Source of the DNA: Promethearchaeota archaeon | Lineage (GTDB): Archaea; Asgardarchaeota; Lokiarchaeia; Sigyniarchaeales; SOKP01 | Length of the DNA stretch: 64,000 bases | Reading direction: 5' to 3' | NCBI GenBank assembly: GCA_029838195.1 | Contig: JALGVJ010000005.1 | Location: 32,001-96,000, forward strand | In this document: one piece after another, positions 1-64,000 of the stretch | Layout: each line of letters begins with the position of its first letter | Position numbering within the stretch: position 1 is the stretch's first letter | Notes under the pieces: generated by a model | Databases searched by the model: none | Told to the model about the DNA's origin: nothing | The model's input: only the letters and a program-made list of their open reading frames with translations | Made by a program: the position numbers and the translations under genes

Positions 1-420
1 TGCGCCCGTTCCCGTGCCTCCTCCCAATCCACAAGTAATGAACACGATATCGGGAGCATTCGATTCGAAAATTTCTCTTATTCTATGGGAATCTTCTTCT
101 GCAGCTTCTTTTCCTAAAATGGGATCATTACCTGAGCCTAATCCATTACATCGTTCTTTTCCAATTAATAATTTGTAATTGCTATTTGAATGAAATAAAT
201 CATGAGCATCCGTGTTAATATTTAAGGTTTCTGCATTTTCTATTCCAATTTCTTGCAATCTAGAGACGGTATTGTTTCCAGCGCCTCCCACGCCTACGAT
301 TAAGCTTTTTACTTTCAGATTTTTTAATAATTCCATTAAATATTCATCACTATCAAAGGTATCTCTAGCCCTTGCTATTTGATTAAAATAAGATTGTTCA
401 GGTTCCATATTCCACTCCAT
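1..420 (-). CDS. ftsZ: Cell division GTPase FtsZ (5' part; runs off the window start)
   Basis: Manual translation gives IVGVGGAGNNTVSRL, INTDA, GLGSGNDP and the tubulin signature GLGGGTGTGA. ATG at 420 or the in-frame ATG at 408. Confidence 0.95.
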   Translation of the reverse strand, partial: MEWNMEPEQSYFNQIARARDTFDSDEYLMELLKNLKVKSLIVGVGGAGNNTVSRLQEIGIENAETLNINTDAHDLFHSNSNYKLLIGKERCNGLGSGNDPILGKEAAEEDSHRIREIFESNAPDIVFITCGLGGGTGTGA

Positions 421-611
421 ATTTTATCTCTTTTTCCACTATATTACTAAAAGAATATTAGAATAATATAAATCAGTGATATCGAGATATTATTTCATGG
501 GGGAAGGGAAGAAAACTAAATATTTTTTTTCGTGATATTAATGAGAAAAAAAAGAAAATGAATTGATTTTTAAGGAAAAATTTTCATGAGTATAATAACC
601 GGAGGGATTAA

Positions 612-851
612 ATGGAAGTTAATTTTAACAAGGAAAAAAGCTCAAACGCATTGGATCGTGAAAAACTCGATGCAGATATCATTAAAGTTAAAGCCCACCT
701 CACGTGTCCTTATTGTGGCTATAAAAAATCTTTTAAAAACAAATTTATTCGCTCTAATATGGAACAAATGGTAGTCTCCTTAAAAATATTTGATTGGATG
801 ACATGTACCTGTGGAGAGCTTCTTATTTTAAATTTAGAATTTGAAATTTGA
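612..851 (+). CDS. Small zinc-ribbon protein
   Basis: CPYC...CTC knuckles; GGAGG upstream of the start. Confidence 0.7.
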   Translation: MEVNFNKEKSSNALDREKLDADIIKVKAHLTCPYCGYKKSFKNKFIRSNMEQMVVSLKIFDWMTCTCGELLILNLEFEI

Positions 852-917
852 GATTCAATTATTAAATATTAATGAAGATAAAATTATTTTATTTTCTTGG
901 TTCTTTTTTATCGTCCG

Positions 918-2225
918 TTAAATATTAATTTTGATTTCTCCATAAGTTCCCCCTCCTCCTGGTAAATATTCTATTTCATCCTTTCTAAAAGCATTAATAA
1001 TTAAAGCTATTTTTTCGTTATATTTTTGAATTTCTTGAATATCTAAATCAATAAGAACATGAAATTCAGGGCCAAGTTTCTTAATAATCTCATCATACAT
1101 CTTTTTAATGGTTTTAGTAGAAGTACTTTTTATTCCTTTCACGGCACGAATGATATCAATTAAAGGAATCGCATTAATATAAGGTGGGCGATGAGGAGGA
1201 TGTTGAGGGGTTTTAGTGGAGGATAATATTTCTATTCGTTCACTCACGCCTAATCGAATTTTATAAGATTTTCCCACTTGTTCCTTACAAGCTGGACAAA
1301 TAACTTTATTTCGAGAAACTTGATTGATATATTCTGCTCTAGATTTTTCAGGATTCTCAGAGAAATAAGTTATAAAATCGTGCGTGATTTGATAATTAGA
1401 GAACGGTAAGATAGTGGAAGTTATGTTTTTCTTGAATAAAACTCTTCGACGACATTTCGAGCAGAACATGTTATAATATTTACCTAATTTAGGATGAAGG
1501 CCAACATTTAATATTATTCTCCTTTCATTCTTTCTCCTCAAAGCCAATTCAATTTCTTCAAAAGAAGGATGTTCTATTTCGAACTGATTGAACTCTCGTC
1601 CAAGGGAGCGGGGATGTTCTGAATGGGCATCACTATTACTAAGAAAAGAGACGTCTTTTAAACATCCTAATCTATCTGCTAAATCTGTATTTGCAGACAA
1701 TCCTAATTCAAGAAAAAATACTTTTTTTATAGAATCTTGGTAGCATTTTTCTAAGGTTTCATATCTATCTTGTCTAAAAATAGCTTTAAAAGGAGTGAAC
1801 GCATGAGCCGGTCCAATAATAGCACCATGCTCATCTAACATATCAACTAATTCGGGAGGAGTTAGGTTTACCCGAGGTCGTCCACCCCATTCATTTAGGA
1901 TGTTTTTTGAATGAGGCTTTAATTCATCTTGAATTTCTTTCACGCTGTTAAAATCGGGAAAAAAGACAATATGATGGATTGATTCCGAATCCTCAATTTC
2001 AGTTTGCAGGATAAAATAGATATTTTTATACACGAGACCATAATTTTCCCTTTTAAGATTATTTTCCATGTATTTTTGCCAATTCGGTTGTAATATGTCT
2101 CCCGTTCCCACGATATTTAATCCTTTATGCCGACACGTAGCTACGATGGTATCTAAATTCATGGTTTTTGATACGGCTATGGAATGAGGACCATGAATAT
2201 GAAGATCCGCTTTATATATTTTCAT
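918..2225 (-). CDS. PHP-family phosphoesterase / endonuclease Q-like (TIGR00375-type) protein
   Basis: DLHIH, PAHAFTP, ELGLSA, SNSDAHS, LGREFN, GKYY, a split Zn ribbon and a C-terminal PGGGGTYG. Confidence 0.85.
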   Translation of the reverse strand: MKIYKADLHIHGPHSIAVSKTMNLDTIVATCRHKGLNIVGTGDILQPNWQKYMENNLKRENYGLVYKNIYFILQTEIEDSESIHHIVFFPDFNSVKEIQDELKPHSKNILNEWGGRPRVNLTPPELVDMLDEHGAIIGPAHAFTPFKAIFRQDRYETLEKCYQDSIKKVFFLELGLSANTDLADRLGCLKDVSFLSNSDAHSEHPRSLGREFNQFEIEHPSFEEIELALRRKNERRIILNVGLHPKLGKYYNMFCSKCRRRVLFKKNITSTILPFSNYQITHDFITYFSENPEKSRAEYINQVSRNKVICPACKEQVGKSYKIRLGVSERIEILSSTKTPQHPPHRPPYINAIPLIDIIRAVKGIKSTSTKTIKKMYDEIIKKLGPEFHVLIDLDIQEIQKYNEKIALIINAFRKDEIEYLPGGGGTYGEIKINI

Positions 2226-2318
2226 GAATTGATTGAAAACTACGTGAATGTATAATTTATTTTAAAATATCTTGAACAAATAAAAAGAAGGCCTTTATTT
2301 AAAATCATGGAAAAAAAT

Positions 2319-3161
2319 CTAACTCAAAATGATTTTCTTTAACTTTAAATATAGTCGAGTTAATTTTTTTCTTGCTAAATCATTATTCGGATTAATTTCT
2401 AATACTTTTTCAAAGTATTCAATTGCTTTTTCAAATTTTTTTATTCTTTTGTAAAGTAAGCCAAGAAAATACAATATTTCTTCATTATTCGGTTCTAAAA
2501 TTAATGCTTTTTCGAAATAATAGATGGCTTTTTCATGATCTCGTAGGTCTTTATATAATAAGGCCACATCCAACCAATTCAGCACGTCATCGGGATTCAT
2601 TTCTAATACTTTCTCATGATACTGAATGGCTTTATTAATTTCGCCCATCTCATGATAAATAATAGCCAAATTCTTTTGTAGATAATCCGCATCCGGATCT
2701 ATTTTTATGGCTAACTTCATGAAGCGAATAGCTTGTTCATATTCTCTTTTATCTTTATATAATAACGCTAAATTGTTTAAAGCATCAAAATTTGAAGGAT
2801 CTAATTCAAAAGCTCGCTTATAATAATCAATAGCCCCATCAAATTGTTTGTTATCTTCCAAAGAGTATCCTAGATTATAAAGTATGGTAGCGTCATCAGG
2901 ATTTAATTCGAGGGCTTTACGATAACATTCTATCGCCTTATCATGATTGGATAAATAAGAATACGTGAGACCCAACGAATTCCACACGTCTTCGAAAAAC
3001 GGATAAATTTCCAAAGCTTTTTTATAACATTCGATGGCTTTATTATATTCTTTATTATCAAAAAAAGCATCTCCGAGGTTGATCCATAGATTTACATCCT
3101 TCGGATCACTTTCAAGCGATTTTTGGTATTTTTTAATCATCGTAGTGTCTATTATTAACAT
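2319..3161 (-). CDS. Tetratricopeptide repeat protein
   Basis: About seven 34-aa repeats of the form W..LG..Y......KAIE.Y.KALEL.P. Confidence 0.9.
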   Translation of the reverse strand: MLIIDTTMIKKYQKSLESDPKDVNLWINLGDAFFDNKEYNKAIECYKKALEIYPFFEDVWNSLGLTYSYLSNHDKAIECYRKALELNPDDATILYNLGYSLEDNKQFDGAIDYYKRAFELDPSNFDALNNLALLYKDKREYEQAIRFMKLAIKIDPDADYLQKNLAIIYHEMGEINKAIQYHEKVLEMNPDDVLNWLDVALLYKDLRDHEKAIYYFEKALILEPNNEEILYFLGLLYKRIKKFEKAIEYFEKVLEINPNNDLARKKLTRLYLKLKKIILS

Positions 3162-3507
3162 ATGAATCTACCAAGATTAATTTATCCAAGAATCTAAAGA
3201 TCTAAGAAATTATTAAAATTCACGTTCATTGAATTAAAAATAGCAAGGGAGAATTAAAAAAATTAGAATAGAAACAAGAAAAAATCGAATAAAAATTATA
3301 ATTATCATTTTTTCAAGAAGCCAATTTTTTCTGTCAAATTGGATCCTTCGAAAAATCTATAAGTTAGATAAAACCGACAAACGTAAGGAGAGACTTTTAT
3401 AAAGAATAAAAATTTAAAAAGATATTAAACCATTACTTAAATAAGATTAAAATTAAAGAAATTATATACATGAGAACATTCTTAAATTAAACGTCCATTC
3501 ATGAAAA

Positions 3508-3873
3508 ATGACCCCTCCCATAGATTTCGAGGCTATCATTAATGATTTATTGGAAAAATGCAATCCCCTCATCTATTTCATCATAGTCTCTAGTCTTAAT
3601 GGAGTGGTATTGAATTCTAGAATCAATGAAGAGGAATTCAATAAAGCCTCCATTAGTTTAGACGTATCTCAATTATACGACATTAGCAAGGATGTCGTGG
3701 ATAAAATTGGCTTACAGCAACCGGAATTTACTATAATCCATTCAGATAATTATTATCTTTTATCCATCCGAATTTTAAATTATTTGTTAACCATTCTCTC
3801 CCTTGATGTGATTGATGTCAACACGGTTTTTCAAATCATCAATGACCATGTAGCGCCCTCTCAAGAATCTTAA
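3508..3873 (+). CDS. Roadblock/profilin-like fold protein
   Basis: About 120 aa with an IIVSSLNGVVLNS beta-hairpin and a helix/strand pattern like roadblock domains. Confidence 0.5.
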   Translation: MTPPIDFEAIINDLLEKCNPLIYFIIVSSLNGVVLNSRINEEEFNKASISLDVSQLYDISKDVVDKIGLQQPEFTIIHSDNYYLLSIRILNYLLTILSLDVIDVNTVFQIINDHVAPSQES

Positions 3874-4006
3874 TTTTAACCTCATGAAGAGAAACGTTTT
3901 ACTATTCTTTTTAAAGTTGTTAAGTTTTCTTCTCCTCACGATTATTGGTCTATAGAAGTCTTTTATTGTTTTCTTAATAGTTTTATAATAATAAATAATG
4001 AGGTGA

Positions 4007-4531
4007 ATGGATTTTATGAAATATGAAAAAAATCAATATTCCGAAGGCATATCAATATGTGGTTTGATCTTGGCGGGAGCTTTCATTTTTTGGGGTGTAA
4101 ACACGTTAACTAGGCCAAGAGCTTCGTGGTTGGGGTTATGGTGGTTAGGCTTCTTATGGCTAGGCATCGGATTAAGCATCTTGGCAGGAGAAATTCGTTC
4201 TATGTTAAATCGAGGAAAACTACGCAACGTAGTGAAAACGGAATTCATTCAAAATCCAAATGCTACGGTGGAAGAAATTGTTAAAAATACGGGTATATCT
4301 GAAAAAGACGTGAAAGCAATCATTTTAGACTTAAAAGCTTCAGGAGAATTAGTGGGAATCTTTTCTCCCGAAACGGGGAAATTAGAAAAAGCACGCGTTC
4401 TACCTGCACGACAAGAAGTCATTATTGAGAAAAATCCAGGAAATGAGATCGGAAAATTTTGTTCAAATTGTGGGACGCCTGTCATGAAGGAGGGAACGAT
4501 ATATTGTTCTTATTGCGGTTCAAAATTATAA
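4007..4531 (+). CDS. Membrane-anchored winged-helix + zinc-ribbon protein (paralog 1)
   Basis: Two N-terminal TM segments, a wHTH (ATVEEIVKNTGIS...IILDL) and C-terminal CSNC/CSYC. Confidence 0.75.
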   Translation: MDFMKYEKNQYSEGISICGLILAGAFIFWGVNTLTRPRASWLGLWWLGFLWLGIGLSILAGEIRSMLNRGKLRNVVKTEFIQNPNATVEEIVKNTGISEKDVKAIILDLKASGELVGIFSPETGKLEKARVLPARQEVIIEKNPGNEIGKFCSNCGTPVMKEGTIYCSYCGSKL

Positions 4532-4744
4532 TTTTTATTTTAATACATCTTAAAGCGAGAGCATATCCGAAATTTCCCGCCTTTTTTCTCTTTCCCCTTT
4601 TTTATTCACGTTTTCACGTGATAGAATTTTTAAGGTTCATTTTTATCTTTTTTATAGGTTATAGATTTTTAAAAAATATTTTACTCATGAATTTATAAAA
4701 AAATAAATACATGATAAGATATTATTAAAATTGGTGAATCTTGT

Positions 4745-5293
4745 ATGGTAAGATATAAAGAAAATATGTACACGCAAGGAGTATCTATTTGCTGCTTGAT
4801 AATCGCAGGAGGCTTGATCTTATTTGGTTTTTTAGGCCCATTTCCCATTAGTTTGATAACGTCAATCATTGGCATTATCATTATTCTCAGTCAAATTTAT
4901 AGAATTTCTGCAAGAAGTAAATTAAGACAAGTAGTAAAGAATGAATTCTTGATGAATCCGAAAACCACGGTGAGGGATATTTGTAATTCCACGGGCATAA
5001 CGGAGAAAGATGTTCGCGCAATCATTTTAGATTTAAAAGCATCGGGAGAATTAATGGGAAAATTTTCAAGCTCAACGGGTATGTTGGAGGAAGCTTTCAT
5101 CACAAATAAGCAAAAACGCCTAGCTCAAAAACCAGCTGCTATACATTCAGTATCATCCACTCAAGCACCAGCACAAATAGCCACTCCAGAAATACCCCTT
5201 GCTGAAGTCCAACAACGTTATTGTCCTGGATGTGGAACATTAGTTGCCCAAGATGCTAAATTTTGTGAATTTTGTGGAACTGAACTGAATTAA
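4745..5293 (+). CDS. Membrane-anchored winged-helix + zinc-ribbon protein (paralog 2)
   Basis: Same architecture as paralog 1; shares AIILDLKASGEL; C-terminal CPGC/CEFC. Confidence 0.75.
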   Translation: MVRYKENMYTQGVSICCLIIAGGLILFGFLGPFPISLITSIIGIIIILSQIYRISARSKLRQVVKNEFLMNPKTTVRDICNSTGITEKDVRAIILDLKASGELMGKFSSSTGMLEEAFITNKQKRLAQKPAAIHSVSSTQAPAQIATPEIPLAEVQQRYCPGCGTLVAQDAKFCEFCGTELN

Positions 5294-5380
5294 CTTTAAA
5301 AATTTATTTTCTTTTTATCGTGATTATAAAAAGAAGGAAAGTTAAAATACAATTAGAAAAAAAAAAATACGGCAATTTTT

Positions 5381-6364
5381 TTAGGGAGGGTATCTCAATT
5401 CATAGATACTCTTTCCTCCATTAAGAGGTCCCTTTAAATAAGGCTCGATTTCTTTTGGATCTCTTTGCGTGATGCCCTCGATAGGGGGTAATTTTCCGGG
5501 AGGAAACGTCTTTAAAATATCATTAACGAGTCTCTCGAGGTAATCTAAAAAGGCTTCCATTCCGGGTTTCCCTTTTTCAAATGATGCCTTACTTGGACAT
5601 CCCACGTGCCCTTCAGGATACGCAGAAACTTCGATTGGGCCAAATCCTACTTGTCCATACCATTTAATCGGATAATTATAAACATTGCCCGCTTTATCCA
5701 CGTGTCCCTCAGGCATCCAGCCTTGAACTTCATTGTCTTCACTAGAATCAATTTTTTTAATCATTTCAGGAAATAAAGTCATGGAAAAGGACGTTTCTGC
5801 CTCATCCGCATGAATGAAAGGCGTTTCAAAAGGTCCACCGTGTGCCTTATCCTTACAATACTCGGGAATCGCATGGTACCAATTTACGTTGCAAATCAAC
5901 ATTGGGAGTTGATATTTTTTAGCGAATTCATGAATAGCAGAAGGAATGACGTATTCTTGTCCATGGCCATTAAGTAAGATCATTTTTCGAAATCCCATAT
6001 TCCAACAACCTGCCATGACCGCCCGCACGAGTCCTTTAAAGATTTCTTCTGGAACTACAATTGTTCCTGGCATGCCTAAGTGGTGATATGGGTGAGAGCC
6101 ATACCATGTTGGCTGTGTAACAGTACAACCGGTTTTCTGTGCCACTAATTCGGCCATTCGGGTGACTAAAAAAGTGTCCTCACCAATGCAAGCAGCAGGA
6201 CCATGATTTTCTGTGGAGCCAAGGGGAATGATGATGACATCATTTTTCTTTACTCGTTCTCTTATTTCAGCGATACTCATATTTTGGAGATAAATTCCAT
6301 CCGGGAGGTCCATGTGTCCGCCTTTAGGAGGCAAGTTCCAATCCGTCATATATTTTAATTTCAC
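5381..6364 (-). CDS. iolN: 3-dehydro-scyllo-inosose hydrolase (creatininase family)
   Basis: GSTENHG, NGHGQ and HADEAETS motifs; lies among iolM, iolO and iolG homologs. Confidence 0.8.
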   Translation of the reverse strand: MKLKYMTDWNLPPKGGHMDLPDGIYLQNMSIAEIRERVKKNDVIIIPLGSTENHGPAACIGEDTFLVTRMAELVAQKTGCTVTQPTWYGSHPYHHLGMPGTIVVPEEIFKGLVRAVMAGCWNMGFRKMILLNGHGQEYVIPSAIHEFAKKYQLPMLICNVNWYHAIPEYCKDKAHGGPFETPFIHADEAETSFSMTLFPEMIKKIDSSEDNEVQGWMPEGHVDKAGNVYNYPIKWYGQVGFGPIEVSAYPEGHVGCPSKASFEKGKPGMEAFLDYLERLVNDILKTFPPGKLPPIEGITQRDPKEIEPYLKGPLNGGKSIYELRYPP

Positions 6365-6470
6365 CTTTTTTTTTAATTAGGCTTATGAAACAAAATTTTT
6401 CATTACGATTAAACTTTTTAAATAATTTCATGTTAATTTTTTCTAAATAGTAAAATCTATAAAAATTATC

Positions 6471-7295
6471 ATGAAATTAAGTATAGTTGCCTCATTAAAT
6501 GAGAATAGGCTTATTCAAGATGAAATATATAAAAAATTTACTTCTATAGTGGATTTTTTAAAATCACTATTATATGATGGAATAGAATTAAGTTTATTAG
6601 AACCTGAAAAAATTGATACGAATAAGATAGTGGAAATTTTAGAATCCCGGGACATGGAGATCTCCGCTTTGGGTACGGGGAGCACGTTCATCCGATTTGG
6701 ATATTCTTTAGGACATCATGAAGAGTCCATCCGGAAGAAAGCGATTGAACGGGTGGGAGAATTCATCAAATTCGCAAAAGAAACTAATTCAAAAGTCATC
6801 ATTGGTTTGATTCGTGGGAGGTATGCTCATGAAAGCAATCCGAAGAAAGAACGAGTAAATATCGAATCTTCTTTAAAGGAATGTTGTAGAATGGCCGAAA
6901 TATATGATGTTGAGCTTCTTTTTGAACCCATCAACAGTTTTGAAATTGATTCGTACAATACCATTTCAGAATCAGTCAATCTGATTGAAAAAATAGGTTC
7001 TGATAATTTACGATTGTTAATCGACTCATTTCACACGTATTTGGAAGAAGATCCGGGGTTTATTTGGGATTATCTTAAGAAGGTTGCTCCTTTAGTTTCC
7101 CACGTCCATTTAGCGGATAGCACGAGAAGAGCACCTGGTTCGGGTCATTTTGATTTTAAAACCTTTTTAAGTACCTTCATTCACGCAGGATATAAAGGGT
7201 ATGCTTCAATTGAAACGATCATGAAACCCTCTTTCGAAGAGGTCGCTCGATCTTCCATGGATTTTCTAAGCCTCTTATTAAAATCCATTAAATAA
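6471..7295 (+). CDS. iolO: Sugar isomerase/epimerase (xylose isomerase-like TIM barrel), 5-keto-L-gluconate epimerase-like
   Basis: EPINSFE, DSFH, HLADSTRRAPGSGHFDF and IIGLIRG motifs; inositol cluster context. Confidence 0.7.
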   Translation: MKLSIVASLNENRLIQDEIYKKFTSIVDFLKSLLYDGIELSLLEPEKIDTNKIVEILESRDMEISALGTGSTFIRFGYSLGHHEESIRKKAIERVGEFIKFAKETNSKVIIGLIRGRYAHESNPKKERVNIESSLKECCRMAEIYDVELLFEPINSFEIDSYNTISESVNLIEKIGSDNLRLLIDSFHTYLEEDPGFIWDYLKKVAPLVSHVHLADSTRRAPGSGHFDFKTFLSTFIHAGYKGYASIETIMKPSFEEVARSSMDFLSLLLKSIK

Positions 7296-7397
7296 TCATT
7301 TTTACTTTTTTACTCGTAAACATTTTGGATGATAAGAATAAAAAATTTATCCCATTATTGAAAGGCTTTTTAAGTATCGTTTTTTTAATCTTTTGGT

Positions 7398-8576
7398 TCA
7401 GTCTAATTTCGTGGAGATTTTACAATGTTCTCGAGCGGTTTGCAATAACTTAAGATTCTCTTTCACATCATTCAGAGTAATCTCTTTGGTTATCATGGGT
7501 GTCATATCCATACCGGTCGCCATGCAACTGATCACGTTAGGAAAGGTTCCGTGACCACTATGTCCTTGAGCCCCCACGATGCGCGCTCGTTTCACTTGGA
7601 AATATTCTCCACAAACGGGCATTCTCTGTTCGGCTCGAGCCACAATGACGACAGTGCTATTTACATTCTTACATTCCCAGATTGCGTTTTGAATGTCTTC
7701 AATTACCACTCGAGGTAAGCCCGTTGCTTCTAAGTATAAGGCGGCCCCTTCGTTATCCGTGTATTCCTTGACTTTCTCAACAAAATTTTCTTTCATGGGA
7801 TTAATTATGTAATCTGCACCCATTTTTTTTGCTAAGTGAGCTCGATGCTCGTTAGGCTCTGAGACGATGCAAACTGCAGCACCTCCTCGTTTCAATATTT
7901 TTGTAGCAGCTATTCCAATGGGACCAGCCCCTAAAATTACTACATTCTCTCCCGGGCGGATACCACCTCCTCGCTCAATAACTGCATTATATGCAACAGA
8001 AGTAGGTTCTACTAAACTCCCTATTTTAAAAATATCATCATATTTTCCCTCTAATTTTTTCAAACTCCAACATAGTTTCGCCGGCACAGCAATATATTCT
8101 GCAAAAGCGCCATCAATAGAAAACCCTATTTCTTGAAGCCGCTCGCAATGGTTCGGATAGCCATCGCAGCATGGCTTGCACTCTCCACACCACACCATTT
8201 CTTCCACGGTAACGGGTTCTCCGATTTCATAGGGCTTTCCTGTCCTTTTATTGAAGGCCTTTTCCCCTGCCTTAATAATTTCGCCTGAAAATTCATGACC
8301 CAACGTTACGGGAAAGGCCGTGAGTCCCGGATAATAAATGTAGCCATCATCATAAGTCTGTACCATGTGCACATCAGAACCGCAAATACCACAGCGTTTA
8401 ACTTTTATCAATACCTCGTTAGGCTTGATCTCGGGAATCTTCTTTTCCACGATTTCAACGGACGGATTTCTCCAAACTAATGAGCCCAAATACGTTAATT
8501 TTCCTTCAATATCTTTCGGTCCTAATTTATATTCTGGCTTAGGATCCCACTCCGCTCGCAACTCCACGGCTTTCAT
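7398..8576 (-). CDS. iolM: scyllo-inosose 3-dehydrogenase (Zn-dependent medium-chain dehydrogenase)
   Basis: CGICGSD, GHEFSG, a structural Zn site CGECKPC...C, GAGPIG and the C-terminal GAQGHSGHGTFP typical of IolM. Confidence 0.8.
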   Translation of the reverse strand: MKAVELRAEWDPKPEYKLGPKDIEGKLTYLGSLVWRNPSVEIVEKKIPEIKPNEVLIKVKRCGICGSDVHMVQTYDDGYIYYPGLTAFPVTLGHEFSGEIIKAGEKAFNKRTGKPYEIGEPVTVEEMVWCGECKPCCDGYPNHCERLQEIGFSIDGAFAEYIAVPAKLCWSLKKLEGKYDDIFKIGSLVEPTSVAYNAVIERGGGIRPGENVVILGAGPIGIAATKILKRGGAAVCIVSEPNEHRAHLAKKMGADYIINPMKENFVEKVKEYTDNEGAALYLEATGLPRVVIEDIQNAIWECKNVNSTVVIVARAEQRMPVCGEYFQVKRARIVGAQGHSGHGTFPNVISCMATGMDMTPMITKEITLNDVKENLKLLQTAREHCKISTKLD

Positions 8577-9151
8577 GCTTTTATTTTCACTCTCTTTTTC
8601 TTTTTATTCTTTTTAGATATTTTATTTTTTTATAGGCATGCAAAATTCATATATTCTTATTGGTACAAAAAGTTTATTAAAAATCAATATACTCAAAAAG
8701 TTTTAAATTGGAAAGAAATAATTAATCATGTTCTAATTAATTATCTCTCAAATTAAATGCATTTTAGAAAAAAAATTTCTATTCTTTATCTTTTAAAAAT
8801 TTTACGATTTAAAATGAGAGTATTTTTAAGTTTTTACTTTTAACGAATCTTAAAAATCTTCAATAATGCTCCGATGTAAAGCGTAGCCATCACCTCTTGA
8901 GTTTTGTCGAAAAGCGAGTGATCTCATTGTACAATGGGTTAAAGCTTTCTTATATAGAAATGGCATAAAAATAATCATTTTTACAGAGTGTACCTTCTAT
9001 GATTGAATTCGACATGATTTAAGATGGGATAGAGCACATTTTTATCGATTATTGATAAATGATGTTTAAAGTTCCATCAATTATGGAGAATCAAAAATAA
9101 GCCTAAAAAATAAAGACAAAAAAAAATAATGAAAATAAAAAAATGAATAAA

Positions 9152-10564
9152 TTAAGGTTGTTCTAATTTTTTTTGCTTCTCCGCATGTAATTCTGTTAGC
9201 TTTCTCCTGTTCTCCATTAATCGTTCTCCGTGTATCGGATAGAAATACATGCCAATAGCAGATATTATTAAAACGATTGCCGGATAAATGCCCATTAAAA
9301 TGCGGAGCGCAAAAACAGTGTCTACACCGGGGTTAGGGACGTATGTTTGCCAGTCTGCTGAAGAAAATACTATTCCAATTATTACAAAATTGATCATGGA
9401 ACTTAACCGGATTAGAAAATTAATCACTGCATAATAGGCTCCCGATCTTCTGGTTCCATGAGTAATTTCATCCTCATCAATGATCTCCGCAATGCATTGG
9501 TCGTAAAAATAAAGCCCTCCGCCTAGACCAACTCCCTCGAAAAAAGATACAACGAATGCCATTACAGGATTCGTGGAAAACGCAAAAATCATTATAGGAA
9601 TTAACCAAAAAATGATCCCAACTAATCCGGACATTCGTGCGCCCCATTTAACTCGAATTTTCTCCCAGAGAGGAGTTGAAGCAGCAGCCATGAGAAACAT
9701 TATCAAGAGGATGATACCAATTAAATCTGCATCGTCAATTCCAATAGCGTAAGTCATATGAAGGGGAGCCAAAGTCGGAAGAATTCCGATAACCATCCAC
9801 GTCCCAAGGGCGGGAAAAAGGAACCATAAGAATGCTTTGTTCTGAAGGTTTTTTTTAAAGGTGGTAAAGAAGCCCATAGCAGTTTCTGCATCCTTTGAAA
9901 AGACTTTGGGTTCTTTACAGCCCCATTTCAAGATAATGAAATACGCCACGAAAATAATAATGGCTGCAATGAGGCCCACAATCTGGAATTGAGTCAAGGT
10001 TTCTGGTCTATTATATCGATTGGTAATGTCTTCGATAATGAAGGAAGGAAAAAGGTAAGCAAAGATGGTTCCTAACATGACAAAAGAGATGCGTATTTTT
10101 CCGGTAGAGCTTCGGTCCCTCATGTCCACGAACATTTCGGAAAATAAAGCGTTGTAATTCAAATTGAATGCCGTGTAGATCGTGTCAAAAAGAATGAGAA
10201 CGATGAGAAAATAAGCGAAGTTTAATACATCAGAATTTGCATCTATAGGTGGAGTAAATAGTAAAATCATTAAAATTCCCAGAGGTATGGTTGCGGCTGC
10301 CATCCACGGCACTCTTCGGCCCCATCGGGTTTTCGTTTTATCAGAGAGCCAACCGGTAATTGGATCATTAAATGCATTCCATAAGCTCCATAATATAAAG
10401 CCTGTACTAATCCAAAGTACCGGAAGTTTTACTACTGTAAAATAAAACGTGAAAATTAAAAAGTTAAAAATATTCAATGCTGTGTTATCTCCGACCTCTC
10501 CAATGGCGAACGCGATCCGGGTACCTGTAGAAACTTTTTGAATGGTGGTTGTTGTTTCACTCAT
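9152..10564 (-). CDS. MFS transporter of the GPH (MelB-like) family; candidate inositol or inositol-glycoside permease
   Basis: NDPITGWLSDKTKTRWGRR motif and about 12 TM segments. Confidence 0.85.
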   Translation of the reverse strand: MSETTTTIQKVSTGTRIAFAIGEVGDNTALNIFNFLIFTFYFTVVKLPVLWISTGFILWSLWNAFNDPITGWLSDKTKTRWGRRVPWMAAATIPLGILMILLFTPPIDANSDVLNFAYFLIVLILFDTIYTAFNLNYNALFSEMFVDMRDRSSTGKIRISFVMLGTIFAYLFPSFIIEDITNRYNRPETLTQFQIVGLIAAIIIFVAYFIILKWGCKEPKVFSKDAETAMGFFTTFKKNLQNKAFLWFLFPALGTWMVIGILPTLAPLHMTYAIGIDDADLIGIILLIMFLMAAASTPLWEKIRVKWGARMSGLVGIIFWLIPIMIFAFSTNPVMAFVVSFFEGVGLGGGLYFYDQCIAEIIDEDEITHGTRRSGAYYAVINFLIRLSSMINFVIIGIVFSSADWQTYVPNPGVDTVFALRILMGIYPAIVLIISAIGMYFYPIHGERLMENRRKLTELHAEKQKKLEQP

Positions 10565-10743
10565 TTTTATCCCTTTTAATTTAATTTTAACATATTAAAC
10601 TTAATAAAACACTTTTTTATGAAATAATTTATGTTGTTTAAAATTATTGTTTTTGACATATAAATAGATTTTCATCATATTAATTGAGTCTTATACTTTA
10701 AAGAAAAAGTCTTGAATTGAAGAAAAATAAAAGGTATTAAAGC

Positions 10744-11805
10744 ATGATTCAAAAAATAAATGTAGGCTTAATAGGATTGGGACGGATCGGTAAAGTACAT
10801 GCCCAAAATCTCACTCGGGAATTTCCAGACGTTCTCTTGAAAGCCATTGCAGAGATTAAAATTGATGAGACCATTAAAGAGTTCATTGGCACTTTAGGAA
10901 TGGTTCGGCAAGATCTCACGCAAGATCCGCAAGAAATATTCGACGACCCTAAAATTAATGCCGTCATCATCACATCATCCACGGACACGCATTCTCGGTT
11001 CATTCAAGAAGCTGTAAAAAATAACAAACATGTATTTTGTGAAAAACCCCTTGATGTAGATATTCCTCGAATTGTAGATACGTTAAAAGTAGTGAAGCAA
11101 TCGGGCATGAAACTAATGATTGGATTTAACCGAAGGTTCGATCCTAATTTTAGAAAGCTCCATGAGCTCGTGGGAAAGGGCCAGATTGGAACTCCGCACT
11201 TGATAAAAATTACTTCTCGCGATCCAACACCTCCGCCCATTGAATATATCAAGGTATCGGGAGGATTATTCATGGACATGACCATCCATGATTGGGACAT
11301 GGCTCGATTTCAAGCTAACTCGGAGATTGAAGAAGTATACGCTAAAGGCGGCGTTTTAATAGATCCTGAAATCGGAAAGGCAGGAGATATTGATACGGCG
11401 GTGGCCGTTTTAAAATTTGTAAATGGCGCCATGGGAATTATTGATAATTCTCGCCAAGCCATCTATGGATATGACCAACGTTTAGAGGTGTTTGGTTCTA
11501 ATGGGTGCTTGATGGCAGAAAATGAAGCTAACACCACCCTTCGCACCTTTACAAAAGAAGGAATTCGCAGCGATGCGATACCTTATTTTTTTCTCGAACG
11601 CTACACGAGATCATATGTAAATGAATTACGATATTTCTTTAATTGCATTAAAAAAAATGAGGATCCCAAGCCTAATGGCATGGATGGGTTGGTAGCAATC
11701 CTCATTGCTCGAGCAGCTCAACGATCTTATGAAGAAAATCGTCCCGTGAAAATCTCCGAAATTGCCTCAGAATATTATATTGATAATTTTTCGAATTTTT
11801 CTTGA
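10744..11805 (+). CDS. iolG: myo-inositol 2-dehydrogenase
   Basis: GLGRIG, CEKP, GFNRRFD, SRDP, DMTIHDWD and YGYDQRLEVFG motifs. Confidence 0.9.
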   Translation: MIQKINVGLIGLGRIGKVHAQNLTREFPDVLLKAIAEIKIDETIKEFIGTLGMVRQDLTQDPQEIFDDPKINAVIITSSTDTHSRFIQEAVKNNKHVFCEKPLDVDIPRIVDTLKVVKQSGMKLMIGFNRRFDPNFRKLHELVGKGQIGTPHLIKITSRDPTPPPIEYIKVSGGLFMDMTIHDWDMARFQANSEIEEVYAKGGVLIDPEIGKAGDIDTAVAVLKFVNGAMGIIDNSRQAIYGYDQRLEVFGSNGCLMAENEANTTLRTFTKEGIRSDAIPYFFLERYTRSYVNELRYFFNCIKKNEDPKPNGMDGLVAILIARAAQRSYEENRPVKISEIASEYYIDNFSNFS

Positions 11806-12013
11806 ATTCTTTTAATTTTTAAATTCTTTCTTTTCTTCATCTTTTAATTTTTTTCGTGAACTTTTTTTAGAGTTGTTTCGTGAATAAATGAAAACTAAGG
11901 ATATTAACGGAAAAAATTGTCGTGAATTCCTTTTAAATAAGTAAAAAGATAAATGAGGAGGGAAAAAATAGTTAGGTGTTAATAAGAAATATTTATTGGA
12001 GTAGGGAAAAGAA

Positions 12014-12171
12014 TGCCAAGGGGGGGAATTTCAAAAAACCCCGCAGGAGAGATTTTTTTTTGAACCCCCGATACCCAGATCACTGAAAGCATCATTTAAT
12101 AGAGTTTCTTCAGTCTGGTGCGTTCCCGGGTTGCGCAAATGTCTGGTAGACATTTCCTACGCCACCTTGGC
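12014..12171 (-). tRNA. tRNA-Phe(GAA) with three BHB introns (15/16, 37/38, 59/60)
   Basis: Removing 12156-12131, 12107-12081 and 12058-12028 gives a 74-nt cloverleaf: GCCAAGG TG GCGT AGCCCGGGA ACGC A CCAGA CTGAAGA TCTGG GTATC GGGGG TTCAAAT CCCCC CCTTGGC A. Confidence 0.93.
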
Positions 12172-12290
12172 ATGTTTTTCTTACGGGTGCTCCTCCAATT
12201 ACACTTTAACATTTTTTAATAAATACAAGTTAAAGAATTAGTAATCTCATATAAATTTTTTTCTTAGAGTTGTAAAAAAAGAGGAATGGA

Positions 12291-13057
12291 TGGAGAATAA
12301 AGTCAACATTAATATACTCGTGTTATTCCATAAAGGATAGGTTAGATAGAGGTTAGTATAATTTTAGATCAAGAGAGTCTTTTAAGGGAGTTAGGGTATA
12401 ATTTTATTGGCTCACGGCACATTTCTACTCATTGTTTTTTTAGGCTTTTTGATCAGAACCTTATTAAAATATCGATTAATTGGGTTTGGAAGGTGTGAAC
12501 TGTTATTGAAGCTGACTTACATTTTTTTCTTATTGGCACCCATACTGTTCCTGCATCATGTTAATTTAGCGAGTTTTTCGGAGATTATTGATTTAAGATG
12601 GATTATACATTTGATGATGATGCCATTGATTCCGATCGCAAGCGTCTTTTTTTTATCTTCTATTGAAAATTCTCCCATATTTTTACTAATTTGCTTGCCG
12701 TGCGTATTTCCTGGTGCTTTTATTTTTCTTTTTCAATTTCGGTTATGGAAACCTTCATTATTATCTATCAGAAAAGCAATTTTACTTCCATGAATATCTT
12801 TTTAAATGAACTCTTGAACGTAATAGAAGAGGTATTTCTGTTATTAAAAAGCGCGGAAAAACAATTATTTTTTATCCTAAAAAAATTTAATGGGAGTGGC
12901 ATTTTGCAAGGAAAAATTGAATATGATAAAAATTATTTTAAAAGAGACTGTACACAAATTTGAACTGCTTTATGGCCCCATTCTTAAAGATTGGGATGGA
13001 GATCTCTCGATTTTTGAATCCGTAGGACAAATGATAAAAGAGGTAATTCAAAGGTAA
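12291..13057 (+). pseudogene. Decayed multi-TM protein with a C-terminal longin-like domain
   Basis: Overlapping fragments in different frames (12407-12793, 12691-12963, 12923-13057); the last reads KFELLYGPILKDWDGDLSIF. Confidence 0.5.
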
Positions 13058-13135
13058 AGAATCTTTTTTTTCTTTAACCTTATTTTGAATTATTTACGTT
13101 CATACGGGAATTTTTAGCTTAAATTTTTGAAATGT

Positions 13136-13720
13136 TCATTGAGACGGTTTAGGATGAACTTGCATAATAGTTATTAAATTTATTAATTTCGTAAAATTTG
13201 CCGTGTCAATTGAATCTTTTTTAGGATTCCAGCCAAAAAGCATTTTCGCTGCTTTTGGATGTTTAGTAACATACCATTTAATAATTTCAAGCTTTTGAGA
13301 CTCCTTAGTAATGAACTCAACCTGAGCTGGAAAATGATGAAAACCATGTCTCACCCATACTGCATCCGGGTTGGCGCGTATATTTTTTACCCAATCAGAT
13401 TCTTCCCCCCTGGCCGAAAAAATGGTAATAACCCCATTAATCCAATGATATTCCAAAGGTGTTTTTCTTGTTATTCCCGATTTTCTTCCTTTCGAATATA
13501 GAATGAGAAAAATTCTTCCTAAACCAAAAATAGGAAAAATGCCGAGTCGATATAAGGGTAAGGTCAGATATTTATTTAATCTTTTCCATCTTTTTAATTT
13601 TTTCATCCTAATTTCTTTATTATCATGAAAAAAATCATGAAGAACCGAACCAGGCCGGGGAAATTCTCTTTCTTCCCCTATTTTTTTTTCTTGGGCCATA
13701 TATAATCCGCTTCTAACCAA
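13136..13720 (-). CDS. Deazaflavin (F420)-dependent nitroreductase-family protein
   Basis: GRKSGITRKTPL and SDWVKNIRANP motifs. Confidence 0.85.
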   Translation of the reverse strand: MVRSGLYMAQEKKIGEEREFPRPGSVLHDFFHDNKEIRMKKLKRWKRLNKYLTLPLYRLGIFPIFGLGRIFLILYSKGRKSGITRKTPLEYHWINGVITIFSARGEESDWVKNIRANPDAVWVRHGFHHFPAQVEFITKESQKLEIIKWYVTKHPKAAKMLFGWNPKKDSIDTANFTKLINLITIMQVHPKPSQ

Positions 13721-13876
13721 GTAATTTAAATTTTTATTTGGATAATTAATAAAGGTATAATCCTTAAGAATATAAAAATTCTTTTAAAGAGAAGGTGAAT
13801 GTCGAAAATTATATTATTGTACTAAAAAATATTTCATAAAATTATCATAAATAAGAGTCAGTGTTTCCGCAGTAAA

Positions 13877-14170
13877 TTATTTCTTACATCGAGCCAAGAG
13901 AAAATTTCCTAATAGTTTCGCCTCATGAATATCTGATAAAACCAGAGCTTTAAAAATTTCAATCGCATCTTTATAAGAAGCATTCTGAATAGATTGAATT
14001 TCTCTCATAATTCTTTTAATTTTCGAGATTTTGTGACCATATTGCCTGAAATTGGGATTGGAAGAATTTAAAATTTTTTTCCATCGTAATGATTCTTCTT
14101 GGGATAACTCGGGAGAACTCGCTATTAAAGAAGTCCTTAATACGCTAATAATATTATCTACTCGGCTTAT
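13877..14170 (-). pseudogene. Truncated DNA alkylation repair (AlkD-like) gene fragment
   Basis: A 97-codon open frame starting at an ATA that overlaps the upstream stop. It reads QYGHKISKIKRI...LVLSDIHEAKLLGNFLL and then hits a premature TAA. Confidence 0.5.
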
Positions 14171-15303
14171 AGAAATCTTTCCAAACCTTTTTTCGCTTTC
14201 AGTTCTTTACTCCGTTCCAAATAGGGTTCCACGAACTTAATGATATTATTATTAAAATTAGGTAATTTTGCTAATTCTCCCCTTTTATATACATCCAAGA
14301 TGGATTCTCCTAAATTATTCAAATGCAATCCTGCCCATTTCATAGCATTATCGGGCTTTCCCCTTAATGATTTCATGTACTCGTGATTTAATAATATTTC
14401 TGAAAGTTTATAATTCCACTTGCGAAAATCCCTTGGAATCCATCGTTTAATCCGGATCGGCACGTGATATTTCTCACAAATACCTAAAAGCTTCGAATGA
14501 ATCTTGTTCATATAACTCCTGGATGGATAATACTTTCCACGATATAATGAAAGTAATGGCTTAATAATTCCTTGATACTTACTATTTTCTAATTTTTTTA
14601 TAAAAAATTCAGCTTGCACATCCCGTAAGGTTAATCCCGGTGAAAATAAAACAAAATCTGCACCTGCTTTTTTAGATTCCTTGATAACCGCAGTTAAATT
14701 CTCATCATCATCCTCTAAATAAGGAATGATAGGCATAAAAAAAGTTCCAACAAGTACATTACTCGTTTTATTTTTAATCTCCCTAATTGCCTCTAACCGC
14801 TCATGAGGAGGACTCGAATGGGGCTCTAAAAAACTTGCTAAATCCTCATCCGTCGTCGTGATCGAAAAACCTACCGCACACCACGCATGTTTCCCTATCC
14901 TTTCTAATAGATCAGTATCTCTTACAATTAACCTTGATTTTGTCGCAATATTAAGGGGATAGCCGTACCGTTCTATTACCTTTAAAATTTTTCTCGTGTT
15001 TTCTACCTTCTCCTCTATTGGTTGGTAGGCGTCATTCACTCCACCCGCTCCTATAACGTCTGGTAATAATGTGCGCGCTCGTTTGAGACGTAATTCCAAT
15101 TTTTTATCAATATCAGCCTTAATAATCACTTCATTTTCAAAATCTTGCTCTAAATAATACCGCTGGCTTCTCGCATCGCAATAAATACACGCATGCTCGC
15201 AGCCAGAATATGGATTAATCGTATATCTTATCCAAAACCAAGAATCCGGATATTTCAGTTTATTTATCGCTGTCTTGAATTCCCGCGTGATAAATTTTAC
15301 CAC
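14167..15303 (-). CDS. Radical SAM protein, spore-photoproduct-lyase-like (Rv2578c-type) DNA repair family
   Basis: INPYSGCEHACIYCDAR, DAYQP and ATKS motifs. Confidence 0.85.
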   Translation of the reverse strand: MVKFITREFKTAINKLKYPDSWFWIRYTINPYSGCEHACIYCDARSQRYYLEQDFENEVIIKADIDKKLELRLKRARTLLPDVIGAGGVNDAYQPIEEKVENTRKILKVIERYGYPLNIATKSRLIVRDTDLLERIGKHAWCAVGFSITTTDEDLASFLEPHSSPPHERLEAIREIKNKTSNVLVGTFFMPIIPYLEDDDENLTAVIKESKKAGADFVLFSPGLTLRDVQAEFFIKKLENSKYQGIIKPLLSLYRGKYYPSRSYMNKIHSKLLGICEKYHVPIRIKRWIPRDFRKWNYKLSEILLNHEYMKSLRGKPDNAMKWAGLHLNNLGESILDVYKRGELAKLPNFNNNIIKFVEPYLERSKELKAKKGLERFL

Positions 15304-15437
15304 GAATTCTATAATGATTGCTAATTTAATAAATATACTATATTTTCAAAAAATAAGTCTACTCATTATATCCATTTCTCAATTTCCTAAAGAGAATACA
15401 ATAAAGAAATGAGGAAATTTATAATAATAAGAATAAA

Positions 15438-15528
15438 TGCGCCCACCGGGATTTGAACCCGGGTCGACGGCTTTCTTCGGAGATGAAATCCGTGGAAGGC
15501 CGCAATCCTACCACTAGACTATGAGCGC
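15438..15528 (-). tRNA. tRNA-Gly(TCC) with a canonical 20-nt intron at 37/38
   Basis: GCGCTCA...GCGGC CT TCC A[intron 15492-15473]A GCCGT...GGGTTCAAATCCCGG TGGGCGC A; BHB central helix CTTC/GAAG. Confidence 0.95.
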
Positions 15529-15672
15529 AAGTGTTATTTCGGGTTTTTCTTGAAATGTGTGAAGGAATTTATTTGCAATTGACCGATACAAATCATTTTA
15601 AGAATGATCGAATAATCATTATTATGATCTATAACACGACATTTAATTTTAATTTTGGGAATTTGAGAAGTC

Positions 15673-16347
15673 TTAATAGATATTGTGGAAGATCTCATAG
15701 CTGGCGATAATCTTATTGACAACAGCCCAAGCATCTAATGAATAATTGGAAATGCTTATGAGATTGGGCGTGAGATTCAAGATTTCTGGGGAAAAAGTTC
15801 TTTTTTGAAAGGCTCCTATAATGATCACGTGATTGATTTGGGGGTTGGGAGTGAATAAGGTGGAGAGATCTTTAATTAAGGTACCATGTTTCGTGCAGGT
15901 CATGACGTGAGCGTTTTTGATGGAAGCGAGAAGAGATTTGAGGGAACCTTTTAATGGTGCTATTAAGGGGGAGTTATTAACTTGAATTTTTCCATCGATT
16001 AGGAGTTTTGCAATTAATCCTTTGAAGCGATTATAATTACGGGCGATTCGGATATGGGGATTAAACTCAAAAATTTTATTTTTAATGGTATGGACGATAA
16101 TTCTCAGATTTCCTGATTTATTGAGGGGGGAACTCAAGGCGTTGAGTAAGCAAACGTGGAGGATATCAGGTCTACCGCGTTTTTCTTTATTTTGAAGATT
16201 TTCCATGGCATGATGATGGAGGGCATTATCTAAGAGTTGAGATGCATAGTTTTTGGTTCGCACGAGGTGTTTAATTTTTGGGTTTGCCCGCAATTCCTTT
16301 GGGATGAGTTCTATTCCGCATTCTGCGAGGATTAGAGTTATGGGCAT
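15673..16347 (-). CDS. nep1: rRNA pseudouridine N1-methyltransferase Nep1/Emg1
   Basis: KRGRPDILH, SPLNKSG and RIARNYNRFKGL motifs; SPOUT fold. Confidence 0.9.
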   Translation of the reverse strand: MPITLILAECGIELIPKELRANPKIKHLVRTKNYASQLLDNALHHHAMENLQNKEKRGRPDILHVCLLNALSSPLNKSGNLRIIVHTIKNKIFEFNPHIRIARNYNRFKGLIAKLLIDGKIQVNNSPLIAPLKGSLKSLLASIKNAHVMTCTKHGTLIKDLSTLFTPNPQINHVIIIGAFQKRTFSPEILNLTPNLISISNYSLDAWAVVNKIIASYEIFHNIY

Positions 16348-16371
16348 GAAATCATCACGTGGACGTGAATT

Positions 16372-16755
16372 TTAATTTCTTGAATTGTTATTATTAGTTT
16401 GATTAATAGAAGAGGATCTCATTTTTTTCTTGCTTCGTCTAGTTTTGATATAATATCGAGTGGTGTTATTGCATTCCAGACATGTGAGAGAGATATGAGA
16501 GCCTTTTCCATGTCGGGATTGAATCCGACATCGGCAATTAATGCCGGGGTAAAGGAACCGCTTACATGTATTACAGAGGCGATATTTCCATTGATTCGGA
16601 AGGGAGAGTTTAGCTCTCTGGGCATAAATTTTTGCTAATTGGGCATAGCGATTGGCTAATTCCTTATTTTCGGGAAAGATTATATGGGCTTGATTAAATA
16701 GATAATTCATGCGGATTATTGCTATTTTTTTTAATAGTGTTTTATTTTTTGCCAT
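16372..16755 (-). CDS. rnp4: RNase P protein subunit Rpp21
   Basis: IAIIRMNYLF, LANRY and a CNTC...CLEC Zn ribbon. Confidence 0.9.
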   Translation of the reverse strand: MAKNKTLLKKIAIIRMNYLFNQAHIIFPENKELANRYAQLAKIYAQRAKLSLPNQWKYRLCNTCKRFLYPGINCRCRIQSRHGKGSHISLTCLECNNTTRYYIKTRRSKKKMRSSSINQTNNNNSRN

Positions 16756-16791
16756 AGGAATTAATAAATGGTAAAGGTTTCAAAACAGGGT

Positions 16792-17055
16792 TCAAGAAGC
16801 GTGTTTAGAAAGAATGAGGGAACGCCCTCTCATATCTATCAGGTGAGATTGGGTTCGTTGCGAGATTTCTTTTCCCAATTCTTTCAAGGGTGTTTCTTTG
16901 GTGATGCTTTTAAGGGCTTTCACTTTAATGATTTTATTTTTTTTGAATAACGTGTTTAGATGGGCGACGAATTCATCAGTAATGCCGTTTTTTCCGATAA
17001 TTAATTTGGGTTTGGATAACAGTACTTTCTTGAAATCTTCTTTTTTAAAAACCAT
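16792..17055 (-). CDS. YhbY/CRM-domain RNA-binding protein
   Basis: IGKNGIT, IIKVK and DMRG motifs; next to rnp4 and rps19e. Confidence 0.85.
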   Translation of the reverse strand: MVFKKEDFKKVLLSKPKLIIGKNGITDEFVAHLNTLFKKNKIIKVKALKSITKETPLKELGKEISQRTQSHLIDMRGRSLILSKHAS

Positions 17056-17130
17056 GTTTTCTATCCAAAAAATTATTATTAGATAATAAATATAATTATT
17101 TAAAAGTTTAATTAGTATTGAGTCAGATAC

Positions 17131-17562
17131 ATGTCAATCTACCGAGTAGAACCTAGCGAACTCATAAAAACGCTTGCGGAAAAATTGAAGGAATTTTCAG
17201 ACATTATACATCCACCGGAAGGCAGTGAATTTTGGAAGACAGCTGCATATAAGGAATTAGCGCCGGAGGACTCAGAAAACTTCTGGTATATTCGGTGTGC
17301 GTCACTCTTGCGGAAAGTCCGGAAATTTGGTCCTATAGGAATTAATAGATTGAGAAAACATTATTCGGGGCGATCCCGAAAGAAATCAGGAAAACGGCAT
17401 AGCGTGAAAGGATCGGGAAAAATCATACGGGTAGCACTACAACAGCTTGAAAAGGCCAACTTGATAACTACGGTGGAGAAAAAGGGTAGAGTAGTTTCTC
17501 CTGAAGGAATAAGTCTCATTGAGCGAACCGCTTATTCTATTATAAGAAATAAAAAATCTTAA
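17131..17562 (+). CDS. rps19e: 30S ribosomal protein eS19
   Basis: KELAP, WYIRCASLLRK and GSGKIIRVALQQLE motifs. Confidence 0.95.
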   Translation: MSIYRVEPSELIKTLAEKLKEFSDIIHPPEGSEFWKTAAYKELAPEDSENFWYIRCASLLRKVRKFGPIGINRLRKHYSGRSRKKSGKRHSVKGSGKIIRVALQQLEKANLITTVEKKGRVVSPEGISLIERTAYSIIRNKKS

Positions 17563-17594
17563 AAATTTTGAATTGCTTGTTAGAGTGAGGAAAA

Positions 17595-17942
17595 TTGAGC
17601 GAGCAAGATGATTTGGAGGAAATTAGGAGAAGAAAGCTCGAGCAAATGAAACAACAGGCCATGCAACAGCAAATCGCCGAACAGCAAAGAAAGGCGTATG
17701 AACAGCAGAAATATCAGATAATGCGGCTCATTCTCAGTCCTGAAGCACGTCAACGATTAGAGAACATCCGCATGGTAAGGGCGGATTTTGCAGAACAGAT
17801 TGAATTGCAATTAATTCAACTCTATAGTGCCGGCAGGTTACGAGGGAAGACACCGTTGCCGGACAGTGCTTTTAAAAAATTATTGGAGCAACTTGCCCAA
17901 CAATCTAACAAGAAAAAAGATTTTAAAATCAAGAAATTTTAG
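17595..17942 (+). CDS. PDCD5-like dsDNA-binding protein
   Basis: LEEIRRRKL and ILSPEARQRLENIRMV motifs; conserved position after rps19e. Confidence 0.9.
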   Translation: MSEQDDLEEIRRRKLEQMKQQAMQQQIAEQQRKAYEQQKYQIMRLILSPEARQRLENIRMVRADFAEQIELQLIQLYSAGRLRGKTPLPDSAFKKLLEQLAQQSNKKKDFKIKKF

Positions 17943-17974
17943 AATAGAAAAATTGAATACACATCTTAATTAAA

Positions 17975-18136
17975 ATGGCGAGAAACAAGGATTTAGCATC
18001 CAAGCTTCGGCGGGGTAAAAAATTAAAAGAAAGCCGTACAATTCCTCGATGGGTCATTTTGCGCACGAAAGGAAAAGTACGGGAAAGTCCCTATACGAGA
18101 AGGGGATGGAGAAATACCCGATTAAAGAAGGATTAA
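17975..18136 (+). CDS. rpl39e: 50S ribosomal protein eL39 (below the ORF-track size cutoff)
   Basis: MARNKDLASKLRRGKKLKESRTIPRWVILRTKGKVRESPYTRRGWRNTRLKKD; syntenic before rpl31e. Confidence 0.93.
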   Translation: MARNKDLASKLRRGKKLKESRTIPRWVILRTKGKVRESPYTRRGWRNTRLKKD

Positions 18137-18165
18137 TTTTAAAATATTATAAGGGGTAATTTACC

Positions 18166-18642
18166 ATGGCAAAGAAAAAGAGAGAGATTAGTCTTGACGA
18201 TTTGGAAGAGGAATTAGCAGAGAAAGAGGAAAAAGAAGCAGATATCGAGGAGGAAGAAGAGGAGGAAGAAATTGAAGAAATAGAAGAATTCAGCCTCGAT
18301 GAGATAACAGAAGAAGAGCAGATTGAAGAGTTATTTGAAGAAGAGGTTGAAGGCCTTGAAGAAGTTGAGGAGAAAGTAGCTCCTGAAGAGGAGATTATAG
18401 ATGAGCGGATATACATGATCCCCTTAGCAAGAGCAAGAAAAGGGCCCAGAAATAAATGGGCAAAAAAGGCAATACGATATCTCCGAGAATATGTTCAAAG
18501 GCATTTCAAGCCCGAATCATTAATAATTTCCCAAGAAGTAAATGAAAAAATATGGGCGCGAGGAATTAAAAAGCCCCCCCGTAAGATCAAAGTGAGAGTT
18601 ACAAAAAATTCAGATAACCTTGTCGTAATTTATCTTGCGTAA
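18166..18642 (+). CDS. rpl31e: 50S ribosomal protein eL31 with a long acidic N-terminal extension
   Basis: ERIYMIPL, AKKAIRYLREY and VNEKIWARGIKKPPRKIKVR motifs; roughly the first 78 aa are Glu-rich. Confidence 0.93.
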   Translation: MAKKKREISLDDLEEELAEKEEKEADIEEEEEEEEIEEIEEFSLDEITEEEQIEELFEEEVEGLEEVEEKVAPEEEIIDERIYMIPLARARKGPRNKWAKKAIRYLREYVQRHFKPESLIISQEVNEKIWARGIKKPPRKIKVRVTKNSDNLVVIYLA

Positions 18643-18696
18643 TTCTTGTTTGCTTGGTAGTAATAATAGAGTACAATTGCACGGCACGATACCGGA

Positions 18697-19368
18697 ATGA
18701 CGATTTTAAAAACCCAAGTTTTTGGCCGGTCTTTAATCGGTATTTATTTAATTGCGAATAATTCTTTTATTTTATATCCTCCAAATCTCTTAAAATCTAA
18801 ATTAGAAGAATTTAAAAGCATTTTTAACATTCCATTTTATCCCCAATCAATAAATAACTCGAATTTGATTGGAGTATATGCGGTTTCGAATAAATATGGA
18901 ATCATTGTTCCGAGTATCATTCGAGAAGATGAATTAGAAAGCCTGAAATCAAATTTGGGGGAGGCATATCAAATCGGGGTCCTCCATTCTATTGATAATA
19001 CTTTTGGAAATTTGATTTTATGTAATGATAAAGGGGCGATTATTAGTTCTCTTTTAAAGGATTTTCGGAAGGAAATTTCTGATGTCTTAAATGTTGAAAC
19101 GGAAGTATACGAATTTGCGGGATTTTATTTACCCGGGTCAATTTCCATTTCTAATAACAAAGGATGCTTGGTCCACCCTCTTACTACAGAGGAAGAAATT
19201 GAACATATCACGTCGATATTAAAAGTGGAAGAAACAGATGTATCAACCATTAATCGGGGTATTCCATTTCTTCGTTCGGGTGCAATAATTAACGATTCTT
19301 GTGGTATTTTTGGTATTAATAGTACGGGGCCCGAACTCATGAGGCTAACCAGCGTATTACGAATTTAA
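18697..19368 (+). CDS. eif6: Translation initiation factor aIF-6
   Basis: GNLILCNDKGAII, NNKGCLVHP, TINRG and TGPELMR motifs. Confidence 0.93.
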   Translation: MTILKTQVFGRSLIGIYLIANNSFILYPPNLLKSKLEEFKSIFNIPFYPQSINNSNLIGVYAVSNKYGIIVPSIIREDELESLKSNLGEAYQIGVLHSIDNTFGNLILCNDKGAIISSLLKDFRKEISDVLNVETEVYEFAGFYLPGSISISNNKGCLVHPLTTEEEIEHITSILKVEETDVSTINRGIPFLRSGAIINDSCGIFGINSTGPELMRLTSVLRI

Positions 19369-19521
19369 AGAAGTTCTTGTTCAAATTTGAATTTTTTGTT
19401 TAAAATAGAAAAACTTATAATTTTTTTCATATTTACCATTTCAAGTGAGTAATTTTTCTATAATTATTATTTCATGGCAGTTTCGATGGTTGAATCAAAA
19501 TAGAAATAAAGGACATTAAAC

Positions 19522-19752
19522 ATGTCAGAGATAAAAATTTTTCGCGTGATGGGAACGTATGTAAAAAATCGTAAAAAATATTTATTTAGAAAAGAAGTTA
19601 GAGCATTGAAAGAGAAAGATGCCGTTGAAAAGGTTCTCTGTGAGATCACGAGCATCGGGTTGCTCAGGCGGCAAGTAAAAATAGAAGAAATCAAAGAAAT
19701 TGAGCCCCATAAAGCTGAAAATTATCTCATTCGGGAATTGTCTTCCCAATAA
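19522..19752 (+). CDS. rpl18a: 50S ribosomal protein eL20 (LX/L18a)
   Basis: FRVMG, FRKEVRALK and AVEKV motifs; synteny. Confidence 0.88.
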   Translation: MSEIKIFRVMGTYVKNRKKYLFRKEVRALKEKDAVEKVLCEITSIGLLRRQVKIEEIKEIEPHKAENYLIRELSSQ

Positions 19753-19763
19753 AGTAAAAGAAG

Positions 19764-20204
19764 GTGTTATTCTTGGAAAATAATTTTAATTTGGACCAAA
19801 GACAGCAGCAACAACAATATCTTTCGCAATTTCAATACTTGAAGGAGCAGAGAGATGTATTTGAGAATCAATTAGAACTCGTTCAAACCTCTCTATCCAA
19901 TATCATTAATACGAAGAATACGATAGAAAATATGAAAACAATTGATTTGGATGAAGAAATTCTAGTTCCCTTAGGCGGAATGATTAATATCAAGGCACAA
20001 ATTAAAGATATCGAAAAAGTTTTGGTTTATATTAGTAGGGATGTGGTAATAGAAAAAACTTTAGATGATACCATTCAATTCCTCGAAAAATTAATTAGTC
20101 AACATGAAGAGCAAATAAAATTTTTATCAGAGCGCATTCAGCAAGTCGATATTTCGCTTCAAAATATATCGCAAAATCTTCAAAGAATTTTACAACAACA
20201 ATAA
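19764..20204 (+). CDS. pfdA: Prefoldin alpha subunit
   Basis: Coiled coils flanking EILVPLGG...KVLVYI; synteny. Confidence 0.9.
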   Translation: MLFLENNFNLDQRQQQQQYLSQFQYLKEQRDVFENQLELVQTSLSNIINTKNTIENMKTIDLDEEILVPLGGMINIKAQIKDIEKVLVYISRDVVIEKTLDDTIQFLEKLISQHEEQIKFLSERIQQVDISLQNISQNLQRILQQQ

Positions 20205-20243
20205 TCTGCGTGTTAAAAATATTTAATTCTTTTTCTAATAACT

Positions 20244-21140
20244 ATGTTTGGAAAATTAAATAAAGTTTTTTCTAAATTCGTAAATAGAACATTAACAGAA
20301 CAATCCCTCGATGATGCTATTAAAGATTTACGAATACTTCTCTATGCGAATGATGTGGCAGTTAATACTGCAGATGCCATCTGCAATAACATTATTAAGT
20401 CTTTAGAAGGGATAGAAATTGGTCGATTAAGTTCAATTAAAAAAAGGTTATTGGACGCCTTAAGGGAAGCCATTGCCGATATACTCACGCCTGAAAAAGA
20501 AATTGATTTAATTCAGGAGATTAAAAAAAGTAAAGAACAAAAAAAACCCTATGTAATTCTTTTCGTGGGCGTGAATGGCACGGGAAAATCAACCACCATG
20601 GCAAAAATAGCCCATATGTTAAAAAAACAAGGCTTTACTGTAGTGGCTGCTGCCTCGGACACATTTAGAGCAGGCGCCATCGAACAATTGAGTTATCACA
20701 TGGATAACGTGGGAGTTCGGGTAATCAAGCATCAATACAAATCGGATCCCGCCTCAGTAGCTTATGATGCCATTGAGCACGCAAGAGCTAAGAATATAGA
20801 TGTTGTACTAATCGATACAGCAGGTAGACAAGTTACGGATAAAAATTTAATGAGAGAAATCCAAAAAATCAGTGAAATTTCTTCACCAGATTTAAAGATA
20901 TTTGTAGGAGACAGTTTAACTGGTAATGATGCTTTGTATCAAACAAAAGAATTTAATAAATACGTGGGAATTGATGCGGCAATTTTAACAAAATTAGATG
21001 CAGATGCGAAGGGAGGAGCTGCTCTTTCCATTGCTCATGAAACCGGTAAACCCATCATTTATGTAGGAGTGGGACAAAAATATGATGATTTAGAGAAATT
21101 TGATCCTTCTCTTTTGATTTCCAAGATTTTAGAAGAATAG
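20244..21140 (+). CDS. ftsY: SRP receptor FtsY
   Basis: GVNGTGKST, DTFRAGA, DTAGR, TKLDADAKGG and GVGQ motifs. Confidence 0.95.
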   Translation: MFGKLNKVFSKFVNRTLTEQSLDDAIKDLRILLYANDVAVNTADAICNNIIKSLEGIEIGRLSSIKKRLLDALREAIADILTPEKEIDLIQEIKKSKEQKKPYVILFVGVNGTGKSTTMAKIAHMLKKQGFTVVAAASDTFRAGAIEQLSYHMDNVGVRVIKHQYKSDPASVAYDAIEHARAKNIDVVLIDTAGRQVTDKNLMREIQKISEISSPDLKIFVGDSLTGNDALYQTKEFNKYVGIDAAILTKLDADAKGGAALSIAHETGKPIIYVGVGQKYDDLEKFDPSLLISKILEE

Positions 21141-21177
21141 TTAAATTTTTTTAATCTCGAAATTTTAGGTTAGTGAC

Positions 21178-21417
21178 ATGTCATATCCGAAGTATGAGAA
21201 ACTACGGAAGAGTAAACAGAAAAAGGACGAGGGATATTATGATAGATTCATAAACTTCCTTAAAAGTTCAAGAAGAGTACTCAAGATAGCAAATAAACCA
21301 AATAGAAAAGAGTATTTTCTTGTATTTAAAATTTGTGCGATTGGAATCGTGATCTTAGGTGCTTTATCCTATATAATCCAACTAATCTTTTCAGTAGCTC
21401 TTCCAATCGGAAAATGA
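21178..21417 (+). CDS. secE: Protein translocase SecE/Sec61-gamma
   Basis: RRVLKIANKPNRKEY followed by a TM helix. Confidence 0.9.
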   Translation: MSYPKYEKLRKSKQKKDEGYYDRFINFLKSSRRVLKIANKPNRKEYFLVFKICAIGIVILGALSYIIQLIFSVALPIGK

Positions 21418-21480
21418 ATTATTGTATTTCGAATGTCTTTTTTATGTGATTAGCAGTTAAATTCCCCTTTTTCCTTTACC

Positions 21481-21903
21481 ATGAAAGTGTTTATTGATTA
21501 TAAAGAAAATCTCCACTTTATCGCTTCCACGAGAACATTTAAAATGGAATTAGATGAGCCCAAATCATTCCATGGTACCAATTTAGGACCTAGCGCAATG
21601 GAATATTTGTTAATTTCAATAGGAGGATGTTTAGGCACGTCTTTTGTTTATTGTCTCCAAAAAAAGAAGGTGAAAATAGAAGATTTATCCTTAGAAATTG
21701 AGGGAATCATGAAACACTCGGGTGAAAACAAGCTTCTTCGATTGATTCAAGTTAATGTGGATATTCAATATAAAATTAACGAAAAATATTCTCAGAAATT
21801 AGAGGCTTGCTTGAAGGCTTTTCAAGAATATTGCGTGGTAACGAATTCAATAATTTATAATTTTCCAATTTTGGTAAATTATATAGATAGAAAAAATAAA
21901 TGA
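21481..21903 (+). CDS. OsmC-family protein
   Basis: DEP...GPSAMEYLLISIGGC and YCVV motifs. Confidence 0.85.
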   Translation: MKVFIDYKENLHFIASTRTFKMELDEPKSFHGTNLGPSAMEYLLISIGGCLGTSFVYCLQKKKVKIEDLSLEIEGIMKHSGENKLLRLIQVNVDIQYKINEKYSQKLEACLKAFQEYCVVTNSIIYNFPILVNYIDRKNK

Positions 21904-21924
21904 ATCTTAATAGGAAAATTTGGA

Positions 21925-23143
21925 TTAAAAAAAGTAAATAGAAATGCTATTTGGAACAAATAAATCTTCCTCCTTATTCCTACAAGCAATAAAAGATATG
22001 CCCATTCGAATGAGAACAGTGAGTAGCCTGTTGCTTAAAATTCCATTGATTATTAACACTTTTAAATTCGAATGATCTTCTATTTTTTCATAGAGTTCAG
22101 ACACGGGTAATTCAAAGAGTTTCTCTCCACTACCATTAAAACCTACTGCTAATCCATCTTGAATATTTCGAATGGTGTTAATTATCTCTTCTTCATTTTT
22201 TAGTTTAACTTTCGACAATTTTTTATGCAAGATGTCGTCCTTGCTTTTGCCTTTTTTTAGCTCTCGATGTTCTAATTCTAGACTTTTCACGGGTTTTTTA
22301 TTCTGTAGTGCCTTGATCATCTGTTTACGGGTGAGTTCTTCGACTTCGTATCCTTCAGGAGCCCTTGCTACATAATCTAACTTGGCAACTTGTTGAAGCT
22401 CGTTCAGAATGATGGTACCTCCTCTATCACCGTCCACGAATGCGATAACATTTTTTTTCTTTCTTGTTAAATCTGCGACTGATTTGGGAATATTAGTTCC
22501 TTGAACCGCAATAGTATTTTTCAGGCCGATTCTTAAAAGATTTAATACATCAGCACGGCCTTCCACGATTATTAATTCATCGCTCTTATCTACGTCGGGA
22601 CCTGCGGGTAATTTATCAGGACCCCATTCCGTGATTTCACCTAAATTAATATCTTTTTCTATTTTTTCTTCAATCTCACTAGTTTCTAAGGATTTTTCAT
22701 CCCATTCTTTCAGTAATTCTGCCGCTCTCTTAATGATTTTCTTGCGCTTGCTCTCTCTAACATCTTTAATTTCTTTTAATTTTATCTCTGCTTCACAAGG
22801 TCCAACGCGAGTTACCGTCTCAACGGTGGCGGCGAGAAGGGCAGTTTCTTTTCTCGTGAGGCTACTCGGAATGCGTATTTCTCCTTCCGTCATGCCTTCT
22901 TTTGTACCAAGCTCGACTTCTATTCGTCCAATTCGACCGGATTTTTGAAGATCCCGTAAGTCTAGATCCAAAAGAAGGCCTTCCGTTTAGCCGATAAGCC
23001 GAAAAGGCTTCTTATAATTATCTCTGGCCGAATATAGCCCCAACGATATCGCTCTTCTCCACAACCCCTTTTATTGAAAAATTAACGATAATAATATATT
23101 TAGTAGTAAAATCAATTTGATTATTGTTAGTAATCTTGATCAC
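21925..23143 (-). CDS. dnaG: Archaeal DnaG (TOPRIM; exosome-associated), two exons: 23143-23024 and 22986-21925
   Basis: Exon 1 (...TTKYII...GVVEKSDIVGAIFGQ) joins exon 2 (TEGLLLDLDLRDLQKSGRIGRI...VEGRADV...DGDRGG) to give a 393-aa spliced product. Confidence 0.93.
22987..23023 (-). other. 37-nt BHB-type mRNA intron in dnaG
   Basis: AGATAATTATAAGAAGCCTTTTCGGCTTATCGGCTAA. Central helix GGCC/GGCT, 3-nt bulges AG^A and AA^A, inner helix GATAA/TTATC. Contains an in-frame TAA and shifts the frame. Confidence 0.85.
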
Positions 23144-23647
23144 TTCCTTAAGAATAATTTTTTCATAAAATTGAAAAAATAATAAAAAATATTGACAAAA
23201 TCTTTTTATTTATAATCTTTATTTGAATCTAATCTATTTTTTTAGTAATTTGGATCATATAATAATTATGATTCAAATCAATATCTGAGAATTTATTAAA
23301 GGTTAAATCTTTTATCTTCATTATTTATAAGAAGAGCCGTTTAATTTCTTTTTAAAAAAATAAAGTGATGAATAATTGATGTAAAATTATTTTACCCTCT
23401 TATACTACCTTTCATGAATTTCCCGAGGGTGAGTCCTTTAAATTAAGTTCTACCTTTATGAGATCATGAGGAGTTTTTAAAAAATTTTCCAAATTGTTGG
23501 AAAATTGGAAATTGTTTTATTTAATTTCAAATTTTTTTAAAGTATTAAAGATGGGATGAATGTTAAATCCCACATTAAAAATTAGAAATTAATTAAAAAT
23601 ATTTTAGTTGGAATTAATAAAAACGACTTAAAAATAAGGAGAATCAA

Positions 23648-24679
23648 ATGCTTAAGAAAATTATTGTACTAGGAGGGAAAGGTGGGGTGGGAAAATCAAC
23701 GATAAGTGCAGCTACGGCTGTTGTAATCTCTGATATGCTTCCTAATGAGAAAATCTTGTTGATTTCATTTGATATGGCACATAATTTAACAGATCTATTC
23801 GAAATTCCAATTGGAAATAAATTAACGAGAGTCATGGATAATTTATGGGTCATTGAACCCGATCCTGATGTCTATGCGGAAGAATATACTCGAGATTTTG
23901 CCGAAAAAATGCGAAATTTATTGAAAAAAATGCCTATCGTGGGATTAATTCCCCAAATCAAGACTTTCATAGACACCACATTTACCGCAGATTCCATTCC
24001 TTTAGCACTCAAAAATGCCATGTTCTTTCAAAAAATTTTAGATGCGGAAGATATTAATAAGCAAGGTTTAGATTTTGATTATATTGTGGCAGACTTTCCT
24101 CCAACAGGAAACATGATCGCCCTCTTTGATATACCCGAGGATACGGTAAAAGTAGTTCTGAAATATTCTTTAAATTTTTATAATTCAATTCGAAGTACCG
24201 TGAAAAATGTATCAAGATTCTTTAAAAAGGTGACAAGGCCATTTGAAACTCAAGAACAAAAAGAAGAGTTAGGAGATGAGATCTTGAAGATGTTAAATGA
24301 ATTAGAAGAGAGAGGTGAAAAAATATCTAAGTTAATTCATGATATCGGTTCATTAAGACTCGTCACAATTGCTGAAAAAGCCAGTTTTGAGGAGATCAAG
24401 CGGGCTCGAGAATTAACAAGTAAATATATAACGTTAGATGCCGTTCACATTAATATGATAACTCCAAAATCCGAAACATGCGAATTTTGTCAAAAAGTAA
24501 GAACCATCCAAATGAAATACATATCAGAAATCCAACAGGAATTTCATGATACCATGATATGGCAATCTCATAAACTCCAAGAAGAACCCGTAGGAATAGA
24601 GGGGTTAAGAAAATTCGCACGAGAAGTTTACAAGGATTTACGAGTAGAGAAGATTTTAAATCCAAATCAAGAAAGATGA
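23648..24679 (+). CDS. ArsA/GET3-family ATPase
   Basis: GGKGGVGKST, DMAHNL, DFPPTG and a C-terminal CEFC. Confidence 0.88.
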   Translation: MLKKIIVLGGKGGVGKSTISAATAVVISDMLPNEKILLISFDMAHNLTDLFEIPIGNKLTRVMDNLWVIEPDPDVYAEEYTRDFAEKMRNLLKKMPIVGLIPQIKTFIDTTFTADSIPLALKNAMFFQKILDAEDINKQGLDFDYIVADFPPTGNMIALFDIPEDTVKVVLKYSLNFYNSIRSTVKNVSRFFKKVTRPFETQEQKEELGDEILKMLNELEERGEKISKLIHDIGSLRLVTIAEKASFEEIKRARELTSKYITLDAVHINMITPKSETCEFCQKVRTIQMKYISEIQQEFHDTMIWQSHKLQEEPVGIEGLRKFAREVYKDLRVEKILNPNQER

Positions 24680-24720
24680 GGAGGAAAATAGAGAAAAAAA
24701 ATTAAATTTTAAGGGGAATT

Positions 24721-26004
24721 TTAAGTTCCCTCTTCATATCCATGGATATAATTATATTGCTCTTCGGTTAACTCATCAATTTCGATGCCCATGGATTTTA
24801 GTTTTAAAAAGCCGACTTCATTGTCAATGTGTTCCGGAATTTTCATAATTCCTGGCTTTAATTTATCTTTATTTTTCATAATGTATTCTGAAATTAAAGA
24901 TTGTAAAGCAAAAGACATGTCCATAATTTCCGATGGATGCCCTTCCGCAAGCACCAGATTGGCTAATCTACCTTGTGCTAATAAATAAACCTTTCTACCA
25001 TCGGGAAAAGTTAATTCTTCCACGTCTTTTCTTAAGGGTTTAACTTCAATCGCATGCTCATATAAATCTTTACTGGGAATTTCCACATCAAAATGTCCTA
25101 AATTTCCCAAGATGACACCATCTTTAAGTAAGGGAAAATGCTCTTTAGTAAAAACGTTTTTACAGCCTGTTGCTGTAAATATTATATCTGCGTGAGGGAG
25201 AGCTTTTGCTATGGGCATGACATTATATCCGGCAAATTTAGCTTGTAAAGCCTTAATGGGATCTACCTCTGTCACGGTGACATTGGATCCTAATCCTCTT
25301 GCTCTCAATGCCATTCCTGAACTACAATGACCGTATCCCGCAATTAACACGTTTTTTCCTGCAAATAAAATATGCATTCCGATAAATGCTGCTAGAATTC
25401 CTTGTCCCGTTCCTAATTCATTGTCAAACTGATTTTTACAGCGCGCATCGTTTACAGGAAATAAAGGCACTTTTAGGGCGCCATGCTCTTCCATAGCCCT
25501 AAAACGTTTTACACCAGTGGTTGTTTCTTCTTGACAGCCAAAAATTTTACCCAATTCGATTAATTCCGGAAATTCTTTATGAGCCGTAACTATAAGATCA
25601 GCACCGTCATCAATTAAGATGTTTGGTTCTGCTTCCAAACATTTTCTTATACACCAATAAAATTCCTCAGAAGTATTTCCATGCCAAGCAAATACATTTA
25701 TTCCTTCTTTTACCAATGCGGCGGCTACATCGTCTTGAGTGGATAGTGGGTTGCTACCACAGAGATATACTTCCGCACCTCCGGCTTGCAAAGTTCTTAC
25801 TAAAATTCCAGTTTCTTTGGTAACATGAAGACATCCGGCAATTTTAATCCCTTCTAGCGGTTTTTCTTTTGAAAATCTTTCTCGTATGACTTTAGCAGTC
25901 ACGGGCATCTTGCTTTCTGCAATATAAAGAGCTTCTTTTCCCTTCTCTACAAGGGACTCATCCGCTATTTTATACGAAACCACTTTCAATCTTCCTTGAA
26001 ACAA
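24721..26004 (-). CDS. ahcY: Adenosylhomocysteinase
   Basis: GCLHVT, NPLSTQD, DDGAD, EETTTG, GHFDVE and GHPSEIMDMSF motifs. Confidence 0.95.
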   Translation of the reverse strand: MFQGRLKVVSYKIADESLVEKGKEALYIAESKMPVTAKVIRERFSKEKPLEGIKIAGCLHVTKETGILVRTLQAGGAEVYLCGSNPLSTQDDVAAALVKEGINVFAWHGNTSEEFYWCIRKCLEAEPNILIDDGADLIVTAHKEFPELIELGKIFGCQEETTTGVKRFRAMEEHGALKVPLFPVNDARCKNQFDNELGTGQGILAAFIGMHILFAGKNVLIAGYGHCSSGMALRARGLGSNVTVTEVDPIKALQAKFAGYNVMPIAKALPHADIIFTATGCKNVFTKEHFPLLKDGVILGNLGHFDVEIPSKDLYEHAIEVKPLRKDVEELTFPDGRKVYLLAQGRLANLVLAEGHPSEIMDMSFALQSLISEYIMKNKDKLKPGIMKIPEHIDNEVGFLKLKSMGIEIDELTEEQYNYIHGYEEGT

Positions 26005-26113
26005 TTAATTATATCTTTTAATTTTAATTAATATTTAAATGTAATTTTAAAAATTTGTATAATAATTGGAGGAAATATTGCACTAATAATTAGTTTCTAA
26101 AAGGGGATTATAA

Positions 26114-27076
26114 ATGAACCACTTAAATGCCAAACTTAATGTTCAAGAAATTATAAAAAAATTGACTCAATCTTCAAAACCTAATTTTACAAAGATCTCT
26201 AAAGAATTGAATATTTCGAGGAAAACATTTTTTAATTATTTTGATCGCTTGAAAGAAGAGGAGATAATAAATAATTTTACTATAAATGTTAATCCTAACG
26301 TTCTAAATCCCAATCTCAAATATGTAATAATGGAAATTAAAACGAATCCAAAAGAGCCTAAATTAATCGAACGATTCTTAAGCATCCCTCAATTAATAAT
26401 GTTAGATGGAATATTAGGAGAGTTCTCTCTTTTTGCGTTATTCATATTTAGAGATTCTTTTGAATTTAATGAAATATTAAAAGAATTGGATAAAATAATG
26501 GCAGAATCCTATTTTAAGAAATATCAAATAATCGAAACGATTAAAGTATTTAAAACCAACGGAATAGATATTTCTTCCTTGAATAAAATGGAAAAAGAAG
26601 CAATTGATGAAATAGATGAGGAAATTCTTAAAATTTTACGCCGTGAACAAAAAGGGACTTTAATTTCAACGTATGAGATTTCAAAATTATTAGCGAAGAA
26701 GAAAAATTTACGAATCTCTCAATCCACGATTTATAATCGCATTAAACTATTGGAAAAAAAAGGGATTATCTTAAATCATGCGATTAATTTTAATCCAAAA
26801 AAATTGGGATTTAAGGGAAAATATATCGTTCGAATTAAGCCGAAGGATCCTTCAGAATATGATAAATTAGCACTTAATTTAGTGAAAAAAAGAGAAATTA
26901 CAGATCTATTTCGAATTGGAGAACAATACGGACTTTTTGCAATCGTTCGTGTTAAGGAAATTGAAGATTATGGAAAATTCATAAAAAATTTGTATGAATC
27001 AGAAGAGATCGAAAATACATTTACCAATTTCGTATTAGATGAGAGGATTTCATGGACTAATTTTGTGCTATATTAA
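26114..27076 (+). CDS. Tandem Lrp/AsnC transcriptional regulator
   Basis: Two HTH + RAM-like modules; divergent from ahcY. Confidence 0.8.
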   Translation: MNHLNAKLNVQEIIKKLTQSSKPNFTKISKELNISRKTFFNYFDRLKEEEIINNFTINVNPNVLNPNLKYVIMEIKTNPKEPKLIERFLSIPQLIMLDGILGEFSLFALFIFRDSFEFNEILKELDKIMAESYFKKYQIIETIKVFKTNGIDISSLNKMEKEAIDEIDEEILKILRREQKGTLISTYEISKLLAKKKNLRISQSTIYNRIKLLEKKGIILNHAINFNPKKLGFKGKYIVRIKPKDPSEYDKLALNLVKKREITDLFRIGEQYGLFAIVRVKEIEDYGKFIKNLYESEEIENTFTNFVLDERISWTNFVLY

Positions 27077-27288
27077 AAAGAAAAAAATTTCCGTTAAAGA
27101 GACAATAAATCATTCGGCGGTGCGCTTTATAAAAAATTTTTTTCCGTTTAAAATTGATTCATATAAATCATGATTAATTGGAATTTATCAATTTTTGGAT
27201 CTTTCTTAATGGGGCAAGGTTAATTTTAATCTAATTAAATTATTTATTTTAAACAGAAAAAACTTGAATTGAATTACATTTTTATACC

Positions 27289-29367
27289 TTGATGAAATCA
27301 TTTTTTGAAGTCTTAGAGAAAAAAATTGGATTTTCTCGAATTGGACGCATGAATTATTCGCAAGCGGCGAAAAAATACATTAGGACTCCAACACTCATTC
27401 TTCCAATTAATAAATTCTTGAATGATGATATTAATTTTGGCATGGAATTCGAATATAATGAAATATTCAAGATTAATGAAGAGGAATTTCTTCGAAGTGA
27501 TTTTTTACACCTAAAATTCAAGAGCAAACAATTTATTTACGTTCATTCCGGACTATTAGAAAAATTCAAGGACATTTTAGAAAAAAATCAGAATTATTTC
27601 ATGCAGGAAAATTTGATCCCCATTATTCCTTTCCGTATTCCTACTACTACTATTAATAAAGAGTTTACGAGAAAAGAGATTGAAGCATGGTTGTTAAAAG
27701 TTTCTAAATTGTTAGAAGAGCACGATCATCTTTCGTTTGGAATTTCCATTAGATTATTTGACCATCATGAGCATATTTCTTCTTTTATATCATTAATTCA
27801 AAAATACGAAAATGTAAAAATTCTCAATTTTTTGGATCTTTTTGATAATTTGAGGAATTACAGGCGAATCATTAATACCATCATGAAATGTAAAAAATCG
27901 CTTGACAGAAACTTCATTTTCATGGCTTCCGGAAGAATTCTACCAAAATATTATCCCGTTATCGTGTATCTAGGATTTGACCTGATTGATTGTTCCTATT
28001 CCATGTATTTATCTTCTGAAAATTTTTATGATTCTTTAGACCAATTATTACCAATTTATAAAATGAAATATTTACCTTGTTCTTGTGCGGCGTGTCGAAA
28101 TGAATTGCGTGTTCATTTAAATGAGAAATATTCTTCGAAAAAAGTTCGGCTTCTCTCACTTCATAATCTCTGTGTGGCAAGAAATCAAATGAATAAAATT
28201 AAACAATACATTCAATTTGAGGATTTTAGGGGTTATGTGGAGAAAAGCTCGTTGAATGAGTTGAATTTTCTTTCTCTATTAAAAATTTTCGATAAAAAAT
28301 ATTTTCAAACAACTCGATGGGACACACCATTATATCAAAAAGGAATTAAAATTAATTCTCTTGGCCCTATTTCTTATTATAGGCCTGATTTTCAAGAGTT
28401 TAGAAAACGAGTGATTGATCGATTTACTCCCGAGTCCCAAACTTCCTTAATTATTCTACTCCCGTGTTCTTCTAAAAAACCTTATTCATCTTCAAAATCT
28501 CATAAAAAATTTCATGATGCCTTGCGAAAATTTCCTGATTTTCCCAATTTTCAAGAAATCATTTTGACTTCTCCTTTAGGCGCAATACCTCGCCAATTAG
28601 AGGAGTTATATCCGGTAAATTCTTATGATATTTCTGTTACGGGTGATTGGGATGCTGAAGAGATAAAAATTTCTTCTGAAATGCTAATAAAATTATTGAA
28701 AAAATATGATGAGAAAATTCCCATCATATGTCATCTTCCGGGAGATTATTCAAAAATTATTGAAGCCGCACGATCAGAAATACAACAAAAAATTCATTTT
28801 ACTCAAATTCATGACAATGCTACCAGCAAGCACTCCATTCAATCCCTTTATGACAAGATTGAGGAGTATCACGACGATTTTAAAATTTCTAATGAAAAGA
28901 AAGGCTCCCATGCGGGTTCTAAATCAATAACGAGGAAAATAATAAAAATGATTGATTATCAATTCGGGAAAGGAGTGGGAGAAAAACTCATGAATCGTCC
29001 CTTTCGCTTTAAATTTAACAAAAAAAGAAATGTAACAGAAGTTTTAAACGAGATAACCGGAGATAAATTACTTTATTTTAAAAGAGACGAAGGAATTATT
29101 AATTTAACTTTAAAAGGGGCTGAAATCGTTTTACAAGATATGACCGACAGGAATATCATCGTCTTTGACGGAGACGACATCCAAGGGAATACTCTATTTA
29201 GAGCGGGAATCGTAGATTTTAGCTTTTATGTAAAACCAAATGAACAAGTCTTTATTTTAAATAGGAATAAAGATGATATTATCGCAGTTGGGAAAACATT
29301 AGTAGGAGGGGCTTTTATTAAAAATTCTAAAATGGGAAGAATCGTGAAAATACATGAGAAAAAATGA
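27289..29367 (+). CDS. arcS: Archaeosine synthase alpha subunit ArcS (TgtA2)
   Basis: TGT-like N-terminus with a PCSCAAC..HNL Zn site, LLPCSSKKPYSSSKSH, TSPLG.IPRQLE and a C-terminal PUA domain. Confidence 0.85.
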   Translation: MMKSFFEVLEKKIGFSRIGRMNYSQAAKKYIRTPTLILPINKFLNDDINFGMEFEYNEIFKINEEEFLRSDFLHLKFKSKQFIYVHSGLLEKFKDILEKNQNYFMQENLIPIIPFRIPTTTINKEFTRKEIEAWLLKVSKLLEEHDHLSFGISIRLFDHHEHISSFISLIQKYENVKILNFLDLFDNLRNYRRIINTIMKCKKSLDRNFIFMASGRILPKYYPVIVYLGFDLIDCSYSMYLSSENFYDSLDQLLPIYKMKYLPCSCAACRNELRVHLNEKYSSKKVRLLSLHNLCVARNQMNKIKQYIQFEDFRGYVEKSSLNELNFLSLLKIFDKKYFQTTRWDTPLYQKGIKINSLGPISYYRPDFQEFRKRVIDRFTPESQTSLIILLPCSSKKPYSSSKSHKKFHDALRKFPDFPNFQEIILTSPLGAIPRQLEELYPVNSYDISVTGDWDAEEIKISSEMLIKLLKKYDEKIPIICHLPGDYSKIIEAARSEIQQKIHFTQIHDNATSKHSIQSLYDKIEEYHDDFKISNEKKGSHAGSKSITRKIIKMIDYQFGKGVGEKLMNRPFRFKFNKKRNVTEVLNEITGDKLLYFKRDEGIINLTLKGAEIVLQDMTDRNIIVFDGDDIQGNTLFRAGIVDFSFYVKPNEQVFILNRNKDDIIAVGKTLVGGAFIKNSKMGRIVKIHEKK

Positions 29368-30442
29368 ATGTTTATCTTCAATAGAAGATACAATCAAGCA
29401 ATTGAGATTAAAATCTATCAAGATGTCGAAAAAGAGAAATGAAAATCTTCATTCGAAACCCGTAGCATTTTGGATAAAAGAAGAACGGTTAATGCATGGA
29501 AGAGGAAAAGAATTTACAATTATTTTGCGTACAAAAGGGTGTAAATGGGCTTTGGGAAATAAAGGGGGTTGCACGATGTGTGGCTATATTCAAGATGCTT
29601 GTATTTCTCCTATAGAACCACGATATATCATAGATCAATTTGAAGGGGCATTCAATCAAAAATTACACGAAATACGGAAGGATAAAGATGATTACGTATT
29701 AAAATTATTTAATTCGGGAAGTTTTTTTGACGACGAGGAGATTTCTGAAAAAATAAGAAGATTTATATACGAACGCGTGGCACGGGAACAAAAAATTAAA
29801 GAAGTTGTGATAGAATCAAGACCAGAGTTCATTACCCAAGAAAAATTACGAGAGATAAAAACATTCTTAAAAGAAAAACAAATCGAGATCGGGATAGGCT
29901 TAGAAACTGTTAATGATGAGATTAGAAATAGATATATTAATAAAGGATTTACATTCAATGAATTTCTTGAAAAAGTAAAATTGTGTAATGAATTCCGAAT
30001 AGGAGTTAAAGTATATTTATTATTTAAACCGCCCTTTTTAAATGAGCAAGCTGCAATCGATGATTGCGAGAATTCTTTGAAAACATTAAAAAAATTACCC
30101 ATATCTACCATTTCCATTAATCCCATGAATGTTCAAAGGGGCACACTAGTAGAATATTTATGGCTTCATAAACGATATCGTCCCCCATGGTTTTATTCTC
30201 TTATAGAATGCTTGAAAAATTCCTTAACTTCTTCAGATTTAGCACGGGTGAGGATCCTCTCAGATCCTTCTGGAGCGGGCACGAGACGAGGGATTCATAA
30301 CTGTTTAAAAAAAAGCTGCAATGACTACATGTTAGAACACCTTAAAAAATTCGTCTTATCCCAAGAATTGAAGTATTTAGACATTCACGATTTTAAATGT
30401 GATTGCAAAATAAAATTTAGGATCCAGAAACACTATTGGTAA
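29354..30442 (+). CDS. raSEA: Archaeosine biosynthesis radical SAM protein RaSEA
   Basis: ILRTKGCKW...GGCTMCGY, NSGSF, ESRPE, KPPFL and YRPPW motifs; overlaps arcS. Confidence 0.88.
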   Translation: MRKNECLSSIEDTIKQLRLKSIKMSKKRNENLHSKPVAFWIKEERLMHGRGKEFTIILRTKGCKWALGNKGGCTMCGYIQDACISPIEPRYIIDQFEGAFNQKLHEIRKDKDDYVLKLFNSGSFFDDEEISEKIRRFIYERVAREQKIKEVVIESRPEFITQEKLREIKTFLKEKQIEIGIGLETVNDEIRNRYINKGFTFNEFLEKVKLCNEFRIGVKVYLLFKPPFLNEQAAIDDCENSLKTLKKLPISTISINPMNVQRGTLVEYLWLHKRYRPPWFYSLIECLKNSLTSSDLARVRILSDPSGAGTRRGIHNCLKKSCNDYMLEHLKKFVLSQELKYLDIHDFKCDCKIKFRIQKHYW

Positions 30443-30609
30443 TTTAACAATGTTAATTTTTAAAACAATGTTCAACCTTAATGTTCTTTTTTAATAAGAA
30501 CTTAATAAAAAAAGGTTTACTTTTTAAGACGAAAAACCATTATATTTAAATAGAATTGAATATGTTCAAATCTATATTTTATTTTTAGAAGGGATACAAT
30601 GGGGTACTA

Positions 30610-30867
30610 ATGCAAACATGGTTTAAAATATACGAAATTCTCTCATATGTGGGAAAATCTAAGAAAAATGAAATTTTCCGTGCGCGAAAGTGGAAAAAGG
30701 ATTTCGAAACAATTATGAAAAAACCGGTTTTTAATGAAGATTATGAAAAGATTGGATTTATTAATGACATTTTTGGTCCCATTACCTCTCCCTTCATCTC
30801 AATTCGAGTTACATCCTCCAATCATGAAATTAATTCAAACGTAAAATTATACGTTAAAATAAAATAA
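30610..30867 (+). CDS. gar1: H/ACA RNP protein Gar1
   Basis: KIGFINDIFGPITSPF motif; conserved position upstream of tfb. Confidence 0.8.
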   Translation: MQTWFKIYEILSYVGKSKKNEIFRARKWKKDFETIMKKPVFNEDYEKIGFINDIFGPITSPFISIRVTSSNHEINSNVKLYVKIK

Positions 30868-30910
30868 TTTCCATTTTATAGCATAAATTACCTCCCAATT
30901 TAAAAAGAAG

Positions 30911-31882
30911 GTGAAAAGTATTTCTAGTTGGAAAGAAGTAAAATCAGTTAAAAAAGAAGGATTCCAAATAGAAACAAATTCAACCTGTTCCGAATGTGGG
31001 GAAAATATTTTTTATGATGATAATCGTGGATTAATCGTATGCGAAAATTGTGGATTAGTTCATTCAGAAAAAAATATAGATAATGGACCCGAATGGCGAG
31101 CATTTGATGCTGATCAAAAAAAAAAAAGAACCCGTACGGGTGCACCCATGAGTTACATGATCCATGATAAAGGATTAAGTACAATAATCGATTGGAAAAA
31201 TAAGGATATTTTTGGGAAAGAGATACCCGCACGTGCCCGTGGTCAAATATATAGGCTTCGCAAGTGGCAAAGTCGCATTCGGGTTTCTGATGCTATTGAA
31301 AGAAATTTGACTTTTGCTTTATTTGAACTGGATAGAATGGGGTCAAGTTTAGAACTCCAAAAAAATTTGCGCGAATGTGCTGCAAAAATATATCGAGATG
31401 CCGTTGATAAACATCTCATCCGTGGAAGGAGTATTGAGGGGGTCGCAGCAGCCAGCCTTTATGCTGCATGCCGTTTATATAAAGTTCCAAGAACATTAAA
31501 TGAAATTGCAGAAGTCGCACGAGTCGACAAAAAAGAAATTGGTCGGGCTTTCCGATTTATCTCAAAAGAACTGAATTTAAATTTAAATCCTACAAAACCA
31601 ATAGATTTTCTCAATAGATTTGTTTCTGAGCTTGGACTTTCCTCGAAATGCCAAAAAACTGCGAAAAAAATCTTAAAATTGGCAGAAATGAGTTCTTTAA
31701 CCTCAGGAAGAGGCCCCACAGGAGTTTGTGCTGCTGCAATTTATTGTAGCACGATCCTTTGTAATGAAAGACGAACCCAAAGAAGGATTGCCCAGATTTC
31801 TCAATGTACAGAGGTAACTGTAAGAAATAGATTTGCGGAATTGGTTGAAAATCTTAATTTAGGGATTCCCCTTAAAAAATAA
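30911..31882 (+). CDS. tfb: Transcription initiation factor TFB
   Basis: Zn ribbon, GPEWRAF, HDKGLST and cyclin repeats. Confidence 0.97.
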
Positions 31883-32143
31883 CCCGCATTAGAGAATCAA
31901 TATTTAATTTACCTTATTTTTTTTTATTCTCATTCTTAAGATTTGCGCAAAATTAGAAAAACATGGATTTTTATCATGAATTTAGTCATAATATTTAACC
32001 CATACTTTCAATTCGAAAAAAAAGATACGAGATAAAGGGTCCAATATCACTCACACTATGATAATATCAAGATAATACTCTAATTTAAGATAAAAATCAC
32101 TTTCAGATTATTTACACCTCTCAATAATTTATCATGGAGGAAA

Positions 32144-32485
32144 GTGATGGTAGATAGAATCATCAAGCAATCAGAAGTAGATTCTTTTTTGATTCGGATT
32201 AAAAATATTTTTCCAAATTGTATTGCAGGCATTATATGTGACCATCATGGGTTTCCTATTTCTTCGCAAATTGCTGATAAAGTGAACATGAAAGAAAATG
32301 AATTAGCCTTATTAGCAATTTCAAATAGGATTTCTTTAAATAAAAAATTGAAAATAAGTAAAATCAAGTTAGATTTAGATGAGGAAAAAAAAATTAAATT
32401 ATTATTGTTAATAGAAGGTACGAATAAGAACCTCTGTGGAATAGCGGATCTTCGAAACATTGTAAAAAATCAGTTAATTTTTTAA
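32144..32485 (+). CDS. Roadblock/LC7-like protein
   Basis: AGIICDHHGFPISS motif. Confidence 0.6.
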   Translation: MMVDRIIKQSEVDSFLIRIKNIFPNCIAGIICDHHGFPISSQIADKVNMKENELALLAISNRISLNKKLKISKIKLDLDEEKKIKLLLLIEGTNKNLCGIADLRNIVKNQLIF

Positions 32486-32648
32486 ATTTTTCGAAACAAG
32501 CAAATTTTTTTATGAATTTTTTTTTTTTTAATAATAGAGTATAAGAATATTAATGCTTTTTTAAAAATTTTTTTACGAGAAGTAATCGAGAGTCGAACGA
32601 GTGAATCTCGAACCAATTAATAAAACAACTATAAAAGGAGCTTGATAA

Positions 32649-33125
32649 ATGGATTCTTCACGAGATTTTCATGAAGATGAGAAGGAATTAAAAGAAATTT
32701 TACGCACGATCGTTAATAGCACGGCCGGCATTAAATATTCCTTGATTATTGATGATACAGGATTAACCCTCTTAAGTCATTCAAAATTTAATTTGACTAA
32801 TGATGAGATGATTTCTGTGGAAAAAATTGGAGCAATAGGGGGCGCCGTGTTCATTGCAGGAGAAGAGCAAGGAGAGGTTTTAGGGTATGGTCATATCAAC
32901 ATGCAGATTACTGAATATAATAAAGGGATGATATTTTCAGTAAAAGCTGGAAAAGGCATTCTCTGCCTTGCTACGGATAAGAACGTGAACATTGGATATG
33001 TTAGGGCGATTACTAAAAAATTTGCTCCAAAAATAAAAAAAGTACTTGAAACTTATTTAGAAGAGGACAGTTCTAAAGGGAATAAATTAAAAGAATTATT
33101 AGATTCAGATTCTATTTTGATTTGA
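32649..33125 (+). CDS. Roadblock/LC7 domain protein
   Basis: SLIIDDTGL, IGAIGGAVF, EYNKGMIF and VNIGYVR motifs. Confidence 0.85.
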   Translation: MDSSRDFHEDEKELKEILRTIVNSTAGIKYSLIIDDTGLTLLSHSKFNLTNDEMISVEKIGAIGGAVFIAGEEQGEVLGYGHINMQITEYNKGMIFSVKAGKGILCLATDKNVNIGYVRAITKKFAPKIKKVLETYLEEDSSKGNKLKELLDSDSILI

Positions 33126-33533
33126 ACTGATTCTATAAAAAGAGGAGCATGCTGTCGCCTAACACACTAACTCTCCCTCTCACTTCTTGGAATTCTCCAA
33201 AAAATCAATAGAGCTCTCTCATGTGAGGCAGTTAATTCATGCTCTAAGGGGACTTAATCATGTATACTGCTTCATGCTGTCTTAGACCCCATCGCTCGGA
33301 ATTTACCTTAAGCTTGGGTTAAATGCCCATTTCGAGCAGTAAAGTATTGATTAAAAACTCCGGATGTATGCATTTTTTTGCTCTCATAATCATCCTCTTT
33401 CATATGAGTCCTCGAAAATGCAAATTTTCCATCATTATTTCCCCAATAAAATATAATGACCGTTAAATAAAAAAATTATTCCCTTAAAATTTGAAAAAAA
33501 TGTGAACTCTTCAAAAAAAGGTAAGAGATCTCA

Positions 33534-34000
33534 TTAACTCGGTTTCTTCTTTTTTGAACGTCTTGAAAAATAAAATTTGAAATAAAAAAACAATCCAAGA
33601 TAGACGCAGAACTCCGAACCCATGTACAGTGTATTTTTAACTATTTTTAAATGATCTTGAGGAACATTTTCGGGATTCATCATCGTTAAAAATACTTTTT
33701 TATAGTCGGCATTTGATACAATCCAATGAGCCATGAAAGTTTCGTCATTCACGGTCCTTAGTCCAAGTGCTTTATAATTTTTTACTATAATTTCATATAC
33801 ACCGGTATTAAGTTTCAGGGTTCCACCATATTCTTGAAATTTATTATTAAGCAGATCACTAATCCCATGAATACCACAGGATGGATTCCAAATTCCTTTC
33901 ACTGACACCACATTCCACATGAACGCTAAATGCAGCATTGACATTATGGGTGATTGGGTGCCTTGAGATCCTAAAAGCCTTTTTAAAGAATCATAATCAT
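33534..34000 (-). pseudogene. Internal fragment of a phytoene-desaturase-like FAD oxidoreductase
   Basis: PSCGIHGISDLL...GG, IVSNAD and FCVYLG; lacks both the N-terminal Rossmann motif and the C-terminus. Confidence 0.7.
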
Positions 34001-34029
34001 CGTAATTCTCTTTCTGGATTTAAATCCAC

Positions 34030-34245
34030 TCACATGAAGATTTCTTCAATTTGATCCAAGGTAATTAATTTTTCTTCTACTAGTTGTCTAATGAACTTAT
34101 AGGCAGCACATTCATATTCCTTTTCCCAGTATTCTTGGTCTTCTTTATAAAAATTGCATTTATGACAGACGCGATTAATTAATTGTTTATTTAACGGAGA
34201 GATGTCATTTTCTGTTCTTAAATAGACATGTTTTTTTTCCACCAT
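34030..34245 (-). CDS. Small Cys-containing hypothetical protein
   Basis: VCHKCNFY...ECAAY; AGGTGA upstream; directly downstream of the radical SAM gene. Confidence 0.7.
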   Translation of the reverse strand: MVEKKHVYLRTENDISPLNKQLINRVCHKCNFYKEDQEYWEKEYECAAYKFIRQLVEEKLITLDQIEEIFM

Positions 34246-34286
34246 TTATTTTTCTCACCTTTTTTTCATTATTAAGTTCTTTTAAA

Positions 34287-35569
34287 TTAAGGATTTTTTT
34301 CGTTTTTAGGAAGACGTCCATATCGATAACACATGTAAATATCCTCCCCTAACACGTCGCCTGTTTCAACATAAGCTCGATATCTACATCCACCTCTACA
34401 TTGATTTAAAAACTCACAATTAATTTCAAAACATTTCAGATCTTTAATATTCCAATTTAATCTTTCTTGTATTTTCCTCCAGCTCTGTTTTACCCCTAAT
34501 TCAAACACGTTTCCTAAATCATTTTCACTGAAGAATCCACATTTCGAAATATTCCCTAAAACATCTATAGCCATGATATTTGGCCCACATGCTAAATCCT
34601 TAAAGGAGGTTTCTGACTCGTAAAAAACACCCCATCCATAAGACTTTAAGACTTCTGCTCCTTTTTTACCGGAAATTGCATATTTTTCACGAATGTCTTT
34701 CGGAATGGATTCGTCATAGGTGGGGATGTCTAATATCCAATTTTTAATAGGCCCTAAATTTTTAATGAATTGTTTAAGGGCATTAAATTCATTTACATTG
34801 CGAGCATGAATCATGGTATTTATGGTAACATGAATATCGTGGTGTAATAAAAGTTTAATTCCTTCAATAGTATCTTGGAAACATTTAACATTTCTAAATT
34901 CATCATGCGTATCTTTTAATCCATCTAAGCTTACAAAGACTTCAAAATAATTTTCCTTCAGTAGAGGTAATAGTTCTTTTTTTTGTTTAATTAATGTACC
35001 GTTCGTTAACAAAACTTTTTGTAAAGGAACTTTTTTGAGAAATAGAAGTAATTGTTTCAAGTTTCCATATAAAAATGGTTCTCCTCCCGTCAGAATTATT
35101 CTTAACCCGTGTAATTCATAAAAATCCCTAATTAATTTTATTAAATCTTCTATTGCTATATCTTGTTGCTTCTTATTCGTGAGATAACAATGCTTGCATT
35201 GCAAATTACATTTCTCGGTGATATTAATCATTAATTTCGTTAGATATGGTTCTTTAAAAATATTCTTTTCCGGTAAATTAAGATGCTCCTTTGATACCAT
35301 GGCCTCGTTAGTCATGGGAAAAGGGGAGGATTGAATGATACCAAGTTCTATGAAATTCTTGAATGCATCTTGAATTTCTTTTCTTTTTTCGGGAAGATAT
35401 TCATCCAATATTTCCTGAAAAGTTTTTTTCCCTCAATTTTTTTTAAAATTGCAAAAGCTTCTTCATCAATAAGATAGGATTCATCATTTTTTAAATCAAA
35501 AAGGTTGATTTCTTGGTATTTTCTAAGCGTGATGTGGTGTGGAAGATATGGATATAGATTAAGATTCAT
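34287..35569 (-). CDS. PqqD/RRE + radical SAM + SPASM protein, split by a -1 frameshift in an A7 run
   Basis: ORFs 35348-35569 and 34287-35408 join at GGA AAA AAA C(TT) to read IDEEAFAILKKIEGKKTFQEILDEY...FIELGII. Has CNLQCKHC and SPASM motif C...C..NCEFLNQCRGGC. Confidence 0.8.
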
Positions 35570-35946
35570 TGATTAAACATAAAAATGCCATGTATAAAAA
35601 GATTCAGCTGATAAATAAAAAACTTATTAAAAAAGATGATTTCATCATGTAAATTCTAGAATTTCTTATTAAAATTCAATTTTCGGGATTGCCGAGTCAT
35701 TAAAATAAAAAAAAGAGTAAGAAAGATTTGACTGCGGGTATAGATTTCTTCCCTATTAAGATTAACCGAGAATATATGGCTTTAATTGCTTTCATTGAGT
35801 TAAAGAAGAATCTTTGCTTGTCTTTATTTGATAAAAATGTTAAGCTCGGAAAATTCGATAAAATTAAAAACTTTTAATACATCCTTTTTTTATTAATTTT
35901 TTAATTATTAAAATTCTATTAAAATATTAATGGACATGCGAAGCTC

Positions 35947-36726
35947 ATGAGTGAACAGGATAATGGTATTGAAAAGAGAGATAATAAACGCTCTCAAATG
36001 AAAATCAATATTATTTTACTACTTTTTCTCGGTCTCATCATAATTGTCACTATTCTATCGGCTCTTTATAAAAATATCGGAGAATTCTTTAACTTGACAA
36101 ATTGGTTTGACTCTGAAACTCTTGAAGCCATACCAATTTATAGTGCTATAGGATTTACGGTACTTGTCTGCTTCATAGGAGCGATTATACCCATTCCGAT
36201 CCCTTATCCTCTTCCCATTACTGCCTTTACAGCTACTTGGTTGAATTCTAATGAGAATGCATGGTTCTTAATTACCCTATTAGTATTATTTGCCGCACTC
36301 TCCAATACATTAGGAGACATGTTAGATTGGTTTATAGGTCGAGGCGCTCAAGGATTGTTGAGTAAAGAATCCCCTGAATTACAAAATCCATGGAGTCAAT
36401 TGATTCTAAGAAAACCTAAGATTATTCCCCCCATAATTTTATTATTTGGTGCGACTCCTCTTCCCGAATCGATTCTCTTTACTACTTTGGGGTTTTTGAA
36501 ATATAATAAAAAAAAAGTATTAATATATTGTTTTATCGGAAAAATTATCATGATGGTATCTTTTGCTCTTTTAGGAATTGTGTCTTTAGGGTTCTTATCC
36601 CTTTTTTCCGAAGAATCTAGCCCCAATGGTTGGATAAGCGGCATTATCACGCTTTATATTCTCTGGGGAATCATCGTATTAATGGTGAAATTCAAACCTA
36701 AATTGAAAGAAGAAAAGGAGGGGTAG
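35947..36726 (+). CDS. VTT/DedA-like membrane protein
   Basis: Multiple TM segments; LGDMLDWFIGRG, ATPLPE and IGKI motifs. Confidence 0.75.
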   Translation: MSEQDNGIEKRDNKRSQMKINIILLLFLGLIIIVTILSALYKNIGEFFNLTNWFDSETLEAIPIYSAIGFTVLVCFIGAIIPIPIPYPLPITAFTATWLNSNENAWFLITLLVLFAALSNTLGDMLDWFIGRGAQGLLSKESPELQNPWSQLILRKPKIIPPIILLFGATPLPESILFTTLGFLKYNKKKVLIYCFIGKIIMMVSFALLGIVSLGFLSLFSEESSPNGWISGIITLYILWGIIVLMVKFKPKLKEEKEG

Positions 36727-36860
36727 AAATACTTTCTTTTTAAATTATTATTTATTAAAATGTTGACACCATGTCTCCTTTTTTTTAATTTTAAAATATA
36801 ATCTTAAAATTTTATTTAAATCACCCCATTAATTGCATAAAGAATAAACTTTTCTGAAAA

Positions 36861-37211
36861 ATGAGATTAACTGAAGATGCTATAAAAGTCATTCAAGAAC
36901 AGCACGAAGAAATCTTAAAAGAGGATGAATCGAACACCCCTGCTCTCTTAATATATCAATATTACACGAGATCATGATCCAGAACGTCTTGCACCATCGT
37001 GGTTCGACTATTTCCAAAGAGCCAAATCTTGGCCCATGAAGATAAAATAAAAAAATGGACTGAAATAGAAGTAGGTGATAAAAAAATCGAAGTTTTCTTA
37101 GAAAAAACTCTTCTCGGTGAATTAAAAAACCCTGAAGATTTCATCCTCGATGGTCAGATCTGGAAAATGGTCAAATGGAGTCGAAGTTATTTATTCTTGA
37201 AAAATAAATAA
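36861..37211 (+). CDS. Candidate selenoprotein (116 aa, UGA at codon 39), weakly HesB-like
   Basis: The ATG at 36861 is in frame with ORF 36999-37211 and there is a single TGA at 36975-36977 (YYTRS-U-SRTSC). A SECIS-like hairpin follows the stop. Confidence 0.7.
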
Positions 37212-37220
37212 AAATAGAAA

Positions 37221-37262
37221 AAAGATGACCTAATCTTAAAAAACCTAGAAGATTAGTGATTT
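37221..37262 (+). promoter_or_regulatory. Eukaryote-type SECIS element candidate
   Basis: ATGAC-CTAATCTT-AAAAAACCTAG-AAGATTAG-TGAT: an AUGA/GA non-Watson-Crick quartet, a perfect 8-bp helix and an A-rich apical loop. Confidence 0.65.
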
Positions 37263-37344
37263 ACGGCTGCAACCGTTTTTCCTCATTCCTTTTTTTTCTC
37301 GTGCTTTTTCATTGCCCATTGAACTCTCTCATCTCTTTAAAATG

Positions 37345-37533
37345 CTATTTTCCTACCATGGAACCTAAATCATTTTTTTTCATTGATACCTCTACTTTTT
37401 CCAATCTATCTAACGCTTCAATAATGTGCTCACTTGATAAATAACAAGGAAAATGTTTCTTCAATGCTGATTTATCATTATTTTTTAGATATTCGGTAAT
37501 TTGATCCCAAATTTCCTCTTCTGATCTTTTCAT
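37345..37533 (-). CDS. Small hypothetical protein
   Basis: 62-aa ORF with plausible helical composition. Confidence 0.5.
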   Translation of the reverse strand: MKRSEEEIWDQITEYLKNNDKSALKKHFPCYLSSEHIIEALDRLEKVEVSMKKNDLGSMVGK

Positions 37534-37745
37534 GGTCTTTTTAGAGGTTTAATTATTTTATTTTCCACTAAACTCATTACATGTGTAAATCTTATAAACT
37601 ACTAAATTTCTTCCGATCAACTTTTTTAGTCTTTCTTTAATCTCGTAATTTTCTAAAGAATTTTTAATTAAATCAATCCCAGCTTTTTCATATTTTCATT
37701 TCATCTTTTTTTTACATGAATTTGTCGTGCTTAACTTTTCTAAAA

Positions 37746-38042
37746 TCATTTTTGAAAAAGAAGATCAATATCATTTCTTTTCGTTTTCTTCTTTATGAAT
37801 AAATCATACAAACCAATATACCAGCACAAAACATCATGCGGTGTTTGGGAAAAGAAAATTTTCTCCGCCACCTTGCTTATCAGGTCGTCAGAAGGATGTG
37901 TGAAATTTTGCTCCACATATAATTGACGCTCTGCTAATAACCAACATAATATGTCGTAAGGATGTTTCTTTTCCCATATATAATACGCTGCAACGCTAAT
38001 CTCCTCATCGGAAATGTCATGCTTTAACTTCATTTCTCGCAC
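37746..38042 (-). CDS. Small protein with a duplicated DUF2934-like motif
   Basis: SDEEISVAAYYIWEK..YDILCW.LAE and SDDLISKVAEKIF...HDVLCW. Confidence 0.7.
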   Translation of the reverse strand: MREMKLKHDISDEEISVAAYYIWEKKHPYDILCWLLAERQLYVEQNFTHPSDDLISKVAEKIFFSQTPHDVLCWYIGLYDLFIKKKTKRNDIDLLFQK

Positions 38043-38227
38043 CCCACCCCTTGCCTTTTTTTAATAATCTTCATTTTTACATAATTCCATGTCTTAATAA
38101 TTTATCTCTCTAATAAAAGGGATACAACACGAAATATATATTTTTATTTATTTTGAATGTTTTAAGAACAAATGAAATAAATTAAAATTCGATAATTTCA
38201 TTATTTTAGTTAAAAAAATGGTCGTCA

Positions 38228-38440
38228 ATGATAATCATGGATGATAAAGTAGAGGAGAAAGACCTTGTAGATAATAAAAACTTAAATAAAAAAAATCAAG
38301 TTCCAAAGGAATGCGATCACGATTTTATTCATGAGGATTTATCCCAGATTTTTATTACTTTTAATAGCTCGAACGAATATGATTATCTCTTTCAGTCAAG
38401 GAATGCAATGTTTATTCTGAACATGATTAAACTTGTTTGA
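38228..38440 (+). CDS. Hypothetical protein
   Basis: ORF only; no recognisable motif. Confidence 0.3.
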   Translation: MIIMDDKVEEKDLVDNKNLNKKNQVPKECDHDFIHEDLSQIFITFNSSNEYDYLFQSRNAMFILNMIKLV

Positions 38441-38614
38441 ATGAAAGAACTTCCCTCATATCAACATTAAACCTTTTTAAAATATTATTAGACCAAAATC
38501 ATTTCTAATTTAAAGAAAGTAAGTATTTCTTTACTTTTATTCAAGATAAAAATATGAAAAAAAGAGAGTTTTAATTATTATTAGAAAAAAAATAGAAGAT
38601 TAGCCAGGTTTTTC

Positions 38615-38722
38615 TTAGCACGCATCTCCTCCACACTTACAGGAGAGACTAATGCATGCATCTCCACCGCATTTACAGCTTACGGCTTCAATCTTTTTCT
38701 TTTCTTTTTTTACGATTTTCAT
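38615..38722 (-). CDS. 35-aa Cys-rich peptide with a duplicated SCKCGGDAC core (candidate RiPP precursor or metal-binding peptide)
   Basis: MKIVKKEKKKIEAVSCKCGGDACISLSCKCGGDAC*; the two repeats differ only by synonymous codon changes. Confidence 0.85.
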   Translation of the reverse strand: MKIVKKEKKKIEAVSCKCGGDACISLSCKCGGDAC

Positions 38723-38949
38723 TTTTTTTACCTTTTTTAGTTTTGTTTTAAATTTATTAGAACAAATTAATTGAATTTGTTATACTAACTGATTAGGTAA
38801 TATATAAATTCATTGGTTATAGAGGGTAGTATGAGTGTTTTACAAAATGGTGTGAATTAATGGGTTTGTTATAAAAAGGATTTAAGGAGTATGAGGGATT
38901 TCAAGAATAATATGAATGCAAGTAAAAAGGGGGTGAAAGATCCGATGGA

Positions 38950-39717
38950 TTAAGGTGGGGAGGATTTTTTAAAGGATTGGAATAATTCTTCGATTTGTTC
39001 ATAGGAGCCTAGAAGATTTTTAATTTTGGGGTTGCTTAATCCTTTGATGGCATCGCCTTCATAGAATTTTTTACCATCTTTTAAGATAAAGACTTTTTGA
39101 GCCCATTTTTCGACAAAAAAAAGGTGGTGGGTCGTGAATAAGATGGTCATTTTTTCTTGAGTGCGCAAGGTTTCGATAATTTTGATGTGATTATGAATGG
39201 ATTGAAAATCTAGATTAGCAAACGGTTCATCGAGGATGAGCAATTTAGGCTTAAGCACGAGCAAGCCAGCGAGGGCGGCTCTTTTTTTTTGCCCCCAAGA
39301 GAGATTAAAGGGGGATTCATTTTTATAGTGTAAGAGATTTACGGCTTTTAAAGCCCATTCCGTGCGTTTTTGGACCTCCTCTTCGGGTAATTTTAGATTT
39401 CGCGCGCCAAATGCCACGTCTTCGGCGATAGTAGGGGCGAAGAGTTGGTCATCGGGGTTTTGGAATAAGAATCCGATTTGTTGGCGTATTTTCCAGAGTT
39501 GTTTTCGATTTCTTGTTAAAGTTTTTCCAAATATCTTAATGGTCCCGGATTTAGGTTTTAATAATCCGACCATGAGTCGAAGTAAAGTAGATTTTCCGGC
39601 ACCATTATTTCCGAGTAGGGCATAAATTGATTCTTGTTCGATTTGCAAGCTGATATTTTCAAGAGAAAATCCTGAGTTATATTTAAAACTAAGGTTTTCA
39701 ATTTCTACTGCAAGAAT
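38950..39717 (-). CDS. cbiO: ECF Co/Ni transporter ATPase
   Basis: GNNGAGKST, FQNPDDQL, LSWGQKKR and DEP motifs. The frame extends upstream of the track start (ILAVEIENLSFKY); the true start is uncertain. Confidence 0.88.
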   Translation of the reverse strand: MLAVEIENLSFKYNSGFSLENISLQIEQESIYALLGNNGAGKSTLLRLMVGLLKPKSGTIKIFGKTLTRNRKQLWKIRQQIGFLFQNPDDQLFAPTIAEDVAFGARNLKLPEEEVQKRTEWALKAVNLLHYKNESPFNLSWGQKKRAALAGLLVLKPKLLILDEPFANLDFQSIHNHIKIIETLRTQEKMTILFTTHHLFFVEKWAQKVFILKDGKKFYEGDAIKGLSNPKIKNLLGSYEQIEELFQSFKKSSPP

Positions 39718-40511
39718 AGGGCATAAACCTCCTGATAGAATGCTTTCAAGTCAAGGAAAAAAAGAAAAGAGATCACGAGGAGAAGGAATCCTAATAACGT
39801 TAATGCGTCCCAAATTTTCAATTTTTTTTTAGAAAAGGTGATTTCACCGGAAAAGCCCCGCATTTTAAGGCTTTCATAAAGACGCTCGCTACGGTCCATG
39901 TTGATGATAATGCTTTTTGCCATAATATAAGCGTGGGTTTTCAATTTTGACCAATACGATGTAATTTTTTTCCCCCGTAATTCTTGAGCCTCGAGAATTT
40001 TTTTATTAGAATCAGCCAATATGGGGAGATAATGAAGCATGATCACGAGGCTTCCAATGAAGAAAGAAGGAATGACTTTAGCCTTGGTGAGAGCTTCGAT
40101 AAATTCCGAATAGGTGAGAGAAGACATAAACGCCATGAAAATGAAAATCGCCCCAAAAATCCTCAAGAAGAGAAGGAGTGCTAAGATGATTCCTTCTTGA
40201 TAAATGATAAGGGTGATGCCGAAGAAAAGGCGATACGCAACTGTATTCCCTATATAGAGGGGAAGAAAAATGGTGATGAGCAGGATGAAAGGGAGAACTT
40301 TTAAGATCCGCTTTAAGATTCTACTTAATTTTAATTTAGCGATTATGGAAATTAGAAAAGTAGAGAGAATTAGGGTGAAAATGAGAAAAATGTCATTTAC
40401 AAGTAAAAAAGGCACTACAAAAATAAACGGTAAAAGGAACCGGATTAGAGGATGAATTGTAGACAAAATTGTGGATTCGTGCTCATGTCTGAAGGGTAAT
40501 ACCGAGTCCAT
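39705..40511 (-). CDS. cbiQ: ECF transporter T component
   Basis: Multiple TM segments; AQELRG and SLKMRG motifs. Confidence 0.88.
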   Translation of the reverse strand: MDSVLPFRHEHESTILSTIHPLIRFLLPFIFVVPFLLVNDIFLIFTLILSTFLISIIAKLKLSRILKRILKVLPFILLITIFLPLYIGNTVAYRLFFGITLIIYQEGIILALLLFLRIFGAIFIFMAFMSSLTYSEFIEALTKAKVIPSFFIGSLVIMLHYLPILADSNKKILEAQELRGKKITSYWSKLKTHAYIMAKSIIINMDRSERLYESLKMRGFSGEITFSKKKLKIWDALTLLGFLLLVISFLFFLDLKAFYQEVYALFLQ

Positions 40512-40936
40512 TTTCTTTCTATTTTTTTGTTTTTTTATGCAGACCTTAATTTCAAGATGAAAAAATTTAGAATGCTTAAAAAGAATTTATTTATAAAAAA
40601 TTTGCGAGATTTCGGATCATACTTGATAAATTATATTTTTAAAACTTGAACCAGCTTTAATTTCAATAAGGCAGAATTATAATCTCATATAACGATTCAA
40701 AATGGCTTTCTTTAAAAATTGATTTCGGATTACCATATTTCTTTAGATTTAGGTTTTTTTTTAGCTAATTAAGGAAATTTAATTCATTATTTAACCTTTT
40801 TTAATTATTTTATTGCTCTTCATACTTGGTTATAATATAGTAATACTTTTAAATAATTTATAATTTATAATTTATAATACTAACTTTCAAAATAGTAATA
40901 TCTTAAAAATAAAATATAAAAATAAATGATAAAAAA

Positions 40937-41608
40937 ATGCACATACCAGATGGACTTTTAGATCCCTTCACAATTGTTATTTTGTGGGCCACGAGCATTA
41001 TAATGATGGTTTTTGGATTTAAAAAAATCAAGAAAATTTTTGAAAGCGAAGATTCAGAGAAAATGATACCTTACATTGGCGTATTAGCTGCGGTAATTTT
41101 CGCCTTTCAATTTGTAAATTATCCCGTACCAGGAGGAACTTCCGGGCATCTCGTCGGAGGCACATTAGTTGCCGTTATACTGGGGCCATGGGCAGCAATT
41201 CTCGTTCTGTTCTTAGTATTGGTCGTTCAAAGCTTATTTGGTGATGGGGGCATTACGGCTTTAGGAGCGAATACTTTTAACATGGGGATCATTGGGGGCA
41301 TGGTAGGTTTTTATATCGTCAAATTAGTAATGCATGGATTAAATAAGACCAATTGGAGCAAAGAATTAAGAATGGCAATTGGAACAGCCATAGGGTCTTA
41401 CATTGGAATAGTATTAGCCGCCTTGAGTTGTGGAATCGAAATTGGAATAGGAGGGATCATTCCGATGAATATTGCTATAATGGCCATGGTTTATTGGCAT
41501 TTATTAATTGGCATTGGCGAAGCGGTAATTTCTGCATTGATTATATTTTATATTTATAAAGCGAAGCCGTCTTTGATCATGACAGAGCGGCAATTGGGGG
41601 TAATTTAA
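40937..41608 (+). CDS. cbiM: ECF Co/Ni S component
   Basis: N-terminal MHIPDG, GGTSGHLVGG and GDGGITALGAN. Confidence 0.93.
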   Translation: MHIPDGLLDPFTIVILWATSIIMMVFGFKKIKKIFESEDSEKMIPYIGVLAAVIFAFQFVNYPVPGGTSGHLVGGTLVAVILGPWAAILVLFLVLVVQSLFGDGGITALGANTFNMGIIGGMVGFYIVKLVMHGLNKTNWSKELRMAIGTAIGSYIGIVLAALSCGIEIGIGGIIPMNIAIMAMVYWHLLIGIGEAVISALIIFYIYKAKPSLIMTERQLGVI

Positions 41609-41610
41609 GG

Positions 41611-41931
41611 ATGCAACCGTTAATTCGATATAAAGGGGTTATTTTAACCATAGCTATAACCCTCATGGTGCTTCTATTGATGATTGCAATCGGTTTTTCT
41701 ATTGGGATTTTATCTGACAATCCCGATGGCTTGGAAAGAGTATTGATTGATGCTAAAGGGGAACATTGGTTAGAAAATTTACCCTCACCTTGGGAGCCCA
41801 TCTTAGGAGGAATCGAAAATGAGTACATTGCAGGCGTCTTGGGAGTGATTTTAACCTTGGTAATCATCATAGGGATATTCTATCTTATTATCATCTTGAA
41901 AAAGAAGAAAGAAGAGAACGATAATGAATAA
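41611..41931 (+). CDS. PDGLE-domain (NikN/CbiN-like) membrane protein
   Basis: PDGLE motif between two TM segments. Confidence 0.88.
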   Translation: MQPLIRYKGVILTIAITLMVLLLMIAIGFSIGILSDNPDGLERVLIDAKGEHWLENLPSPWEPILGGIENEYIAGVLGVILTLVIIIGIFYLIIILKKKKEENDNE

Positions 41932-42100
41932 GATCTTAAAGAATTCTCGATTATACAGACGCTCGACCATTTTTTAAAGGTGGTACTTCATAATTACCTC
42001 TTAAGAACTGATAATAATTCTTATTTTCCAATTTTTTTTAATAAATTAATGTTTAATCGCGTCTAAATGAAATAAAATGAGAGAAAAATAAAAACAAAAC

Positions 42101-42676
42101 TTACTCTTTTTCTAGCGTTCTCCCGTTCTTGTAGCTTATATCAAGGAATTGTTTTTTAGCTTGAGAAGGTAATAACGCATTTTTTATGGATTCTATTAAA
42201 TCTTCTTGAAAATCGTTAAAATTCTCGCCCGTTAGAGCGGAAATTTCGAAGTATCGCATGTTATTTTGTTGCGCTATTTTTAGAGCATCTTCTCTTGAAA
42301 CCACCCGAGGATTACTATCAATTTTATTTGCTATAAGGTAGGTTTGTATAAGATTTTCGTTTTTGATAAGAGGGAGCCAAGATGAAATATTTAAAAAAGA
42401 AGGAAACCGAACCACGGAAAAAGTTAGAATGAGGACGTGCGCACTTTCAAAAAATTTTTCTTGAAAATCTCTAAATTGAGTTTGTCCTCCTAGGTCCCAT
42501 ATCTGGGCATGAATTAGATTTTCCTCCGAGATCTTAAGATGGTGGAAATCGATTCCAACCGTCATTTCTCTATTCTTGCTTAAATCCAATGTCCCTGTTA
42601 ATTTTTGAGCTATAGTTGTCTTTCCGACACCGCCATCTCCGCAGAGAACAATCTTTAACCAAGTTTTTGTTGACAT
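42101..42676 (-). CDS. Rab-like small GTPase (Ras superfamily)
   Basis: GDGGVGKT, TVGIDF, WDLGGQ, NKID and SAL motifs; no C-terminal prenylation Cys. Confidence 0.92.
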   Translation of the reverse strand: MSTKTWLKIVLCGDGGVGKTTIAQKLTGTLDLSKNREMTVGIDFHHLKISEENLIHAQIWDLGGQTQFRDFQEKFFESAHVLILTFSVVRFPSFLNISSWLPLIKNENLIQTYLIANKIDSNPRVVSREDALKIAQQNNMRYFEISALTGENFNDFQEDLIESIKNALLPSQAKKQFLDISYKNGRTLEKE

Positions 42677-43026
42677 TTTAAGAACTTAATCAATTATGAG
42701 AGATGTATTTTAAAATAAAAGGATAAAATCCTTAATCATTTAAAATATCCCTTAATCTATTTAATTTATTAATAGCGTATGGCGAAATGAATAAAATTCA
42801 TTTATTAATTTTAATTGAAAAGAAGACCTATATAAAGTTTTCTTATTTTAAGAAGGTCATAAAATTAGCGCATATTAAAGGCTCCAATAATGCGCAAAGA
42901 TAAAAAGAATTATCTGTCAATAAGAGATTTCAATCGGATATAAAATTAATAAAAAAAATTAATCTTAATAGGAGTGTTAATTTAAGCTAGAATGATTTCA
43001 TTTCTTAAAGAAAATCAATACCTACC

Positions 43027-43536
43027 ATGTCAGAAGAAAAATTAAAAATAGAGCGCATTAAGAAGGGAACAGTAATAGATCACGTGGAAAGCGGTTATGC
43101 TCTAACGATATTGAATTTAACGGGCTTAGATGAATCGCCGAATTTAATGACAATTGGAGTAAATGTAAATTCAAAAAAATTTGGAAAAAAAGACATAATT
43201 AAAATCGAGAACGTGTTTTTAACTGAAGTACAAATGCAACAAATATCCATCTTATCCCCTAATGCAACCATTTCTTTAATCGAAGATTATAAAGTGATAG
43301 AAAAAAAAAGAGTGAAACTTCCAAAAATAATCAAGAAACTCATCGTGTGTACCAATAGAACGTGCATAACAAATTCACGGGAAGAGCCAATAGATTATGA
43401 ATTTAACGTGTTGCAAGAAAAACCATTGAGGATTCAATGTGTTTATTGCGATAGAATATACCGATTGGATGAGATCATTTTTGCCACCAAGAGGAAAAAA
43501 GAGAATAAATTTCTAAAGCAAATAATTGAATTATAA
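43027..43536 (+). CDS. pyrI: Aspartate carbamoyltransferase regulatory subunit
   Basis: GTVIDH, KDIIKIE and CTNRTCIT...CVYC motifs. Confidence 0.93.
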   Translation: MSEEKLKIERIKKGTVIDHVESGYALTILNLTGLDESPNLMTIGVNVNSKKFGKKDIIKIENVFLTEVQMQQISILSPNATISLIEDYKVIEKKRVKLPKIIKKLIVCTNRTCITNSREEPIDYEFNVLQEKPLRIQCVYCDRIYRLDEIIFATKRKKENKFLKQIIEL

Positions 43537-43657
43537 TTAGAATCGATATATTGTCCCCTCATTTGACTTTTTTATTCCTTAATTTTCCGTTTCATTTTTC
43601 AAATTACCTTGAAAAAGGAAAATGGATAACAATAATCAAATTAAAATATAGATGCTT

Positions 43658-44089
43658 TTAGTAAAACATTAATAACGTATGAATCAGAGTTCCCACAATC
43701 ATGAATAAAAAAAAGTAAATTCCTACTCCGGGTAAAATAATATTTTTCCAATTCCACGTTTCTTTATCATATTTATATCTAAAAAAGACGAAACTCACGA
43801 AGAAAGGAAATAAAAACCAAAATGCAAGCATCCAGATAAAAAGGGACCATCCCACAAATCCGAGGATGTATCGCCCGACAAATGCACTCAATATGCCAGT
43901 TGCGGCCCTAATCCAATACATGCGCGTTTCTTTTCTTAAACGGATTTCGAGCTCATCTTCTTTTTCTTTAATTTCTTTTTTTTCTTCAATTTTTTTAACT
44001 TCTTTTGGAGGCAATTGTTTTTGTTTTTCCTTGATTAGTTGTTTTCTTCGTTTTCTGAGGTCAACTTTTTTCTTTCTCCTTTTAAACAT
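43658..44089 (-). CDS. Membrane protein with a basic N-terminus (EMC6-like architecture possible)
   Basis: Three C-terminal TM segments after MYWIRAATG. Confidence 0.6.
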   Translation of the reverse strand: MFKRRKKKVDLRKRRKQLIKEKQKQLPPKEVKKIEEKKEIKEKEDELEIRLRKETRMYWIRAATGILSAFVGRYILGFVGWSLFIWMLAFWFLFPFFVSFVFFRYKYDKETWNWKNIILPGVGIYFFLFMIVGTLIHTLLMFY

Positions 44090-44218
44090 ATTTATATATT
44101 ATTATTAAAATAAAATAATCTTTCTATTTTTATTCAAAAAGAAGACGTGTTCAAGATTCTCTAAGTTTTAAAGATTAAAATCATTATAATTTCACGTAAA
44201 ATTGGCTGGGATGATGGG

Positions 44219-46264
44219 ATGATCTCGTTTTCAAATATTGACGTTCTTGCGATTTGTAAAGAATTGGATGAAGTGCTTCAAGAGGGTACGATTTCAAACA
44301 TTTATGAAGTGGATGGTCTATTAATATTAAAGATACAGACAAAGGAGAGGGAAAAGAAGAATTTAATCATTGAAAGAGACATGAGGATAAATTTAACGGA
44401 CTATGATTATCCTCTCCCAAGATATCCTTCTCAATTCATTTTATCTTTAAGGAGATTTTTGAGAAGGAGGCGCATTTTGCGGGTGTATCAGCACGATTTT
44501 GATAGGATTATAATTTTTGAACTTTTTAATGCGGATTCAGCCCCTTGGAAATTTGTTATTGAACTATTCAATAAGGGTAATTATCTTTTAATTGATGAGG
44601 GAAATAGAATCATTATTGCTAAGAAATATTTAAAATTTAAGGAAAGGGATTTATTACCAAAAAAAGAGTATAAATTTCCTTCACCTAGAGGCAAGAATTT
44701 CTTAGAAATTCAAAAAACAGAATTTAAGCAGCTTTTAATGGATTCAAATGACGAGTTAGTGAGAACAATGGCCCGTAGCATCAATATTTCGGGGATACAT
44801 GCGGAGGAAATTTGTTTTAGAGCAGGCATAGATAAATCAATCAAAAGTAATGAATTATCAGAAGAACAAATTGCCAATTTATATAAATCCCTTAAGAAAT
44901 TACGAAATGAAATTTTATTCGGGCCGATTCAGGGTCAAGTAATCTTAAATGAGGATGAAAATTACGGGAGATTTTCACCAATTAAGTTGGAAATTTTTAG
45001 GACGAGAAAAAAAATAGATTTTGAAAGTTTTAATAAAGCTGTTGATGAATTTTATTCTAAAATTGATTCCTTACGGTTAAAGCCACCCATAGGAGGGGAG
45101 CTGAAGGGAAAAATTGAAGCTCAAGAAAAGATTTTGGCACGGCAATTAGAATATATTGAAGAATTGAAGGAAAAGGAAAAAAAATATTACGAGATTGGAG
45201 ATCACTTGTATAATAACTTCAATTCCCTTCAACGCCTATTAGATGTGATAAAAGATGCTCTAAAGAAAGGATATAGCTTTAATGACATTGATATGAAATT
45301 AAAAAAGGCACGAGAAGAGGGGATTGAAGGTACAGACTTTTATAAGAAAATTCTTCCCGCCTTTAAAAAAGTAATCGTGGAAATTGAGGATAAGGAAATA
45401 GAATTAGACCTCTATAAAAGCATCGGGGAAAATGCTAATTTTTATTATGACAAGGGAAAAAAAGCTAAAAAAAAGATACAAGGAACGATCACAGCTCTTT
45501 CAGAAACGAAAAAAAAATTAAAGCAATTACAAGAAGAGAAAGAAAAGAAGGAAGAATCTTACGCTTATTTGATTAAAAAACCGAAAAAGAAATGGTATGA
45601 AAAATTTAGATGGTTTATCTCTTCTGATGATTTTTTAGTGATTGGAGGAAGAGATGCGAGTTCTAATGAGGTAATCTTTAATAGATATTTAGAACCCCAC
45701 GAACTCGTGTTTCATACCGATTTTCCCGGCTCTCCCCTGGCAATAATTAAAAATCCTGAGAAAAAAGCCATTCCCGAAAAAACAATTCAAGAAACTGCTG
45801 AATTTGTAGCGAGTTATTCAAAAGCATGGAAAGAAATATGGGGATATGCTGATGTGTTTTATGTCAATGCTGATCAAGTATCTAAAAGTCCTCCTGCAGG
45901 AGAATATCTCCCCAAAGGATCTTTCATGATTTTGGGCAAAAAAAAATTTTTGAAAAACATTTCAACTAAATTAGCAATTGCCGTTTGGTTGATAGAACTG
46001 GAAATTAATTCGTTTGAAGAAAAAGTTTTTTATCCTAAAGTAGTTTCAGGTCCGATAAGTGCGATCACAAGTCGATATGATAATCACGTATTGTTAAAAC
46101 CATCCAGATCCGGACTTTCTAAAGGCAAGTTAGCAGATAAAATAAAAAACTTGCTATTGCATCAATCGGACAGTTCTATGAAAAAATGGGTAAAGTTATT
46201 GTCGATTGATGAAATCATATTATATCTACCACCAGGATTTTCAGAAATTGAACAAAAAGATTAA
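44219..46264 (+). CDS. rqcH: Ribosome rescue protein RqcH/NEMF (NFACT)
   Basis: DFDRII, IELF, WYEKFRWF.SS, GGRDA and GEYLPKGSFMI motifs. Confidence 0.9.
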   Translation: MISFSNIDVLAICKELDEVLQEGTISNIYEVDGLLILKIQTKEREKKNLIIERDMRINLTDYDYPLPRYPSQFILSLRRFLRRRRILRVYQHDFDRIIIFELFNADSAPWKFVIELFNKGNYLLIDEGNRIIIAKKYLKFKERDLLPKKEYKFPSPRGKNFLEIQKTEFKQLLMDSNDELVRTMARSINISGIHAEEICFRAGIDKSIKSNELSEEQIANLYKSLKKLRNEILFGPIQGQVILNEDENYGRFSPIKLEIFRTRKKIDFESFNKAVDEFYSKIDSLRLKPPIGGELKGKIEAQEKILARQLEYIEELKEKEKKYYEIGDHLYNNFNSLQRLLDVIKDALKKGYSFNDIDMKLKKAREEGIEGTDFYKKILPAFKKVIVEIEDKEIELDLYKSIGENANFYYDKGKKAKKKIQGTITALSETKKKLKQLQEEKEKKEESYAYLIKKPKKKWYEKFRWFISSDDFLVIGGRDASSNEVIFNRYLEPHELVFHTDFPGSPLAIIKNPEKKAIPEKTIQETAEFVASYSKAWKEIWGYADVFYVNADQVSKSPPAGEYLPKGSFMILGKKKFLKNISTKLAIAVWLIELEINSFEEKVFYPKVVSGPISAITSRYDNHVLLKPSRSGLSKGKLADKIKNLLLHQSDSSMKKWVKLLSIDEIILYLPPGFSEIEQKD

Positions 46265-47025
46265 ATCTTTTTCTCTTTTAACCATTTTTTAATTATCGTA
46301 ATATTTTTATAATTATCAAAAAGGATTCCGTCGATCTTCATTTCAATCAATTCTATGATTTTTTTTAAAGGATGTTGCGTGTTTAAAAAATCCCAAGAGA
46401 GGGCTAAAATCTCATTTTCATGGCAAAGATTAATGAATCTCTTAGTAATTAAATCCGATTTTAAATTTATTAAAGTTGGTCTAAAAGGCAATTTTTTTTT
46501 CTCACCTTTTTTTAGGAATTCTTGTAATGACAAATCTTTTCCATGTGTTATATTATAACAAGTTTTAATCTGATGATCATGATGGTGAATCATTTTTAAA
46601 ACGCTAAGTTTTCTTTCACTAATAACACAATTTTTTGTAAGATCTTTGGTCTTAATCATCTTTATTACGTCTTTCATGAGTTCAGCTTGTTTAAGATGAA
46701 TCATGAAATTTATTTTATTTTTGAATATTTCGAAAATTTCAGAGAGGAGAGGTATTTTTGAGCCAGTGATTTTTGTCTTGAAAGTTTTAATCTCTTCTAA
46801 ATTGAAGTCTTTAATAGCTCCTGACAAATTTGTTATTCGATTTAACTTCTCATCGTGAAAAATAATAATCTTTTTATCCTTAGTAGCTCGTACATCAAAT
46901 TCAATATAGTTTGCTCCTGAGTCTATAGCTATTTGAAAAGCTTCGATTGTATTTTCATCAAAACCGACTCTTGTTCCTCGATGTCCAATGAAAAAAAATT
47001 GATTATTATTATTTAGTAAAGTCAT
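46261..47025 (-). CDS. Glycerophosphodiester phosphodiesterase
   Basis: GHRG, ENT, EFDV and FHD motifs. Confidence 0.88.
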   Translation of the reverse strand: MTLLNNNNQFFFIGHRGTRVGFDENTIEAFQIAIDSGANYIEFDVRATKDKKIIIFHDEKLNRITNLSGAIKDFNLEEIKTFKTKITGSKIPLLSEIFEIFKNKINFMIHLKQAELMKDVIKMIKTKDLTKNCVISERKLSVLKMIHHHDHQIKTCYNITHGKDLSLQEFLKKGEKKKLPFRPTLINLKSDLITKRFINLCHENEILALSWDFLNTQHPLKKIIELIEMKIDGILFDNYKNITIIKKWLKEKKI

Positions 47026-47047
47026 TTGGAATAGAGAGCAGAGAGGA

Positions 47048-47473
47048 TTAACTTTCTTGAGTTAAATACAAATAAAGAAGGATTAAAACCACACCTATTA
47101 ATGTGGAGACAAAAACCCATAAACTTCTAAAAGTTTGAGCTAAAGCGAGTCCAGAAAGAAATAATAATTCCTTCCAATTAACGGGTTTTCCTGTTATATC
47201 TTTGAAATTTCCGAGGGTTACAAAAGAGAAGAAAAAGCAAGATAAAATCGTAGCAACTTTTAATGCGATGTCGATCACATCCCAAATTATTCCTTTCTCC
47301 ATGAAAATTGTAATTATACCTCCATTTAGAAACAAAGAAATCACTAAAAAAATACCCGTCAAGATCGCGGAAATCACCAGAGATTTAAATGCAAGAGGGT
47401 CATCAAGTATTTCCGATTTCTTATTCTCAGATTGGATTTTTTTAATTTTTTTGCCTTTTTGCATGCCAGCCAC
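47048..47473 (-). CDS. Hypothetical membrane protein
   Basis: Four hydrophobic segments. Confidence 0.65.
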   Translation of the reverse strand: MAGMQKGKKIKKIQSENKKSEILDDPLAFKSLVISAILTGIFLVISLFLNGGIITIFMEKGIIWDVIDIALKVATILSCFFFSFVTLGNFKDITGKPVNWKELLFLSGLALAQTFRSLWVFVSTLIGVVLILLYLYLTQES

Positions 47474-48272
47474 GAATAGTTTTTAATTTTTTCTTTAAAA
47501 TAATGATTTTATATATATAAAATCCATAGAGAGCACCAAGAGCACTGAAAGTCAATATGCTGAGAATGAGAAATAACCGGTCATAATCAAAACCACTAGG
47601 CGTTGAGGGAGGGTATTCTATATAGATGTTCACGATAGCTTCTTTTAAAATACTGGTAGGATAAGAGAGACCAATGCCAAAAATTATTTTGAAAGCATAT
47701 TCTTCTCCATAATCCAGAAAAACATCTTTTTCTTCTCCCGAAGTATTAACGGGGATTTGAAATTCATAAATCATGGTTTTTTCATCCAATTGGGCCGCAG
47801 CACTTCCATTTATTTTCGTATCTCTCTTGTAAACATTATTTTCTATATGAAGATCGAGAAATTCCGAATTATTTTGGACGACATTCTTAAATTGAAGGAT
47901 TTTAGCATCATAAAAATTTTGCGCTTTAGATCTTGAGATTAATATGCCCATGAACTCATAATTTTCATGGTTTTCTAGGTCTAATTGAAAGCAGAAAAAA
48001 AGTCCGGAATTATTTTGCATAACCCAAAAATCTATAGGAAGACCTTTATCACTAGGAGAACTAGAGGAATTTAAAGTAAGGGTGATTTTTAAGGCTCCAT
48101 TCCATTCATTAATGGAACGATTAATATAACCATCAATTTGAGGTAAATCTCCATAATCCGGCTCAATCGTTTCTACTTGAGCTTGAACATTAGGAATGAA
48201 AAAACATGAAAAGCTTAAAATAAATAAAATATAAAACAAACAGAAATAACGGAAAATTGGAGATTTTACCAT
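47442..48272 (-). CDS. Surface protein with a signal peptide, a DOMON/CBM9-like domain and a C-terminal TM segment
   Basis: PQIDG...EW and YEFQIP motifs. Confidence 0.6.
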   Translation of the reverse strand: MVKSPIFRYFCLFYILFILSFSCFFIPNVQAQVETIEPDYGDLPQIDGYINRSINEWNGALKITLTLNSSSSPSDKGLPIDFWVMQNNSGLFFCFQLDLENHENYEFMGILISRSKAQNFYDAKILQFKNVVQNNSEFLDLHIENNVYKRDTKINGSAAAQLDEKTMIYEFQIPVNTSGEEKDVFLDYGEEYAFKIIFGIGLSYPTSILKEAIVNIYIEYPPSTPSGFDYDRLFLILSILTFSALGALYGFYIYKIIILKKKLKTIRGWHAKRQKN

Positions 48273-48468
48273 GGTAAAAATGATAATGCTTAAATGTTCC
48301 TTTATTAATGCATAAGATAATTCAGTTTGAATTTAATATTTTTTCATCCACATGGAAAATTTTGAGCGAAATTAAATCTTTAAAAATATAAAAAACCATT
48401 ATTTTAATTCCGTATCCAAAATGTTTTCATTAAATCACGGAATTTTTTTAATCTCCCAATATTCTTGT

Positions 48469-48957
48469 TTAGACTTTGTGCAAGGACTTGAGAAAATTAG
48501 GAAGGAGAATTATGCATTCGAATTTATTAATATAAGAAATGATATAGTTTAAAAGTCTCTTGATGGAACGTTTAGCCTCAGAATTATTGAGAGTATATTC
48601 AAAAAACAGTTTAGGTCCAATAGCTACCAAAATCCCCGAAAGATTTTTCTCTCTTTTAATTAAAAGCCAAAATGATTTCATTTTCTCTAGATCTTTAATT
48701 AATAACAGGATCCAAGCGTTATTTGTCCAATCTTTATCTTCAGGGTTTATGATTTTTTCGATACCTTTATGAGAATTATATTTTTGCGAGATTTTTATAG
48801 CTTTAATGAGGGCATTAAAGTACGTTCTTCTTATTCGTAAATATCCATTAAAAATTCCGCGAGCATCCATTAACTGTAATTCTTTTTTTAATGTTTGCGA
48901 AGTATTTGGTATTTTTATCAAAACTTTCCAAGGCTTCATGGTTCCAAAATTATTCAA
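48469..48957 (-). CDS. Hypothetical protein
   Basis: Overlaps the upstream ORF in an apparent operon. Confidence 0.6.
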   Translation of the reverse strand: MNNFGTMKPWKVLIKIPNTSQTLKKELQLMDARGIFNGYLRIRRTYFNALIKAIKISQKYNSHKGIEKIINPEDKDWTNNAWILLLIKDLEKMKSFWLLIKREKNLSGILVAIGPKLFFEYTLNNSEAKRSIKRLLNYIISYINKFECIILLPNFLKSLHKV

Positions 48958-49388
48958 ATTAATGATATTTCTTCAATAATTAATTCTTGAAAAAAGGGTT
49001 TTATTTTTTCAAGGGATTGTTGTAGGATTTCCTCATCTTTGCTTGAAATTTCAATATTCAAATAACATTCATAAAGAAGTTGATTTTGAGCATCATAACA
49101 TAATCCAGATGAATGAAGGATTTCATAATTTTGAAGAATATCCAGTAAGACACGAATAGTTTCTTTTGGAATATCTTTTCCTCGCATGCTTATTTTTATA
49201 ATTTTCTCTTTATCAAGAGGATAAATCGTTATTTTTACAATTTCAGCCGTAATGGATTTGATGATAAGTAAATAAGGGGATTCTTCTAACTTTTTAAATT
49301 TGGAGAGAGAAATGAGTAAAGAATTTTTACTAAGCATGTTTGTCTTTTGAATGAAAGCTTCTGTCAGTAAACATTTTTTCATTTTCAT
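48954..49388 (-). CDS. Hypothetical protein (ACT-like C-terminus possible)
   Basis: ILHSSGLC...YECY; operonic with pop5. Confidence 0.6.
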   Translation of the reverse strand: MKMKKCLLTEAFIQKTNMLSKNSLLISLSKFKKLEESPYLLIIKSITAEIVKITIYPLDKEKIIKISMRGKDIPKETIRVLLDILQNYEILHSSGLCYDAQNQLLYECYLNIEISSKDEEILQQSLEKIKPFFQELIIEEISLI

Positions 49389-49400
49389 TATTAAAATCTT

Positions 49401-49772
49401 TTAATCTGATAAATTTTTTGAAATATCAAATTTTTTAATCATTTTCCGATATTTAACTTTTTTTTTAAGTCTTCGAATCGTACCAGACGTTTTCATGGGT
49501 GCTATGATCACTTTATTTTTATTGATTTCTCTAATTAAGGATAAGACAGAAATAACCTCATCTTTAGTATCTTGAGTACATCTTAGAATACCATGTCCTT
49601 CCATTGGATTATATTCAATTAACCAGAGTCCGATTTTATTAGCAATTTTCATACCAAAATATTTCCAAATAGATGGCCACAGCACGTTTAATAACAATTG
49701 TTTATTAATCACGGAATTATTATCCACGAGCAATTCAAAATAAATATATCGCTGTCGCTCCTCTTTAACCAT
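49401..49772 (-). CDS. rnp2: RNase P protein Pop5
   Basis: RQRYIYF, GILRC and TSGTIRRL motifs. Confidence 0.9.
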   Translation of the reverse strand: MVKEERQRYIYFELLVDNNSVINKQLLLNVLWPSIWKYFGMKIANKIGLWLIEYNPMEGHGILRCTQDTKDEVISVLSLIREINKNKVIIAPMKTSGTIRRLKKKVKYRKMIKKFDISKNLSD

Positions 49773-49783
49773 TTAAAAACGCC

Positions 49784-50509
49784 TTATTTTAATAATTTTA
49801 CTCCATTTTCAAAATAATTTTTATCATACCGGAATTTACTTCTATTTATCAACCGTTCAACATTCGTTCTCACTGCATTTTTTGCTTGAGGAATGGAGAG
49901 GTCAAATAATGAATGGCAGATACTAATAAAGGTTTTAGGATGTCTAATTTCAAGGGGATGATGAAAATTTCCGCTAACAATGTAATTAGCTTTTTCTCGA
50001 ATTGCGAGATGGATAAAACGATAAAAATTTCTAAAATACCTCGATTGAAGATACTTATTATCCTCCATTAAGGGGGACAATGAGAGTTCTATAAATGAAT
50101 TGTTTTGTTTGGTTAGGGAAAGCACGCCTTTATCGAGAGTTTTTAAAATTGCAGGATCTGAAAAAGAAAGCAAATCAACTCGGCTGTCTCTTGCTGCCCT
50201 TATTTGAATTTCCTTATTAGCTGTTTCAACAGATATGATATGGGGTTGTTTCTCATAGGTTTTAATTTTTCTTTTAAAATCTTTTAAATTGAGAGGTTTT
50301 ATATTAATTCTTAAGTAAAGAGCTGGAGTTTTTTTTGTATTGATTAGATTTAAAAGGCGAGAAATCTGTTTCATGTTATTATTAAATGATCTCTCATCAA
50401 TCTCCAGAATGACGTGGGTTACTCCGAGCCATTCACAAATTTTTAATTTATCATTAATATTTTTTTCATCCTTAAAATTAATGGGTAAACGAGCTTCAAA
50501 ATAAGGCAA
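49784..50509 (-). CDS. rnp3: RNase P protein Rpp30
   Basis: AARDSRVDLL, IELSL and VSG...EIRHP motifs; adjacent to pop5. Confidence 0.85.
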   Translation of the reverse strand: MPYFEARLPINFKDEKNINDKLKICEWLGVTHVILEIDERSFNNNMKQISRLLNLINTKKTPALYLRINIKPLNLKDFKRKIKTYEKQPHIISVETANKEIQIRAARDSRVDLLSFSDPAILKTLDKGVLSLTKQNNSFIELSLSPLMEDNKYLQSRYFRNFYRFIHLAIREKANYIVSGNFHHPLEIRHPKTFISICHSLFDLSIPQAKNAVRTNVERLINRSKFRYDKNYFENGVKLLK

Positions 50510-50734
50510 CGATAATATAACCTCTATTTCAGGGCTTCTTCTAAATCCAACTAATTAATTTTTATTTAGTTAAAAACCTCTGTAATATGAAAAATTTTTT
50601 GGAATAAAAAAGTATACCCTTACAAAAAATCTATAAGAAGATAAAATTATCATAAAATGATCCGAACGCTTGCTCAAAATTAAGATTTATTTGTTTCTCG
50701 TGCAATTTAAAGAGAAAAGAAATTGATTTCCCAT

Positions 50735-51412
50735 TCATTGGGAATTCGTTAATTTGAAAGCCCCTAATTCTTGAATGAGGAAAGTAATGATGAAGAAAAA
50801 ATGAACAATCTTTTGGGAAACGACTTGAAAATAATATACTTCGAAGCTAAAGTTCTGGGGTAATATGAAGAATGTAAAAGAATACATGATACCGAGAATA
50901 AATAAGATAAGTAAAAGAAATCCGTAGAAATTGGGGTAATTATCATTTTTAAAGATAGTAATGGCTAAAAATAAAATAGCAAGCAATCCTGAAATGTTAA
51001 AGATATTAGCGAAAATGATGTGAATATATCCAAAGATATCCCAAAATATAAAAGCTCCAACCAGTAATGCACCACAACAAATAACACCAAAAAAAATACT
51101 TATTTGAGAAAAGATATTATTATGCATGCGAGTAAAATAGAACATGAATATCATAAGGGATAAGGCCAATATAATTGACCCAATCATGTAAATAATGGAA
51201 GAGAGCACGTTTGAATTATTAGATAAAGAAACGGTTCTACTCAAATCTGAAATGTAGTTCAAAAAAAAGTCATATTTTGGAGAATTGGTGTCCAGATAAT
51301 TCCCCCCGGCATAAAAGTACATGGAAAGCATTAATAAAATTAAATATTGAACCGTGCCTATTAAAGAAATGAGAAATCCATTTCTTTTATTCATGAATTT
51401 ACTTGAGAACAT
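50735..51412 (-). CDS. DUF998-like membrane protein
   Basis: YAGG...NYISDLSR and QK motifs; multiple TM segments. Confidence 0.65.
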   Translation of the reverse strand: MFSSKFMNKRNGFLISLIGTVQYLILLMLSMYFYAGGNYLDTNSPKYDFFLNYISDLSRTVSLSNNSNVLSSIIYMIGSIILALSLMIFMFYFTRMHNNIFSQISIFFGVICCGALLVGAFIFWDIFGYIHIIFANIFNISGLLAILFLAITIFKNDNYPNFYGFLLLILFILGIMYSFTFFILPQNFSFEVYYFQVVSQKIVHFFFIITFLIQELGAFKLTNSQ

Positions 51413-51645
51413 GTTGTAATATCCGAATTAATCTTTATAAACTCCTTAAAAAAAGAATTATAGAAGTATTTCTGGAACAACGAAGATTTTTTTTTTTAAT
51501 CCAATGAAAAAAGAATTCCTTTCCTTAAAAATTGCATGTTCTTAGATACAATTCATCAATAGTATGTCAAGATTTGAACAAGATATTTAATCAAAAAATT
51601 TTATTTCGAAAAAGAATTTAAATTGTTATCCTTTAATAAAGTTAG

Positions 51646-52953
51646 GTGTCTTTCGTGAATAAAAAAAGAACACTCACGGAAATAAATCAAAAAATCAAAA
51701 AGGGAATTGCTAACATCCTTAGCGTCCAAGAACTTATCGATCGCTTGAAAGATGGTGAAAAAATTCAATTCGAAGATGTGGACGTGATCACGACGGCAAC
51801 AAAAGGCCTCATGAGCGGGGTTTCTGGAATTTTTTCCTTAAGATTAACACCTCCAAAGCGAGTAAGAAAATTTACTGATGTGCTAGTAAATGGAATTCCC
51901 GGATATCCTGGTCCTTGTCCCAATGAATTTCTCGGAATCATAGATTTTATCCTCTACGGTACCGCTCAAAGCGAAACCATCGAGAATTATTCTGGAGGAA
52001 AATTGTTTCGGGATTTAGTAGAAGGAAAGGAGGTTGAAATAAAAGCAAAAAGTGAGAACGGCGAAATCATTGAAAAAACCATGACATTAGATGATTTTCA
52101 ATTTGCTCGAATGATGGGAACACGCCAAGCAATAAAGAATTATTTCGCCATGGTAAATCCTTCTGAAACTCCAGTGGAAACCATTTTTTCCGTCCTTCCT
52201 TTTGAAGGAAATTGCTCTCAGTTAACTTTTTCTGGTTGTGGAGCAATGAATCCCTTTCAAAATGACCCCAATGCGGAGATTTTTGGAGTAGGAACAAAAA
52301 TTCTCGTTAACGGACAAATTGGATATATTATTGGCCCTGGAACGCGTAATGATCGATTGAAACCCAATCTGCAAACAATTTGCGATTTTAAGGGCATGTC
52401 ACCTGAATACATGGGAGCCTTAAAAACCTCATATGGATTAGAAAGCATCTGCGCCATCGCCATTCCAATTCCCATTTTAAATGAAAAAATATGGAATAAC
52501 ATTGTTAAATCGGACCATGACGTGCCTCTTGTTGTGTTAAATGTTGTAGGAAGAGAAAAATTAGGTGTTATCACCTATGGTGATGTTTGGGATGATAACT
52601 TTTTAATCATCCATAATCATAAGAAATGCAAGGATTGTACTGAGTGTCCTGTCGAAGTTCAGTGTCCAACAGGAGCTTTTAATCCTGAAAAAGGAATAGA
52701 CCGGAGTTTATGTTTCAATTGTGGGACATGTGTAACAATATGCCCTAAAAAAGCTTTCAATGTGGATTTAAAGAGAGTTAAAGTTAAACTTAATAATAAT
52801 GACCAACTTTTAGAAATTCCAGTCGTTCTTAGAGAATCTGACAGGCATGGTGCCATAAAATTAGCAGAAAAATTAAAAAAAATGATCCTTAATGAAGAAT
52901 TCATCATTAAAGAACCTACTGGAAAACTGGAATTTTATCCGAGAGTGTTTTGA
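51646..52953 (+). CDS. Methanogenesis marker 16-like metalloprotein (DUF39/homocysteine-biosynthesis family + 4Fe-4S)
   Basis: VDVITTAT.G.MSG, GPCPNE.LG, FSGCG..NP.QND and C-terminal ferredoxin motifs. Confidence 0.8.
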   Translation: MSFVNKKRTLTEINQKIKKGIANILSVQELIDRLKDGEKIQFEDVDVITTATKGLMSGVSGIFSLRLTPPKRVRKFTDVLVNGIPGYPGPCPNEFLGIIDFILYGTAQSETIENYSGGKLFRDLVEGKEVEIKAKSENGEIIEKTMTLDDFQFARMMGTRQAIKNYFAMVNPSETPVETIFSVLPFEGNCSQLTFSGCGAMNPFQNDPNAEIFGVGTKILVNGQIGYIIGPGTRNDRLKPNLQTICDFKGMSPEYMGALKTSYGLESICAIAIPIPILNEKIWNNIVKSDHDVPLVVLNVVGREKLGVITYGDVWDDNFLIIHNHKKCKDCTECPVEVQCPTGAFNPEKGIDRSLCFNCGTCVTICPKKAFNVDLKRVKVKLNNNDQLLEIPVVLRESDRHGAIKLAEKLKKMILNEEFIIKEPTGKLEFYPRVF

Positions 52954-53014
52954 CTAAAAATTATTGCTATTACATTTTATATTTAAAAAATAATTTCAAA
53001 TACAAGTTCATAAG

Positions 53015-53449
53015 ATGAAAATAACCAAATTTGATCAAATTGGAATAATAGTAAAAGATATTGAAAAAGCAGCAAAAATTTATGAAGATATCTTCGATTT
53101 TTCCTCTCCACTCAATATAGTAACGCAAAAATCACGAGTCATCTATAAGGGAAAGGAAATTGAATTCACCATGAAAAAAATTATGCAAAATTTCAGTGGA
53201 AAGCAATTCGAAATCATTGAATTAGTAGATTCCACAGGAGAACATTTATATTCTGATTTTATCAAAGAAGGCAATGAAGGACTCCATCATTTGGGAATTT
53301 ACATGAAAGGAGCGGAAGATTTTATTAATCAAGTTAAAAAAAAGGAGAAACTCGAAGTAATCCAACAAGGAAGCGCGGGCAAGGTTAATTTTTATTTTTT
53401 AGACACGAGAAAAATTTTGGGATATTATATTGAAATCATTTCTTTCTAA
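53015..53449 (+). CDS. VOC/glyoxalase-family protein
   Basis: QIGIIVKDIE, FEII, GLHHLG and IEI motifs. Confidence 0.85.
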   Translation: MKITKFDQIGIIVKDIEKAAKIYEDIFDFSSPLNIVTQKSRVIYKGKEIEFTMKKIMQNFSGKQFEIIELVDSTGEHLYSDFIKEGNEGLHHLGIYMKGAEDFINQVKKKEKLEVIQQGSAGKVNFYFLDTRKILGYYIEIISF

Positions 53450-53517
53450 AATGTGTGCGTGTCTGGGAAATTTTGAAAGATGAAAAAATTTTTTAGTCAT
53501 ATTTAATCCTAAGAAAT

Positions 53518-55257
53518 ATGGCTAAAATGGAAAAATTTGGTGGAGATTTATTAGTTGAACAGCTTCTAAAAGATGGAGTTCAAAAGATCTTCGGTATTGT
53601 GGGAGGAGAACTCTTACGCATTTATGACGCCATAGAACGGTGGGGTAGAGAAGAAGGAATTGATACGGTAATGGCCCGTCACGAGCAAGCTGCAGGTCAC
53701 ATGGCGGATGGATGGTCGAGGGCAACGGGAGAACTTGGGGTTTGCATGGGCACGGTAGGGCCAGGTGTCACGCATTTGGTACCTGCAGTCGCCGCAGCGA
53801 ATGCGGATTCCATCCCTCTATTAGTCATTGGTGCTCAAGTAGGTAGAATGTTTGAAGACACGGGAATATTGCAAGGGGGTTTAGATCAAATTGCACTCAT
53901 GAAACCCATAACAAAAGAAACCATTTCCGTGGAAGATCCTTATGAAATTCCTCATGCAGTGCAAAGAGCCATAAAGGTGGCAATGTCGGGAAGGAGAGGT
54001 CCCGTATTTTTAGAGCTCAGAGAAACTGCGTTAGTAAGAAAAGCTACTGAAGAAGATTTTAATAATATAAGGGAACCTTATCAATATAGACCTCTTCATA
54101 GACCAAGTGCGAATCCCGAGACTATAGAGAAAGCCGTGGAGTTGTTAAAAAATGCCTCTAAACCCATCATCATAGCAGGAGGGGGAGTAATTGCAGCAGA
54201 AGCTCATAAAGAATTACAGAAACTTTCTGTGACATATTCAATTCCGGCGGGAACCTCCATTAATGGAATTGGCTCTATCGGTTCGAATAAAAAGACTTTT
54301 TTAGGCTCTTATTTAGTGGATAATGTTTATAGGACTGCTGTTGGCGAAGCTGATATGGTATTATCTATTGGATGTAAATGGGATTATACCCTTCTTTACG
54401 GAGCACCGCCCATATGGAATCAAGAACAAAAGATCATACAAGTAGATATTGATCCGAAAGAAATTGGGAAAAATAGACCGATAGAACTTGGCATAATTGG
54501 TGATGCGAAAGCTGTACTGAACCAACTTTTACTTGCCATGGAACAGAAACTTCCCAAGGAAAAAGTTTCCGAATGGGCAAAATGGAATGAATACTTGCAA
54601 GAATTAAGGAAAAATGATGCTAAAATTATTGAAAAATTACTGAAACATAATAAATTACCCATGAAACCCGAACGACTTGCTTATGAAGTATTATCGAACA
54701 TTCCTGATGATACATTACTGGCATTAGACGGTGGAGATATTTTTGTTTTCACAATGAGCTTCATTAACATTAAACCAAGGCCTCCGAGAAGCACATTTTA
54801 TCCTGTTTCTATGGGTCATTTAGGAACGGGTATTCCTCATGCAATTGGGGCAAAAATAGCAAAACCAGACAAGCCCGTGGTATGCATAACGGGAGATGGA
54901 AGTTTCATGTTCAATGTGCAGGAATTAGAAACCGCAGTTAGGTTGAAACTACCCATCATCGTCGTGATAGGCAATAACAGCGCCTGGGGAATGATAAAAT
55001 CAAATCAAAAATTAAATTTTGGTAAACGGTATAAGGATACGGAATTTCCAGACTTAGATTATGCAGAAATAGCACGTGGGTTTGGATGTAATGGAGAGCG
55101 AATTGAAAAACCCGAAGATATAAAGCCCGCATTAGAACGAGCGCTTAAATTGGATATACCAACGGTATTAGATGTTAAAATTGCCTTTGAAACGCCGCCT
55201 GCCATGAAAATGATTGGTTTATATAAAAAGAGCAAGGGTTTATTGGGAAGAGAGTGA
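53518..55257 (+). CDS. TPP-dependent enzyme of the acetolactate synthase-like family
   Basis: RHEQAAGHMADG and GDGSF...NNSAWG motifs. Confidence 0.9.
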   Translation: MAKMEKFGGDLLVEQLLKDGVQKIFGIVGGELLRIYDAIERWGREEGIDTVMARHEQAAGHMADGWSRATGELGVCMGTVGPGVTHLVPAVAAANADSIPLLVIGAQVGRMFEDTGILQGGLDQIALMKPITKETISVEDPYEIPHAVQRAIKVAMSGRRGPVFLELRETALVRKATEEDFNNIREPYQYRPLHRPSANPETIEKAVELLKNASKPIIIAGGGVIAAEAHKELQKLSVTYSIPAGTSINGIGSIGSNKKTFLGSYLVDNVYRTAVGEADMVLSIGCKWDYTLLYGAPPIWNQEQKIIQVDIDPKEIGKNRPIELGIIGDAKAVLNQLLLAMEQKLPKEKVSEWAKWNEYLQELRKNDAKIIEKLLKHNKLPMKPERLAYEVLSNIPDDTLLALDGGDIFVFTMSFINIKPRPPRSTFYPVSMGHLGTGIPHAIGAKIAKPDKPVVCITGDGSFMFNVQELETAVRLKLPIIVVIGNNSAWGMIKSNQKLNFGKRYKDTEFPDLDYAEIARGFGCNGERIEKPEDIKPALERALKLDIPTVLDVKIAFETPPAMKMIGLYKKSKGLLGRE

Positions 55258-55355
55258 ATTCTTTTAATTTTTTAATTTTGAGTTTTTTTAGATTTTATTT
55301 TACATTTTATATTATTAACTCGAGAAGTGATTAAAAAAGAGATGGAATCAAAAAA

Positions 55356-56156
55356 ATGGAGAGAGATTTTTTAAAAGAAAAGGTTGCATTAGTCACGGGA
55401 GCCGGAAGTGGCTTTGGAAGGAAAATGTCAGAACGATTTGCCAGTCTGGGTGCAGATTTGGTATTGAATGATATTAATATGGAAGGTTTAGAGGAGACAC
55501 GGGATATCATATTAGAAAACTATCAGAGGGAAATCTTATTAGCACGCGCAGATATTTCAGATTCAGAGCAAGTCAAAAAAATGGCAGACGAGGTATTTAA
55601 TAAATTTGACAACGTTTTTCTCTTGGTGAATAATGCGGGTATAGATGGTGGGTTATATACATCTTTAAAAGCCAAGGAAGAGATTTATGATAAAGTCATG
55701 AGTGTAAATATTAAAGGAGCTTGGAATGTTACAAAAGCTTTTTTTAGGAGAATGAAGAGGCAAAAGCAATTTAAGCCCATTGTAGGGAAAATAATAAATA
55801 TAGCATCGTGTGCTGGAACGGACAATGGTTTAAATCCCTTTATTGGCATATATAGTGCGAGTAAAGCGGCATTAATAGCATTTACTAAACTCTGGGCATT
55901 AGAATTAGGCTCCAGTAATATTACCGTGAACGCCATCTCACCAGGCGTTTTTTTAACGCCGATTTATAACAATGATCCGAAATTAATAAGACAATTTTTA
56001 GATTCTAGGGGCGTGAAATTACCCTTGAATAGAATTGGAGAGGCAGAGTGGGTTGCTGACGTAGCAGAGTTTTTAGCGTCCCCCGCCGCTGATTATATTA
56101 CAGGACAAAACATGATTCTCGATGGAGGCATGACGATTTCAATAAACAAATTATGA
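55356..56156 (+). CDS. SDR-family oxidoreductase
   Basis: TGAGSGFG, NNAG and YSASK motifs. Confidence 0.92.
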   Translation: MERDFLKEKVALVTGAGSGFGRKMSERFASLGADLVLNDINMEGLEETRDIILENYQREILLARADISDSEQVKKMADEVFNKFDNVFLLVNNAGIDGGLYTSLKAKEEIYDKVMSVNIKGAWNVTKAFFRRMKRQKQFKPIVGKIINIASCAGTDNGLNPFIGIYSASKAALIAFTKLWALELGSSNITVNAISPGVFLTPIYNNDPKLIRQFLDSRGVKLPLNRIGEAEWVADVAEFLASPAADYITGQNMILDGGMTISINKL

Positions 56157-56185
56157 AAAGAACGTCATTTTTCAAAAATAAAAAT

Positions 56186-56770
56186 TTATTTTCCTCGCCC
56201 TTTATTCGCTCGAATACTTGGTCTTGTTTTCTCAGAACCCCATCCTTTTTTGCGCAACCCCCGTGCTTTCTTTCCCGCGGAGGTTAATCCCCTGTGCACT
56301 CTTTTTCTATTAGCAGGGTGTAAAATCCAGTTAATTTTTGGGTCTGATTTAATGACGGGATGGTGTTTATCCACTAAAATTACTTCATAATAATGGTGTT
56401 TTCCATCCGCATGAACTTTATAACTGTTTAACACTTCCATATTAGGATATTTTCTTTGAACTCGTTCTTCTGCAACCCATTGCAAGTTCTTGCCAGGTGT
56501 ATATTTATTGACACCCATTGCACGAGGTTTTCTTCCCCTTTTAGGGCGTACTTTATGCATGCCCCCTTTTCTAATTCTTGCACGAACGATGATGTATCCT
56601 TGTTTAGCTTTATATCCTAAAGAGCGGGCTCTATAGATCTTAGTGGGCCTTTCAACACGTTGAATGGATTTACCCTTTCGATATTCGATACCTCTATGCC
56701 AATTCGGGGTATCATATCCTTTCTCGTGTCGTTCAAAAGTTTCTTTAACGTATTGATATCCTGATTTCAC
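56186..56770 (-). CDS. rpl15e: 50S ribosomal protein eL15
   Basis: ARSLGYKAKQG, EVLNSY and RGLTSAG motifs. Confidence 0.96.
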   Translation of the reverse strand: MKSGYQYVKETFERHEKGYDTPNWHRGIEYRKGKSIQRVERPTKIYRARSLGYKAKQGYIIVRARIRKGGMHKVRPKRGRKPRAMGVNKYTPGKNLQWVAEERVQRKYPNMEVLNSYKVHADGKHHYYEVILVDKHHPVIKSDPKINWILHPANRKRVHRGLTSAGKKARGLRKKGWGSEKTRPSIRANKGRGK

Positions 56771-56869
56771 TTAGATCAATTTTATTTTTTTATTTTAGGA
56801 AAATAAATTTCGCATGATTTTAGAAATTTATTATTTGCATGAATTGAAACTTCGATATATTTTGAATTT

Positions 56870-57805
56870 TTAAGAGTTATTGAAAAAATCTATAATTTTT
56901 TGAACTACTTGCATGCTTGCATTTTTTTGGGTTTCATAAGTCTGAGAGCCTATGTGAGGTGTGAGAATTAAGTTTTCCTCTAATTTACAGAAATCCAAGT
57001 TTTTAAAGGGTTCTTCACGGTAAACATCTAAAGCAGCACCTGCGATGGTTTTATTTTTTAAAGCATTTAACAAGGCTTCCTCATCAACGAGATTTCCTCG
57101 TGCGGTATTGATAAGCAAGGCGTTTTTGTCCATTAATTTTAATCTCCTTTCATCAATAATATTTTCTGTTTTTACCGTAGCCGGTACGTGGAGAGAAATG
57201 ATTTGAGAATTCTTAATTAAATCATCAACCGACGGATATATAGTAAAACCTTGCTCTAATGCTATTTTAACAGCTTTAGGATCGGTATCATAAATGCCGA
57301 TATCCATTTCAAAGGCAGCCGCTCTTTTTCCAACAGCTTGTCCGATATTTCCAAAACCGATTAGGCCCAATCGTTTTCCTTTTAATTCAAATCCCGTGTA
57401 ATCATTTTTGCACCATTCTCCGCAATGCATTCTTTTATCGATTATGGAAATTTTTCGAACTAGGGATATAATCAATCCAATTGTAAGTTCGGCTACAGAA
57501 ACCGAAGGAGCTTCAGGAGTATTAACAACCTTTATTTTTAATTGTTCCGCAGTATCTAAATCAACATTATCTAACCCGACCCCTGCTCGTCCAATGATTT
57601 TAAGGTTTTTTGCTTTTAATAATATATCACGGTAGAGTTTAGTGCGGGATCGAATTATAATAGCGTGGTATTTTTCAATTTCTTTTTCTAACTGGGGCAT
57701 GCTGATGGAAAAGTCGGTTTTCACCGCAAATCCATTATTTTTTAGGACATTAATTGACTCTTCGTGAATTCTATCTGAGATTAGAATATTCATTATATGT
57801 TTCAC
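56870..57805 (-). CDS. serA: D-2-hydroxyacid / 3-phosphoglycerate dehydrogenase
   Basis: RAGVGLDNVD, GFGNIG, NTARG and TPHIG motifs. Confidence 0.8.
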   Translation of the reverse strand: MKHIMNILISDRIHEESINVLKNNGFAVKTDFSISMPQLEKEIEKYHAIIIRSRTKLYRDILLKAKNLKIIGRAGVGLDNVDLDTAEQLKIKVVNTPEAPSVSVAELTIGLIISLVRKISIIDKRMHCGEWCKNDYTGFELKGKRLGLIGFGNIGQAVGKRAAAFEMDIGIYDTDPKAVKIALEQGFTIYPSVDDLIKNSQIISLHVPATVKTENIIDERRLKLMDKNALLINTARGNLVDEEALLNALKNKTIAGAALDVYREEPFKNLDFCKLEENLILTPHIGSQTYETQKNASMQVVQKIIDFFNNS

Positions 57806-57918
57806 GAATCTTGATAAAACTTATTTGTTAATTGAAATATATTATTATCGAGAATGAAAGAAGGAAGTAAAACTTTTACCTAAAATTTCTCATGTGAGGA
57901 TAAGGAAAAAGAAAAATC

Positions 57919-58437
57919 ATGGATGATAAAGATAAGAAAGAGAAAAAAGCATTTAAACCGCCTCTCATCGATGATGAAAAAGGACTTACCATAAGCTATG
58001 ATAAGGAAGAGCTAAAAAAATACTTGCCCCATTTAATGAGAGAATTAAATTCGGAAGAAGAAGGACAAACCATGAATCTTCATGAAATCAGCGATGTTTT
58101 AACAAGAGAACGGTCAAATGAGCAACTTTTGGACAAGGAAGAGAGAAGTGAACTAATCAATCCAGGAGCACTTGATTTTATTAGACGCTGTTCTAAAAAA
58201 GAAGAAGCCGTGGAAATATTGGATTTTTTATTAAAAAGAAAAGAAATTGAGAATGAAGAATATAATGATATAATGAATAAATTAAATCAAGAAGATGGAT
58301 TAAGAAAACTCATTGAAGAATGTGGTGGATTTAAAAGACCGGGTTATTATGAAAAGAAATTTTATTTAAGAAGATTTTATTTGGGTAAAAATGTAAAAAA
58401 AATTAATGATCATCAAGAAAAGGGAGAAAAAAAATGA
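57919..58437 (+). CDS. DUF2095-family protein
   Basis: PHLMREL, P..LDFIRRC..KEEAVEI and K.PGYY motifs. Confidence 0.75.
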   Translation: MDDKDKKEKKAFKPPLIDDEKGLTISYDKEELKKYLPHLMRELNSEEEGQTMNLHEISDVLTRERSNEQLLDKEERSELINPGALDFIRRCSKKEEAVEILDFLLKRKEIENEEYNDIMNKLNQEDGLRKLIEECGGFKRPGYYEKKFYLRRFYLGKNVKKINDHQEKGEKK

Positions 58438-58573
58438 TGAACTCAATGACAAGAAGAACTACTGCTCGTGGTCATGATTGAGTCATGCCCCAAAACTGAT
58501 TTTTTCTCCTTTCAAAACATTTTAAGGGATGTTTAAAAAAGAAAGGTAAAAAAACTAAATTTTCCTTCACGAT

Positions 58574-58831
58574 CTAACGAGAAGCCATTAATTTCACATA
58601 TAACTTCTTTCCTTTTTCTGTCAAGCTATATTCATCATTTTCTTTTTTAATGAGATTAAGCTCAAGGAGGACGGGCAATCTCCCGTGAATACAATTATAA
58701 GAAACTCCACTAAATAATTTTATAGTTTCTAAGTGTTTTGCACCCCTTTTTATCGACGTCAATATTTCTAAACCAATATTTCCAAGGAGATATTTCATGT
58801 ATTCCAATGATTCATGGTCCTCATTTGTCAT
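58574..58831 (-). CDS. Small winged-helix protein
   Basis: L.ELNLI...YSLTEKG wing motif. Confidence 0.75.
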   Translation of the reverse strand: MTNEDHESLEYMKYLLGNIGLEILTSIKRGAKHLETIKLFSGVSYNCIHGRLPVLLELNLIKKENDEYSLTEKGKKLYVKLMASR

Positions 58832-58916
58832 GATATTGAGAGCGTGGAAATTTTTTTAGAATCAACTTGTTTGGGAAAAATTCAGTATTTTAGTTTTCTG
58901 TTGGATAAAAAAGGTA

Positions 58917-60173
58917 TTATTTATTAATATTTTTTTTTTTAAAATTTTCTTCAGATCCTCTTTTATTAAAAACTTTAGAGATTTGATCTTCCCCTTTAAT
59001 ATTTCTATCATTGAAGGAAGGGAGACTTTCTTTCATTGGTGTATATTTATTCGCTATAACGGGTTTTGTCTCTTTAGGTAAAAGCTTTCTTAAATATTGT
59101 GGAAAGGTCGTGGATACTTGAATATTCGTCTTCAAAAATAAATATTTTTCTCCTTTATACTCCAATTCATCAATAATATCATGTTTTCTTAAAAAATCTA
59201 AGATTTCATTCAATGCAGTTAATGTTTTTTCCGATACAAGTGTTGGTAATTTACTGACGGGAATCAGTCGATCTCGTAATTCAAATAATACGTTATATTT
59301 TTTTGGATCTGCTAGTACCTGAAAAAGAATGAAGGAATCTTCCAACAGCTCCTCCTTGGTTTTTAATATATAATTACTAAAATATTCTTTTATCTCTGGT
59401 AAGATTAAAGCAATCAATTCAGGATTCTCATCAATATATTCAATAACACTGAAAGGAGGGATCCTCTCCGCATTGACTTCTTTTAGCAATAAAACATATT
59501 TTTCTACCCGGCCAATCTCATTAATGAAAATAAATTGATTATCAATTAAAGTATCAATGAGCTCCTTAAAGTCTTTATCGGAAAATTTCTCTTGGAACCA
59601 ATCTTCTAAATCTTCCAGTGATATAGGTCCTTGAGATAATTTTTTTAGAGTTAAAAAGATATATTTTTTATTGATTAATGATGCGATGATTTCTTCTTCG
59701 CTTTTTTCTCTAGTTTCTTCAACGATTGCCCGATATAAATCTCTGACGAGCTCTTTCATCAACTGGTGATTTTTTAGGATGAGTTCTCTATCCTCCTCAT
59801 CATAATATTCCAATTCATTAATATGAAAAGCGGTGAAAATCTGATCGTTAGCTTGAAATTTTTTAGAAAATTCATGACATAAATTTAATACTTTTGACTC
59901 AACTTCAAGGGTAGTTTTATAGTCAAATATTATCGATACCATGAGCATTTCTTTGTTTCCACGAGCCCAATCGGAATCAATCTCAAAATAATAATTCATG
60001 GAATGAAATTTCTCAAAAGAATGCGTAAAAAATCCCTCATCAATGACTTGATCCATGATATTTGCAATTCGAATAGAAAGTTGTTCATCTAAAAGGGATT
60101 CTGGGTAAGCATAAGCATTTATTGGACCAATCTTTTTATGAAAATAAGATAAGCAAACAATCGTCGTTTTCAA
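58917..60173 (-). CDS. Longin/uDENN-like N-terminal domain protein with helical/wHTH C-terminal domains
   Basis: LSYFHKKIGP and YYFEIDSDWARGNKEMLMVS resemble Asgard longin-like proteins. Confidence 0.6.
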   Translation of the reverse strand: MKTTIVCLSYFHKKIGPINAYAYPESLLDEQLSIRIANIMDQVIDEGFFTHSFEKFHSMNYYFEIDSDWARGNKEMLMVSIIFDYKTTLEVESKVLNLCHEFSKKFQANDQIFTAFHINELEYYDEEDRELILKNHQLMKELVRDLYRAIVEETREKSEEEIIASLINKKYIFLTLKKLSQGPISLEDLEDWFQEKFSDKDFKELIDTLIDNQFIFINEIGRVEKYVLLLKEVNAERIPPFSVIEYIDENPELIALILPEIKEYFSNYILKTKEELLEDSFILFQVLADPKKYNVLFELRDRLIPVSKLPTLVSEKTLTALNEILDFLRKHDIIDELEYKGEKYLFLKTNIQVSTTFPQYLRKLLPKETKPVIANKYTPMKESLPSFNDRNIKGEDQISKVFNKRGSEENFKKKNINK

Positions 60174-60344
60174 GCTAATTTCCCACGCATTCCCTCTAAA
60201 TTATAAATATTTGATATAAATGGTTGGATTAATTATAAAAATTATAAATTATTATTATATTTTTTAAAATTTTTGCGTTATGCTTATAAATAAAGATAAT
60301 ACTTAATATTTTTGGATAACGAATAACGTATATGATTTTATATA

Positions 60345-61088
60345 ATGGGCCAAAAAATTAAAGTTGTGGGTTTTGATTTAGACGATTGTTTATTTGATTC
60401 CACGGGTTTGAGTGCTCAAGCAAGGATAATGGGAATAAAAGCGATGATTGATTTAGGATTAAATGTCAACTTGAGTAAAGCTAAAATCATGATGGATGAG
60501 ATAGTTTCTGATTATGGTTCTAATTTTCCTAAGCATTATAATTATTTAATAAAGAGATTGAATAATTTTGAAGTAGGGGTAGATATTCCTCCGGGCGAAC
60601 AATATAAATATATTTCAGCAGCGGTTATTGCATATCATCAGGCAAAAATCGATAATATAAAGCTTTATGATGATGTAGAAGAATGCTTGAAGAAAATAAG
60701 GAAATTGAAAATAAAAACAGCGATAATTACGGATGGGATACCCATTAAACAATATGAGAAAATCCATAGATTAGGATTAACGAATTTAATTGATTTGGTT
60801 GTCATTTCAGATCAATTGGGAATAAGAAAACCAAATCCTAAATTATTTGATTATTGTTTAAAAAAATTTGGGGTAAAAGGTGAGGAAGTAATATACGTGG
60901 GAGATAGAATTGAGAAAGACATAATTCCCGCTCTTTTGAACAACATGATAAGCATATATATTCATAGAGGAGGAAAATGGGATACGCGCACGACAGGGAT
61001 GCGGATTCCAAATGAAATCCAACCTGATTACGAGATTTCAAATTTAAATGAATTAATTGCCATAATAGAAGAATTAAATGAGAAATAA
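60345..61088 (+). CDS. HAD-superfamily hydrolase (TIGR02253-like)
   Basis: FDLDDCL, ITDG..KQYEK, KP and GDR..KD motifs. Confidence 0.9.
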   Translation: MGQKIKVVGFDLDDCLFDSTGLSAQARIMGIKAMIDLGLNVNLSKAKIMMDEIVSDYGSNFPKHYNYLIKRLNNFEVGVDIPPGEQYKYISAAVIAYHQAKIDNIKLYDDVEECLKKIRKLKIKTAIITDGIPIKQYEKIHRLGLTNLIDLVVISDQLGIRKPNPKLFDYCLKKFGVKGEEVIYVGDRIEKDIIPALLNNMISIYIHRGGKWDTRTTGMRIPNEIQPDYEISNLNELIAIIEELNEK

Positions 61089-61906
61089 TGATTAATGTTG
61101 CGTGCATTCAACCGAAAATACATTCGGATAGAGATAAATGTTATTCTGAAATAGAATATTTATTGGAAAGACTGTTAAAAGAATTTAAAACTTGCGAAAT
61201 AGCGTGCTTGCCCGAACGTTGGGTTCCCTTTCAACCTGACCTTTCGGAGAATTTTCAAGAAGAACGAGGCCAAGATTATGAATTTATAAAAGAGTTGGCA
61301 CGAGAACACGAAATCTATATTCTAACGGGAGCAATTTGGGAAAAGCGTGCCTCCCATAAAAAGCCTTGGATCACGTGCTATTTTATAAACAATAAAGGCG
61401 TTGAAATTGGACGTCAAGATAAATTGCATTTATACACTTATGAAAGAAAATATTTCATGGCCGGCAATGTGTTGAACATTTTTAAATTAAAAAGTATTCG
61501 TTTTGCGATATTAATTTGTTTTGATATGGCTTTCTATGAAACTCCAAGAGCAGCGACAGAATATGGAGCAGATATTTTATTTTCACCGACTCAAATTCGG
61601 TCAGATGGCAATCAAAACTGGGAAATATATTTAAAAGCACGAGCATTAGAAAATAGAATTCCTGTTGTAGCTTGTAATAGTCTTGGCAAAGTTTTAGAGC
61701 ATGAATTTAAGGGAAATAGTAAAATAATATCTTTTCATGAGGGGTATATGACACCATCCAGACTTAAAGTCAAGGAAGCTCCATTCGGAAAACGCGGTTA
61801 TGTATATGACAGGGTTAATATTGAATTTCCAAGAAAAATGAGAACGGAGCGTTTAAATGAAAAAATTAATATGAATAATATTCAAATAAATAGAGTTTTC
61901 AAGTAG
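61088..61906 (+). CDS. Carbon-nitrogen hydrolase (nitrilase family)
   Basis: LPE, KLHL, ICFD and RALEN motifs. Confidence 0.9.
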   Translation: MINVACIQPKIHSDRDKCYSEIEYLLERLLKEFKTCEIACLPERWVPFQPDLSENFQEERGQDYEFIKELAREHEIYILTGAIWEKRASHKKPWITCYFINNKGVEIGRQDKLHLYTYERKYFMAGNVLNIFKLKSIRFAILICFDMAFYETPRAATEYGADILFSPTQIRSDGNQNWEIYLKARALENRIPVVACNSLGKVLEHEFKGNSKIISFHEGYMTPSRLKVKEAPFGKRGYVYDRVNIEFPRKMRTERLNEKINMNNIQINRVFK

Positions 61907-62137
61907 ATATCTTCTTTAGTATCCTTAATAAATGCATCCTTCTATATATTCTCTAAAAACTTCACGGTATCGTTTACAATTAAGTTTTAGTTTAAATTTT
62001 TAAATTTGAAATATCTTCGGATAATTAATTGCATTTTTCAAGTCTTATTTTCATGTTTTTAGCTTATCAGACATTCCTAATTAAAAAAGAGTTTTACTTT
62101 TAGTGACCTCACTCTCTGGGGGGTTTATATAGGTTAG

Positions 62138-63373
62138 TTGAAAATAAAAATAAAAAATGAAATAAAAAGAAAAATGATATCACCAACTACCCTTAACCCT
62201 AATTTTATTGGTCCTAGAGCCTTGTTTGATGATAATTTCATCCCTCCTAAATTATTATATAGAAGAAAAGAAAAAAATGCCTTTTTTTCCTTGTTAAATG
62301 ACGCCATCATAGATAATTTCGATTTAAGCGTATTATTTCAGGGAACTCGAGGAATTGGAAAGAAAGCTTTAGTTAATACGGTTTTAAGAGATTTAAAGCA
62401 ATTTCATGAGGATATTATGACAATAAACCAGATTAATATCAATTGTAGAGAAAAGAAAACTAAGGAGATTCTTTTTTCATTGATTACTCAAATGGATTCA
62501 ATATTGAATATTGATATTGATTTGAATGCGATTTGGAATTCAAGCATTAGTAATCTGTGGAATTTAATTAAAATCGTTTATGCTAGAATTAAAAATGAGC
62601 TCATTATCGTATTTAATAATGTGGAATATATAGAGCCAAAAATTTTTAATAAATTTTTAAATTTAGGCAAGGATGTTAATATAACAACGATTTACACGAT
62701 AAACAAGGTATTAGATCCTTCTACATTAGAAGTGCTTTCGAAATTTGACTTTAAAAATAGGTTGAATTTTTTTTCTTTTAAACAATTATATGATATTTTA
62801 AAACAGAGATGTTCCCTTACATTTCCCTTTGAGCTCGATCGAGAAATGATTGAATATATCGTAGACTTAATTTTTGAACATCACGTTCCTGTTCCGGGAA
62901 AGGGTATTGAAATTTTAAGAGATCTTTATCCATTTCTTCATAGAAAAAATACTATTACTCAATTTGAAATTTTAGAATCATGTCAGACTAATTTTGAAAC
63001 GCTTGGAATGATTGATGAGTTTAACTTGATTAATTTCATATCCGAAGAGAATATGTTAACTATTATATTTTTGGATAATTTGGCGGACTATTTTCTTACC
63101 CATTCATCAAAATTTTATATTTCTCGACTTGAATTGCATGAATTATATGAGCTATCGTGTGAAGCGTTGATTTATGAAAAAAATGCCAAAGAATTTAATA
63201 ACTTGATTCAAATGATAAATAATATAGGGATAATGAGCCGAGCAAGAAAAAAACCACTTGAAAGCTTTTCGAAATCTAAAAAAGAGACGAATAATGAATA
63301 TTATTTCATGGTTTTAGAAGCAAATAGGCTGAAAACCATGGTTGACACGATTTTTTCTAATTCCCAATTTTAA
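62138..63373 (+). CDS. Divergent Orc1/Cdc6-like AAA+ protein
   Basis: FDDNFIPPKLLYR, GTRGIGKK, ININC, ILKQR and a C-terminal wHTH. Confidence 0.7.
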   Translation: MKIKIKNEIKRKMISPTTLNPNFIGPRALFDDNFIPPKLLYRRKEKNAFFSLLNDAIIDNFDLSVLFQGTRGIGKKALVNTVLRDLKQFHEDIMTINQININCREKKTKEILFSLITQMDSILNIDIDLNAIWNSSISNLWNLIKIVYARIKNELIIVFNNVEYIEPKIFNKFLNLGKDVNITTIYTINKVLDPSTLEVLSKFDFKNRLNFFSFKQLYDILKQRCSLTFPFELDREMIEYIVDLIFEHHVPVPGKGIEILRDLYPFLHRKNTITQFEILESCQTNFETLGMIDEFNLINFISEENMLTIIFLDNLADYFLTHSSKFYISRLELHELYELSCEALIYEKNAKEFNNLIQMINNIGIMSRARKKPLESFSKSKKETNNEYYFMVLEANRLKTMVDTIFSNSQF

Positions 63374-63521
63374 TTTATATTTTTTTTTAAAACTTTCTTT
63401 TTTCATGAGATCTAAAGATTATTAAGGTTCTATTTTCTTCAATAATTTAGACCCATAAATAAGAAATTTAAAGGTAGACTATATCTTTTTTCTTATAATA
63501 TTGAAGGAAGGGAGTGTTACC

Positions 63522-64000
63522 GTGACATATATTAGAAAGATTTCGATGACGGGATTTAAATCATTTGGTGATAGAACGGTTACAATAAATTTTTCAAAAG
63601 GATTTACTTGTATTGTGGGCCCAAATGGAGCAGGAAAATCGAATATTATAGATGCATTGTGCTTTGCTTTAGGTCGATTAAGTAAAAAGACTATGAGGGC
63701 AAAAAGTTTAGAAGATTTAATATTTGCGGGAACTACCGGTAAAAACCCCAGCCGTAGAACTGCTGTTACCATCACCTTTGATAATTCCGAAGGAGTGTTT
63801 CCTGGAGGAACCGAAACGTTTGAGATTACGAGAATCATCAAAAGGGGTGGTTCGGGAAAGTATAAAATGAATGGAAAAACAGCAACGCGACAACAAATTT
63901 TAGATGCTTTGGCAAGAGGAAATATTGATCCAGATGGCTCGAATCAATTTGTTTTACAAGGAAAAATCGTAGAATTGACTCACATGAATGCAGATGAGAG
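63522..64000 (+). CDS. smc: Chromosome segregation ATPase SMC (5' part; runs off the window end)
   Basis: GTG start; GFKSF, GPNGAGKSNI and the Q-loop FVLQG. Confidence 0.93.
   Translation, partial: MTYIRKISMTGFKSFGDRTVTINFSKGFTCIVGPNGAGKSNIIDALCFALGRLSKKTMRAKSLEDLIFAGTTGKNPSRRTAVTITFDNSEGVFPGGTETFEITRIIKRGGSGKYKMNGKTATRQQILDALARGNIDPDGSNQFVLQGKIVELTHMNADE

Follow-up and report, generated by a model that had tools for sequence, protein, structure and literature searches.

An apparently sole tRNA-Phe(GAA) gene interrupted by three BHB introns in an Asgard archaeon

The 158 nt from 12171 to 12014 on the minus strand of the window (the whole 64,000-nt stretch of DNA that was analysed) contain a tRNA-Phe(GAA) gene that is split into four exons by three introns. 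It is very probably a functional gene, and apparently the only tRNA-Phe(GAA) gene, of an Asgard archaeon whose EndA and RtcB would splice the three BHB introns. The introns, of 26, 27 and 31 nt at sites 15/16, 37/38 and 59/60, add up to 84 nt and leave a spliced product of 74 nt. This reading had been put forward in the first-pass annotation, and every length and helix given there proved to be correct, as did the intron share of 84 of the 158 nt when it was recounted. Before splicing, the minus strand begins 5' GCCAAGG and ends CCUUGGC-A 3', and CCA is not encoded. The stretch is intergenic, with no overlapping ORF of 70 aa or longer. In the order of transcription, the features are:

12212..12223 (-), candidate promoter, an A/T-rich TATA-like element TTTATTAAAAAA read from the sequence
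12157..12171 (-), exon 1, tRNA positions 1-15
12131..12156 (-), intron 1, 26 nt, D-loop, site 15/16, relaxed HBh' motif
12108..12130 (-), exon 2, tRNA positions 16-37
12081..12107 (-), intron 2, 27 nt, canonical site 37/38, weak h'
12059..12080 (-), exon 3, tRNA positions 38-59
12028..12058 (-), intron 3, 31 nt, T-loop, site 59/60, strict hBHBh' motif
12014..12027 (-), exon 4, tRNA positions 60-73: U60, 3' strands of the T stem and the acceptor stem, discriminator A73
12004..12013 (-), candidate archaeal terminator, a T-rich stretch TTCTTTTCCC read from the sequence

Exon 1 carries the 5' strand of the acceptor stem, U8, G9, the 5' strand of the D stem (GCGU), A14 and G15; it is matched at C38:44171-44157 in a blastn search with the spliced sequence, and nearly all orthologues are identical there. 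The remainder of the D arm, A26, the 5' strand of the anticodon stem and C32 U33 G34 A35 A36 G37 lie in exon 2. Exon 3 contributes A38, the 3' strand of the anticodon stem, the variable loop GUAUC, the 5' strand of the T stem and U54 U55 C56 A57 A58 A59. The putative TATA-like element is 41-52 nt upstream of the mature 5' end, and the T-rich stretch is directly 3' of A73. A 7-bp leader-trailer helix (ATTGGAG/CTCCAAT) flanking the gene was considered and set aside, because 12% of shuffles equal it and it is not conserved in the orthologues. The tRNA-Phe at locus L004 (G007:C457) differs from the gene here and from the remaining orthologues in its strong leader-trailer pairing (-26.6 kcal/mol; 1 of 100 shuffles was as good), and its GC-rich trailer may belong to an adjoining RNA gene.

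A BHB motif was scored as a 4-bp central helix (H) between 3-nt bulges, each of which is cut after its second base (↓ below), with h denoting the exon helix and h' the intron helix. All three introns possess an H with four of four pairs and two 3-nt bulges, and each has flanking helices, with (h, h') values of (1, 8), (5, 2) and (5, 9) bp for introns 1, 2 and 3, respectively. Intron 1 combines H GCGU/GCGC with bulges AG↓G and AA↓C, an exon helix of a single base pair and an 8-bp intron helix, AAAUGUCU/AGACAUUU, which makes it a relaxed HBh' motif. Intron 2 pairs CUGA with UCAG as its H and has AG↓A and UG↓A as bulges; the 5-bp anticodon stem itself serves as h, and h' has 2 bp. Intron 3 is a strict hBHBh' motif, with H UUCA/UGAA, bulges AA↓A and AU↓U, the 5-bp T stem GGGGG/CCCCC as h, and a 9-bp h' that starts AAAAA/UUUUU. 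When each intron was shuffled, the full four-pair H arose in just 1.6-2.3% of trials, and H of four pairs together with an h' of at least 2 bp in about 0.2-0.3%. The precursor fold beats all 200 of 200 dinucleotide shuffles (z = -3.81). One conformer can accommodate the acceptor, anticodon and T stems along with all three BHB motifs; at -45.6 kcal/mol it is less stable than the minimum-energy fold of -56.4 kcal/mol (nearest-neighbour energy). Intron 2 was also considered as a guide RNA on account of a C-box-like AUGAUG; this was rejected, since no D box was seen by eye, the intron is only 27 nt long, and even the congener lacks it.

Could the D-loop intron be delimited differently? Shifted by one base, it would be a 24-nt intron whose removal leaves a 76-nt tRNA with an 11-nt D-loop, and a BHB in that register does exist (H 4 bp, h 2, h' 7), while ARAGORN accepts the 76-nt product. 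However, the orthologues, including those that are intron-free, have a 9-nt D-loop, AGCCCGGGA (AGCCUGGGA in three variants), which is precisely what the 26-nt version yields, and the intron hairpin of the 26-nt version is also longer. We therefore give the 24-nt alternative very little weight, and take intron 1 to be 26 nt.

Removal of the 26-, 27- and 31-nt introns restores a canonical tRNA, as judged by the ARAGORN call, the cloverleaf fold and a near-identical intron-free orthologue. ARAGORN identifies the spliced 74-mer as tRNA-Phe(gaa), and its minimum-energy fold is an exact cloverleaf of -31.1 kcal/mol. U8, A14, G18 G19, G20, U33, G34 A35 A36, G37, G53, U54 U55 C56, A58, C61 and A73 can all be read directly from it. 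The anticodon loop is CUGAAGA, a loop of 7 nt containing the GAA anticodon, U33 and a purine at 37, as a tRNA-Phe should have. G20 and A73, both present, are Phe identity elements in other systems. Taken as a proxy for the covariance-model score of the spliced 74-mer, the intron-free orthologue L040, set apart from it by a single compensatory pair in the T stem, reaches 64.9 bits with the Rfam tRNA model (gathering score 29).

Is this the only tRNA-Phe gene of the genome? The assembly is a draft of 4.5 Mb in 94 contigs, 96.6% complete and with an estimated contamination of 7.9%. Across the whole 4.5-Mb assembly, ARAGORN in intron mode reports 36 tRNA-like genes, none of them Phe, and the Rfam tRNA model at E up to 1 gives 35 matches, about 25 of them above the cut-off, with no GAA loop in a tRNA-Phe context. 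With the spliced sequence as query, blastn-short returns these four exons; its only other hits are in the T arms of different tRNAs and, by chance, on a 14-mer in coding-like sequence on contig C14. A regular-expression search for intron-free GAA anticodon arms has 37 matches, none in a tRNA context. We also ran a BHB-aware scan in which acceptor-stem anchors were sought in 3179 segments free of long ORFs, BHB candidates were enumerated, the products were passed through a cloverleaf filter and the survivors were confirmed by ARAGORN. Run blind, the scan recovered the same gene with the identical three introns, and it was the sole GAA tRNA. Its filter is strict, demanding U8, full pairing in the acceptor, T and anticodon stems, H = 4 and an h + h' of 3 or more, and it missed several of the ARAGORN and Rfam tRNAs, so that its counts are lower bounds: at least 29 loci, 9 of them intron-free, 13 with one intron, 4 with two and 3 with three. 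Since no other tRNA-Phe was found by ARAGORN, Rfam, blastn or the BHB-aware scan in this 96.6%-complete assembly, the gene at 12171..12014 is apparently the only tRNA-Phe of the genome.

The two further three-intron genes are tRNA-Pro(CGG) at C50:57770-57928 (-), with introns of 28, 28 and 30 nt in the D-loop, at 37/38 and in the T-loop, and tRNA-Leu(CAA) at C69:666-851 (-), with introns of 24, 47 and 31 nt. With these two in hand, the three-intron state is seen to be normal in this genome. Ser(GGA), Arg(UCU), Thr(GGU) and Tyr(GUA) tRNAs of the same genome have two introns each. The introns at about 58/59, each of about 30 nt, in tRNA-Pro(CGG) on C50 and in tRNA-Ser(GGA) at C3:48323-48454 both start TTTTCCAA and end GGAATA(T/A); this likeness could reflect either the constraint of the UUCA/GGAA helix or a common origin.

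The first-pass annotation had expected standard scans to miss the gene, and both ARAGORN and Rfam are indeed blind to the unspliced form: the former gives no match, and a 600-nt search with the latter stays empty when E values up to 10 are allowed. The only tRNA that either program reports in the window is at 15437-15529 (-), with 55.6 bits in Rfam; by eye it is a tRNA-Gly(UCC) whose single intron, of 20 nt, occupies the canonical site 37/38. The ARAGORN label is 'tRNA-???' outside intron mode and changes to SeC(tca) within it. Compared with BHB-guided splicing, ARAGORN intron mode misassigns the anticodons of several interrupted tRNAs in the genome: the 'Stop(tta)' at C40:18101 is Gln(UUG), the 'Tyr(gta)' at C90:325 is His(GUG), the 'Leu(gag)' at C92:65773 is Asp(GUC), the 'Pro(cgg)' at C92:66770 is Arg(UCG), the 'Ser(tga)' at C19:82902 is Pro(UGG) and the 'Leu(taa)' at C91:28842 is Val(CAC). 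Because the apparently sole tRNA-Phe is invisible to both programs and several interrupted tRNAs are mislabelled by ARAGORN, the tRNA sets of such Asgard bins, and inferences on codon usage drawn from them, are unreliable unless the methods used are intron-aware.

Orthologues were collected by a precursor search of relatives and an exon-pattern search of a species-genome collection; in addition, 80 genomes of the same family were searched with the intron-free orthologue and 20 extra regions were fetched. Introns were placed by alignment to the 74-mer, free of any motif, and BHB motifs were scored afterwards. The 78 gene records comprise 31 distinct spliced sequences, which are identical to the gene here at 67-74 of 74 positions. 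Stem variation is compensatory: one T-stem pair occurs as five standard pair types, and one anticodon-stem pair switches between C-G and U-A. The introns vary across the orthologues in number (0-4), site and sequence. Among about 50 resolved family genes, 14 have one intron, 19 have two, 13 have three and 4 have four, so that 17 have three or four; these counts are approximate, with a few T-arm boundaries poorly resolved, and the sample is non-random, its first 30 loci being the best BLAST matches and biased to few introns, and the next 20 having been picked for fragmented matches. More than 10 sites are used in the family, including 15/16, 19/20, 22/23, 30/31, 37/38, several in 49-54, and 58-60, and BHB motifs with an H of 3-4 pairs underlie nearly all of the introns. 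Intron-free tRNA-Phe genes are found in two Asgard genomes outside the family (L037 and L040). The first-pass annotation had regarded triple-intron tRNAs as rare and best known from Thermoproteales; the 17 family tRNA-Phe genes with three or four introns, the presence of at least two other three-intron tRNAs in the same genome, and cases already published for Asgard archaea run counter to that view in this lineage.

A decaying pseudogene that has accumulated insertions, with the working tRNA-Phe lying in an unassembled part of the genome, would be compatible with an assembly of this completeness and contig number, and draft bins do often miss tRNA genes. Against this, the exons are free of defects and, once joined, agree at every position with the spliced tRNA from ten other gene records, all three inserts lie exactly at BHB motifs, and most relatives, some of them with a completeness score of 100%, have no tRNA-Phe besides one of this interrupted form. 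Decay is therefore a very improbable explanation, and we regard the gene as functional. One relative, G049, has two tRNA-Phe loci with differing intron sets, L054 (contig C249) and L087 (contig C375), one locus with 19/20 only and the other with 15/16, 30/31 and 52/53; they are either two real copies or the product of mixed populations in the bin.

The three introns differ in how widely they are distributed. Site 15/16 is occupied in 14 other family genomes by introns of 28-39 nt that differ in sequence, and many family members have introns of about 30 nt at 59/60 whose kinship shows in a common layout of A-run, hairpin and T-run. The tRNA-Phe gene of the congener is syntenic, with homologues of the same two flanking ORFs; it has 15/16 and 59/60 introns that are visibly related to those here and lacks the one at 37/38. 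Introns at 37/38 occur in three other genera, where they are 20, 27 and 39 nt long and unrelated in sequence. No other gene among the approximately 50 resolved family orthologues has the combination of 15/16, 37/38 and 59/60.

Where, then, did the 37/38 intron come from? The 15/16 and 59/60 introns are common to the congener and many family members, and the 37/38 intron is specific to the lineage of the gene here. Allowing up to 3 mismatches, its sequence has no match in the 80 other family genomes (81 genomes searched, including its own). Transposition within the genome was considered and rejected, because a search for copies of any of the three introns elsewhere in the genome returned only chance matches of 12 nt or less. 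Absent from the congener, without a donor copy in those searches and unrelated to the 37/38 introns of the three other genera, the intron is somewhat better explained as a recent de novo gain in this lineage, gain and loss having been weighed by parsimony alone. How BHB introns enter genes is called an open question in published work. If a de novo gain did take place, the tRNA-Phe genes would constitute a dated natural series for BHB intron entry, extending from 0 to 4 introns and over more than 10 sites in about 50 closely related species.

To what extent is the genome equipped to remove such introns? The EndA catalytic domain has three matches in the genome, and the RtcB ligase gene is present. 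The EndA alpha gene (L016:1459-2067:-) encodes a 202-aa protein with PF01974 and PF02778 whose nearest matches are catalytic subunits of heterotetrameric enzymes, that of Aeropyrum pernix foremost (3p1z_B, E 6e-36), along with those from Sulfolobus tokodaii and Pyrobaculum. It retains the Tyr/His/Lys residues in the alignment to 3p1z_B, and its K60 is opposite K44 of A. pernix, in an alignment that is ungapped over A. pernix residues 32-55. The EndA beta gene (L017:1201-1800:+) encodes a full-length, 199-aa protein, likewise with PF01974 and PF02778, that is closest in sequence to the M. kandleri and M. jannaschii proteins and has Ser at the position of the M. jannaschii catalytic His; such a His-less paralogue would fit the role of structural beta subunit. 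The enzyme is accordingly of the two-subunit type, with a catalytic alpha that carries the loop lysine and a His-less beta, in keeping with the suggestion in the first-pass annotation that EndA accepts relaxed motifs. Kaneta et al. 2018 (PMC5829648) state that a lysine in the specificity loop (A. pernix K44) confers relaxed, non-canonical intron cleavage, and that Asgard archaea have an (alpha-beta)2 EndA with this L1 loop. The third match is a 106-aa ORF, L018:1492-1812 (-), on G000:C53, which is nearly identical to the middle of beta and lacks both of its ends (the full beta is on C8); a truncated duplication, a pseudogene and the presence of a second strain in the bin are all conceivable origins.

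If the contig were a contaminant, the gene would come from a different organism than the EndA genes, which are on other contigs. The estimated contamination of 7.9% and the truncated second beta-like copy of EndA lend this idea some colour, yet the same locus is syntenic in the congener and the gene is of the same type in all family members. Any donor would have to be an equally intron-rich Asgard relative, which would leave the nature of the gene unchanged, and we consider contamination extremely improbable. Exact exon-pattern matches are confined to records of Promethearchaeota, Promethearchaeia, Odinarchaeota and Hodarchaeota and to MAGs labelled 'uncultured archaeon', and the host of the gene is an Asgard archaeon (Promethearchaeota).

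For this gene we infer expression, cleavage, ligation and their order as follows. The primary transcript would comprise the roughly 158 nt of the gene together with a leader and a trailer, and three local BHB structures could form in it beside the acceptor, anticodon and T stems. Every 3-nt bulge would receive a single cut from the alpha-plus-beta EndA; RtcB would then ligate the four exons and probably circularise the introns, and CCA would be added after splicing. Cleavage of the D-loop intron would be expected to depend on a broad-specificity enzyme, because intron 1 is almost without an exon helix h. All protein synthesis in the cell appears to hinge on three EndA/RtcB splicing events, one of which has to remove an intron with a relaxed HBh' motif from a non-canonical site. 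The first-pass annotation had seen in this gene independent support for an intron in the dnaG mRNA; the HBh' tRNA intron makes mRNA splicing, including that of the dnaG intron, plausible in an indirect way, as an independent pointer that the splicing machinery has the substrate range needed for mRNA mini-introns.

Several known systems resemble the one described here. In Sugahara 2008 and Fujishima 2010, as later work cites them, tRNA genes of Thermoproteales can likewise be interrupted at non-canonical positions by as many as three BHB introns, and these depend on an (alpha-beta)2 EndA with the crenarchaeal specificity loop. Related introns of Thermoproteales recur between genes, which has been taken as a sign of transposition, whereas no copy of the tRNA-Phe introns was found elsewhere in the genome here, nor any of the 37/38 intron in the 81 family genomes. 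The (alpha-beta)2 EndA of TACK and Asgard archaea (PMC5829648; 3P1Z) has the same Tyr/His/Lys alpha, a K44-aligned lysine and a His-less paralogue; compared with that (alpha-beta)2 enzyme with its L1/CSL loop, the enzyme here has a full-length beta subunit, and its activity and assembly are predicted from the genes. The closest likeness is with the multi-intron tRNAs of Asgard archaea. Valentin-Alvarado et al. 2024 (PMC11291895) reported introns in 92-95% of the tRNA genes of three complete Asgard genomes, more than half of those tRNA genes being multi-intron, often at non-canonical sites. The preprint of Goswami et al. 2026 (10.64898/2026.10.13.758758) covers 90 Asgard genomes with up to five intervening sequences per gene, many D-arm introns that tRNAscan-SE missed, and two EndA paralogues in most genomes, and the worked example in its Figure 2a is a tRNA-Phe(GAA) with three intervening sequences. 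As here, the introns in both studies are short (about 20-30 nt) BHB introns, many of them at non-canonical D- and T-arm sites, are missed by standard annotators and accompany a two-paralogue EndA. That published work centres on Atabeyarchaeia and Jordiarchaeia/Freyarchaeia, whereas the genome here belongs to another large family, which is not named in the main text of either PMC11291895 or 10.64898/2026.10.13.758758. The gene introduces no new principle: it is a further instance of the multi-intron tRNA type already described for Asgard archaea, to which it adds comparative detail.

What the first reader, a model, noticed from the sequence alone, without database searches (positions are those of the whole stretch)
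22987..23023. BHB-type (tRNA-like) intron in the protein-coding gene dnaG
Seen in sequence: the ORF-track DnaG lacks its N-terminus, and the missing 40 codons lie upstream in another frame. They are separated by a 37-nt insert carrying an in-frame TAA, in the middle of the conserved archaeal DnaG motif GAIFGQ|TEGLL. The insert folds with its exon flank into a bulge-helix-bulge: a 4-bp central helix GGCC/GGCU, 3-nt bulges AG^A and AA^A, and an inner helix GAUAA/UUAUC (alternatively AAGCC-UUUUC-GGCUU). The outer helix is imperfect (relaxed motif). Cutting after the second nt of each bulge, the same rule that fits all four tRNA introns here, gives ...GGC CAG ACG GAA GGC... exactly. Established: archaeal EndA endonuclease plus RtcB splice BHB introns, and the best-known mRNA case is cbf5 in some Crenarchaeota. 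Inference: this Asgard lineage splices pre-mRNA with its tRNA-splicing machinery. Such genes would be systematically mis-annotated as truncated, and DnaG (an exosome subunit) could be regulated by splicing.
Basis: partly seen in the sequence, partly recalled or inferred. Interest (0 to 1): 0.95.

Follow-up and report, generated by a model that had tools for sequence, protein, structure and literature searches.

The report
tRNA-type intron in Asgard dnaG
The only dnaG gene of this Asgard (Promethearchaeota) archaeon is interrupted by a 37-base insert shaped like an archaeal tRNA intron. About half of the related genomes carry such an insert at exactly the same codon boundary, so the mRNA very probably has to be cut and rejoined by the tRNA-splicing enzymes. 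The papers I could search show this inside a coding sequence only for cbf5.

Summary
dnaG (minus strand) is split between GAIFGQ and TEGLL by 37 nt (23023..22987) that carry stops in both exon frames.

Twenty distinct relatives have 29-40-nt inserts at the identical site, and 42 have none. The 4-bp central helix pairs exon GGNC with intron bases in 80 of 80 cells. The Gly wobble base and its intron partner co-vary (CG, AU, GC, UG, GU). The 5' bulge and inner helix are canonical; the 3' side is relaxed.

Two exon wobble bases that form an outer helix are pyrimidines in 90-95% of intron-bearing genes and about 40% of intron-less ones. Both exons stay intact in all 20 genes, and exon 2 has no conserved start codon.

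The genome has one dnaG, one RtcB and two EndA paralogues. The alpha subunit keeps the loop that gives broad substrate specificity. Independent DNA contigs contain the insert.

A second gene, rpl11, has a 28-nt intron of the same build.

No RNA data were available, so splicing is inferred, not seen. The regulation idea is untested, and only one tRNA intron (not four) is in the window.

This scan has already noted dnaG introns in many other Asgard genomes. I found no paper describing it.

The parts
23024..23143 (-). dnaG exon 1 (40 codons if the GTG at 23143 is the start; ends ...SDIVGAIFGQ)
   Evidence: It aligns 76-84% with the first 38-40 residues of intact DnaG proteins.
22987..23023 (-). 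37-nt BHB-type intron (AGAUAA...CGGCUAA)
   Evidence: It is single-copy in the genome. Independent DNA contigs contain it with 0 differences.
21925..22986 (-). dnaG exon 2 (353 codons plus stop; Toprim domain)
23026..23029 (-). Central helix, 5' strand (exon GGCC: Gly codon plus the first base of the Gln codon)
   Evidence: Paired in 80 of 80 cells. The third pair shows five pair types.
22989..22992 (-). Central helix, 3' strand (intron GGCU)
23023..23025 (-). 5' bulge A-G|A; the cut after its second base gives the exon-1 end ...CAG
   Evidence: Sequence. The rule is as published for cbf5 (PMC2738675).
22986..22988 (-). 3' bulge A-A|A (with C 22985 unpaired, so 4 nt in this genome); the cut after its second base gives the exon-2 start ACG
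23018..23022 (-). Inner helix h', 5' strand GAUAA (GAU is conserved in relatives)
   Evidence: GAU/AUC is paired in 93% of cells.
22993..22997 (-). Inner helix h', 3' strand UUAUC. It overlaps the alternative hairpin AAGCC (23010-23006) / GGCUU (23000-22996).
23030..23038 (-). Exon-1 side of the outer helix: GCU (23038-23036, Ala codon) and UUC (23032-23030, Phe codon)
   Evidence: RNAalifold. The Ala wobble base is a pyrimidine in 95% of intron-bearing genes and 38% of intron-less ones.
22978..22984 (-). Exon-2 side of the outer helix: GGA (22984-22982) and GGC (22980-22978, Gly codon of TEG)
   Evidence: The Gly wobble base is a pyrimidine in 90% of intron-bearing genes and 40% of intron-less ones.
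23138..23147 (-). Shine-Dalgarno-like GGAAGUGAUC that overlaps the GTG start
   Evidence: Sequence. The conserved 'EVIKIT' reading upstream in relatives comes from this motif. That it acts as a ribosome-binding site is inference.

Best explanation
The 37 nt at 23023..22987 are a bulge-helix-bulge (BHB) intron in the dnaG pre-mRNA.

Proposed structure:
- Exon GGCC pairs with intron GGCU to form the 4-bp central helix.
- On the 5' side sits a canonical 3-nt bulge (AG|A), closed by the intron helix GAU.../...AUC and a small hairpin.
- On the 3' side the AA|A bulge is closed only by a weak, interrupted exon-exon helix (UUC/GGA, then GCU/GGC). This makes the motif relaxed.

Proposed steps:
1. The two-subunit splicing endonuclease EndA cuts after the second base of each bulge. 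[quoted passage not shown]
2. RtcB joins ...GGC CAG to ACG GAA....
3. The spliced mRNA encodes a 393-aa DnaG with the intact motif GAIFGQTEGLL.
4. Unspliced mRNA would end translation at the UAA two codons into the intron.

Shown here: the anatomy, conservation, covariation, gene content and selection on the exons. Inferred: the cleavage and the ligation themselves.
For: 1. Same site, variable insert. 20 distinct relatives carry 29-40-nt inserts exactly between GQ and TE; 42 have none. In the window's family, 33 of 65 full-length matches have a frame break directly before TEGLL (a proxy).

2. Central helix. It is paired in 80 of 80 cells. Pair 12-51 is CG 9, AU 6, GC 2, UG 2, GU 1. The inner helix is 93% paired. 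0 of 500 shuffles reach the observed score, and slid registers drop to 22-50% paired. RNAalifold finds the helix on its own.

3. Outer helix. Exon wobble bases in it are pyrimidines in 95% and 90% of intron-bearing genes against 38% and 40% of intron-less ones. Neighbouring wobble sites show no such contrast.

4. Local fold. The MFE of the 61-nt region (-10.4 kcal/mol) is BHB-like.

5. Selection. Both exons are intact and conserved in all 20 genes. Every intron has a stop within its first 3 codons, and insert lengths fall in all three classes modulo 3.

6. Junction. It is exact against intact DnaGs.

7. Copy number. The genome has one dnaG, at 96.6% completeness.

8. Machinery. There are two EndA paralogues. 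The alpha subunit is closest to the A. pernix alpha chain (3p1z_B), aligns without a gap across the specificity loop with its K-P-R, and keeps the catalytic Tyr, His and Lys. There is one RtcB. PMC5829648 and PMC3241643 show that this type cleaves relaxed motifs.

9. Tree. The intron is clustered but needs at least 7 changes. An intron-less gene (L032) is nested among intron-bearing ones, which looks like a precise loss.

10. Not an artefact. DNA contigs of two other runs contain the insert without any difference.

11. Second case. rpl11 in the same genome has a 28-nt insert of the same build, and most relatives lack it precisely.
Against: No RNA evidence for this organism.

The 3' splice site is not in a canonical 3-nt bulge. 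4-5 bases are unpaired there. The adjacent exon helix has only two invariant pairs, which are fixed by the codons, and a third pair forms in 25% of sequences.

An almost isoenergetic alternative pairs G10 with the C of the Thr codon, which would leave a 3-bp central helix.

The wobble-base contrast is not corrected for shared ancestry.

No Asgard EndA has been tested on any mRNA substrate, as far as I could find.
Confidence: 0.85

Rival explanations
1. Split gene: exon 1 gives a 41-aa peptide, exon 2 is translated from its own start, and the two pieces assemble without splicing.
For: Gene callers do call a 348-aa ORF from a TTG at 22971. Split genes exist in archaea (general knowledge).
Against: Exon 2 has no conserved start. 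The first ATG, GTG or TTG lies anywhere from codon 5 to codon 171, and the same-genus relative has none before codon 171.

The break falls inside the most conserved motif.

This reading does not explain the covarying helix between exon and insert, or the wobble constraint.
Confidence: 0.03
2. Translational recoding: ribosomes bypass or frameshift over the insert, as in phage T4 gene 60.
For: A stop lies right after the break and a hairpin follows it. This superficially resembles a bypass site.
Against: Insert lengths of 29, 30, 31, 32, 35, 37, 38 and 40 nt put exon 2 in all three relative frames, and both frames are closed by stops.

There is no matching take-off and landing codon: CAR before the insert, UAA before ACN after it.

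The conserved pairing is of the BHB kind and includes exon bases.
Confidence: 0.03
3. Broken gene or assembly artefact.
For: A 37-nt frameshifting insert with stops is what a pseudogene looks like. The MAG has 7.9% contamination.
Against: Contigs of two other runs contain the insert with 0 differences.

It is the only dnaG in the genome.

The same site is interrupted in 20 distinct relatives, and both exons are intact in all of them.
Confidence: 0.01
4. The insert is removed from the RNA, but by something other than EndA and RtcB: another nuclease and ligase pair, or an unknown route.
For: Cleavage was not observed, and the 3' site is non-canonical.
Against: The conserved features are exactly those EndA reads: a 4-bp helix, a 3-nt bulge and a cut after the second bulge base.

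A tRNA intron in the same window follows the same rule.

The insert is far too small for a group I or group II intron.
Confidence: 0.06

Closest known systems
BHB intron in the cbf5 pre-mRNA of Crenarchaeota (Desulfurococcales, Sulfolobales; Watanabe 2002, Yoshinari 2006, Yokobori 2009 = PMC2738675)
   Same: It is a short intron inside a coding sequence with a relaxed BHB motif. The cuts fall between the second and third bulge bases. The host has a two-subunit EndA. Presence is patchy among relatives, which implies gain and loss. The gene is mis-called by annotation pipelines.
   Different: The gene differs (dnaG, at GAIFGQ|TEGLL) and so does the lineage (Asgard). In this genome the cbf5 TruB_N domain lies in one 343-aa open frame, with no frame break found. 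Splicing of cbf5 was shown by cDNA and in vitro cleavage; here it is inferred.
Archaeal tRNA introns (hBHBh' and relaxed HBh' motifs), for example the 20-nt intron of the tRNA at 15437-15529 in this window
   Same: Same central 4-bp helix, same 3-nt bulges, same cutting rule and the same AA|A 3' bulge. The same enzymes are presumed.
   Different: The context is an mRNA. The outer helix is built from codons and is weak and interrupted, not a tRNA stem.
EndA-dependent processing of an mRNA 5' UTR in Haloferax volcanii (PMC7714728, listed)
   Same: The splicing endonuclease acts on an mRNA.
   Different: I read only its abstract here.
HAC1/XBP1 unconventional mRNA splicing in eukaryotes (Ire1 plus tRNA ligase or RtcB)
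   Same: A protein endonuclease and a tRNA-type ligase remove a short frame-changing intron from an mRNA (general knowledge).
   Different: The endonuclease is Ire1, not EndA/TSEN. It recognises stem-loops, not a BHB motif, and it is stress-regulated.

Membership tests
Archaeal BHB (EndA-type) intron | 4-bp central helix between the two cleavage sites | tested here: met
   GGCC/GGCU. Paired in 80 of 80 cells across 20 sequences, with compensatory changes. Found independently by RNAalifold.
Archaeal BHB (EndA-type) intron | 3-nt bulge at the 5' site, closed by a flanking helix | tested here: met
   The bulge is A-R|N in all 20 sequences. The inner helix GAU/AUC is 93% paired and is extended by a hairpin.
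Archaeal BHB (EndA-type) intron | 3-nt bulge at the 3' site, closed by a flanking helix of at least 2 bp (strict hBHBh') | tested here: inconclusive
   4-5 bases are unpaired. The U-A and U-G pairs never vary because the codons fix them. A third pair forms in 25% of sequences. A distal 3-bp GCY/GGY helix is supported by the wobble constraint. This is a relaxed motif, not a strict one.
Archaeal BHB (EndA-type) intron | Cutting after the second base of each bulge gives the functional mature sequence | tested here: met
   It gives GGC CAG ACG GAA, which restores GAIFGQTEGLL. This matches intact homologues exactly and is the junction seen in intron-less relatives.
Archaeal BHB (EndA-type) intron | Host encodes a splicing endonuclease able to cut relaxed motifs, and an RtcB ligase | tested here: met
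   Two EndA paralogues. The alpha subunit has the catalytic Tyr, His and Lys and the specificity loop with K-P-R. One RtcB at 553 bits.
Archaeal BHB (EndA-type) intron | The intron is absent from the mature RNA (cDNA, RNA-seq or a circular intron) | not testable with these tools
   No RNA run holds the stretch. Two junction patterns gave no hit in JGI contigs. No full-length near-identical protein is in the database.
cbf5-type pre-mRNA intron | The intron lies in cbf5, in the codon of the catalytic Asp | tested here: not met
   The gene is dnaG. The cbf5 TruB_N domain of this genome lies in one 343-aa open frame. So this works like the cbf5 intron but is not a member of that intron family.

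The most novel reading that the evidence does not exclude
In this Asgard family, tRNA-type splicing is a routine and obligatory step in expressing several essential protein genes. dnaG and rpl11 were tested here, and earlier notes of this scan name more in the same genome. The dnaG intron is old: it is at least family-wide and also occurs in a second family of the order. It has shaped synonymous sites of its host exons. Protein-enzyme mRNA splicing would then be an ordinary layer of gene expression in close prokaryotic relatives of eukaryotes, and possibly a point of control for DnaG.
Probability: 0.55. Interest if true: 0.8.

Novelty: new member of a known kind. Interest (0 to 1): 0.62.

Why it matters
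Published work confirms endonuclease-type splicing inside an archaeal coding sequence only for cbf5 of Crenarchaeota. The 2009 cbf5 paper states that no other gene had been confirmed.

A conserved, co-evolving intron in the single-copy dnaG of Asgard archaea adds a second gene and a new phylum. Together with rpl11 in the same genome, it suggests that mRNA splicing by the tRNA machinery is not a curiosity there.

In practice, gene callers truncate these genes. All near-identical database entries are 316-364 aa instead of about 393. That distorts completeness estimates, phylogenies and protein families for Asgard genomes.

It also gives a concrete substrate of about 61 nt, with natural compensatory variants, for testing the substrate range of Asgard EndA.

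Tried and rejected
RNA evidence:
- No RNA holder is listed for the stretch.
- The four runs laid are DNA contigs without joints.
- The exact spliced-junction pattern of this genome gave no match in JGI metagenome contigs. Neither did that of the 32-nt-intron relative.
- Protein searches with exon 2 of this genome and of the 32-nt relative returned only truncated near-identical proteins.

Genome-wide de novo scan for other mRNA introns (BHB pairs plus ORF joining):
- The general motif gave about 5100 hits, the same as for mis-registered decoys.
- A dnaG-like motif gave 281 hits against 145-322 for decoys.
- With bulge filters it gave 20 against 9-18.
- Structure alone is not discriminating, because adjacent genes swamp it. 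No count of introns per genome is claimed.

Other checks:
- The intron as a repeated mobile element: it is single-copy, and the one weak 19-nt match lies in a transposase reading frame.
- A second tRNA in the window: the only other T-loop-like match is in coding sequence.
- The first whole-region MFE folds (76 and 101 nt) did not give the BHB structure. The 61-nt local fold does.

Full report
**Observation.** dnaG lies on the minus strand. An ORF of 40 codons (GTG 23143 to CAG 23024) ends in ...SDIVGAIFGQ. After 37 nt (23023..22987), a second frame starts with ACG 22986 (TEGLLLDLDLRDLQ...) and runs 353 codons to the stop at 21925. It contains a Toprim domain. The insert has TAA as its second codon in the exon-1 frame and TAA directly before exon 2 in the exon-2 frame. 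Exon 1 aligns over its whole length (76-84% identity) with the N-termini of intact DnaG proteins of relatives. It ends exactly where exon 2 begins in them. The joined product would be 393 aa, the usual length of these homologues.

**Organism and copy number.** The closest public records are MAGs named Promethearchaeota, the Asgard kingdom Promethearchaeati. The DNA occurs in hydrothermal-vent metagenomes. The genome is 4.5 Mb in 94 contigs, 96.6% complete with 7.9% contamination, and has a single dnaG. Contigs from two other runs span the insert without any difference. It is therefore not an assembly artefact.

**Relatives.** I examined dnaG loci from two searches: the genome search among relatives and a scan of genome contigs. 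They gave 62 distinct junction sequences. Of these, 20 carry an insert at exactly the GQ|TE boundary, and 42 read GAIFGQTEGLL without interruption. The inserts are 29, 30, 31, 32, 35, 37, 38 or 40 nt long. In a wider sample of the phylum, 33 of 65 full-length matches in the window's family have an open frame that stops directly before TEGLL. This proxy agrees with the 15 such loci I read. Other families mostly do not show it. One genome of a second family of the same order (L030) does carry the insert.

On a DnaG tree the intron is strongly clustered, needing 7 changes against about 18 for shuffled labels. The window's clade of 10 is all intron-bearing, and so is the basal clade of the family. 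An intron-less gene (L032) sits inside an intron-bearing group, which looks like a precise loss.

**Structure.** In all 20 sequences, the four exon bases GGNC pair with the four intron bases that precede the last two bases of the intron. GGNC is the Gly codon plus the first base of the Gln codon. All 80 of 80 cells are paired. The pair that involves the Gly wobble base is CG in 9, AU in 6, GC in 2, UG in 2 and GU in 1.

The next three bases, A-R|N, form the 5' bulge. The intron then forms GAU.../...AUC (93% paired) and a small hairpin. None of 500 shuffles reaches the observed pairing or covariation. Sliding the partner by 1-3 columns drops pairing from 90% to 22-50%. RNAalifold, given only the alignment, returns the central helix and also a 3-bp exon-exon helix, GCY of the Ala codon with GGY of the Gly codon of TEG.

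That outer helix gets independent support. The two wobble bases in it are pyrimidines in 95% and 90% of intron-bearing genes, against 38% and 40% of intron-less ones (Fisher p = 2e-5 and 3e-4). The wobble bases of Ile, Thr and Glu nearby show no such contrast. This test is not corrected for shared ancestry.

The 3' site is not canonical. Between the central helix and the next pairs (U-G and U-A, fixed by the Phe and Glu codons), 4-5 bases are unpaired. The local 61-nt minimum-energy fold (-10.4 kcal/mol) is BHB-like. The exact proposed structure is within about 1 kcal/mol of it.

**Selection.** In all 20 intron-bearing genes, exon 1 (at least 38 codons, conserved) and exon 2 (353-391 codons) are intact. 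Every intron has a stop within its first three codons. Exon 2 has no conserved start. The first ATG, GTG or TTG lies between codon 5 and codon 171, and the same-genus relative has none before codon 171. This argues against a two-piece protein. The varying frame relation and the stops in both frames argue against frameshifting or bypass.

**Machinery.** The genome has one RtcB (553 bits) and three matches to the endonuclease domain.
- One is a 202-aa protein closest to the catalytic alpha chain of the Aeropyrum pernix heterotetramer (3p1z_B, E = 6e-36). It aligns without a gap over the Crenarchaea-specific loop, keeps K-P-R there (K44 and R46 in A. pernix), and keeps the catalytic Tyr, His and Lys.
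- The second is a 199-aa paralogue that lacks the His, as expected for a structural subunit.
- The third is a fragment nearly identical to part of the second.

Published work shows that this loop confers cleavage of relaxed motifs (PMC3241643). It also reports that Asgard archaea have the (alpha-beta)2 enzyme with this loop (PMC5829648).

**tRNA introns.** ARAGORN finds 36 tRNA genes in the genome, 23 of them with an intron. The one tRNA in the window (15437-15529, minus) reads as Gly(UCC) to me. It has a 20-nt canonical intron, CUUC CA|C GGA...UCC GAAG AA|A, cut by the same rule.

**A second mRNA intron in the same genome.** The only rpl11 gene (contig C47) is interrupted after ...VKALVTGG by 28 nt with the same build: AGGG AG|A GAU...AUC CUCU AA|U. 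Excision gives GG-S-ASGGPPIGP. Most relatives read VKALVTGG[S/A/K]ASGGPPIGP without interruption. Two others have an insert at the same point.

**What is known.** In the papers I could search, splicing of a coding sequence by this route is documented only for cbf5 of Crenarchaeota. The authors state that no other gene had been confirmed (PMC2738675). A 2026 preprint on Asgard tRNA introns does not mention mRNAs. No paper combining dnaG, intron and splicing endonuclease describes this. Subscription journals are not covered.

Within this scan the dnaG intron has been noted many times in other Asgard genomes, including the same 37-nt type. One follow-up reports an RNA-derived contig that lacks the orthologous 32-nt intron. 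I could not re-test that, because the run search was already spent. My substitutes found nothing.

**Verdict.** The reading as an EndA/RtcB-spliced mRNA intron is well supported by comparative evidence (confidence about 0.85) but not by RNA data. It works like the cbf5 intron and is a new member of that kind, in a new gene and phylum. The idea that splicing regulates DnaG remains speculation.

Noticed in passing
G000 contig C47; L078:1652-1679 (minus strand): The only rpl11 gene is interrupted by a 28-nt BHB-type insert with the same build as the dnaG intron: AGGG AG|A GAU..AUC CUCU AA|U. Most relatives read VKALVTGG[S/A/K]ASGGPPIGP without interruption. G013 and G017 have an insert at the same point.
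   Followed up: yes
L088, L091, L097/L110 (rpl11 of G017, G006, G014): The rpl11 matches in these relatives contain further stops or breaks at other positions, for example after GPAV in L091. This suggests more intron sites in the same gene.
   Followed up: no
window 15437-15529 (-), intron 15473-15492: This tRNA has a 20-nt canonical BHB intron after position 37. By my reading the anticodon is UCC (Gly), but ARAGORN types it '???' or SeC.
   Followed up: partly
window 23132-23147 (-): A Shine-Dalgarno-like GGAAGUGAUC overlaps the GTG at 23143. The same motif is conserved upstream of dnaG in relatives, where it reads as 'EVIKIT'. The true start could therefore be the GTG or the ATT at 23134.
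   Followed up: partly
L075:1492-1812 (G000 contig C53): A 106-aa EndA fragment is nearly identical to the middle of the beta-like subunit on contig C8. It may be a duplicate, a strain variant or contamination in this MAG (7.9% contamination).
   Followed up: no
A1 alignment (20 dnaG introns): Every intron has an in-frame stop within its first three codons. In 18 of 20, a stop sits directly before exon 2 in the exon-2 frame. This is partly a by-product of the GAU-AA and U-AA motifs, but it may also end translation of unspliced mRNA early.
   Followed up: partly
G000 contig C69 (L079, L080): The cbf5 TruB_N domain lies in one 343-aa open frame, so no frame break was found in the gene that carries the classic crenarchaeal mRNA intron.
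   Followed up: partly
window 23648-24679 (+): A Get3/ArsA-like ATPase gene lies next to dnaG and is transcribed divergently from it.
   Followed up: no

Follow-up and report, generated by a model that had tools for sequence, protein, structure and literature searches.

The window, by which we mean the whole 64,000-nucleotide stretch of lokiarchaeal DNA analysed, contains a 35-codon open reading frame that gene finders skipped and that is unannotated, lying between a putative peptide-maturation operon and genes of a CbiMNQO-type importer. The features of this region are as follows.

33591-33992, reverse strand: what is left of an FAD amine-oxidase-type gene (residues ~182-330; the complete protein has 503-519 aa)
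33997-34245, reverse strand: three-cysteine helper gene (CxxCxFY...EC); the open frame 34245-34030 ends at an in-frame TGA
34287-35569, reverse strand: gene for the RRE-radical SAM/SPASM maturase, broken by a frameshift (N part 35569-35348, C part 35408-34287)
35423-35429, reverse strand: A7 run at the maturase frameshift
35947-38440: inserted block parting the peptide gene from the maturase gene, common to the sister genome G001
35947-36726, forward strand: VTT/DedA-like membrane protein (inserted block)
36861-37211, forward strand: TGA-containing ORF (inserted block)
37345-37533, reverse strand: 62-aa ORF (inserted block)
37746-38042, reverse strand: DUF2934 protein (inserted block)
38585-38592, reverse strand: T8 run, a putative archaeal-type terminator signal 23 nt past the peptide stop codon
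38615-38722, reverse strand: precursor-type peptide gene, 35 aa (from the ORF, its homologues and the family alignment)
38801-38808, reverse strand: putative TATA-like box, TTTATATA, 5' of the peptide gene, from reading of the sequence; relatives have TTTAAATA or TTTAAAAA in a similar place
38885-38919, reverse strand: putative peptide-gene operator, a direct repeat 21 bp apart (TCATATT 38909-38915, TCATACT 38888-38894)
38950-40511, reverse strand: cbiO (38950-39648) and cbiQ (39705-40511) of the ECF transporter, immediately 5' of the peptide gene
40816-40850, forward strand: putative cbiM-promoter operator of the same type (TCATACT at 40820, TAATACT 21 bp on)
40937-41931, forward strand: S component of CbiM/NikM type (40937-41608), followed by a small membrane partner (41611-41931) with a weak PDGLE match

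The ORF at 38722-38615 (reverse strand) encodes MKIVKKEKKKIEAV-SCKCGGDAC-ISL-SCKCGGDAC*, in which a basic leader of 15 aa precedes two SCKCGGDAC cores with ISL between them. The first-pass annotation had noted that the cores are identical in protein while differing in five of nine codons, and had read this as protein-level selection. Both points hold: there are six base differences in the five codons (AGC/TCC, AAA/AAG, TGC/TGT, GGT/GGA, GCA/GCG), all synonymous, and orthologues differ from one another by 13-21 synonymous codons as against 0-3 non-synonymous ones. With only 35 codons, no gene call and just four called homologues among 5.8 billion proteins, the ORF could be taken for a chance open frame, but it shows protein-level conservation with mostly synonymous change, its promoter architecture is conserved, and the peptide accompanies the enzyme across phyla. 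Because it is kept in about 20 related genomes with mostly synonymous change it lies far beyond chance, and we give a fortuitous frame practically no credence; the homologues, the outgroup peptides beside the enzyme and the synonymous bias refute it. Judged by these comparisons, the ORF is a translated gene under selection, and within its family of tiny peptides it is a divergent member with two cores.

Homologues of the peptide are present in 20 of 135 genomes of the Lokiarchaeial family, which are not independent of one another, and all 20 carry the helper gene (~81 aa), so that the sample includes no genome with the peptide and without this marker of the cassette. The usual gene order in Loki loci is peptide, RRE-radical SAM/SPASM enzyme, helper; by tblastn synteny the peptide gene precedes the enzyme gene on one strand in eight of nine testable loci and adjoins it in five, and the radical SAM and helper genes are its only recurrent neighbours. 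Outside this group, 23 of 32 bacterial and archaeal loci have a 20-21-aa ORF (M-x-I-x-K-x8-CKCxxxC) next to the orthologous enzyme, and strong SD sites precede the 20-aa versions of bacteria. The co-occurrence of peptide homologues with the radical SAM gene, which the first-pass annotation had proposed as its own test, is thus found in both sets of loci. Its description of the locus as an Asgard RiPP system stands as regards the RiPP-type reading, which gene linkage and leader-RRE co-folding support, and falls as regards restriction to Asgard archaea, since the trio of peptide, enzyme and helper is present not only in Lokiarchaeia but also in other archaea and in bacteria of at least six phyla. 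Neither Pfam nor NCBIfam has a family for the peptide, and no paper that we found describes it; on the sequence comparisons it belongs to an undescribed and widespread family whose members accompany a radical-SAM enzyme of peptide-modifying type and a helper with three cysteines.

In the family plan, a basic leader of 13 aa (M-K-I-x-K-K...) precedes the C-K-C-x3-C modules, of which there are one to three per peptide in Asgard and one in the 20-aa precursor found otherwise; multi-core versions with 1-aa spacers occur. Three cysteines are invariant in the core alignment, the only other conserved residue is the lysine between C1 and C2, and the C-terminal module is nearly invariant across phyla of two domains of life. 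The peptide in the window is atypical in its leader (15 aa versus 13 aa), its spacing (CKCx4C versus CKCx3C) and its two cores.

As had been described, a radical SAM/SPASM enzyme with a PqqD-like RRE is encoded about 3 kb downstream of the peptide, in the same orientation, and the assignment is borne out by a Radical_SAM Pfam match, a CX3CX2C motif, seven invariant SPASM cysteines, the number expected for two auxiliary clusters, and the structure model. The invariant cysteines (C121/C125/C128; C326, C342, C378, C383, C389, C393 and C412 in P0109 numbering) are all retained in the split reading frames of the window; intact orthologues are 419-425 aa long. Strand and distance are as reported, but because four unrelated genes intervene, two of them on the opposite strand, peptide and enzyme do not form one operon in this genome. 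The enzyme model (pLDDT 88) has an N-terminal domain of three strands (residues 13-17, 21-25 and 30-34) and three helices (36-43, 51-55 and 60-75), and the enzyme profile aligns to the N-terminal regions of CteB and SuiB. The small Cys protein following the enzyme (34245-34030) is likewise present as noted earlier, although its role requires correction: by its conservation it is the third component of the system, with three family-wide invariant cysteines (CxxCxF[YFW]...EC), 65-100% identity within Loki, and presence in most outgroup loci, in two of which (L036 and L074) it is fused to the enzyme. Fold comparison of the helper gave a best Z of only 3.6.

Co-folding of the leader with the RRE, also suggested previously, gave an ipSAE of 0.79 in all three runs against 0.00 for the best control, a mark that solved complexes attained in 58 of 80 cases and mismatched pairs in 2 of 110; since RRE-leader complexes have already been solved, this pass may reflect likeness to them. 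In the models the leader adds a further strand to the RRE at beta3/alpha3, with peptide residues 1-12 contacting enzyme residues 22, 30-41 and 65-76; the runs share at least 33% of contacts, with a partner pLDDT of just 41-48. Together with the gene linkage, this supports the earlier proposal that the basic leader with its repeated CxCGGDAC cores is the enzyme's substrate, and we infer that the peptide is modified.

The solved structures nearest to the enzyme are SuiB, CteB, SkfB and TigE. The sactipeptide maturases SkfB and AlbA and the streptide enzyme SuiB (PDB 6EFN, 5V1Q-T) resemble it in domain architecture and in binding the leader on the RRE, which is modelled here; by sequence the best match is SkfB (1.6e-27) and by fold SuiB (1.5e-15), at an identity of just 15-18%. 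Those systems have longer cores in which the acceptor residues are defined, and their operons carry exporters, proteases or immunity genes, unlike the loci described here. The closest parallel in organization is SCIFF/CteA with CteB, a clostridial ranthipeptide system (PDB 5WGG, 5WHY) that also pairs a short Cys-rich precursor with a single RRE-radical SAM-SPASM maturase in a core cassette lacking protease and exporter, and that is likewise wide in anaerobes. By sequence and by fold CteB ranks among the best matches of the enzyme, but no NCBIfam SCIFF or CteB-type model attains its cut-off, and the curated maturase families searched (CteB/SCIFF, PapB, AlbA, SkfB and StsB) gave best NCBIfam scores of 60-115 bits against cut-offs of 300-850. 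The SCIFF precursor has six cysteines in 45 residues, whereas the family here has 20 aa with one CKCx3C module (one to three in Asgard), an additional obligatory three-Cys helper and an operator tie to a Ni/Co importer.

A Cys-rich precursor with an RRE-rSAM-SPASM enzyme, and CteB and SkfB as near solved relatives, is also the architecture expected of a sactipeptide or ranthipeptide secreted as an antimicrobial, whether bacteriocin or archaeocin. However, no leader peptidase or other protease, ABC exporter or immunity gene was found in the about 40 loci examined, the core is near-invariant across phyla where toxins evolve fast, and the peptide appears to be co-regulated with a metal importer, so that we regard secretion as an antimicrobial as very improbable. 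Because the cassette lacks a protease, an exporter and an immunity gene, the product would most likely be kept inside the cell.

The enzyme would be expected to abstract hydrogen and then modify the cysteine module, with intramolecular thioether bridges of the sactipeptide or ranthipeptide type as our leading guess for the chemistry. The first-pass annotation had raised thioethers to Asp, but the Asp of the window's core is G, S or K in relatives, and because it varies in this way a Cys-to-Asp link is unlikely to be the family chemistry; the family alignment contains no conserved core acceptor besides Lys, and a Cys-to-Thr link is likewise not favoured. Another Cys-directed reaction such as thiooxazole formation is conceivable. 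The radical SAM enzyme SbtM makes thio(seleno)oxazoles on Cys/Sec peptides, and MNIO-made thiooxazole peptides bind copper (PMC12538549); together they set a precedent for a SPASM-type radical SAM enzyme converting peptide cysteines to metal-chelating groups, although our enzyme matches the SbtM model weakly and in the core domain only (65 bits versus a cut-off of 350).

The PQQ (PqqA/D/E) and mycofactocin (MftA/B/C) cofactor pathways also start from a tiny ribosomal precursor (20-30 aa), use a SPASM radical-SAM enzyme along with a small accessory protein, and make a product that stays in the cell; here, by contrast, the RRE is fused to the enzyme, the accessory is a Cys protein, and the core has cysteines where those pathways have Glu/Tyr or Val-Tyr. 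A cofactor of this kind, derived from the peptide, redox-active or catalytic, and carried or used by the helper, would suit a 20-aa precursor with an almost invariant C-terminal module in two domains of life, the missing protease and exporter, the tight conservation of a dedicated small partner, and the presence of PqqE and MftC among related SPASM enzymes. These two models nonetheless score far under their cut-offs (59.7 bits versus 381 for PqqE, 75-99 versus 265 for MftC), no dependent oxidoreductase recurs nearby, and multi-core peptides with 1-aa spacers better match a repeated binding module than one excised cofactor; we consider such a cofactor unlikely.

The promoters of the peptide gene and of cbiM suggest a role in metal handling. 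TCATAYT operator pairs with a 21-bp period lie upstream of every Loki peptide gene, mostly as direct repeats (an inverted pair is present in G185), and in the window a third TCATACT is located 5' of the peptide gene at 38828-38834. When a PWM built without the window was scanned over the 4.5-Mb genome, the peptide promoter scored 19.8 bits (rank 6) and the cbiM promoter 21.3 bits (rank 4). The cbiM-promoter operator is present in 16 of 20 related genomes, some lacking the cassette (CbiM itself is also common in cassette-less genomes), and 12 of 21 exact operator matches in five whole genomes are at cbiM or peptide promoters. The E. coli NikR operator for nickel uptake is GTATGA-N16-TCATAC (PMC7055735); its half-site TCATAC is identical to that found here, whereas the layout is a palindrome in E. 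coli and a direct repeat with a 21-bp period in these archaea. The genome contains two NikR_C matches. As a DNA motif with a putative regulator, the shared operator appears to tie the peptide to Ni/Co import. The link to cbiMNQO, offered earlier as an alternative to the RiPP reading, therefore stands as a regulatory tie and fails as a rival that would exclude that reading.

Because the peptide gene and the CbiMNQO-type importer promoter have the same operator, the product would most likely handle metal, through Ni or Co binding, buffering or hand-off, and be made together with the importer. Taken as a whole, the explanation we favour as probable is that the locus encodes the modified tiny peptide of an enzyme-helper trio, most likely metal-handling and co-made with the importer. 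It is a more tentative suggestion that the trio yields a novel peptide-derived Ni/Co-binding molecule (a metal chaperone, buffer or cofactor inside the cell), conserved in anaerobes of both prokaryotic domains; if so, the Lokiarchaeia version has expanded to two or three modules and would be induced along with the Ni/Co importer by a NikR-like regulator. No recurrent metal gene was found beside the outgroup cassettes.

CxC motifs are classical thiolate metal sites, and metallothioneins also have repeated CxC...C modules and co-regulation with metal importers; in the family described here a modifying enzyme is always present. In this genome, the peptide could act unmodified as a metallothionein-like Ni/Co binder or buffer co-expressed with CbiMNQO, the radical-SAM operon being dead. 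The peptide is intact, selected and atypically spaced, and its gene adjoins cbiO and has a cbiM-type operator, whereas the enzyme operon has three lesions: a 1-nt frameshift in the maturase, a premature TGA in the helper and the downstream gene remnant. The genome search found no second maturase copy. Because the sole orthologue is frameshifted and the helper shortened, the window's peptide may work unmodified or have no activity. Yet the helper is present in all 20 peptide-bearing genomes, which speaks against an unmodified peptide acting on its own (the window, with the cassette damaged, being a possible exception), and four family members queried gave no Pfam or NCBIfam metallothionein match at E <= 1. 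The lesions moreover look very recent, given that only synonymous changes follow the TGA and that the radical SAM frame has no other break; the peptide thus evolved together with an enzyme that still worked. Assembly errors, or bypass by slippage, could also account for the lesions. On balance an unmodified peptide is a minority prospect, less probable than a modified one.

The local system has either been recently inactivated or relies on slippage or read-through. The in-frame TGA of the helper (34030-34032) replaces an Arg or Lys of relatives, and ten conserved codons, VDLNPERELR, continue beyond it with five synonymous and no non-synonymous changes. In the maturase, the frame of the relatives would be restored by one additional A or by a -1 slip on G GGA AAA AAA C, giving ...IEGKKTFQEILDEY..., and a predicted hairpin downstream of the A7 run has a folding energy of -15.8 kcal/mol (z -2.4).

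The radical SAM gene of the window, which belongs to contig C38 of a 4.5-Mb Promethearchaeota (Lokiarchaeia) MAG, lies 3 kb past a small cysteine-rich peptide gene on the same strand. Four unrelated ORFs separate the two, and genes for Ni/Co import lie to the other side of the peptide gene.

Features of the peptide and radical SAM region
Divergent from cbiQ/cbiO: cbiM and a small partner gene
Immediately upstream of the peptide gene, same strand: cbiQ and cbiO
38808-38801, minus strand: TATA-like box TTTATATA, upstream of the peptide gene
38722-38615, minus strand: precursor-type peptide gene encoding MKIVKKEKKKIEAV-SCKCGGDAC-ISL-SCKCGGDAC
38592-38585, minus strand: T8 run after the peptide-gene stop
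Between peptide and enzyme genes, plus strand: VTT/DedA-like membrane protein
Between peptide and enzyme genes, plus strand: TGA-containing ORF
Between peptide and enzyme genes, minus strand: 62-aa ORF
Between peptide and enzyme genes, minus strand: DUF2934 protein
35569-35348 and 35408-34287, minus strand: radical SAM gene, split (Pfam Radical_SAM, 7.9e-20)
34245-34030, minus strand: 71-aa Cys protein (the helper), next after the radical SAM gene

The first-pass annotation had reported that the two SCKCGGDAC cores are identical in protein and differ in five of nine codons, and codon comparison in the window bears this out, with six base differences, all of them synonymous. Homologous small ORFs are present in relatives (six-frame search, 60 relatives) and have the form MKIVKKEK-x5-CKCGGxC with two or three repeats; the number of cores in Asgard genomes is one in G006, G184 and G180, two in G022 and the window, and three in others. 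Orthologous peptides differ by 13–21 synonymous and 0–3 non-synonymous codons. In an alignment of the peptide family the rule is a 13-residue basic leader followed by C-[K]-C-x3-C and a stop codon, and the window peptide, whose leader has 15 aa and whose two cores are spaced as CKCx4C, is an outlier, although the cores are still held identical. The peptide matches no Pfam or NCBIfam model, and its gene is almost always missed by gene callers; a search of 5.8 billion proteins with a 43-aa peptide as first row returned only four called homologues, all from Promethearchaeota.

The peptide gene is closely linked to the radical SAM gene among the Lokiarchaeia. When 10 kb to either side of each peptide homologue was searched by tblastn, in eight of the nine loci with sufficient contig the peptide gene preceded an orthologous radical SAM gene of the same strand, with the small Cys protein next in line, so that the co-occurrence named as a check in the first-pass annotation is borne out by synteny. 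The gap between peptide and enzyme genes is only 100–800 bp in five relatives (G024, G017, G030, G004 and G018), and clustering of all neighbouring ORFs identifies the radical SAM gene and the small Cys protein as the only recurrent neighbours. In a survey of 400 genomes sampled from the phylum, 135 belong to the family of the window; 24 of these have the helper, 20 have the peptide, and about 110 have neither. All 20 peptide-bearing genomes also have the helper, a complete containment though the related genomes are not independent. Peptide, enzyme and helper are shown by these sequence comparisons to form a conserved trio.

The system had been put forward as an Asgard one, and its distribution proves to be much wider. 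Enzyme orthologues of more than 50% identity are all from Promethearchaeota, and the next tier comprises full-length relatives of 28–38% identity from other archaea and from bacteria (Methanosarcinales, Methanobacteriota, Geoglobus, Mnemosynella, Nitrospirota, Dehalococcoidia, Thermoleophilia, Rokubacteria, Actinomycetota and Desulfobacterales). A 20–21-aa ORF with a strong GGAGG ribosome-binding site (for example MTIKKVSKRVSMTCKCKSSC) adjoins the enzyme gene in 23 of 32 outgroup loci; in the other nine, relaxing the search patterns still gave no peptide within 3 kb. The outgroup neighbourhoods are enriched only for rubrerythrin, GlxRS, TPR and GHMP kinase genes, and contain no recurrent transporter or protease. 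Nitrospirota cassettes are repeatedly flanked by rubrerythrin genes (loci L032, L035, L037, L039, L048, L057 and L062), with a ferredoxin and a flavodiiron protein also flanking that of L032, which is a possible hint of an oxidative-stress or redox setting.

The enzyme has an RRE-SPASM architecture. The model of an intact orthologue (pLDDT 88, pTM 0.89) combines a radical SAM barrel with a SPASM domain and an N-terminal three-strand/three-helix domain, and neither the CX3CX2C motif nor the seven SPASM cysteines vary. By sequence the enzyme is closest to the solved proteins SkfB, CteB, TigE and anSME, and by full-length fold to SuiB and CteB; it falls well short of every curated cut-off. The G024 enzyme was co-folded with its own peptide, three 4Fe-4S clusters and SAM, as the first-pass annotation had advised, and all three runs score 0.79, as against 0.00 for the best control; among solved complexes 58 of 80 attain this mark, and among mismatched pairs 2 of 110. 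Because RRE-leader complexes of relatives have already been solved, the co-fold indicates likeness rather than proof. The runs share at least 33% of contacts, with a partner pLDDT of only 41–48, and the confident interface places peptide residues 1–12 on enzyme residues 22, 30–41 and 65–76, leaving the core unplaced. In the models the leader would sit in the classical RRE beta3/alpha3 groove.

The helper has the motif C-x2-C-x-F-[YFW]...E-C with three invariant cysteines, is also found in the outgroup loci, and comes as one or two modules. It matches no Pfam or NCBIfam family, and there is no convincing solved fold (Foldseek gives none at E ≤ 0.001 and the best VIA-align Z is 3.6); a search of the ESM Atlas returns only its own unnamed family, and a profile search of the full library gives 207 clusters at 50% identity. 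In two bacterial loci (L036:2707-4068 and L074:2773-4110) it forms an N-terminal fusion with the radical SAM protein, Rosetta-stone evidence that helper and enzyme act together.

We propose that the enzyme modifies the cysteines of the peptide, with thioether bridging the most likely chemistry by analogy with CteB and SkfB. Apart from the cysteines only the lysine of the core is conserved, and the Cys-to-Asp link raised earlier is disfavoured, the Asp of the window not being conserved in the family. Less likely products are a cofactor like PQQ or mycofactocin, or a secreted bacteriocin; about 40 loci contain no protease, exporter or immunity gene, which suggests that the product is intracellular. 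Radical-SAM/SPASM peptide maturation of this kind is known, and the CKC-peptide family is uncatalogued; a literature search found nothing on a CKC-peptide/radical SAM system or its motif. The family is distinguished by its 20-aa precursor, obligatory three-Cys helper and spread over two domains, as well as by multi-core expansion in Asgard and an operator link to a metal importer, and it offers a natural series of precursors with one, two and three cores.

Upstream of its TATA-like box every Lokiarchaeial peptide gene has TCATAYT direct repeats, in one or two pairs with a spacing of exactly 21 bp, and the same pair lies ahead of cbiM in G024 and G017. A matrix built from the relatives, with the window excluded, was scanned across the whole genome containing the window (G000), where the cbiM promoter (window 40816) ranks fourth and the peptide promoter (window 38885) sixth; ranks one to three, all inside long ORFs, are taken as chance. 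Among another 20 cbiM promoters from the family, 16 carry a same-strand site of 12–37 bits about 70–125 bp ahead of the start codon, and these include promoters of genomes without the cassette. Five whole genomes contain 21 copies of the exact 28-bp pattern (11 for the reversed control), five of them at cbiM promoters, seven at peptide promoters, and one ahead of a Peripla_BP_2 + FecCD importer. In this last case (G016, L161:1501-3028, contig C31) TCATACT-N14-TCATACT precedes the genes for the binding protein and permease, and the regulon may therefore take in a second metal-chelate or cobalamin importer.

This predicted operator is common to the peptide gene and the Ni/Co importer. CbiM is present in 92 of the 135 family genomes, including genera without the cassette, and does not track it, so that the suspected link to cbiMNQO stands as a regulatory one and not as genome-level co-occurrence. 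The Escherichia coli NikR operator is GTATGA-N16-TCATAC (PMC7055735); its TCATAC half-site is identical to that of the Lokiarchaeia, whereas the arrangement differs, the latter being mostly direct repeats. The cbiM promoter of G185 (L143), unlike most other sites, has a perfect inverted repeat, TTCATACT-N12-AGTATGAA, whose half-sites match those of the NikR operator in sequence and are arranged the opposite way round. NikR_C homologues are encoded in G000. We infer that the operator is metal-responsive and that the product plays a role in Ni/Co handling.

Hydrogenases, CO dehydrogenase/acetyl-CoA synthase and corrinoid enzymes, all central to the energy metabolism of anaerobes, draw on nickel and cobalt. 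If our interpretation is correct, many anaerobes, among them Asgard archaea, methanogens, Archaeoglobi, Nitrospirota, Desulfobacterota, Chloroflexota and Actinomycetota, would have an unrecognised three-gene pathway by which a ribosomal peptide of 20 residues becomes a modified Cys module tied to nickel/cobalt supply, and an archaeal operator and regulon would be defined well enough to test.

The window locus combines the two-core outlier peptide and adjacency to cbiQO with a decaying cassette. Maturase relatives read through ...ING(K/R)x(T/S)..., where the window has an A7 run (35429-35423, minus strand); A8, or a -1 slip, would yield IEGKKTFQEILDEY. The site G GGA AAA AAA C is a classical -1 slippery heptamer with a modest hairpin after it (z -2.4), but programmed frameshifting is disfavoured: neither the A-run nor the shift is present in the relatives, and it is simpler to suppose a recent deletion or an error of assembly. 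There is no second maturase orthologue in G000. The helper ends in a TGA (34032-34030, minus strand) where the sister genome G001 has CGT (Arg), and the ten codons past it encode VDLNPERELR with five synonymous and no non-synonymous differences from the sister; selenocysteine at this TGA is rejected, relatives having Arg or Lys there. The next gene encodes a FAD amine-oxidase-type protein of 503–519 aa, intact in G001 and G018, of which the window keeps only residues ~182–330. With three consecutive genes each carrying a lesion, one of these a large deletion, real and recent decay is favoured over assembly error, and all three genes are intact in G001. G000 is in this sense a snapshot in which the peptide gene persists while the maturation genes decay, and here the peptide could alternatively serve unmodified in a metallothionein-like role.

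Close to the locus there are two Roadblock/LC7-MAPKK1_Int-like small proteins (32144-33125, plus strand), and related loci contain Ras-family small GTPase genes (L021:5800-6336); both kinds belong to the 'eukaryotic signature' genes typical of Asgard archaea and bear no relation to the cassette. The TGA-containing ORF in the insert (36861-37211, plus strand) has 116 codons with an in-frame TGA at 36975-36977 and a Cys five residues after it. G001 has a TGA at the same position (L026:15824-16168, minus strand) and both flanks are conserved (YYTRS-TGA-SRTSC and YFMRS-TGA-SGTSC), which fits a candidate selenoprotein.
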